NCBI GenBank assembly: GCA_038496445.1
Contig: JALMLS010000532.1
Span: forward strand, 1-32,730
DNA from: Trichosphaerium sp. ATCC 40318
Taxonomy: Eukaryota; Protista; Tubulinea
Direction of reading: 5' to 3'
DNA: 32,730 nucleotides
Numbering within the stretch: the stretch's first letter is position 1; each line of letters starts with the position of its first letter. This document shows, one piece after another, positions 1 through 32,730 of the stretch. The notes beneath the pieces are model-generated. The model was given only the letters and a program-made list of their open reading frames with translations. It was not told the origin of the DNA and ran no database searches. A program made the translations under genes and the position numbers.

Positions 1-229
1 ATAATTGCAAAGCAGCAATGAGATAACGATGAGATGTAGGCATGTCATGGCATAGTGACGATGACCCAAATGATGGTGACAATGATCATCCAATTATTTC
101 AATAAGGTGAGCATAAACGTCGCCGTTAATAATCGCTATGTGCTCCCCACAGCGATATATCACTACCTTAGTTCTTAGCGCTAGCTTTGAGCATGGTTAA
201 AATCATACTGATACAGTGAAGTATTGGGA
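1..229 (+). repeat. Inverted duplicate of 8962-9190 (internal exon and intron of the AlkB-like gene)
   Basis: 1-229 is the reverse complement of 8962-9190, with one mismatch seen (position 219). Identity stops after AGTATTGGGA. Confidence 0.95.
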
Positions 230-1532
230 CTTCTTGAAAGCTTTAGATATATCTTTCATATCCTCGGGTGCACCTTCAAAAGCACTTGGCTTGGACAAAG
301 CCAAAGCTAGAAAGTTGTTAGACAACACTTCAAAAAAAACGCTGGAAGAATTTTCGAGCTGTGCTCAAACAAAACTATGTACCGTAGTTATAACAGCATT
401 GTATATCGCCTAACATTGCTGCCTTCTTTAAATAAGGTAATCCCTTGCTCCAGTTGATTCTGAACTCTATACAGTAAAGTTATTAACAAGACTAAAAGAA
501 AAACAAGCAGTTTAAATTAAAAAAAATACCATGAAGTCCGAAACAATGTAAGAACGCAATGTTGGCACAAGCATCCTTGTCATTTTCATCAGGAAGTCCA
601 TCTAATCCTTTTATACCTGTTTTCTTCACCGCAGATGGAGCAGGAGTTCCTGTACTAGTACATTAAAACAAAACAAAATACAAAAAAAAAATTTTAGTTT
701 TTTGAAGTTATCTATCCCCTTCGTGCACTATGTGCAATTTCAAGGTATTCATCGCAACGACAAAAAATATTTCCGTTTTACAGGCAAGTTTAAATACGGT
801 TTAGGCGAGTTTTGGATAAAAAACAACATTCATCATTTCAATCACAGATAGATTCTACTTGCCTTTATCCTTAGACAAACGTTCAATGGCATCTCTCCAG
901 AAAGCGTGGCTACCCTCCTCAACTTCCCAACCAGCATGGTACGCTGCTTCGGCCTCAAGGATCCTTCCCTGCTGTTCTAATGCTTCCGCTTTGCGTCTCT
1001 ATGAATAAAAGCGTGAGTTCACTGTCTTTTGACGCGTCACATCACTTTTGAGTGATATTGGGCTGTTTAAGAAATTTTGAGCGTGTCAACTTTGTTTTCG
1101 CGTTATACACGTATATTGTTCTCTGTTAACGCTTTGTAACAGTAATAAAGCAAAATAACGGATAAATTACGCACCCACGCTTTTGACCACTTTTTTTGTG
1201 ATAGCTCTAATGCCACATCTGCGTCTTCAAGCGCTTTAGCGTATTGTTCGGTCTTTTGGTACACAGCAGCCCTGTTTGAGAACAAAATGGGATTTTTGGC
1301 GTTAATACTGATGGCTTTGTCGTATTGAGCGAGGGCAGACTCGAAATCGCCTTTTTGAAACGCTGTGTTGCCCAATTGTTTAAATTTCTCTGACTGTCAT
1401 AATTTAGGCGTCAAATGAATATAGGTAACGTACTTCAGGGTCCGAAGGGAAATTTGTTTGTACTTTGGTATTTACAACATTCTTTTTGTTTGGCTGCTTC
1501 TTACCGCGTCGCTTCTTCCTGGCGTTACTCAT
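203..1532 (-). CDS. Multi-exon TPR + SEL1-like repeat protein, 3' end truncated by the inverted duplication
   Basis: ATG at 1532 (MSNARKKRRGKK). TPR exon GNTAFQKGDFESALAQYDKAI...LFSNRAAVY...ALEDA. SEL1-like YLKKAAMLGDIQCCYNY. The last exon (...DISKAFKKSQYF) runs into the duplicated segment and stops at 203-205. Some splice phases are unresolved. Confidence 0.75.
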
Positions 1533-1797
1533 GAGTACTTACAGCCCTATTAGTAGCAATACAATACTACAAGTCTCGGTATTTCTATCTTCGTCAAATT
1601 TCGTTGCAAAACACACTCGTGACAAGCTATCCCTTTCCTACAATAACAAACTCAACTTCAACTAACTTGACACTTTCAAATCGCCGTTTCTCCCTTTTGT
1701 TTCGGAAAGGGGTTCTCTGAAAAGTCTGTATTTTTATTAAGTTTAAGTTGCATACCAACTTCTCATTTCACCATCAAACAAGCAATTCAAGCATAAA

Positions 1798-3517
1798 ATG
1801 GACACAAACGTTGTATCTTCACTTCAATCTCGTACCCTTGAGTCTCTGGGTTTATTCCCAGGCACGCTTCTTTACTTTTTATCAAGGTCTAATATTACGT
1901 AGAGGCTCACTGCCGCGCCCCAGTTATAAGAGCAAAGTCGTGTATTAAGCGGGGCCACGCCAATCTCTAATTCCACGACCTCACAGGCACGTTATTGCAT
2001 TAATATTATACATATCCTAATCAATACAACAGGGGCAACGCCTCAAAAGATCGCGTGGTTATTCTACACCTTCGCAACCCTCAAAAAGACGTAAAACTCA
2101 ACCAATTGCTCAAATAGATCCAGATGTACGATTAAATAGTCATAAAACATTCGAATGTACCGAACTAACAGAGGTTTTCAGACAAAACAAAAAATATCGC
2201 ATATTTATACAGGCAATCCAACATTCCCTTCACAAGGCGCCTCTGTACGATTTGATGTAGGAACTGTGGCACCTAATGGTTGGATACCAACACAACCAAA
2301 TCCACTTCCTTGTCTCCTTACAAAAGGCGATAAGCAGTTTACCTTGCTATCTTGGCCCCTTTCAAACCCATCATACACCTTACAAGGTACGTATACACAT
2401 CTCATCCTCTCCTCTCCATTACTAACAGTGGCTCTCAAGGTCATGTAACAGTGTTTCTAGTGACGTATGATGGTAACCCCGCCAACCGTACGTTTTTTTT
2501 TTTGGATTTCGGAGTTTACTGCCTACCTTCGATTATTTTTGTATTTTTATGTATATTGACTTACGCGTTCCAGAGCGCGTTCGATATGTTCCTGAAGCGA
2601 ACTCTGGTGGTAATCTAACTATGCACTGGGATGCTCAAACTCAGTCTATTATTTTACTTGGCGGTAAAGATTGGGGTAAACTCTCTGATTACGCAAAAGC
2701 AAACACTTCATATAAACGTGTACGTACAAAAGATTGATAAAAATAATCTAAAATGAATGACATTTTGACACCGTTTTTGACATTTTGATGGACGGAATTT
2801 TTTTTTCTGGATTTTTTTTGTTTTGGCATTGGTTGTACTTTAAATTGACGTTTAATGCTCTAGAGTAACTTACCACGGTACTTATGGAACTATGCTGTTG
2901 CTATTGTTGATGTACCTGGCCAAAGATCTGTATACAAGACACAACCGTTCAGAAAATTGGCCTCAAGACAATGGCGATACCTCGAAAAGAAAAATGTTGA
3001 TAACTGTATAGAAGTAGCTTCTTTTTGCTCTCTAAACTGTTATATGCGTAACGCAGAGCTCACAGAAGATCTTTCTGCTCTACTACCGTTTGCACCACAA
3101 TACGGCTCTCCAGTGACCCCACAGCCTCCAGTTCGAGCTGAGGCTCCAAGTCTGGATGTAGAGATGGCTTGCTCCGCTGTTATCCAACAAGAGGCATCGC
3201 TTAGTTCTGGTAACGCCCTCAACTCTTCAGATCATGATACTACTTCTCACAATGACGTGTACGAAACGTTTTTATTTTTACAACTTTTTAAAAGACTTGG
3301 TGACTTATGTTGTGTTTCTAGTGAACCAATGTCTGATGAATTATCCAGTACCGATTCGACATCAGAGTCTTCAATTGCATTCTCTTGTTCTGTGCGTGCT
3401 ACGCCACTACCTGATGCTGCACCTGCAGTAGGTTCGTCTGATAGTGCTTCTTGTTCAGTGTCATTTGAAGAAGAATTAGAGTTTGGAAATGAGGAGTATG
3501 CATTTCTTTCTCTTTGA
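1798..3517 (+). CDS. Multi-exon hypothetical protein with Ser-rich/acidic C-terminus; possibly a transcription factor
   Basis: Chain of short exons with donor/acceptor sites. Basic segment QRLKRSR, a beta-rich middle region ending YKTQPFRKLASRQW, and an acidic-aromatic tail EEELEFGNEEYAFLSL. One frame junction near 2330-2430 is unresolved. Confidence 0.55.
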
Positions 3518-3844
3518 CTCTTCCATCGATCATTGTATCATTGTAAATAGATAAATAATTAAAAGCCTGTTGTTACAAAACCGTGATATGTATCTGTCCC
3601 AGAAGAAGATTCTCTCCTTACAATTATTGTTGCGCATGTATAATTTAATCTTGCACATGTTGGAAAGTGTTGCTCTTGCTTACAATGCACTCAATAAGCA
3701 GTCCATTGGATTACTAAAAAGGGTTTAGTATATGAGCTAGAGCGATCCACAATTACGTCCAGTAACACATAAAGTTGCTTATGAGGACAGTGTGTAGTAA
3801 AGTTGTAATATCGCTACTGTTAAACACTATTGCAACCCTTTCAC

Positions 3845-3854
3845 ATCACGTGAC
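3845..3854 (+). promoter_or_regulatory. E-box/CLEAR-like ATCACGTGAC upstream of the TIR fusion gene
   Basis: The same 10-mer occurs reverse-complemented at 9650-9659, upstream of the minus-strand AlkB-like gene. Confidence 0.3.
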
Positions 3855-4089
3855 TAGAACGCGCGTTTTTACATTTAGATTTTGAGGGTGATCCTTTATG
3901 CTCGTATTACGTGAAGATATCTTATTCCACGTATTCCACGTGGCAGTGTTCATGGAAAAAAAAGAGAAACCGTTTTTTTTTGGAACTCCACGAGCTCACT
4001 TCTTACTCTTCTCAAACTTAAGAAAATCCGCCAACTTTTCAACAAAAACCAAATAACAAGTTTTTCAGTTATAACTCCACGACCTTCGC

Positions 4090-7000
4090 ATGTCATCCTT
4101 AGATAAAGCTTCTATATATACTTGCGGGCACTTTGCCGGCAAAAAAGGTTCACCTAATCGTGTTATTCGGTTAGTTAACTAATATTGTTTTGACAGTCGC
4201 GAAACTCGCTGATCCAGAGTGTATGGCTACCGGCGCGAGGTTTACAGCGGTTACAAGTACGATTGTTATTAAAACATACAGTAAGGGCCGTTAACGGACA
4301 AAACTAAGGTCACAGATCTCTATACGCATGGGGGTACCCATCAGAAAGAGCTCTAGGGCTTACAGCGAACTGGGTGAAAAAGAGCCAGCTGTAGTAGATG
4401 GAGTATCAGATGTAGCTCAATTAGACGCTGGAGTGAGTAAAATCATTGCACGCACACGTAAGTTCGATATTGGTGACATTATGTTAACTCCACTATGTGA
4501 AGGTACTGGTTACGTCTTCGTCTTAGAGCCAAATGAAGCAACCTTGAAAGCAACTCGCATTCAAAACTTTATTGGTACACCAGTGTATGTCAAAGGCTTT
4601 TTTTTGGTATATTTTGTTAAACTTGCCCTAGTATGGTGTCTTGTGGTGCTAGCCACTTTGCAATTGTAACACGTACGTTGGAACACTTTTTTTTTGGATT
4701 TTTGGAAAACTTGACTCTTTTTCTTGTTTTTTGGATTTTAGCGGTATTGTTAAGTTACTCTTTTTCAGAAAATGGATTGGTTTATACATGGGGTGAGGGT
4801 AGATATGGTAGACTTGGTCAAGGTGATGAAGTCTCTAGAAAATCACCAGTACAAGTCAAATCACTTAAATACGTTAAGTCCATATCTTGTGGCCGAGAGC
4901 ACACTCTTGCATTGTTGAGTACGACTGTTTTAATAGATTCATATTCTAAATATGTCTGTTAATAGGTAGTGGTGAAGTTCAAAGCTTTGGATTTGGTGGT
5001 AATGGAGCTCTTGGACACGGAGACAATTGCAACCAGCTTTTGCCAAAGAAAATTGTTGATATGCCTACAGCTGTTCAAATATCTGCTGGTGCTATTCATA
5101 GTTCAGCTGTATCAAAGGATAGTAATCTTTATACTTGGGGATCGTCCTTTCGCGGAGCGGTACGTTGTAGTGACTCAATTTGAGTATAAGTAAGCATGAC
5201 TAAAAGTTTGTTTAGTTAGGACAAGGTAAAAAAACAATGATTAAGATTCCAGTCAAAGTTGAAGGTACCTTAATATTTATTTTACCACCTATTAACCCTT
5301 ATATGTTCAAGGTATATCCAACGTATCGCAAGTATCATCTGGATACTATCACATGGCCTTTGTATCGGGTAAGTGATTGTTAATTTTAGTTCATTTGCTG
5401 ATTTTATTTCCAAAGAGTACGGAGAGTTATACACTTGTGGATCTGGTTACAGCGGCAAATTGTGTCATGAAGACGATAATGATTACAATGTTCCTACGCT
5501 TGTAAAATATATGGTGGGTAAACCAGCGTTTCAAGTATCATGTGGATTTCTGCACACATCAGTACTGCGTAAGTGGTGAACTTTGAAACGTCTTTGTCTC
5601 ATTTTTTTAATAAGTGAACATGATTGGACTTCTGAAGCGTATTGAGAAACAAGGAAATATCAGAGAGTATCTTGTTTGGTTAATCAGAAAAGGAGATTCA
5701 CATATAGATATGGCCAAGGCAGCTTTAACACATGTGTTATCCAGACCTATGAATCACTTGGGTACCTTTTTTTTAGTAAAAATCTTCTGTTTTATGTTTA
5801 ACATTCTTTAAGGTCTTGTTGTGTCAAAGAATCAAAATCTATTACACATATCGTCAATGGCTGGTAATAAAGCGTTTGTGAGTCATCTATTGGGTTTAAA
5901 GGAGGCTTCGGACTCTTCATTGAACCTCGACAAGCAAGGTACCTTGCAAAACAATTTTGTTTATTTTTATGCTCATATCTTATCTTGTAGATGATAAGGG
6001 AAATACTGCCTTGCATTTAGCTGTTGAATACGGAAAATTAGATATTGCAAAGATGCTTATTAAGGCTGGTACTGATGTTGAGATAATTAACAGAAACGGT
6101 GAAGACGCTTTTGATCTTGCAAGTAACTTACAAGTCCAACAAAACTTGAAAGGTAAAAAACTGTTTCACAGAAAATTGTTTTTTTTTTTGACACGTGTAT
6201 AGTTTTGGCTGGAAAAAAAGATGTGTTCATCAGTTATGGTGTATCTAGTAAAGCAACAGCTTTCTGTAGACGTATTAAGGATTCTCTTGAAAGCAATAAT
6301 ATCTTGTGTTGGCTTGATGAAAAGGAGCTGAGAGCGGGAGCCGAGTACGTCAAATGGTTGTGAACTTTTATCAAAGTTCATTGTGTCAATTGTTTTGGTA
6401 TGACGTTAATATTTGGTTTAGTTGGGTTAATGAGCTTAAGAAAGCAGTTGCCAAATGCCCTGTTATGGTGTTTGTTGTAACTAAAAAATCAGTTAAATCA
6501 GAGCACTGTAAGATGGAACTAGAGATTGCTCTCAAGGCGAAGAAACATATATTCCCTATTATTTTAGAAACAGCTGACTTATCATCTCAGCCATTCTCGG
6601 TAAGTTAAGAGTAAATTTTGAAGTGACAGAGTTCTTGATATTAACAAAAATCCAACAGAGTCTGCAAGATCGTCAATGGGTTGATTTTCAGAACGCTTCT
6701 TTTGACGTTCAGATAGCCAAGGTTGTCAAGGCTATTAGGACAAAGATACATAACAAGGGTGTCAGTAATTATAGTCTATCTTCCTCAGATACATCCGTTG
6801 TCGAAGAAAAACAAGATGTTTTGAAGAGGAAACCTTTTGGGACAAAAAGGAAGTATAATTTTTCTTCATCTTCATCATCGTTTTTCAAGTTCGGTGATAG
6901 CTTCCAGACAAAGAAAGTAGATGAAGCACCTGAAACACGTGCACCAGATCGTACGTTCATTGTTGTATTAAAGTACTTTTAATGGTTAACACGTGATCTA

Positions 7001-8416
7001 TAGACATTAAAGTAACTGTTGTTCATCAAATCTCTGAAGGGTTTTTCACAGCTCAGTTTTTAAGTGGTGTTCGTATTGCTACAGCTGAACTTGGCATAGA
7101 GCTTGTAGTATCAGATAGTCAGGTATTATAATTATCTATACTTATGTAACTCTCTAAAAATGAGAAAGGGACAAGTAACAAAGATGATTGGTCAGCTTGG
7201 TGAAGCCATCCAAACAAACTCAACAGCAATTATTATCAATCATGGGTATGCTCCTTTGTTGTTTCCTTCTGTGCTTCATGTTTCAAGATGTAAGATCTCG
7301 ACTGATCCTTTGTTTTTTAGGTTTTCTGTAGAGTTGTCACCTGTTATTGAACTTGCTCTTGAGCGCGGTATAAAGGTCATTGCGTTTGATTTTGGAATAC
7401 AAAATCCTGATGTTACTGAGATTGAACAAGATGACTTTATGCTATCACTAAAACTTTGTCGTGAATTGGCAAAGGATCATAGTGGTAGTGCTAATGTATT
7501 CTACTTTAAAAACAAACAAGGATTCGCACCTTTGGAGAAAAGAAACAAGATATGGCAATCAGTAAAATGGAGGTAAGAAATAAACAAAATTCACAGAATT
7601 AAACAGACGGCAACTTTTTAACGCTTTCTCAGGTTTCCTGGTCTCAACGAAATTGCAATTCCTAATACATTAGCTGATAATCCAGAACATCAAATCGCTG
7701 ATTTCTTACAAAACCATCCTGAAGGAAACGCTGTAAGAGAATGTCAAAACCTAACTTAAAGAAACTTAAACTAACCAATCCTTCAAGGTTTTGTCAATGT
7801 TTAACCTATGGACAAAAGGCGCATTCAAAGTACGCTTTATTAGAAATTCTATTATTTCAATATATTAAAAGAATACAGGCTATCACAGCAGCTGGTGTAG
7901 AGAGTAAATTCTCACTTTATTCTTGTGATATTGATGATGAAGATATCGAGTTAATGATTAGAAAGGGTAGCCCTTGGAAGGCTAGTATTGCTGCTAATCC
8001 AGCTTCAATCGGAAGATTATCTGTATTCGCTGCTTATGCCATGATAAGCGGTATAGCTATTGGGAAGTACATTCTATTTGAGCCAACACTTGTAACTCGT
8101 CAGTTTCTTGTTGAAAATAAGATTAGTGACTTTTCAAGCCTTGTAGACAAGCTCCCAGGTTTTGGTCAAGATATTCTACTTGTACGTAGTTCAAGAATCG
8201 ACAAATCTTCTTATGTTGAACAGCCGTTTTTGAACACGTGTTTTTTTCTTCTCAAGAATTTTTTTCGCTAAAGTTGGTTTGTTTTAGGAGCAGTACGATT
8301 TCATGCGTACAGTCAAGACCAAGAGTGAGAAAAGGAATGAAATGCGATCGAAGAAAGTAGATACAACATCAGCCAAAGCTGGACAGGTTGCCAAGAGGCG
8401 TAAGTTCAGATACTAA
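4090..8416 (+). CDS. RCC1 repeats - ankyrin repeats - TIR domain - type I periplasmic (sugar) binding protein fusion, multi-exon
   Basis: RCC1: VYTWGEGRYGRLGQGDE, ISCGREHTLAL, VSCGFLHT. Ankyrin: NQNLLHISSMAGN, GNTALHLAVEYGKLDIAKMLI. TIR: DVFISYG...CWLDEKELRAGADWVNELKKAVAKC...SVKSEHCKMELEIA...IFPIILE...RQWVDF. Solute-binding domain: AIIINHG, GIKVIAFD, EIEQDDF, GFAPLEKRNKIW, DIDDEDIELM..GSPWKASIAANPASIG. GT-AG introns join the domains in frame (e.g. 6153-6202, 6951-7003). An alternative last intron could extend the stop to about 8454. Confidence 0.88.
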
Positions 8417-8499
8417 GCGATTAAGATACGAATTGTAATTCTTTGCAAAAATAAAAATGAGCGAAAATACAGATGGTACAAGTTCTAGTTTTAGTTTCG

Positions 8500-9583
8500 T
8501 TACAAGATGGTACAAGTTCTTTGAGGTTCTTGTTCTATTTTTACAGGAGAAGTTACTTCTTTCTCTTGTTCTTCGTCTTGATCTGGGTATTGCCACTCAG
8601 ACTCTCTACCTGATCAAAACAATAAGTTTTTGGAGAATTTTAACAAAAGAAGTTTAAGAAGTTCTTTTAGTTTTGCCTCGTATCGGCTTGTTTCTCGGTA
8701 GTATAAGATTTCTTAGTAAAAAAAATAGAATACGAGAAATGAACAGATGCATACCAAGAATATTAGGCGCATCTCTAAACGTGAAATTGAATCGCAGTTG
8801 TTTGCATTCTTCTGGTAAAAAAGAAGGGGACGTATCACTATATACTTCATGTACGCAGTGTTTCAGCATTCTATTTGGACCTCCCCATACTATGATGTCT
8901 CCAGAGTCTAGTCTTATATCACATTCTTTATCATCAAGAACATATCCAAACCTACAAGAATTCCCAATACTACACTGTATCAGTATGATTTTAACCATGC
9001 TCAAAGCTAGCGCTAAGAACTAAGGTAGTGATATATCGCTGTGGGGAGCACATAGCGATTATTAACGGCGACGTTTATGCTCACCTTATTGAAATAATTG
9101 GATGATCATTGTCACCATCATTTGGGTCATCGTCACTATGCCATGACATGCCTACATCTCATCGTTATCTCATTGCTGCTTTGCAATTATACATACCTTG
9201 TGCATCTGCGTAATGGAGCAATAGGAGATGGGTTGGATTCATATTTGGCAAACTGTCATCAACCGTTTGACATTTGTCAATTATTTGACCACACAAAGTT
9301 GTAATGGTTTCTGGGTGTTCAAAGTTTCTTACTGCATCGTATATCCGGCCTCTAGACCAGCTCGCATTAAGTACACGTTTTCCTTTCCACGTTGTTGTCC
9401 AAAATCCGTTTTTAGTTCGTGCACCTGCCTTAGAGGCGTTAGTAGGTATTATCATGCGTTTAAGGGCACTTTAGCGGCGTATGTTGCTAGCCATGCTTGA
9501 GCGTCTTCTGAGAGTGTATTTTTTAGTAATACTACCCCAGGTGCTATTGATAATGCGCCAGTGTCGTCTAGAGTGAACTCCAT
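8500..9583 (-). CDS. AlkB-like 2OG-Fe(II) dioxygenase, multi-exon, with C-terminal CaaX (CTIL)
   Basis: Motifs GMSWHSD (HxD), PIISISIGNSCRF, LDSGDIIVWGG..RMLKHCV (distal His) and RFNFTFR. Predicted last exon GRESEWQY...PQRTCTIL*. Confidence 0.85.
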
Positions 9584-9780
9584 TTGTTTTGTTGCCTTGT
9601 AATACAATTTTAGTTGAAAACTAGTTTTTCACAGAAGTTTCTTCATTTTGTCACGTGATTCATTTTAATAAACAGAAGCTACTTCACAGCACTTTTGTAG
9701 ATTCTTTCAGTTACTGCACGTAAACAATCGTCACAGTAGCTCCTGATAACAGGCTACGTACTATCAATCTTATAGCTGGC

Positions 9781-10591
9781 ATGGACGCGGATCCTATTAC
9801 GTATTTGTTTTTTATGTCTAAAACACTCTAATGGCACAACTAGGAGCGTTTTAGACTTACCACCAGAGATCCTTGCAAATATCCTAATTCATACAACAAA
9901 AGCACGCTTTCGTGCTTGCCAAACATGTCACAGGCTTGCCTCTATCGTTCATGATGTTATAGGATATGAAAGAGTTAAATTATGGAAACTTTCCCAAGCT
10001 GTAGCAATATCAAAGTATTGTGGTGTTTTGAGACACTCAAAGATAAGAGTAATTCACTCTTTAAATAGAGATACATCATATTATGATCCTATTGCAAGGC
10101 AATTAGTTGGTGTACATAGTATAGACTTAACTAATGCTGTTATATCTGTTAAAGGGATTAAAAGACTTGCTGGAGTTCATACAATATGTCTTAGAAGCGC
10201 CACTGTAACGGATGAAGGTGTTGAGGCTTTGGCTGGAGTTCATACTATTGATCTAGCTTATTGTAAAACAATAACAGACAAAAGCATCAGAGCATTGAGC
10301 GGCGTTCATACCATTAACCTTGATAGTACCAATGTAACAGATGAAGGCATTAAGGCTCTTAAGGGCGTCCATAGTATTTTCCTTGAGTTTACTCGTGTAA
10401 CAGATGAAGGCATAAAGGTCCTTGCTGGCGTTCATACTATTAACCTCCGTTACACTTCTATTACAGATGAAGGCATAAAATCTCTTGTGGGTGTTAGTAA
10501 GATTTATCTTGAAGGTTCTATGGTAACTAAACAAGGCTTTAAAATACTAGAGGGCAGTTTTAGTGATTTGACATTATTGTATCAATCTTGA
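9781..10591 (+). CDS. F-box + leucine-rich repeat protein
   Basis: Exon 1 is 9781-9800 and the intron is 9801-9843. F-box VLDLPPEILANIL..RACQTCHRL is followed by about seven 22-23 aa repeats of the type LAGVHTIDL..T.VTDEGIKAL. Confidence 0.88.
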
Positions 10592-10649
10592 CAATAAAAC
10601 TGATGCTAATGGGTTGCATATGTTCTTTAAGTTCGAGTAAAAACTGTTG

Positions 10650-10805
10650 TGTTATGATGCAGATTTATTATCAAAGCGTGTTTATTAAGAATTACGACAA
10701 TTACAAAAGTTACAAAGCGAGAAATAATATTGTGGTATTTGATTCAGTGAAAGAGAAAAGGGACTTCGCTGAAGATATGAATCTTAAGTTAGGTACAACT
10801 TAACA
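10650..10805 (-). repeat. 3' LTR (156 bp)
   Basis: Identical to 17236-17391 except G10676 versus A17262. TGTTA...TAACA termini. AATAAA on the minus strand at 10681-10686. Confidence 0.97.
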
Positions 10806-10820
10806 TTCCTCCTTGTCTAG
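10806..10820 (-). other. Polypurine tract
   Basis: The minus strand reads CTAGACAAGGAGGAA immediately before the 3' LTR. Confidence 0.8.
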
Positions 10821-10821
10821 A

Positions 10822-11562
10822 TTAATCTAAATTGTAGAAGTATTCTTCAGGGATATAATCATCAACTTTTTCGTCAGATGAGTAAACCATTTCATAATCA
10901 GATGAGTCAGGCACGTTATTGAAACCGTTGTTGAAATCGACGTGGATAGTACCATCCGCATTAGTTGTGACCATCGGTTGTTCTTGAGGGTCGCTGTTGT
11001 CGGTGGTATTTAAGCAAGATTCAAAACGCGGCATCTTAAGTGTAGGAACAGGAGAAGGCGCATTTCTGTTTACTGGACACTTAATACTTGTTAGCGACTC
11101 ATTATCTCCAAAATCGACGTCTGGATCGACGTCCATTGAAACATCATCACCATAACGTAACGCAGTATGATCTATCATGTCATGGCTGATTGGCGAAGTA
11201 CATCCACTATAATTTGGCGAAGTTGGGTGATACGAAGGCGAACTCTCTTGAAAATACGGTCTCGGAGCTTTGAGAAGGCCCAGCAGATAAGTACGGCGTG
11301 CGATCGAAGATTGGCGCGTTTGGAGCGCTTGAGCGATAACAATCATGCGTGGTACCGTCGTACAAAAAGCTACGATGGTTTCGGCTTCACAACGTCTTAA
11401 AGCGAGGTCTTGGACCATTTGCGCAAGAAGCTCGTGTATAGCTTTCATTGCGTTGGCGCTGAAACTTCCAGGTGTAAGGTCAATGGCCGGAATGGGTAAG
11501 GACGAATCGTTTGAAAGATCATCAGTGATCGTAGATACTTCAGTTCTCCAGAGGTGCTCCAT
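10822..11562 (-). CDS. Accessory ORF (246 aa) of the retrotransposon, in the env position, function unknown
   Basis: Intact intronless ORF between pol and the PPT. Helical N-terminal half, SSPSYHPTSPNYSGCTSP motif, acidic tail. No signal peptide or transmembrane segment seen. Confidence 0.8.
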   Translation of the reverse strand: MEHLWRTEVSTITDDLSNDSSLPIPAIDLTPGSFSANAMKAIHELLAQMVQDLALRRCEAETIVAFCTTVPRMIVIAQALQTRQSSIARRTYLLGLLKAPRPYFQESSPSYHPTSPNYSGCTSPISHDMIDHTALRYGDDVSMDVDPDVDFGDNESLTSIKCPVNRNAPSPVPTLKMPRFESCLNTTDNSDPQEQPMVTTNADGTIHVDFNNGFNNVPDSSDYEMVYSSDEKVDDYIPEEYFYNLD

Positions 11563-11710
11563 GTTGCTTGTATTTCTAATTAAATTATATTCTTTCTCTC
11601 GTTGTTGTGTTCAGTGATTTGTTATTGCGTCATGTGTGTTAAATGTCAATTGTATGTATTTGTCTGTTTTTAATCAGACTGTTGTAGGCTTTGATTTGTT
11701 CAGGGCTTTC

Positions 11711-14700
11711 TTATTTTGCTGAAAGCTCCATCCTAATTTTCATTTGGGAAGTGTTCTTATCTTGCGCCCATCTTTTAGCAATAGTGATAAGAGCTTGTTT
11801 GCTGTTTGCCGTTCTAACTTCTTTTCGGAGTTTCTTTCTTTGGTTAGTATTTGCAATGTACCCTTCAATAATTGAATACATTGGTGGCTTGTAGTTAGTT
11901 GGTTCGTTCGTTTTAGTGCCTTCCATTTTGGTAAGTAACCGTTGTAGTTCTATTTGAAATGTATCTGCTACATTCGCTGTTCCTGCGGTTCTAGGTGACC
12001 TACGAATTCGTCGTGGTGGAGTAATTGGTACTTCTGGTGTGAAATAATCTTCTGTGTTATTATCGTTCAGTTCTATTGTCCCTTGTGATATGTTCTTTTT
12101 TTCGCGCGAAACTTCATCCGAATTTTTAACAGATATAACCGGAGCGTTTTGTAATTTATATCTTCGCCAATTTTCATCCTCTTCTTCACTGATATCATCT
12201 TCGCTACTTACTTTGGAGCTTGTTTCGCTGTTTGAGATGCTAATTTCTCCACTAACACTCTCGCTTTGACTTAATTCTCCACTGCTGTTTGTAGCGTCAT
12301 TTTCTCCGTTATCAAGGTTGACGTCAATATCGTCTACACCTCTTGGTAATGGTGGCGCTTTTGTCGTTTGTTGTTGCCCAGTATTTCTAAATTCAATATC
12401 ATAATCATCATCATCTGAGTCTGATTCTTCTGAATTCTTTGGTAGCGGCTTTGTAATAGGTCTATTTAATGTTGTACTGACTTCAAACGGTGGGTACATA
12501 GTACTTTGTTCTATGTTTCTGTCTTCTCGTTCATTATATTTTTTTAAGAATTTTATGCTAACTACATTGTGCATCCGACTCTGGCTTTTGAAGTTAAGCT
12601 TGTATGCATTCGTGTTAATACGTTTTAACACCACATATGGGCCTTTCCATCGGTGTTGTAATTTCTTCGTTAGGCCCGGTGTGGGGTTGTACTGCCACAT
12701 CAGAACTTTGTCACCAACATTGAATACTGTTGTATTTGTATGTGAATCGTGATTCACTTTTGCTTTCTCTGCTGCTTCTAGCATTTTAGTTCTTGCTAAT
12801 TGATGTGATTTTTGTAGGGCCTCAACCATTCGTGATCTGTATAACTTTAACGTTGTTGGTTGTTCATGTATTACATTTAAATCCAGCGGTCTTCTTGGAT
12901 GTCGTCCAAACATTAAAAAGAATGGTGTTTCTCCTGTCGCTACATGATGTGTGGTACGATATGCCTGTAAGCATTGTGGTAAGTATTCATCCCAGTCTGT
13001 TTGAAACTCTTGATCACAGAATATGCCTAACATTTCTGCAAGAGTATGATTAAATCGCTCAACTTGTCCATCGGTTTGAGGATGGTATGAGCTTGTGGAA
13101 AGCTTGCGAATCTTGAACAGTTTTAATAAATCCGTCATTAATTCACTTAAGAATTGTGACCCTCGATCTGTAAGTAACTGTTCCGGATAGCCGAATCTTG
13201 CAATGACTCGATCAAATAGTAATTTTGCAATTACTTCTGTTGTTGGGTTATAACACGCAAATGCTTCAACCCATTTCGTGAAGTAATCACAGAAAACAAC
13301 TATACTGTTATTTCCCAATCTTGTTGTTTTCATTGGTCCGACAATATCAATTGCAAGTCGTTGCCAAGGAAAACTGGCAATCATTGGCATTAATTTACCT
13401 TGTTGTTTTCCTCGCTTGATCTTTTTCGTTTGGCAAAGTTTGCAACTGTCAATATACTTCTTAATTTGACTGTAAAATCCTGGCCAATAATAGTTGGACC
13501 TAATTGAATTAAAGGTTTTGAAGAATCCTAGATGACCATTGTTGTCGTGATGGCTCATCAGTACTTCTGATATTAATGATTTCGGTATCACAATCTGTGA
13601 TACTTCTGCTTTGACTTTTGGTACTGTTGGTAACCATATGTGGTTGAGAATTCCATCATCGTTTATCCACATGAATCTTGATAGTGCAGCTACATTACGT
13701 GCTGTTGTTTGGTCTTTAGGTAATGTTTTGGTTTTGAGATATGTTGTGATATCTCTACAAAACTGGTCATGGCTTTGACACACTTTGAGTCTTTCGATGC
13801 TGAATCCAGTTTGTTCTTCATTTGTTGTATCTTTGATGAATGGTGGACGCGATAATGCGTCAGCGTTGCCATGTAACTTTTCCGCCCGTTGTTCGATTGT
13901 GAAATCGTATTCTTGAAGTGCAAAGATCCATCTTGCGTATTTTTGACACACGTGCTTAGTGGTTAACAGCCACTTTAGTGATTCGTGGTCTGTTATTATT
14001 CTTACTTTGTTGCTGGCAATATATGGTCTATATCGTTCAGCTGCTTTAATTACGGCTAAGCACTCTTTTGCTGTTGTTGAATAATTTCGTTCAGCTTTGT
14101 TCAAACTCTTACTGAAATAGGATATGACTGACTCAATGTCGTTCTTTCTTTGAGCTAGTACTGCACCTATGCCTACGTTTGAGGCGTCTGTGTACAGTAT
14201 GAATGGAAGTTCAAAATCCGGATATCCCAATATAGGGGCATTGCATAAGGCTTCTTTTAATTTGTTTATGCTATGATCTTGCTTTTGTGTCCATTTAAAC
14301 TGCATGTCTGATTTCAGCAATTCATATAGTGGATATGCGATTTCTGTATATTTGTCTACAAACGAGCGATAATAGTTTGAGATCCCCAAGAATGACCTTA
14401 GGTCTGGTACATTCGTAGGTGGTGTCATATTCACAATTGCCTCTATTTTTGTTTTATCAGGTTTAACGCCATGTTGAGTTACTACATGACCCAGATATTT
14501 AACTTCTGGTACACAAAATTTGCATTTCTTTGCGTTGAGTGAGTGCGAGTATTTGTCAAATCGTTTGAATACTAATGCTAGTGCAAGCAAGTGTTGGTTG
14601 AATGTCTTAGTGAATATGATGATGTCGTCAATATAAACTAATGCATACTTCCATGTCAACCCATTAAGAAGTACTTCCATATATCTCTGGAACGTGGCGG

Positions 14701-17122
14701 GTGCATTGACTAATCCAAAAGGCATCCTGTTAAATTCGAATAATCCAAATTTTGTAGTGAATGCTGTCTTTTGTTTATCTTGTTCTGCAACCTCTATATG
14801 CCAATACCCACTAGGTTGGTCTAATGTGGTAAAATACACGGCTCCTGCAACAGAGTCTAGTGCTTCCTCTACTCGTGGTATTGGGTAAGAATCTTTCTTA
14901 GTTAGACCATTTAATTTTCGGTAGTCCACACAGAAACGAAGTGTTCCGTCGCTTTTTGGGGCTATTACCACTGGAAATGCCCATGGTGAATTGCTTTCAC
15001 GTATTATTCCGTCTTCCAGCATGGTGTTGATCCGGTTCCATAGGTAGTCTGCTTCAGATGGTGATACTCGGTATGGTTGGTTTTTGACTGGACGTGCATC
15101 TCCTGTTACAATGTTGTGTGCTGGCATTTTGGACCTGGGGGGGCGCTTCGTGTTTTTAATAAACAGGTGACGGTATCTTGCGAGAAATGCCATTAGGAGC
15201 AGCTTTTGTTCGTCATTGATATTACTGTTCGAGAAGTCAAACATATCTCTGATCCCTTCAATATCACTGCTAAGTGTTTTCATGTCTTTTAAATCATCAA
15301 TTATTGACTTTGCTTCTTTGAGTTCTGTTGATCTGATAGCGTTAATTCTATTTGACTGCATCCAACTTCCAGTTGCAATCTTTAAACCCTTTGAAACTCC
15401 CATTGTCTCATTTGAGAAGTTCGCTACCTTAATACCAGTGTGTCCTCCGTGTACCATTACTATTGCCCGTTCGACTGCTGTTCCGTGTATATTACGGAAC
15501 CTTTTGTCTGGTTCGATCATCATTACTCCTGATGAGGTGAGCGAGTGTGTTCTGACTGGCACAAATGAGTATGATCTTGGTGGTAATTTTACTTCATGTG
15601 TAACAAATAGTGTTTGGTCTTGTTTGTTTGTTTGACCACGAATGCATGGCGAATTGATGTTTGGGTTGTTATTGAAGATCAGTTGATAATTGGGGGCATC
15701 AATCGTTATTTTCATGGATAGAATAGTATCCATACCAATGAGTGGTTTGTCAAAGTCATCTACTACGATAAATCTAATCCAACATGGTTTTGATAGTCCG
15801 ATTGTAACTTGAAACATTATCGTTCCCATTATTTTAAGTGGTTCATGTCCAGCTCCTTGCAATGTTGCTTTGGTTGGTTGCAATTTTGTGATCCCCATTT
15901 GTATAATATCCTTGTATGGGAATATGCTTCGTACTGCTCCTGAATCTACAATGGTTTCCATAGTGACTCTTCCTGTTTTGTTTGCAAAGGTGGCTAATGT
16001 GGATAGCACCGATGTTGCCTGACTATTTGCTGACTTGATCATATAAACTGGATAGTTACCATTTTCTTCTTCAAACTCATCATTGTAATCATCATATATA
16101 TTGGGTTCGTTGTCATAGTATTGATCCTCTCCCTCGTTTGTAATCATTCGTATGTATTGTCCTTGTTGTTGGTTACGGGATTGTTGTCCCTGAAATCGTT
16201 GGTTTGATCGGTTATTGTTATTATTGAATCTGCGGCGAAATCCATTGCCTCGTCTTGGTCGTTGTTGATAACGGTTATACTGGGGGTTATAACGAAATGG
16301 TCCTTGTTGTCTGTTGTTAAATTGTCTTCGTCTTTGTTGGTTAGGGCAATTGCGAGCTATGTGTCCGGTTCCATTGCAGTTATAACATCTGATGTTTGGA
16401 TTGTTCGGTTGTTGTACTACATTAATAGTGCTTGGTACCGGTGTCGGTGTTGGAGCTTGTACCGTGGCCTTTATAGTACTCATGACACTGACATGAAACA
16501 TAGCTACCTCAGCGGCCTCTTGGGCTGATGCTGGTCTTTGTAAAAGCACATATTGTGCCAATTCTGAGGGCATAAGCTTTAAGCAAAATGCATCTCTGAG
16601 TTGTGTTGGATCGTGAATGCGTGCTTCTCGTGCTGCAATATGGAATCGTCCGCTAAAACTACCAATATCCTCTCCCAACTGCATTTTTAATGATGCAAAC
16701 TCATGCTTTTTCAAAACTGCATTTGTTTTTCTGCCATAACGCTCTAACAGGTTTTTAACAATCTGGGTCCAAGCCATACTCGAGATGCTTGAACCGTCAG
16801 CAGGCTTGATACGGTCGAGTGCTTCACCAGTGATGTGGTTACGCAAAACAATTTCGTATTGGGTAATTTCCCAGTTACTGAAAGTACTTATGGACTTGAT
16901 CTTATCAAGCCAATCCTCAACGCTGATTTTGTCTACTAATCTGTCACCTGTGAAGGCGCGTAGAGAACCTTTAGGTATTGATGGGTATTTTGGTTGGACA
17001 TAAACAGGAAGTTCATTCGCTAAAATCGGATTTCCGTCCTCTCCTACTGCTGCAACGCGTGCTTTAAAAACCGGCTTATACACCTCGATGGCGTCGTTGA
17101 TATCCACTAACTGTTCTAACAT
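11711..17122 (-). CDS. gag-pol: Single-ORF Gag-Pol polyprotein (1803 aa)
   Basis: Zinc knuckle CYNCNGTGHIARNC, protease IVDSGA, RT (LRFCVDYRKLN, MPFGLVNAPATFQ, YIDD), RNase H (YTDAS), integrase (HHCC, IDIVGP, TDRGSQF, ERFN) and a GPY module. Confidence 0.97.
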   Translation of the reverse strand: MLEQLVDINDAIEVYKPVFKARVAAVGEDGNPILANELPVYVQPKYPSIPKGSLRAFTGDRLVDKISVEDWLDKIKSISTFSNWEITQYEIVLRNHITGEALDRIKPADGSSISSMAWTQIVKNLLERYGRKTNAVLKKHEFASLKMQLGEDIGSFSGRFHIAAREARIHDPTQLRDAFCLKLMPSELAQYVLLQRPASAQEAAEVAMFHVSVMSTIKATVQAPTPTPVPSTINVVQQPNNPNIRCYNCNGTGHIARNCPNQQRRRQFNNRQQGPFRYNPQYNRYQQRPRRGNGFRRRFNNNNNRSNQRFQGQQSRNQQQGQYIRMITNEGEDQYYDNEPNIYDDYNDEFEEENGNYPVYMIKSANSQATSVLSTLATFANKTGRVTMETIVDSGAVRSIFPYKDIIQMGITKLQPTKATLQGAGHEPLKIMGTIMFQVTIGLSKPCWIRFIVVDDFDKPLIGMDTILSMKITIDAPNYQLIFNNNPNINSPCIRGQTNKQDQTLFVTHEVKLPPRSYSFVPVRTHSLTSSGVMMIEPDKRFRNIHGTAVERAIVMVHGGHTGIKVANFSNETMGVSKGLKIATGSWMQSNRINAIRSTELKEAKSIIDDLKDMKTLSSDIEGIRDMFDFSNSNINDEQKLLLMAFLARYRHLFIKNTKRPPRSKMPAHNIVTGDARPVKNQPYRVSPSEADYLWNRINTMLEDGIIRESNSPWAFPVVIAPKSDGTLRFCVDYRKLNGLTKKDSYPIPRVEEALDSVAGAVYFTTLDQPSGYWHIEVAEQDKQKTAFTTKFGLFEFNRMPFGLVNAPATFQRYMEVLLNGLTWKYALVYIDDIIIFTKTFNQHLLALALVFKRFDKYSHSLNAKKCKFCVPEVKYLGHVVTQHGVKPDKTKIEAIVNMTPPTNVPDLRSFLGISNYYRSFVDKYTEIAYPLYELLKSDMQFKWTQKQDHSINKLKEALCNAPILGYPDFELPFILYTDASNVGIGAVLAQRKNDIESVISYFSKSLNKAERNYSTTAKECLAVIKAAERYRPYIASNKVRIITDHESLKWLLTTKHVCQKYARWIFALQEYDFTIEQRAEKLHGNADALSRPPFIKDTTNEEQTGFSIERLKVCQSHDQFCRDITTYLKTKTLPKDQTTARNVAALSRFMWINDDGILNHIWLPTVPKVKAEVSQIVIPKSLISEVLMSHHDNNGHLGFFKTFNSIRSNYYWPGFYSQIKKYIDSCKLCQTKKIKRGKQQGKLMPMIASFPWQRLAIDIVGPMKTTRLGNNSIVVFCDYFTKWVEAFACYNPTTEVIAKLLFDRVIARFGYPEQLLTDRGSQFLSELMTDLLKLFKIRKLSTSSYHPQTDGQVERFNHTLAEMLGIFCDQEFQTDWDEYLPQCLQAYRTTHHVATGETPFFLMFGRHPRRPLDLNVIHEQPTTLKLYRSRMVEALQKSHQLARTKMLEAAEKAKVNHDSHTNTTVFNVGDKVLMWQYNPTPGLTKKLQHRWKGPYVVLKRINTNAYKLNFKSQSRMHNVVSIKFLKKYNEREDRNIEQSTMYPPFEVSTTLNRPITKPLPKNSEESDSDDDDYDIEFRNTGQQQTTKAPPLPRGVDDIDVNLDNGENDATNSSGELSQSESVSGEISISNSETSSKVSSEDDISEEEDENWRRYKLQNAPVISVKNSDEVSREKKNISQGTIELNDNNTEDYFTPEVPITPPRRIRRSPRTAGTANVADTFQIELQRLLTKMEGTKTNEPTNYKPPMYSIIEGYIANTNQRKKLRKEVRTANSKQALITIAKRWAQDKNTSQMKIRMELSAK

Positions 17123-17220
17123 ACTAATTCTCGACTAGACTTCTTCGGCACAGAAAACGGCTGTGATCACTTAACTATATTGGACGTGCTTAATTGATAA
17201 AAGTAAGCAGGTAAAAATCT

Positions 17221-17233
17221 GACAGTGTCGCCA
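17221..17233 (-). other. Primer-binding site TGGCGACACTGTC
   Basis: Starts 2 nt inside the 5' LTR boundary and is complementary to a tRNA 3' end ...CAGTGTCG-CCA. A G discriminator is compatible with tRNA-Ser (inference). Confidence 0.8.
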
Positions 17234-17235
17234 AA

Positions 17236-17391
17236 TGTTATGATGCAGATTTATTATCAAAACGTGTTTATTAAGAATTACGACAATTACAAAAGTTACA
17301 AAGCGAGAAATAATATTGTGGTATTTGATTCAGTGAAAGAGAAAAGGGACTTCGCTGAAGATATGAATCTTAAGTTAGGTACAACTTAACA
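17236..17391 (-). repeat. 5' LTR (156 bp)
   Basis: 155/156 identical to 10650-10805. Confidence 0.97.
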
Positions 17392-17442
17392 TGTTGCACG
17401 TTTAAGGTTGACTTAAATGGAACTAAGAAATCTCGTATCAAG

Positions 17443-18932
17443 ATGAAGTCCGCACGTGATAAAAAGACGAGCAGTAATGTAAAGGGCTGGTGGATTGTTA
17501 TTTTCACTATTATAGCCACTGTCGTTATTCTATACTCTTTTCCACTTAATAGCTCTGATCCGACAGTTATATCGAACAAAGCCGCAAGCAATAGACCCCA
17601 CACGCGTAATTTAACGTCTTTTAGACAATTAAATCGAATACTTACGTAGAAGAAGATAATAATGACGTTGTCACATCGCCACTGTGGTACAAAGGAACAG
17701 AAGTGGTTGTGGTACGTTTTTCTTTCTCTGTACTTTGTTTAAATTGTAGCAACGTGTCAAATCATTGTTTAGGCTAAAACTAACCCACCGATACTATATG
17801 CTATACCTAGTAGCCAGTCACAGTGTATCAACTCAATTGGTAGAGCTGTAAAGTAAGACGATGAATGAGAAATTTGATTGATATTAATTTTTTTTAGGAA
17901 AACTGGTATTTTTGCGCCTTTTGAGGCTTTGATTATGTACCATGTATTAGTGCGTACACTAATTACTTAATTATTAAGCCTACTTAACAGATTTAGAAAG
18001 ATAAATGTAAAAATGACCCGAATACAATCGTGTATGATGTTGGATCTAATATTGGATTTTTTTCTATTTTAGCAGGTTTGATCTAATAGTCGATTTTTTT
18101 TGAAATAGTTGTTTTGATTGTTTTCTTACACTTGCCAAGCTAAACTAGGTTGCAAAGTTTACGCTTTTGATCCATCTGATTGGCATATACAACATGTGAA
18201 ATTAAGCCGAGCTTTGAATAAAATACCTGCTGGCCAGCTTCAAGTTTTTAAGCGCGCTATTGGTGACAAGGAGAGATCTGTTAATTTTAACTTTGAGTGC
18301 AAACACACAGGTAGGCATATGAAGTACTACAATATTGTATCTCACTGTGATGATTATAGGTTCGTCAAAATTAACTGATGAAAAATCAGACACTTCAGAG
18401 TCAGTACAACAGATAACACTAGACGGGTACAAAAGATTTAATATTTACAAAAAAGGCTTAAATCCAAGAATAGATTCCGAAAAGACTATGGTATACCCTA
18501 TTATTTAAAAATAGATGTTGAGGGTGTTGAGCACCTTGTTTTCGAGGGTTCTCAGAGATTGATGGATGAAGGAATTGACACCATAGTATGCGAGGTAAAG
18601 GAGTTTGGAAAAAAAAAAGTTTAGTTTATTAACATTCTCACTGTGTTTAGTTTAAGTTCGGCATTGCACATGATAAAAAGTTTAAGGTTATTAAAGACTT
18701 TTTGGACAAGGGTTATAAAGTTTTCACTTATGCTGAGGCGTACGTAAAATGAAACATAAAAAAAAAATATGTATCAACTCGTTCTTATTTTTTTCGTAGT
18801 TATGACAAACCTCTTGAGTCTTGGGACTTGTCAAGTGTAAAAAGTCGAGTAGTAGATGATGTTAGTAAAACTCAAATGTGGGAGGATATTGTAATTACGA
18901 AAAACCCGATTATAATTAATGCATGGAGTTGA
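17443..18932 (+). CDS. Type II membrane FkbM-family SAM-dependent methyltransferase, multi-exon
   Basis: N-terminal transmembrane segment GWWIVIFTIIATVVILYSF. Motifs VYDVGSNIGFFSILA, KVYAFDP and LKIDVEGVEHLVFEG. Ends ...IIINAWS*. Confidence 0.88.
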
Positions 18933-19259
18933 GAGCGTTTTGAAATAAAACAATTTTTGAGCAAAACAAGATGTGGACTTAGAAGTTTCTGTATATAAAG
19001 TCACAGCATGTAACAGCAATCAATCCTGATACAATAATGTCGGTAACTAATGTTGTGTTTGAACGTTGGGTTTGGGATTGAGTGGTAGAGTAATGTCTTA
19101 TTTGTTGGTGTTCTGCTTTAAATACTATTATAAGGAAAAGCTATTTCAACATGTCTAGAAAAAAACACAAACTCTGGTCAGCCTAATGCGTAATAGGTGA
19201 TGGGTTTCTACAATCAAAAACCAATGTTGAGCTCCATAGCGGAGAGCTCTACTTCTATC

Positions 19260-20650
19260 TTTATTCAAATTTCGCCTTGCTTCCAGCCATTGATTTTTTT
19301 TGGTCTACGAAGTCCAGATGTGCACTAAATTTTTTTTGTTGTTCGTTTTGCTTGAAAAGAACGGTTATGTCCCGTTCAGCGTTCACTTGAACCAGATCTT
19401 CCAGTTCAATCTAGGTGGAGTACAACTGCTCCTTCAGCACTCCAGTGCGAAACAGAGCTATTCTGCCGATATCGCACATTGTTGTAAAATCAGAGATAAG
19501 GAACCCACCCTTATCGATGAGGTTTGGTGTATTAGCCATACACATGACTGCCCCAGGAAAAATTCTACCATTTATCTTTTCTGGCACTCTTTCAGAACCT
19601 CGACATGTTTTGTTTCCTAGCTCTTTTGTAGTTCGGACTTCCTCGTGGTATACCTGCGCCATGTACTTCTCCGGCTTTACGTATTCTGGAGCCACTGTTT
19701 TTCTTTATCGGTATTTGCTCCTAACAGTTTAAGCATAAAACGAGAAGGTAGCAGTACTCGCAGAATGAACTCTTTCCCTTGCTTAAAAAGAAGGGTTGAT
19801 GATGCTCAGCATGCATCTGAATAAAGTCTTTAAGTTTGATCTGGTCATGTAAGTTTTCTTCGGTTACACCAGTACTAAACAAAGCAATTCTGCCAATATT
19901 GAACATAGTGTCCAAATCAGCAACCCAGAAACCTTGCTTTTTTACCAGATTTGATACTTTAGATAGAGCAATAGCTTGCTCCAAAAAACACTCGGCGTTG
20001 TATCTATTTGTGCACTCGTGGAAAACAGCTTCTATTCGAGCAAACCTGCAAAACAAATAAATTAAATACATGACGAAACTGCTTCTTAAACAAGTCATCT
20101 CTTTTAGCGGAGGCTAATTACAACATCATTTTCATGTACTTGTGAATGCCCACATATGCTACCCCGTTGTTGTTGTTCATGTAGTAGGCCAAGAACTATT
20201 AAACAGTCTTCTCTACAAAACAGACTTGTAAAAAGGCACAAACAGATGCGGTGCCATTATATTGTATACATTACTCTCTGTTGACAAAGTATTATGAAGC
20301 ATAGATGCTACAGCGTAAGTATACAGCGATTTGTGTTATGCACGCTAAAACTCTCGTGCAACAGCTCAAATCTCATTGGTGCTTTTTTTAAGATAAATGT
20401 CTGAGAAAACACGTGGTTGTATTCAAGATAACATCACTCGGAGAAAAAGCGTACTCAGATTTCATGTTAACATGGTAGTGAGGGTAAGGTACCATATAAT
20501 GAGCCATGTTCACGAGTTTGACCGGATTACGACTAAACAAATAATCTCTTTTTTTAGTTTGTCATTACTCATAATCTACACCTTTTCCATGCCTTCTATT
20601 ACGTGATAAGGTGCTTGCATGTAACAAAAACATTGTGAAAAGTAACTACT
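19260..20650 (-). pseudogene. Degenerate paralog(s) of the F-box gene at 24705-25822, with two tandem copies of its C-terminal domain
   Basis: GFWVADLDTMFNIGRIALFSTGV (19721-20098) and GFLISDFTTMCDIGRIALFRTGV (19411-19695) match GFLISDFATMFEIGRIALFRTGV. Stops and frameshifts are present. Boundaries are approximate. Confidence 0.65.
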
Positions 20651-21208
20651 CGCAAGTAGTGATATGCTTTCACCAATAATGGGATTAATCCGAGATATCT
20701 TCGATTTTTTTAAACTTTCACTTGCACGTATCGTGAATATTTGCGTGTTGAAGTACTGCACGTGTAGCATGCGAAGTGACAGATTAGTCTGTTATTGATT
20801 ATGAATAATTTAAAAAGCTGCAAACGATGTTGTCTTTGTAAACGCGCACAAACGACAGGAAGCGCACGATATTCGGCTTTTGCCGCCCAGCGGAAACGGT
20901 TAAGTGCATGTTGGGATCGTTGTCTTCGCATACGGAGAAATCAGTTATGATTTAGCATGGCGTAGCGCATACAGAATCGGTTCTAACGGCTGTGCCGCTT
21001 CGTCACTAAAGGAAAATGTGCGTGATCATCGTAGAAATGGAGAAACCGGTTCGTTTCTGCTTTTCTTTGCTCGATTTCTCAGAACATCCTCTTCAATTTC
21101 CTGTGTAGATTGCGCAAGTAATATAGTAACAGTCTTCAGTACCTTATTGCAGCAAAGACAATAAATATAGCGTTGAAACAGATTTTCTCGTTTAGAACCA
21201 CGCTTGCT

Positions 21209-21645
21209 AACCAAAACATCGCCAATACTGTTTTTACGCGTGAATATAGCTATTGCAAGGGTTTATGAGCGTTTTGAAATGTGCATTATCCATATTTGAG
21301 CACTTTAAGTGGATATTTCGGTGAAGAGTATCCCATAATTTATTTTTTGTGCATTTGTACATGTATAAAAGTCGTATCAACTTTCTCAATAATCGATGAG
21401 TGATCATCAGCCTAATGAATTTGCCTCTCGTTAACCAAACGTCTTGAGCAGAGCTGCATGTGATTTGGCCACACAGCGGGCCCAGTATTGCGCTGTTACC
21501 TAGTTAGGGTACAAAATCGGTAGGATAGTAATGTAAACCCGATTGCAGCGATCATTGTAGAATGATAAACCAATATTGGGTTGACGATGGGGGAGTTCCG
21601 TAACAAAGGACATTCAAGCCTCCCACTGTTTTTGCTAAAAAATAG
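21209..21645 (+). repeat. Direct repeat copy 1 (~437 bp)
   Basis: Aligns end to end with 23703-24142. Confidence 0.95.
21448..21633 (+). ncRNA. Putative structured ncRNA, copy 1 (5' end may extend to ~21395)
   Basis: Nested stems, a terminal T5 tract, an upstream TCCCATAA + TATAAAA pair, and a core more conserved than its flank. Confidence 0.55.
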
Positions 21646-22855
21646 CACAGCTGTATAAAGGTTAGTGATTCTTGATAAAGATAAGTAAAACAGATTTCAG
21701 TCGTAAGAAGCACTTACTACAAGCTTGGATACATCGGGATTATCGGATACGTAGTACAATTTGGCCGTCCACTGTATGCTTACGCTCAAGTCTGTGGGAA
21801 TGCCTTTACCTTTTGAAATTTTGTTGGGTGGTAAAACAACAAAAAATAGGAAGAGTGCGCACTCGGAAAATTCCAGTGTTTGATCTTCTTACGCGATCTT
21901 GAGTACAACGCCAAATTTAGCTGGAGCAGGCTGTCCTTTTGTCGCGTATGTAAGCGTGGCTTTACACGAAAGATTCCGTATACAATATTCGCGAATAATT
22001 TACGACTAAAGACTCCAATTTTATATCCGTGCCAAAAGCCCTTCAACTAACCTAAACACACTATTAATCCAAAAAGTACTCGATAGCAAGTGTTAAATGG
22101 TGACTGATATCGAAAAGTGAAGAAACTAAATTTTTTTTTTTCGCAAACAATAAATATACGTGCCTTTCGCTGTACCACGCAGCAAGAGCAGTCAAGGTCA
22201 TCGTGCATCAGCAATGATACACGAAACAGGGGCTGGGTTGTTAGTGAACCAATAGCCTAATGAGTATTAGTTCGTAATGACATGGAAAGAGTGTCTAAAA
22301 TCAACGATCTGAGAAAAAAACAAGAGCTTCGCACTTTGCGCCAACATGCGTAATTCAACGTCAGTGTATCATTCGCAATAAATATACATTCAGGTTTGTC
22401 TACAACAGATTAGAAAAGCAATCTAAAGAAAACCAAAGCAATGAAAACTTTAAGTGTGCTAGCAATAGACGCGCCATTGGTTCAGGCCTCTATTTACATG
22501 AACTGTTCAATCCTTGAAGTCGGTACTTGTCGTTGTGTCTACGCACAGATTTATTCTGCTTTATACTGTAGTTGCTGTTTTGTTGCATGTAGGATGGAAA
22601 GTTGAGGGAGTTTTGGCGATAGAGTAACCCGAACAAAATTAGAGGACTCTGTAGCGTCACCTTTCTAGTTGTTTGAGCCATGTTGCGATACACGCAAGCT
22701 TTCTTATTTACACCACGGATGTCGTTACAAAGAAGTATCAACAGGTCCTTCGGGCACTAAGTAGCCAGTGTAGGCAGCACTAAGTAGAGTCTACAAAACT
22801 CGTGTAAGCAAAATGACAAGAACTAGCCTGTTAACGTACACCTGCCATTGTAGAC

Positions 22856-23185
22856 GTGAGAACTAAGAAAACGAGTAATATTCTGCTCACTTTTGGTGTA
22901 TACGCGAAATGCCAACTGAAGTTCACGTCAGAAAACACAGTTGATGTGCTTGTAATGAGCAAAAGGCTAAACACGAGACTCTACTATCGTTTTTCGGTCA
23001 ACAAAAAACGACGCTTGAGTAAAGTCAGTTCTATTCCGTCCTTCACATTCTCCACCATCCCTTTTGAGGTATATAAGAACCTGTCCATATTTATGCAAGC
23101 AATCGTTGTCAACGGATTTTGCACTGGCTTCGAGACCGACTGTTGTTGCTATAAACCTTCCCTTTTATTCATTGGAGGTATTTAA
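22856..23185 (+). pseudogene. Possible F-box gene remnant
   Basis: FSTIPFEVYKNLSIFM resembles an F-box start. No coherent downstream frame found. Confidence 0.25.
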
Positions 23186-23702
23186 GCCCGCCTGGCTGGA
23201 AAAAGAGAAAGTAAGCGCTAAAAACTCTCCTTTTAGAACTTAAAATAGCCAAAACGATTATCGTACGCGGATGCAGCCGCACAGTACCATTAGATAGTTT
23301 TATTACGCGTTTTAACCGGCTTTTGCTTAAACCTTGTTGTAATTATCTGTATTATGTTTTTATGGCACTTATTTGGTACTAATCGCACTTCTCAACAATT
23401 GTGCGTAGTTTTAAGGGATCTCAAGTGCTTTTAGTCAAACGCCTTACAGACTGCGTTCAAATGAAACGACGCTTAAATATCTGAAAAAGGAAAAAAACTG
23501 TTCGTTTCACAAGTTGTGTATCGTTTTCTACTTTTAAAGCAACCATTTAAAGAATATCCAAATGTATAGGTTTCCTTTTGTGCGTTGTCAAACGAACATG
23601 AAAACGTTCATTGCAACGAGTGTAATGCGATAAAGTACAGAAAACGTATTGCCGAAAAGTACAAGCGGAAAAAGGGTTAATTTCTTAGTAGCAAGTTATG
23701 AG

Positions 23703-24142
23703 AACCAAAACATCGCCAATACTGTTTTTATGCGTGAATATAGCTATTGCAAGGGTTTATGAGCGTTTTGAAATGTGCATTATCCATATTTGAGTATTTT
23801 AAGTGGATATTTCGGTGAAGTGTATCCCACAATTTATTTTTTGTACATTTGAACGTGTATAAAAGTCGTATCAACTTTCTCAATAATCGATGAGTGTTCA
23901 TCAGCCTAATGTATTTGCCTCATGTTCTAACCAAACATATTTGCGCAGAGCTGCATGTGATTTGGCCACACAGCGGGCCCAGTATTGCGCTGTTACCTAG
24001 TTAGGGTACAAAATCGGTAGGATAGTAATGTAAACCCGATTGCAGCGGTCATTGTAGAATGATAAACCAATATTGGGTTGACGATGGGGGAGTTCCGTTA
24101 CAAAGGACATTCAAGCCTCCCACTGTTTTTGCTATAAAATAG
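23703..24142 (+). repeat. Direct repeat copy 2 (~440 bp)
   Basis: Aligns with 21209-21645. Confidence 0.95.
23945..24130 (+). ncRNA. Putative structured ncRNA, copy 2
   Basis: 184/186 identical to copy 1, and both changes are structure-neutral. Confidence 0.55.
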
Positions 24143-24704
24143 TAAAATGAGGTGGCGTGTCCAAAAGGTGACCGAGGGTGTGCTGCACATTCACAAATGG
24201 CTGTACAAACACTGTTTTAGGGACGTTTGGGGTTGGCAACTTGGCATACGAGTCAACATTATAGAGGCGTTTGCAACGGCTAGAGGCAATTGCGCAATGA
24301 CGACGATGTACTCTGAATTTTTTTTGGTTTTCTGTTGTCGTTTTATTGTAGGTGACTTAAAACAAGCAGGCTTCGTGAACAAGCGGTCAAGCCAAGGCAC
24401 AGGCTTTCCTTCAATCTGTGGCGTTGTCTGTAGGAGCCAATGGACGATAAGGATCTAATCCTTGGACAGTGCATTGTAAAAGACAATCATACAAAACCTG
24501 AATTTTCTTGTATGCTTCCTGAAGTTCGGCACCACTAGAACAATGGAGCTTTAAGCATTGTTAATACGATTGAAATAAATACTATATTGCCGTTTAGCTA
24601 GAGTGATTGGTTTAGCAGTGCAAAAGAACAACGTGCAGCCGAATTACAGGTTTTTTCATAACATAATAATTTATTAGGTTTTTACAAAAAGATTAATGAC
24701 GAGG

Positions 24705-25822
24705 TTAGTTTTTGTTGCGAGATCTTCTTCTTCTGGAATTTCGTTGCACGCCATCCTTTTTGTGTCGAGTATTCGAATTTCGGAAGTGTGGACTACCACG
24801 AGGAAACTTAAATTCGGACATATATTTTTTTTCAGGTTTGATGTACTTCGGATGCCGTTTCAACCATAGTTCTGCTTGCTCTGTAGTTGCTTTCAGGAGT
24901 TCAAGCATAAATACTGACTCTACCAGCACCCCGAGAACAAATGTCTTGCCTTGTTTATGAAAGAAAGGATAAATATCCCTTTCTGCGTGCAGCTGAACAA
25001 AATCTTCAAGCTCGATTAAACCATCATATAAACACTCCGTGCTGACACCTGTACGGAACAAGGCTATCCTGCCAATTTCGAACATAGTGGCAAAATCTGA
25101 TATGAGGAAGCCGTCCTTAGAAGCGAGGTTAGGTACGTTGACCAATGCGCAGGACTGAGCCAAAAAACAATCCAAGTTGTATCGTTTGTGACATTCTTGC
25201 AACACCTCCTCTTCGAATGCAACTACAAAAAAAATTAGAGACGCGAACAAAACGTGGGTGAAAATTGCTCAATTTTAAAAACGTGCCTTTTAATTGGTTT
25301 ACTGGAATGTAGCACCGGAGTTTTAAATGCCGACGGTTCAACGGTTTCGACACAGTCCACGTAAACCAGCAATCCCGGGCCATTTGAACTTTATCAAAAA
25401 ATTTTTGAATCATGACGTCCACAACCTTTTGACGAATTTGCGAAAACGACGCTGGGCCTTTATATCCTTAAATAAGCTTGTTAGAGCTGCATAAGTATAT
25501 ATATTAACGATAAATACGCACCAACGTTCCAAAGCAACACCGGTCGTTGCTGGTTGTCTGAAAATATTTTTTCTCGTATGCGAGCCAATGATAGATTGCG
25601 TGCAAGTAGTTTAACGCGAATTTCGGCGCTTACACGGGATTTTTCCCGTGGATTTTCATGAAGCTTAAAAAAATACGTAGAAACAAAGCCACGTAAGCTA
25701 TGGTTGACACAAGACATAGCCGTAACGTCTATGCGGAGGCAAATACTTAACAACACTTCTACTGGAAGCGTTGGAAGTGTTGTAATTGGAGATCCCTGTG
25801 ATATTATTCTTTTTACATTCAT
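24705..25822 (-). CDS. F-box protein with uncharacterised C-terminal domain, multi-exon
   Basis: F-box LPTLPVEVLLSICLRIDVTAMSCVNHSLR. Consecutive same-strand ORFs 25481-25822, 25129-25422 and 24705-25250. Confidence 0.65.
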
Positions 25823-26520
25823 TGTTGTATATGTGTTGGTTACGAATTATGGTTTAAAATGCCAGAAATTTTGAAATTTCGCAAATATTCATAAAAACTG
25901 TAACGGTTAGTATTTTACTTCTTTGTAGTTGGCGTAGGAGCATTCCTTACACGGTAATATACACTATGGACTGCTTTTTGGAATACCCGCTAAAATAGAA
26001 ATGTGTCGGTTGACCGTTAAACCGTTACGAAACTTGCGAAAAAAATCGTAACACTATTTGTCTGTTAGTGGATATCCAAAAGTAATCTTCGCGTCTCCGC
26101 TTCTCAGCCAGGCCTATGGATGCCTAGGGTCATTCTGACGCGTTTTCTAAAAAAATTCTCTTCGATATTTTGTGTGGCGGTTCGATTTAGACTATTTGTG
26201 CGTTTCTTCGCCCTTTTAGGGTATAAAAGCGAGTATCTCGAGGTAATAAGAACGATTCGGTGGGCTAGGAACACAAACTCCGAAACGGCGTTCGATTTTG
26301 TTAAAAACGTTTAAAATTAGTCGTTTACGCTTGATTTTTAGTTTATAGCTCTGTTTAGGATATAAACGTGCACTTACAGACGCGCATAGCATTAAACAAT
26401 TGAAAAGATTGCAAATTGGCTTTTTTTAGATAATTACGAACACAGGAAGGGTTAACCAACGTTTATTTTTTTTATGTCGCATTTTTTACACTAAAATTAC
26501 ATTTCCGCAGCTGTGCACGA

Positions 26521-27947
26521 CTAATTCGTGTACATACTTTTGTAGTACTCTTCCATAGATTGCTGTATAGCCGCTTGTTGTAGTTCCCAATCGCTTGTAT
26601 CATTAGCACGTGCTTCCTTTGCAGAACTCTGTAAAATCTGCTGAAAAAGTTGCTCCTCGATATTTTCCTTCTCGGAATCACGAACGACATCTGACATAAC
26701 CATATCGTCAATGTGGTCTCTCTCAGAGCTTTCTTTAACAGCCTCAACAGCGACTTGATCTGCAACCATCTAACAAATACTTAGCACGTGAAAGAAACGT
26801 TGAAGCAAGTATTTGTACGTACACCTGGCTGTAAGTTTGGTAAACCTAGGCCAACACCAACACTTGGGTTTGTTAAATCACGGATACTATTGTAATGGTT
26901 TCCTGCGTGATAACTAAGTCTCATTGGAGGGTCATCTGTGTTGTACTGATCCTGGAATATATTTATAGGTTCTATAAAGTCAAATGAGTTGAGTGTAAAT
27001 CATATGAAAAGCAGTTAAGCTTTTTTTTGACTTGTTTCGTACCTATGTCGTAGCAGTGTATTTCTATTGGTCTATTATACATCTCTGAAAGGGCTTGTAG
27101 CTCTAGGTTGTTACCAAAGCACTTATTTTGCCTCTTGCGGTTAATATACGCTTCAAACTCTTGAGTAACAAATTGGGAATAATGATCGCGTTCTTTCTCC
27201 TACAAAAGCATTACACCACGCGTCCCTATTGACTTCTACATCCTTCTAGAGCTTAGAAAGGATTCAAGCATACCATATAATCCATGCACAAACGTCTGAC
27301 CTCATCATGCATACCCTCATCGCCATAAATTTGGTCCGCTTTGACAGTTTAGTGAAAAATTTTGAGAAGTACAAAAAAACTTTTTCTTATGCTTACCAAC
27401 AGCTCTAAACAAGCAATTACCATCCATAGCGACGCGATACAATGCGTAGTTTTTTTCAGCGCTTAATCTGGCTTCCCAAGCGTCCTCGTCGTATTTCTTT
27501 GTTGGTTAGTTGGTTTTTTTTGGCTCGTAGGGAAGTACGTACTGTGTCGCCTTGTTCTATGGCTGCCATAGCGTTGTACAGAGATTTTACAGTATTACCT
27601 CGTTCATCGTCAGAATTGTACCCGGTGTCATTCTTTGCATTGTTTTGTTTGGGTTCGCGGCGTCTGAGGTCTCTTTTCTTCGGTTGTGGGCAACAACTAA
27701 CGTCACTTTGGCGTTTTTGACCGGAAGTGCGTGTTTGGTGCCTTCGCGTTGCGTTATTGGAGTTGTAGATAGAATTATTGTAATCTTCAATTGTGTAAGG
27801 TTTTTCTTCGGTTTTGTTGGCGGTTTCTTCACTGCTGCTCGGCTGATTGTTTTTTGAGGTGGCTCTGGCGTTATTTAATTTGTTTTCACCTTGATTTGTT
27901 TTTTTTTGAGGTTTCTTAGGATCCTGCGCATCTAAAGTAATGCGCAT
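26521..27947 (-). CDS. OTUD5: OTU-domain deubiquitinase, OTUD5/DUBA-like, with C-terminal UIM
   Basis: Spliced translation gives GYNSDDE, MDGNCLFRAVADQIYGD, CFGNNLELQALSEMYNRPIEI, RLSYHAGNHYNS, VGVGLGLP and UIM-like ELQQAAIQQSMEEY. Confidence 0.9.
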
Positions 27948-28217
27948 ATTGTATTTCTATGCGTTGTAACACCTTGAGCTGTTCGTTGAAGTGAAAAGCA
28001 ATGCCTTATCAAATAGTGACTTAACCCGCAATTTCTCGTCTTCTAGCCTACTCGTCTTCTGTGAACTGTACAAGATTAAGCCCAACTTATCACGTCAGTT
28101 TTTCTTCCACCTGAGGAAATGGCATAGCTGGTTTGACATTTTAACAAACGTGCACCCATTCACATGTTCACGAACAGGACAAATGCTAAAAGTGTAAAAA
28201 TACCTTTATTCTAGAGC

Positions 28218-29903
28218 CTAGCAAACGCTTTGTAATACAGGTGATAGACTAGGTACAAGTTTTCCTAGCATGCAATAGTTCCATGGAATAAACGAGTCTG
28301 GTTTAGGATATCTTACATGGTAATCCATCAAGCGTATAGCCAAGTCAAGAGTATCCATTTTGTCTGAAATTTCGCGTTTTTCAATCAAATCATTCTGTAA
28401 CTTTTCAAGTGCTTCTTGTGGACTTATCATCGCTTTAAAGTTAGAAAAATCTTCTCTTTGTTCTTCTGTTTCAAAACATCTTGCTCTCCATACAAGTGCA
28501 ATACGTAGATTTTCGGTTTTGTAAGAAGCTAGTTTTTTCCCGTTTGAAACAAGTATCCAGTCATCATCTTTCACGTGCTTTAATTCGTTTATAGCCTCTT
28601 TATCCATTTGAGGTAGGTGATCATCAGGTAAGTACTCAGCTGTGCCGTGAGGCTATAAATATTATATTAAGAGCAATAGGAAGCAACTAGTCATGACGTA
28701 CAATAACGGTACCATCTAATATGATCGCAGTGTTTGGCTTTGGAGGAACTTTAACAACTCTTTATTTTGAACGTAAGTAATGGGTATGGGCTGCTATTCG
28801 TACCTTCCTGTGCCTTCTGGGTAGAAGTAAAATTCACCACCTTTGTTAGTCGTGTTGGTCCATGGATGGATGTACGCTACACCTTGGATTTGAGGTATTC
28901 GTTTCTTGAGAAGAAACGTCAGAAATAGTTGATACTGAGGATAGTACCTTGTTCCATAAAGTAGACTCTTGCATTGCTACAAGTAACCATTGAGGTAAAC
29001 TGAAACGCGTTGCTCCAAAAAAGTAAGGTACATCATAGTGAAGAGGTGCAAGTTGTCCAGGAAGGTTTATAATGACAGTCATTTGGAATGGATCCAAAAC
29101 AGGTCGCCCTGGACACACAGATTGCACCTATCGCGAGTGACGCATTAGTTTTTAGAATAAAAAATCAGTGTTAAACGTCATACCTTATTGAGGTACTCTT
29201 CAGAGTCGAATAAGACGCGAAAGATAGGTTCGTTTAATCTACAGAAAACAGTCAATAAAATATTTTTCCTTTAATGTTACTGTCGTACTTGTCAAAAATG
29301 TAGTTACTGAATAGTTGCATGCGATCTACCAACTTCTGGTATAGCTCCTTCCTTCCATTCAATCCTCCGTAAAGCAAATAATGTCTTGCAATATCCAATC
29401 TTTGAGGGAAAATCTAAAGAAACTGAGCGCTGACGAAAAAAACAGGAAGCACTTACACACGTGGTGCCCTCTTTGTTCGGAATTAAGTATGGGTGAAGGC
29501 AAGTGCCATTCACTAACGCTTGTCCTTCGCCAGCGTGCTCATAAGTAGACGTAACTAGGGAAGAAACTAAGATAAGATAACACGTGTACAAGAAGAACTG
29601 TTGGCCACAGTTGTTGACAAAAAAATCATGTGAAGAGCTTTTTCGTACTATCTTTTGACGCTGTCTTGTATGTCTTTATGTTTTTTACCATATCCAACAG
29701 TTTATCAATTTCCTTGTCGCTCCAAATATTAGAAATTGTAAAATACTTGTTCTGTAAGTGTATTGGTGATATAGGCCCTAAACTGGGTTCATTTCGCGTA
29801 TTTACGAGCGCGTACGGCTTGTTTGCATCTTAGCCATGTATCCTATTCCAACGGCAATAATCACGCATATTAATAGTCCATAACAATAGCCTGAACCTGC
29901 CAT
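28218..29903 (-). CDS. Signal-anchored 2OG-Fe(II) oxygenase-like protein, multi-exon
   Basis: Hydrophobic N-terminus GLLICVIIAVGIGY. Motifs PGQLAPLHYD (HxD), GGEFYFYP, ILDGTVIVHG (His) and RIALVWR. Confidence 0.75.
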
Positions 29904-30009
29904 ATGAACCCCAAACGATGAGCCTTCTGATTGACTGCGCTTAACTCGCATCAAACTAGCTTAAAATAACCGACGCATTTTTGGATCTGTTGTGTACTTT
30001 ATTGCTCAC

Positions 30010-30999
30010 CTATGTGGTGAGACTCTTTGGATACAATTCTCTTGGTTCGTTTATAGGATCAGGCCATGATAATACAGTATCATCTGGTCGTGGAAACATG
30101 TAACCGCAGTTTAAACATGCCATTACTGTGAACTTTGAGATGAATTTCCGAAATGCGCCTTCATCGTTGTGAACTGCTGATAAATCCAATGCTTTGTCGT
30201 TACACTTAAAGTATTCTATAGCACCGTATGTGAGCAAGTCGTGACTACCTTGAGTTGATAACCATTTACAAACATCAACATGATAACCTTCCACTGCGTT
30301 TTCCATAACTGTATTAACAAATTCATGATGTGCCTCTTCGTTACTTACGTCCACGTGATTAACAAGTAATTTTACGATCTCTAAATGACCATTTCCTCCG
30401 GCAAATTTAGCTGCTAGACAATCAGATCCCATTACATTAGCGCCTTGTTTTAAAAGAAAGGAAACAATTTGTACATGTCCAAATCTGGCTGCATACTTCA
30501 AAGCGTAATCATCGTCTGCGTGAACATCTGCTCCAATAAGGTGTAGCCATTTAACAGTGTTAAAGTGTCCGTTTTGAGCAGCTACGCCTATAGCATATCC
30601 TCCTTTCGCATTTGGATCAGCACCACGCTTAAAGCACCATTGAGCTGCTATCAAGTGTCCATTCTCACATGCACAGCGAAAGGCGTAATCATGGTAGTAT
30701 CTAACGTTCGCTCCATTTTCTACAAGCGTTTGCATAAACTCAACGTTTCCAGTACGCGACGATTCTCCCAGTGCGTTGTCCTTTTCAGATTGAGGCGTAT
30801 CAGCGTGTTTTGCGTACCAATTTACTATTTTTTTTGCTTTTTTCTGTATTGCGTACACCAGGATAGCGCTGTACTTTGCTCCAGGTGCGTATTGGCCTAG
30901 AAAGTCTATTTGGTTTGTTTCAATGACTTCTTTAAGAAGTTTAAGGTCATCTTGTCTAATGGCTTCTCCCGCTTGTTTCATTTTCAAACTTTGCTCCAT
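30010..30999 (-). CDS. Intronless ankyrin-repeat protein
   Basis: 329-aa ORF with 30-aa ankyrin repeats such as GADVHADDDYALKYAARFGHVQIVSFL, and a CxxC near the C-terminus. Confidence 0.9.
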   Translation of the reverse strand: MEQSLKMKQAGEAIRQDDLKLLKEVIETNQIDFLGQYAPGAKYSAILVYAIQKKAKKIVNWYAKHADTPQSEKDNALGESSRTGNVEFMQTLVENGANVRYYHDYAFRCACENGHLIAAQWCFKRGADPNAKGGYAIGVAAQNGHFNTVKWLHLIGADVHADDDYALKYAARFGHVQIVSFLLKQGANVMGSDCLAAKFAGGNGHLEIVKLLVNHVDVSNEEAHHEFVNTVMENAVEGYHVDVCKWLSTQGSHDLLTYGAIEYFKCNDKALDLSAVHNDEGAFRKFISKFTVMACLNCGYMFPRPDDTVLSWPDPINEPRELYPKSLTT

Positions 31000-31346
31000 C
31001 AGAATAGTGTTGACTTTGATCTACTTCACGTGTATGAACTGTCACACACCATAACAATGAACGCTCCATCGTGTTTGCGTAGCGCGGGAACAACTCTTTT
31101 GTCATCCATTGGTAAGCGCTAAACGATTCAAAGTCAAGCTTATTTTCTATCCACAATTAAATCAACAAGTTTCAATTTTTTTGTCTACAATACAAGTTAC
31201 GCCTCTTTTAATTGAGTACTAGTGTACCCAAAAAAATAGAAGATTTCTTTTCGTATCCCTAAAGTCGATGTGAGGAAAACTGCTGTTGACTTCAGAATTC
31301 AACTTCTACTTGCAAAAAGAAGGTGTAACATCGTCTTACTCAACCG

Positions 31347-32730
31347 ATGATTGGTTGTCGTCACATCCTCCTTTATTGCGTCATAGGTATTGCTTTCCTC
31401 CAAAGCTGTGCATATGCAGAGGGGAACGTATACGATAGTGTACCAACAGTGCGGATATCTGCAACTCGATTCGTAAACGGCGCGTTACGTAATAGTCATA
31501 AACGCGCTTTACAAGATGGGTATTTATAACGAACGTAAATACGCTGTTCACAAGAACTTTTGTGCATCAATTGTGCAATTTATAGCAACTCACACCATTT
31601 GACCATCTAACGACTCTAGACGCGATTTCACTGTTTTTGGCGTGCACCACACTATTACAAACAACCTCAATGTAGAATTTAACTTAAAGCGATTTATTTC
31701 AGAACCGACAGTGCGTTACTACAAACAAGAACATTTGGAGTATTTTAACCGCGTATGTAGTACATGTTGATGGAGTTTTAATTGAAAACAATGACATCGA
31801 CGCACACGCTAGTGTGTACGTTGGTCATGTATCTACAGATCCAATGAGTATAGTGGTACGTTAATCAAAGCGTTTACAGTTTATTTCTGTTTTTTTGCAA
31901 TATTTCTTTTGGCTTTTGCAACGAAGATAGAGAGGTCTAAGATAATATCAACAATGGTCAATTAGGAATTAAATTTTTTCTCATTCATTTTCGGGCTTTT
32001 TTTCTTCAAAAAAGTTTTAATTCACGAATAAAAAGTGTAAATTTAGTTACAGATTTTTGAATCTTTTTTTGTTTCTGTTCGAAAGAAAAGTTCCGTTCGC
32101 ACCCAAAAATTAGACACTTATGTTTATATGTTATAGGCTATATCTTTAAAAGATGGTAACTTAAGAGGGATGGTACACTGGTCAAGTGGGGAACATACTG
32201 CTATCTCCTTTGATGAGACTTTGAAAATAATTCCTTTAAAGCCACAACCTAGTGATCAAGTTGCTCACCGTGATTGTCGTACTGAAAGTCATAATCATGA
32301 TCACGCGCATACGGAGTCTGCGAACCCAGGTCTTTTTAACGGACGTGATAAACGTGCTGTGGAAGATGCAATAAATGGAATATCAACATGGAATGGGAAA
32401 ACATATGTTGTTAAAGTTGCTATTGAGACTACTACAAACTATAGAGACAATTTTATTAGCGACTCAGAGGCAAGAGATTACATGAACTTGGTTATAGGTG
32501 TGGTACGAAACAAACAATAGCTTTTTACGTTGCATGAGTCACATGTTTCAATAGGTAACTGCCATGTTTGAACGCGATTTTTACGCTACTATACGCATTG
32601 TAAGGATTGGACTAAATACGCCAGAGAGCATTTCTCTTGACTCGAGAACCTTGAGGAGTCACTATTTAGCTAATATGACCGACCTTGATTATAACATGGC
32701 TATCACGCTTTCTGGAGAAAGAGGAGGTGG
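31347..32730 (+). CDS. Secreted reprolysin/M12B-like metalloprotease, 5' partial (runs off the window)
   Basis: Signal peptide, prodomain with cysteine-switch-like HRDCRT, dibasic site RDKR, then VKVAIETTTNYRDNF...ARDYMNLVIGVVTAMFERDF. The HExxH motif is not inside the window. Confidence 0.65.

Follow-up and report, generated by a model that had tools for sequence, protein, structure and literature searches.

A candidate ligand-controlled TIR protein in the amoeba Trichosphaerium, with a domain of bacterial origin from the 5-methylthioribose-binding family

We analyzed a stretch of 32,730 nt from Trichosphaerium sp. ATCC 40318 (contig JALMLS010000532.1, forward strand; hereafter the window) and identified a locus that, from its exon frames, appears to be one intron-rich nuclear gene encoding an RCC1-like propeller, ankyrin repeats, a TIR domain, and a type I sugar-binding domain (Table 1). 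The binding domain came from bacteria, has since gained seven spliceosomal introns, and belongs to the family of binding proteins of 5-methylthioribose (MTR) ABC transporters. We give roughly even chances to the full reading, in which a single spliced gene encodes a cytosolic protein whose MTR-family domain acts as a ligand input controlling a TIR domain with the NADase glutamate. To our knowledge, no input is known for protist TIRs, and the inputs that activate plant, animal, and bacterial TIRs vary widely. Here, the candidate input module can be recognized as a receptor for small molecules, and a close relative with a named ligand has a solved structure. A specific, testable trigger can be proposed because the nearest bacterial relatives bind MTR and two relatives of the protein share the fusion, and the question of how an amoebal TIR is activated becomes one of direct binding and enzyme assays. 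The locus would also illustrate clearly how a component of bacterial transport can be transferred to a eukaryote, gain introns, and be put to a new use as a sensor in the cytosol.

Table 1. Features of the RCC1-ankyrin-TIR-binding domain gene, in window coordinates
Feature	Position	Strand	Details
Whole RCC1-ANK-TIR-binding domain gene	4090..8416	+	~24 exons, stop 8414-8416
Three N-terminal exons, first RCC1 blades	4090-4147, 4197-4256, 4309-	+	Frame 0
RCC1-like beta-propeller exons, continuous frame	4328..5568	+	Pfam RCC1
Helical and ankyrin-repeat region, three exons	5615..6152	+	Pfam Ank / Ank_4
TIR_2 domain	6203..6751	+	Exons 6203-6344, 6422-6599, start of 6659-6950
Conserved Glu codon, HCKMEL	6516..6518	+	Catalytic position of TIR NADases, helix C
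Ser/Lys-rich low-complexity linker, TIR to binding domain	6752..6950	+	Translation
Intron between TIR-linker and binding domain	6951..7003	+	53 nt, phase 1, GTACGT donor, TATAG acceptor
Type I sugar-binding domain, Peripla_BP_4, CUT2-type	7004..8320	+	Seven exons
Binding-domain exons	7004-7122, 7169-7245, 7321-7572, 7633-7732, 7788-7829, 7879-8181, 8288-	+	Hand model
Basic C-terminal tail and stop codon	8321..8416	+	Tail varies among the three proteins

The exon model was curated by hand, as chaining exons automatically with a simple dynamic-programming method produced wrong short introns. The hand model comprises 21 exons joined by 20 canonical GT-AG introns of 45-106 nt, and its spliced product is a stop-free open reading frame of 974 codons running from position 4328 to the stop codon. 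The original prediction that splicing joins the four modules in one frame is borne out by this continuous frame and by collinear relatives. The first binding-domain exon lacks an ATG, and the intron at 6951-7003 alone parts it from the TIR-linker exon; if retained, this intron would lead to a stop 10 codons further on and to a product without the binding domain. The predicted protein is soluble and cytosolic, with about 1,020 residues. It was expected to lack a signal peptide and transmembrane segments, in agreement with the absence of an N-terminal hydrophobic stretch and with a maximal 19-residue Kyte-Doolittle mean of 1.72, which falls within a helix of the binding domain. The locus has eukaryotic neighbors in the window (a 2OG oxygenase, an LRR protein, and a retrotransposon), and no tandem paralogue of the TIR gene was seen within it.

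We identified 2 distant, full-length relatives with the fused architecture: P0016, an open reading frame of a Trinity transcript from Arcella intermedia, and P0013, an uninterrupted open reading frame of 1,043 codons on an environmental contig. Both carry all 4 modules, with WD40_RLD/RCC1, Ank, TIR_2, and Peripla_BP_4 each exceeding the Pfam cut-offs, and both match the window collinearly by tblastn, from 4576 to 8187. End-to-end alignment of the window protein with P0013 and P0016 gave 36-38% identity, with the order of the modules conserved. Because the 2 relatives carry the same order at this level of identity, the fusion is real and old, and the joining of the binding domain to the RCC1-ankyrin-TIR backbone predates the divergence of the 3 lineages to 36-38% identity. 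No further fused members were recovered in 3 word-based protein searches (P0013 TIR-binding domain region, P0016 ANK-TIR region, and the full-length alignment); the full-length search was swamped by RCC1 proteins, and the region queries returned little beyond P0013 and P0016 themselves. A metagenome scan on RCC1 peptide patterns gave 80 loci, none with TIR, ankyrin, or binding-domain sequence. The original prediction knew of no described protein with this architecture, and we likewise found no description of an RCC1-ANK-TIR-sugar-binding protein in the literature.

The RCC1 module was recognized on exons 4768-4917, 4965-5159, and 5412-5567 (Pfam RCC1, E 2e-18, 3e-12, and 3e-10), with the 3 exon-level matches scoring 41-67 bits (cut-off 21.7), and WD40_RLD reached 213-304 bits in P0013 and P0016. 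Exon 5990-6151 matched Pfam Ank and Ank_4 (E 1e-10 to 8e-10), and Ank_2 matched in the relatives. The TIR_2 model (PF13676) gave E-values of 1.6e-5 and 3.8e-9 in the window, the exon at ~6422-6599 scoring 37.5 bits (cut-off 28), and 78.6-79.8 bits in the relatives. The 3-way alignment places a Glu common to all 3 proteins in the motifs HCKMEL, HCQSEL, and NCAYEL. In pairwise alignments, the Glu of P0013 falls on the catalytic residue of both Roq1 and SARM1, and through P0013 the window Glu takes the same position, which upholds the original assignment of this residue to the catalytic position of TIR NADases. The linker that follows the TIR domain is ~65-90 residues long, and its equivalent in P0013 is predicted to be disordered (AlphaFold, pLDDT 30-48).

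The binding domain is structurally intact, complete, and two-lobed. Once spliced, it scored 336 bits against the family profile (E 1e-102, profile positions 25-351); Pfam Peripla_BP_4 matched a single window exon weakly (E 2e-4) and reached 79 bits in P0013 and P0016 against a cut-off of 35. AlphaFold modeled the P0013 domain with a pLDDT of 93, and the model aligns with solved sugar-binding proteins at Z 30-45, the best match being 4RY8 (Z 44.8, rmsd 1.6 A, 38% identity), whose pocket holds a single pentose, much smaller than ADPR or cADPR. In the tree, the 3 eukaryotic domains form one clade (SH-aLRT 97-99), on long branches, inside the bacterial family, a position that confirms the predicted bacterial ancestry. 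The gene mtnK lies within 5 kb at 36 of the 79 bacterial loci, and such loci flank the eukaryotic branch on both sides. The gene order in Pseudothermotoga and Chloroflexus is binding protein, ABC ATPase, permease, and MTR kinase, to which Pseudothermotoga adds MTR-1-P isomerase; these kinases scored 475-483 bits with the NCBIfam MTRK model (cut-off 275). From gene context, placement in the tree, and the structural match, the ligand class can be narrowed to MTR-like pentoses. The domain does not have the hallmarks of an ABC-transporter binding protein, being internal and without signal peptide or lipobox, and its neighbors do not include a permease and an ATPase. A bacterial fusion of a TIR with this binding domain, which could be a joint source of both, was not seen in a non-exhaustive sample of 101 representative hits and 79 genome loci.

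Between 45 and 50 of the 73 family-invariant positions (62-68%) are kept in the 3 eukaryotic domains, including FD, QDD, PLxKR, VD, and SPW, a retention equal to that of bona fide bacterial binding proteins in neighboring clades (61-73%). Cleft-region motifs (FD, QDD, PLxKR, VD, SPW, and GR) persist in all 3 lineages. About one-third of the invariant residues are changed, including the entire conserved loop TAADTQ...EA. In Trichosphaerium, 3 family-conserved cleft-region positions are altered (WD to FN and TD to AN), and because of these changes its ligand may not be MTR.

We infer that ligand binding controls TIR activity. The binding domain would serve as the protein's input, still closing on a small pentose similar to ribose, with MTR or 5-deoxyribose the likeliest candidates and a possibly altered ligand in Trichosphaerium. 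Closure would change the association of the tethered TIR domains and switch on TIR self-assembly, leading to NAD+ cleavage or production of a cADPR-type signal, much as small molecules gate SARM1, TIR-STING, and TIR-SAVED, and the RCC1-ankyrin part may be a scaffold, a targeting module, or a second input. No dedicated oligomerization domain (SAM, NB-ARC, or STING) was found in the protein. In the structure prediction for P0013, the binding fold is confident, and no confident contact between the TIR and the binding domain was seen (AlphaFold, pTM 0.64). A more specific version, in which the protein works in the cytosol as a pattern-recognition receptor that detects a waste metabolite of bacteria and MTR or 5-deoxyribose binding triggers TIR signaling, seems rather improbable to us. 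The bacterial MTA/5'-deoxyadenosine nucleosidase releases both compounds in free form, and E. coli K-12 is among the bacteria that excrete them (PMC10986504). If this version were true, MTR or 5-deoxyribose would mark live or freshly digested prey in a bacterium-eating amoeba, and a eukaryotic immune sensor would have been made from a stolen bacterial nutrient receptor and a TIR.

The Trichosphaerium locus could also be a decaying pseudogene or a mis-joined model, with a working fusion only in the relatives, which we consider very unlikely. It draws on the N-terminus, where the frame-0 exons that begin at ATG 4090 run into a TAG at 4392-4394 and all downstream exons are in frame 2. The 2 frames differ by one base near the A5 run at 4377-4381, a discrepancy that stems from an error in the assembly or from a true frameshift, and no intron of normal length reconciles them. 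The sole GT-AG option, of 32 nt, was rejected in favor of the one-base discrepancy, as it would delete the conserved loop of an RCC1 blade. Against decay, the discrepancy falls at a homopolymer, and reading through it with an X restores the exact register with the other RCC1 blades and with the N-terminus of P0013. The rest of the frame, 974 codons spread over 21 exons, is uninterrupted and every splice site in it is canonical, and the in-frame ATG at 4328 is a possible alternative start of translation.

In another reading, the binding domain may sense a ligand while the TIR is a non-catalytic adaptor acting through TIR-TIR or TIR-partner contacts, as in animal TLR adaptors, which classically signal through TIR contacts without NAD+ cleavage; we regard this as unlikely. 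The TIR of P0013 resembles the NADases Roq1 and SARM1 weakly (E 1e-3 to 7e-5), and the WxxxE motif has lost its Trp, which is reported to be important for substrate binding, cADPR production, and product choice (PMC10641520), the residue 4 positions before the Glu being His, His, and Asn in the 3 proteins. However, the Glu itself is strictly conserved despite 36-38% overall identity, the nearest TIR profile matches, although weak, are bacterial defence TIRs (SPARTA-type TIR and ThsB), and diverse protist TIRs, one from Dictyostelium purpureum, were recently found to produce cADPR in a Glu-dependent manner (bioRxiv 10.64898/2026.04.20.719644). Somewhat less likely again, the binding domain may no longer sense an outside or bacterial sugar and be either a ligand-free structural or dimerization module or a binder of the TIR's own ribose-containing product in feedback or relay. 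The changed loop and, in Trichosphaerium, the altered WD and TD motifs fit such a change of role, and TIR products are ribose derivatives, but the cleft motifs persist at the bacterial rate, and the 4RY8 pocket is occupied by one pentose, a far smaller molecule than ADPR or cADPR.

Among amoebozoan cytosolic TIR proteins, Dictyostelium cells require TirA to grow on bacteria (PMC5758549), and TirE combines RCC1 repeats with 2 TIRs (PMC13142454). The original prediction had placed the RCC1-TIR combination in TirA, whereas the latter paper ascribes the RCC1 repeats to TirE. Compared by published descriptions, TirE likewise joins RCC1 and TIR, whereas a binding domain and an ankyrin block are unreported in the descriptions of TirA and TirE.

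SARM1 (ARM-SAM-TIR) is a cytosolic TIR protein with a catalytic Glu that is gated by a metabolite-binding domain in the same chain. The likeness is functional only, the TIR aligning at E ~1e-3, and SARM1 differs in its ARM sensor, SAM octamer ring, and WxxxE Trp, whereas the Trichosphaerium protein has a C-terminal sensor of periplasmic-binding type and no such Trp; ARM sensor and tandem SAM domains had no Pfam matches in the window exons or the relatives. The closest functional analogy is to TIR-STING and TIR-SAVED, in which a C-terminal small-molecule receptor binds cyclic oligonucleotides from the cell's own defence system and ligand binding makes the TIRs assemble and act as NADases; these receptors have folds unrelated to that of the Trichosphaerium domain, and homology was compared for the TIR only.

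For the binding domain itself, the nearest known system is the MTR-binding protein TLET_1677 (PDB 4RY8) with its mtnK-operon relatives in Chloroflexota, Thermotogota, and Bacillota, which share the fold and family at 38-44% identity and have the motifs NHG, FD, EIEQDD, PLxKR, VD, and SPW in common with it. These proteins are secreted or lipid-anchored and partnered with a permease and an ATPase, whereas the Trichosphaerium domain has no signal peptide, is interrupted by introns, and forms the C-terminal part of a TIR protein. Bacteria have reused the same domain in a like manner, in one-component and kinase-type sensors: 8 bacterial proteins (P0005, P0007-P0009, P0012, P0014, P0015, and P0017) fuse a binding domain of the same clade to GAF, PAS, HisKA/HATPase, REC, or STAS domains, with no signal peptide or membrane segment. 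They differ in that their binding domain is N-terminal and their outputs are phosphorelay or anti-sigma-type modules, without a TIR. The proposal of a sensor role in Trichosphaerium gains weight because bacteria use a domain of the same clade as a cytosolic signaling input.

The window is eukaryotic, with a GC content of 35-40% and coding segments that switch frame every 50-300 nt. The gene model was built by hand with the donors GTAAGT, GTACGT, and GTACC, as used across the gene, and YAG acceptors, giving 974 stop-free codons from 4328 to the TAA at 8414-8416 with 20 introns of 45-106 nt. Exon-wise Pfam searches matched every module named in the original prediction, namely RCC1, ankyrin, TIR, and a binding domain, and their union in a single frame held from 4328 onward. 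The observation is thus confirmed, save for one N-terminal frame caveat, and its interpretation as a metabolite-gated receptor is partly supported. This is one gene, and its product is cytosolic.

Features of the TIR gene and neighboring genes in the window
Feature	Position	Strand	Evidence or content
Three N-terminal exons from ATG 4090	4090-4147, 4197-4256, 4309-	+	Good RCC1 blade sequence
RCC1 repeats	4768-4917, 4965-5159, 5412-5567	+	Exon-wise Pfam, E 2e-18 to 3e-10
Ankyrin repeat	5990-6151	+	Exon-wise Pfam
TIR_2	6205-6351 and 6423-6599	+	Exon-wise Pfam
Peripla_BP_4	7322-7573	+	Exon-wise Pfam, weak match
2OG-Fe(II) oxygenase exon, AlkB-like	8654-9004	-	PF13532, E 6e-12
LRR_6-repeat ORF	10028-10591	+	
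ORF on the retrotransposon strand	10822-11562	-	No Pfam match
Ty3/gypsy-type retrotransposon polyprotein, intact	11711-17122	-	1,803 codons; zinc knuckle, RT, RNase H, integrase
Ankyrin-repeat ORF	30010-30999	-	329 codons

The caveat concerns the exons that start at ATG 4090, which align with the N-terminus of P0013, a relative from an environmental contig. These exons lie in frame 0 and reach an in-frame TAG at 4392-4394, and the remaining 21 exons lie in frame 2. A search of all GT/GC-AG pairs for a frame-bridging intron yielded nothing but one 32-nt option, rejected as shorter than every other intron in the gene and as removing the conserved WG-x4-GxLG spacing. An X-marked read-through stays exactly in phase with the remaining blades. 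The most economical explanation is a one-base length difference at or beside the A5 run at 4377-4381, caused either by a homopolymer assembly error or by a frameshift of recent date; an alternative in-frame start is available at ATG 4328.

The splice at 6951-7003, singled out in the original prediction, proved to be a canonical phase-1 intron in the hand model. Exon 7004-7122, the first to encode the binding domain, lacks an ATG and opens precisely where the fold's first beta-strand begins, so a separate binding-domain gene is very unlikely. Frame translation with this intron kept unspliced gives a stop after 10 codons and an RCC1-ANK-TIR product lacking the binding domain, and a regulated isoform produced by its retention is possible.

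We searched the 101-residue exon 7879-8181 against 1.84 billion representative proteins and recovered bacterial binding proteins and two long proteins matched near their C-terminus: P0013 (1,043 aa), an uninterrupted ORF on a 4.2-kb contig, auto-named there as a sugar-transport binding protein, and P0016 (1,044 aa), a complete ORF in a Trinity transcript (EukProt) from Arcella intermedia, a testate amoeba that therefore carries the four modules on a single mRNA. In both, WD40_RLD/RCC1, Ank_2, TIR_2, and Peripla_BP_4 exceed Pfam cut-offs in the order seen in the window, and both are collinear with the window exons by tblastn. End-to-end alignment of the three fused proteins gives 36-38% identity, and every module contains conserved blocks. 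Database searches for further fused members were not exhaustive. Judged from these sequences, the architecture is real and old enough to be common to very divergent lineages. The C-termini of P0013 and P0016 share LG(I/L)PF(F/L) after a basic, Pro/Gln-rich tail; the window protein ends earlier, without this motif.

The spliced window domain matched its family profile over the full length (336 bits), and its closest free-standing relatives, 40-48% identical over the query exon, are bacterial; an Anaerolineales protein falls in one of their clusters. The bacterial relative P0003 matched PDB 4RY8 (E 3.5e-138), titled as the 5-methylthioribose (MTR) transporter binding protein TLET_1677 of Thermotoga lettingae. 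With P0013 as proxy for the window protein, the AlphaFold model of the domain (pLDDT 93.4) also had 4RY8 as its best match (Z 44.8, rmsd 1.6 A over 315 residues, 38% identity), ribose-binding proteins following at Z ~31. Scanning bacterial genomes gave 79 loci, headed by Chloroflexota and Thermotogota copies at 39-44% identity, and in 36 of the 79 the MTR kinase gene mtnK lay within 5 kb. In Pseudothermotoga and Chloroflexus, the binding-protein gene is followed by ABC ATPase, permease, and S-methyl-5-thioribose kinase genes, with MTR-1-phosphate isomerase also downstream in Pseudothermotoga only of these two, and all operon genes are well over NCBIfam cut-offs. In many Chloroflexota (L081, L082, L086-L088, L090, L105, and L109-L111), the binding protein of the MTR operon is duplicated in tandem, with two complete domains in one protein of 714-817 residues.

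Maximum-likelihood trees group the three eukaryotic copies of the domain together (SH-aLRT 99 and 97) and nest this clade among the bacterial members, flanked by mtnK-linked rows on either side; the branches are long and favor no single donor phylum. Contamination as the source of the domain is ruled out by the seven introns that lie within the window copy or at its border and by the gene's neighbors, ordinary eukaryotic genes and a retrotransposon, which together argue for an integrated, domesticated bacterial transfer. The 2OG-Fe(II) oxygenase gene is convergent with the TIR gene, their 3' ends at most ~250 nt apart, and the LRR_6 and 329-codon ankyrin ORFs are further repeat-protein genes nearby.

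Of the positions with 90% or higher conservation in the nearest bacterial clade, the eukaryotic copies retain 66-73% and bacterial binding proteins of neighboring clades 61-73%. When conservation is taken over the full non-redundant set of mtnK-linked proteins, 73 positions qualify, and the eukaryotic copies keep 45-50 of these. The window domain is intact, of the MTR family and bacterial in origin, and its fusion is conserved. The kept motifs (NHG, FD, QDD, PLxKR, VD, SPW, and GR) would lie on cleft-facing loops, going by known ribose-binding-type topology, not coordinates. The window copy alone departs from P0013, P0016, and bacteria, with WD altered to FN and TD to AN, so its ligand may have shifted. 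Eight same-clade bacterial proteins (P0005, P0007-P0009, P0012, P0014, P0015, and P0017) have GAF, PAS, HisKA/HATPase, REC, or STAS C-terminal to the binding domain and no signal peptide or membrane segment, and by these fusions cytosolic sensor-input use of the MTR-family domain appears already established in bacteria; they are candidate cytosolic MTR/5-deoxyribose sensors. Loci L097, L099, and L102 encode signaling-domain fusions of the same kind.

The Glu noted in the original prediction is conserved in all three fused proteins and aligns with the catalytic Glu of plant Roq1 TIR and SARM1, and the closest TIR profile matches are bacterial defense TIRs of the short-Argonaute-associated and ThsB types. 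The WxxxE Trp, which in AbTir binds substrate and influences cADPR formation (PMC10641520), is replaced by His, His, and Asn, so activity or product may differ. Protist TIRs from several species, among them Dictyostelium purpureum, produce cADPR in a Glu-dependent manner, and RCC1 is among the domain architectures figured as tested in that preprint (bioRxiv 10.64898/2026.04.20.719644). Structure prediction, a check proposed with the original prediction, was run on the TIR, linker, and binding domain of P0013 (pTM 0.64) and gave two well-folded domains separated by a ~45-residue disordered stretch, but no fixed contact between them.

Our literature search found no paper with TIR and a periplasmic-binding-type domain in one protein, in keeping with the original prediction's statement that no described protein with this architecture was known, and a survey from 2026 that covers TIRs of eukaryotes and amoebae makes no mention of such a fusion (PMC13142454). 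That survey places RCC1 repeats in TirE of Dictyostelium rather than in TirA; TirA itself is reported simply as a soluble TIR protein required to grow on bacteria (PMC5758549). In the mechanism we propose, the binding domain would bind MTR, 5-deoxyribose, or a related pentose, its closure would alter TIR self-association, and this would turn on NAD+ cleavage or signal production. Both sugars are excreted by E. coli strains lacking the DHAP shunt (PMC10986504), which makes a role as putative marks of bacterial prey plausible. Such gating would parallel SARM1, TIR-STING, and TIR-SAVED, and ligand-gated TIR proteins would gain a member with a concrete candidate ligand.

Follow-up and report, generated by a model that had tools for sequence, protein, structure and literature searches.

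The window analysed here, the whole stretch of 32,730 nucleotides of contig JALMLS010000532.1 from Trichosphaerium sp. ATCC 40318, carries on its + strand a gene with the predicted architecture RCC1–ankyrin–TIR–PBP, in which a type I periplasmic-binding-protein (PBP) domain forms the C-terminal part. The N-terminal exons (4328–5568, +) encode RCC1 repeats of the beta-propeller type (Pfam RCC1, E 1e-18 to 6e-10 on three exon frames). They are found in spliced transcript contigs and are collinear with two full-length homologues, P0016 (1044 aa, from the EukProt transcriptome of Arcella intermedia) and P0013 (1043 aa, from an environmental contig of 4.2 kb, on which it is an uninterrupted open reading frame). 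The ATG at 4328 is the candidate start codon. A helical and ankyrin-repeat region follows at 5615–6152 (+; Pfam Ank/Ank_4, E 2e-10), which is also supported by tblastn collinearity and whose exon probably ends at 6152, judging from the GT and the phase. The TIR domain lies at 6203–6599 (+) and is recognized by Pfam TIR_2 on its two exons (E 1e-5 and 2e-9), presumably split by one intron at about 6357–6421. The linker exon between TIR and PBP, 6659–6950 (+), starts with SLQDRQWVDF and is probably preceded by an intron at 6600–6658. On the reading frame and homology the TIR exons would continue into this linker exon; no transcript contig spans those junctions. The linker is joined to the PBP exons in contigs of X1, X3 and X4 (transcript runs described below), which connect 6950 to 7004. 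After the PBP domain (7004–8181, +) a basic C-terminal tail exon with an open frame, 8288–8416 (+), ends with TAA at 8414–8416, and the joint from 8181 to 8288 is present in X2, X3 and X4. Collinearity of the window with P0013 and P0016 (tblastn) extends from about 4576 to 8181, and all three have QWVDF in the linker and S-x-x-C-x-x-E-L in the TIR.

The PBP domain is complete and consists of six short open exons, whose translations remain in phase from IKVTVVHQISEGFF... through ...LPGFGQDILL. Exon 1 (7004–7122, +; IKVTVVHQISEGFFTAQFLSG...) contributes the first strand and helix of lobe 1 and has Gln at the position of a family-invariant Arg. Exon 2 (7169–7245, +) ends with ...AIIINHG. The motifs FDF, EIEQDD and GFAPLEKR lie in exon 3 (7321–7572, +). 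In exon 4 (7633–7732, +) the loop after FPGLNEI is four residues shorter than in the family. Exon 5 (7788–7829, +) reads VLSMFNLWTKGAFK, where the family consensus has MWDEFAKGA, and exon 6 (7879–8181, +), YSCDIDDEDIELMIRKGSPW...IAANP...IGR, forms the C-terminal lobe and the closing helices. The motifs IIINHG, QDD, PLEKR and DIDDEDIELMIRKGSPW, from which the initial annotation had proposed a methylthioribose-binding-like subfamily, are all present in these translations. The domain was analysed exon by exon throughout, in searches and in trees.

Transcript evidence comes from Logan contigs of four public runs (X1–X4; three or four studies, three organism labels), aligned on window positions 4090–8500. 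Contigs from the four runs skip exactly the introns 7123–7168, 7246–7320, 7573–7632, 7733–7787 and 7830–7878, the same five GT-AG introns that had been called from the letters alone. The flanking introns, 6951–7003 upstream and 8182–8287 downstream, are likewise skipped, and three introns of the RCC1 region (4458–4502, 4919–4965 and 5569–5614) are also removed. All transcript-confirmed joints have GT..AG ends. A single contig of 1036 nt covers 6710–8083 with six junctions and differs from the window in one letter. Hence, the gene is expressed, as spliced transcripts of it are present in public runs. At the 3′ end a consensus GTAAGT is found at 8400 (window 8397–8405), just 5′ of the presumed last-exon TAA, and the contigs stop at 8371–8395. 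It could be a further splice donor, so the transcript may be spliced onward and the exon at 8288–8416 is the presumptive 3′ end.

The bacterial-type fold is the only feature that speaks for bacterial contamination or an assembly chimera. Against this, seven spliceosomal introns are removed in transcripts of four runs from at least three studies, the linker-to-PBP junction is present in three runs, the GC content of the PBP domain (0.35–0.36) is the same as that of its flanks, and Arcella and a further contig have the same fusion. The surrounding genes of the window are ordinary eukaryotic ones, with no transporter gene among them. Splicing, host-like base composition, the RCC1/ankyrin/TIR fusion and the eukaryotic neighbours thus exclude bacterial contamination, in agreement with the initial annotation, and we give an artefact of either kind practically no chance.

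Directly downstream, tail to tail with the TIR–PBP gene, lies a spliced gene of an AlkB-like 2OG-Fe(II) oxygenase (8657–9470, −). It is followed by an F-box/LRR gene (9776–10588, +) and by an intact-looking Ty3/gypsy-type retrotransposon reading frame of 1807 aa (11714–17134, −) with zinc knuckle, reverse transcriptase, RNase H, integrase and a Tf2-type SH3 domain. Two segments of about 180 nt flank this element, 10621–10800 and 17207–17386. Their + strand translations contain an identical stretch of 60 residues, and these segments may therefore be its long terminal repeats. Genes of an OTU-type cysteine protease (26975–27505, −), an ankyrin-repeat protein (30013–31020, −) and a TPR protein (1106–1396, −) are found further away.

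Pfam Peripla_BP_4 (PF13407) matches exon 3 over profile positions 68–141 (E 2e-4) and exon 6 over 201–256 (E 0.05), in the expected profile order and in both lobes. These scores are below the Pfam whole-protein cut-off because the exons are pieces of the domain. The full-length homologues P0013 and P0016 match the profile at 6e-22, and all six window exons align end to end with the family. NCBIfam searches with single PBP exons returned noise only. Among all PDB sequences the best match is 4ry8 (exon 3, E 6e-19; exon 6, E 8.6e-24; about 50% identity), entitled 5-methylthioribose (MTR) transporter solute-binding protein TLET_1677 of Thermotoga (Pseudothermotoga) lettingae. The second is 5ulb (2e-5 and 2e-7), and the ribose binders have E>0.05. 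The PBP domain of the Arcella homologue was folded as a stand-in for that of the window (mean pLDDT 95, pTM 0.92). The top structural match of this model is 4ry8 (Z 45.1, rmsd 1.7 Å over 311 residues), followed by 5ulb with Z 40.0; the ribose, galactose and xylose binders reach about 30–34. No other PBP subfamily ranks above the MTR-binding one, either among the PDB sequences or in the structure search.

In a scan of 185,579 prokaryotic species, with one genome per species, only 43 loci of the MTR-binding PBP family were found. Most of them belong to Chloroflexota and Pseudothermotoga, and a few to Thermaceae, Myxococcales, a cyanobacterium, an actinomycete and others. Downstream of the binding-protein gene, Pseudothermotoga and Chloroflexus encode S-methyl-5-thioribose kinase (TIGR01767, E 1e-142 or better) and MTR-1-phosphate isomerase, together with an ABC ATPase, its permease and a transketolase-like protein. 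Of the 43 loci, 24 have mtnK no more than 6 kb away and 21 likewise have mtnA, and many of the others are truncated contigs; the phyla with this linkage include Chloroflexota, Thermotogota, Deinococcota and others. Paper searches on 4RY8 or Tlet_1677 gave nothing directly relevant in the searchable literature, and PMC6079011 does not mention transketolase or transporters. The operon context backs the MTR assignment of the family independently of the title of 4ry8. Its sequence relatives place the window PBP domain in the bacterial family of 5-methylthioribose-binding proteins. The subfamily named at the outset was well chosen: 4ry8 is the top match of both long exons and the top structure for the Arcella domain, and the mtnK/mtnA operons point the same way.

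Other bacterial members combine the MTR-family PBP with GAF, PAS, HisKA/HATPase, REC or STAS modules. In a crude hydrophobicity scan these sensor-type relatives have neither signal peptide nor membrane segment, whereas the transport binding proteins have a signal peptide. These fusions show that the binding domain apparently also works as a cytoplasmic sensor in bacteria.

Eukaryotic homologues are rare. An exhaustive HMMER search with exon 6 as the query through 1.84 billion representatives, including the EukProt collection, gave 101 proteins at E<=1e-3, and only P0013 and P0016 have the eukaryotic architecture RCC1-ANK-TIR_2-Peripla_BP_4. Three short environmental fragments (P0010, P0020 and P0033) are Arcella-like. 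A word-index protein search with residues 660–1043 of P0013 returned the query itself only, and a metagenome scan with TIR-derived patterns found distant TIR relatives and no new fusions. By the crude hydrophobicity scan P0013 and P0016 are without signal peptide or membrane segment, and the window PBP domain is therefore presumably cytosolic. As the domain is an internal C-terminal module behind RCC1 repeats, its homologues have no hydrophobic leader and no transporter is encoded nearby, it is a relative by descent of the ABC-transporter binding proteins and not itself a transport binding protein.

Identity over the summed exons is 35–43% for amoebal and bacterial relatives alike. Since percent identity cannot separate the two, we used maximum-likelihood domain trees, in which window exon 3 and exon 6 are separate rows and the direction and time of transfer are not formally rooted. 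Exon 3 groups with P0013 and P0016 in one clade (100/99), which is nested in a larger, well-supported one (99/99 in the first tree, 100/99 with named bacterial rows) whose remaining members come from named bacterial genomes or are metagenomic proteins of bacterial type. The window domain falls in a 40-row clade (100/99) of operon-linked binding proteins, sensor fusions and the amoebal rows. The amoebal clade adjoins the bacterial sensor-type fusions with moderate support (92/84), at a place where an earlier taxon sample gave no resolution. Exon 6 alone sits outside the amoebal clade, on a long branch whose position close to the transport-type binding proteins is not resolved; the AU test does not reject a tree that unites all four amoebal rows, exon 6 among them (ΔlnL 1.2, p-AU 0.34). 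Exon 6 is 49% identical to the bacterial binding protein P0003 versus 36–39% to P0013/P0016, and the grouping of exon 3 with the amoebal homologues is firm. A simple explanation would be that the C-lobe has evolved faster in the other amoebae.

At 37–49% identity, the three amoebal domains stand as far apart from one another as from the bacterial ones, so the gene is old. Such distances would also fit vertical descent of the PBP domain, without horizontal acquisition, from a gene of early eukaryotic or endosymbiont origin since lost by most eukaryotes. We consider such descent very improbable, however: the amoebal clade is several nodes deep in a narrow bacterial family, the 1.84 billion representatives contain two full-length eukaryotic-type sequences and a few resembling fragments, and very many independent losses would be needed. 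A viral-contig scan found no relative of the PBP domain, and a giant-virus route is therefore without support at that sensitivity. On the simplest reading the domain was captured once from bacteria, long ago, was then fused behind the TIR and later gained introns; it may already have been a cytoplasmic sensor in its bacterial source. The window gene now belongs to a small, old, apparently amoebal clade. Thus, the view of the initial annotation that the domain is horizontally acquired and domesticated stands in respect of bacterial nesting, introns, fusion and host base composition, but the acquisition is ancient and not recent. The eukaryotic clade that might have spoken against transfer does exist, and the window, Arcella and the environmental protein make it up. 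It is, however, a small and apparently amoebal group nested among bacterial sequences.

In the PBP exons all seven differences between the window and the transcripts of other runs (three in exon 3, four in exon 6) are synonymous and fall on third codon positions. The RCC1 exons show four synonymous and two nonsynonymous differences. In this small sample the pattern fits purifying selection on the PBP exons.

The pocket was compared using 23 invariant columns, defined on fourteen close family members. The window keeps 20 of the 23, among them the D of FD(F) (D90), Q103 and the DD of EIEQDD, P-L-x-x-R, D218 of YSxDI, SPW and GR. Three invariant residues are changed, R19Q in helix 1, A196T and D241N (IAANP), as are two near-invariant ones, W192F and D193N (MFNLW versus MWDEF in the family). 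From the conservation and the contacts in the E. coli ribose-binding protein we take these positions to line the cleft. P0013 and P0016 keep the canonical residues at all positions changed in the window, and most of the window variants recur in more distant bacterial members, some of them beside mtnK and mtnA (e.g. L038). The pocket thus appears altered and not degenerate, as would also be expected from the first proposal, and we suggest that it has been retuned by conservative changes. Five changes at presumed pocket positions, together with the four-residue loop deletion, mean that the ligand of the window domain may differ from MTR or bind more weakly; it could be MTR or a related small sugar.

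The same five substitutions at invariant or near-invariant positions and the deletion in a loop expected near the cleft could also indicate that the PBP fold of the window copy no longer binds a metabolite and instead has a structural role behind the TIR, or one in oligomerisation or protein docking. The window copy is indeed the divergent one, since P0013 and P0016 are canonical. However, Arg to Gln, Asp to Asn and Trp to Phe are conservative changes, most of the changes are natural in bacterial relatives, some within mtnK/mtnA operons as in L038, most of the candidate pocket residues are kept, and each of the seven PBP-exon differences is synonymous. We therefore regard the loss of binding as unlikely.

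The window TIR carries SEHCKMELE, in which the conserved Glu is retained; the Glu of SxxCxxEL is also present in the TIR domains of P0013 and P0016. The window TIR aligns weakly to the TLR2 TIR motif SEWCKYEL, and the same Glu occurs in the non-enzymatic TLR2. The window TIR may be an NADase, with the conserved Glu necessary but not sufficient for this activity.

Effector domains of the Thoeris or plant TIR pathways are precedents for receptors of TIR products. By analogy, the PBP domain might bind a ribose-containing TIR product (ADP-ribose or a cyclic ADPR isomer) of its own or another TIR and act in feedback or as a second-messenger receptor. It is covalently linked to a TIR, the ligand of its family is a ribose derivative, and the altered pocket with the shortened loop could suit a different, larger ligand. 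On the other hand, as regards NADase activity the TIR shows a generic motif only, and P0013 and P0016 keep the MTR-type residues. In addition, the family ligand is a small monosaccharide held between two lobes, and a ligand of dinucleotide size would need a much larger cleft. We find a TIR-product receptor improbable.

With moderate confidence we favour the reading that the gene encodes a cytosolic amoebal RCC1–ankyrin–TIR–linker–PBP protein, in which the bacteria-derived PBP of the MTR family would serve as a ligand-gated control of the TIR. An ancestor of several amoebae would have acquired the PBP from bacteria, probably from the cytoplasmic-sensor branch with GAF, PAS or kinase fusions. 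The acquired domain would then have been fused behind the TIR, gained at least five introns, adopted the host base composition and been kept under purifying selection. The two PBP lobes may close round a small ribose-type metabolite, which might be methylthioribose, a related 5-substituted furanose or another furanose. We suggest that this closure would alter the oligomeric or active state of the adjoining TIR, as metabolite binding gates SARM1; control by a ligand-closed PBP would also be analogous to the bacterial PBP–kinase fusions. SARM1 (ARM-SAM-TIR) is an animal metabolite-gated TIR NADase whose ARM-repeat sensor binds NMN or NAD+. It works like the proposed system by analogy only, in that a TIR is placed under a small-molecule domain of the same polypeptide, with no homology outside the TIR.

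The biological role may be prey or pathogen sensing, or a readout of the metabolic state of the cell. Free MTR is excreted by bacteria without MtnK, such as E. coli (PMC6302742), which makes the sensing role plausible but speculative. If the amoeba itself makes free MTR, the protein would report its own methionine-salvage state. A more specific form of the sensing role is a cytosolic pattern-recognition-type receptor of some amoebae, in which the captured bacterial domain would detect MTR or a close relative as a bacterial waste product and the TIR would answer, the window copy with its retuned pocket having shifted to a second ligand. We put this forward tentatively, as a possibility to which we attach rather low probability.

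TIR domains are common to bacterial, plant and animal immunity, and their activating signals are known for few lineages. Here a TIR is joined to a fold known for closing on small molecules, and the family names a candidate ligand that can be purchased, so that a case of protist immunity or prey sensing becomes testable at the bench. The gene is also an example of an old bacterial domain capture verified by transcripts, with introns gained, base composition host-like, the domain fused and kept in at least three apparently amoebal lineages.

Amoebozoan TIR proteins and TIR transfer from bacteria to amoebae have been described (PMC13142454). Dictyostelium TirE (DDB_G0278125) has RCC1 repeats and tandem TIR domains (Culbertson et al. 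2026, PMC13142454). It is thus similar to the window gene as an amoebozoan protein with RCC1 and TIR, but no PBP has been reported in it, and the words ‘periplasmic’ and ‘substrate-binding’ are absent from that paper. In the searchable literature, which covers part of the published work, we found no description of a TIR fused to a periplasmic or solute-binding domain. As amoebozoan RCC1–TIR proteins are already known, what appears to be new here, on the predicted domain order, is a domain-shuffled TIR protein with a horizontally acquired putative sensor module.

Venus-flytrap domains of class C GPCRs, ionotropic glutamate receptors and natriuretic peptide receptors are derivatives of PBP type I related to LIVBP; they are extracellular, ancient and widespread, and are coupled to channels, GPCRs or cyclases. 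Like them, the window domain would be a bacterial-type PBP fold employed as a eukaryotic ligand sensor. Unlike them, it belongs to the ribose/MTR type, is presumably cytosolic, is apparently confined to amoebae and has a TIR as its partner.

With TLET_1677 (4ry8) and the mtnK/mtnA-linked orthologues the window domain shares the fold, the family and the motifs EIEQDD, GFAPLxKR, YSxDI, SPW and GR. Proteins of the TLET_1677 type are secreted or lipid-anchored, stand alone or in tandem, and deliver MTR to an ABC permease. In contrast, the window domain has no signal peptide and no transporter, is C-terminal in a TIR protein, is interrupted by introns, and carries the five changes and the loop deletion. 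The bacterial cytoplasmic sensors, e.g. WP_248341804.1 of Anaeromyxobacter paludicola, form the nearest branch (92/84) and resemble the window protein in that they have no signal peptide and use the PBP as a signalling input. They differ from it in having a phosphorelay or GAF/STAS output, an N-terminal PBP and prokaryotic genes without introns.

In many Chloroflexota the binding protein of the MTR operon has two tandem PBP domains in one polypeptide of about 720–770 aa (L004–L007, L015 and L027–L030; e.g. L006:4780-6942), and P0001, P0002 and P0109 also contain two tandem PBP domains of the MTR-binding family. A more distant branch of the PBP family is found inside the bacterial proteins P0065 and P0074, of about 1200–1280 aa. 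Both have MalT-like TPR repeats, and P0065 has an AAA_16-type ATPase region at its N-terminus. This domain order suggests that they may be STAND-type regulators with a sugar-sensor insert.
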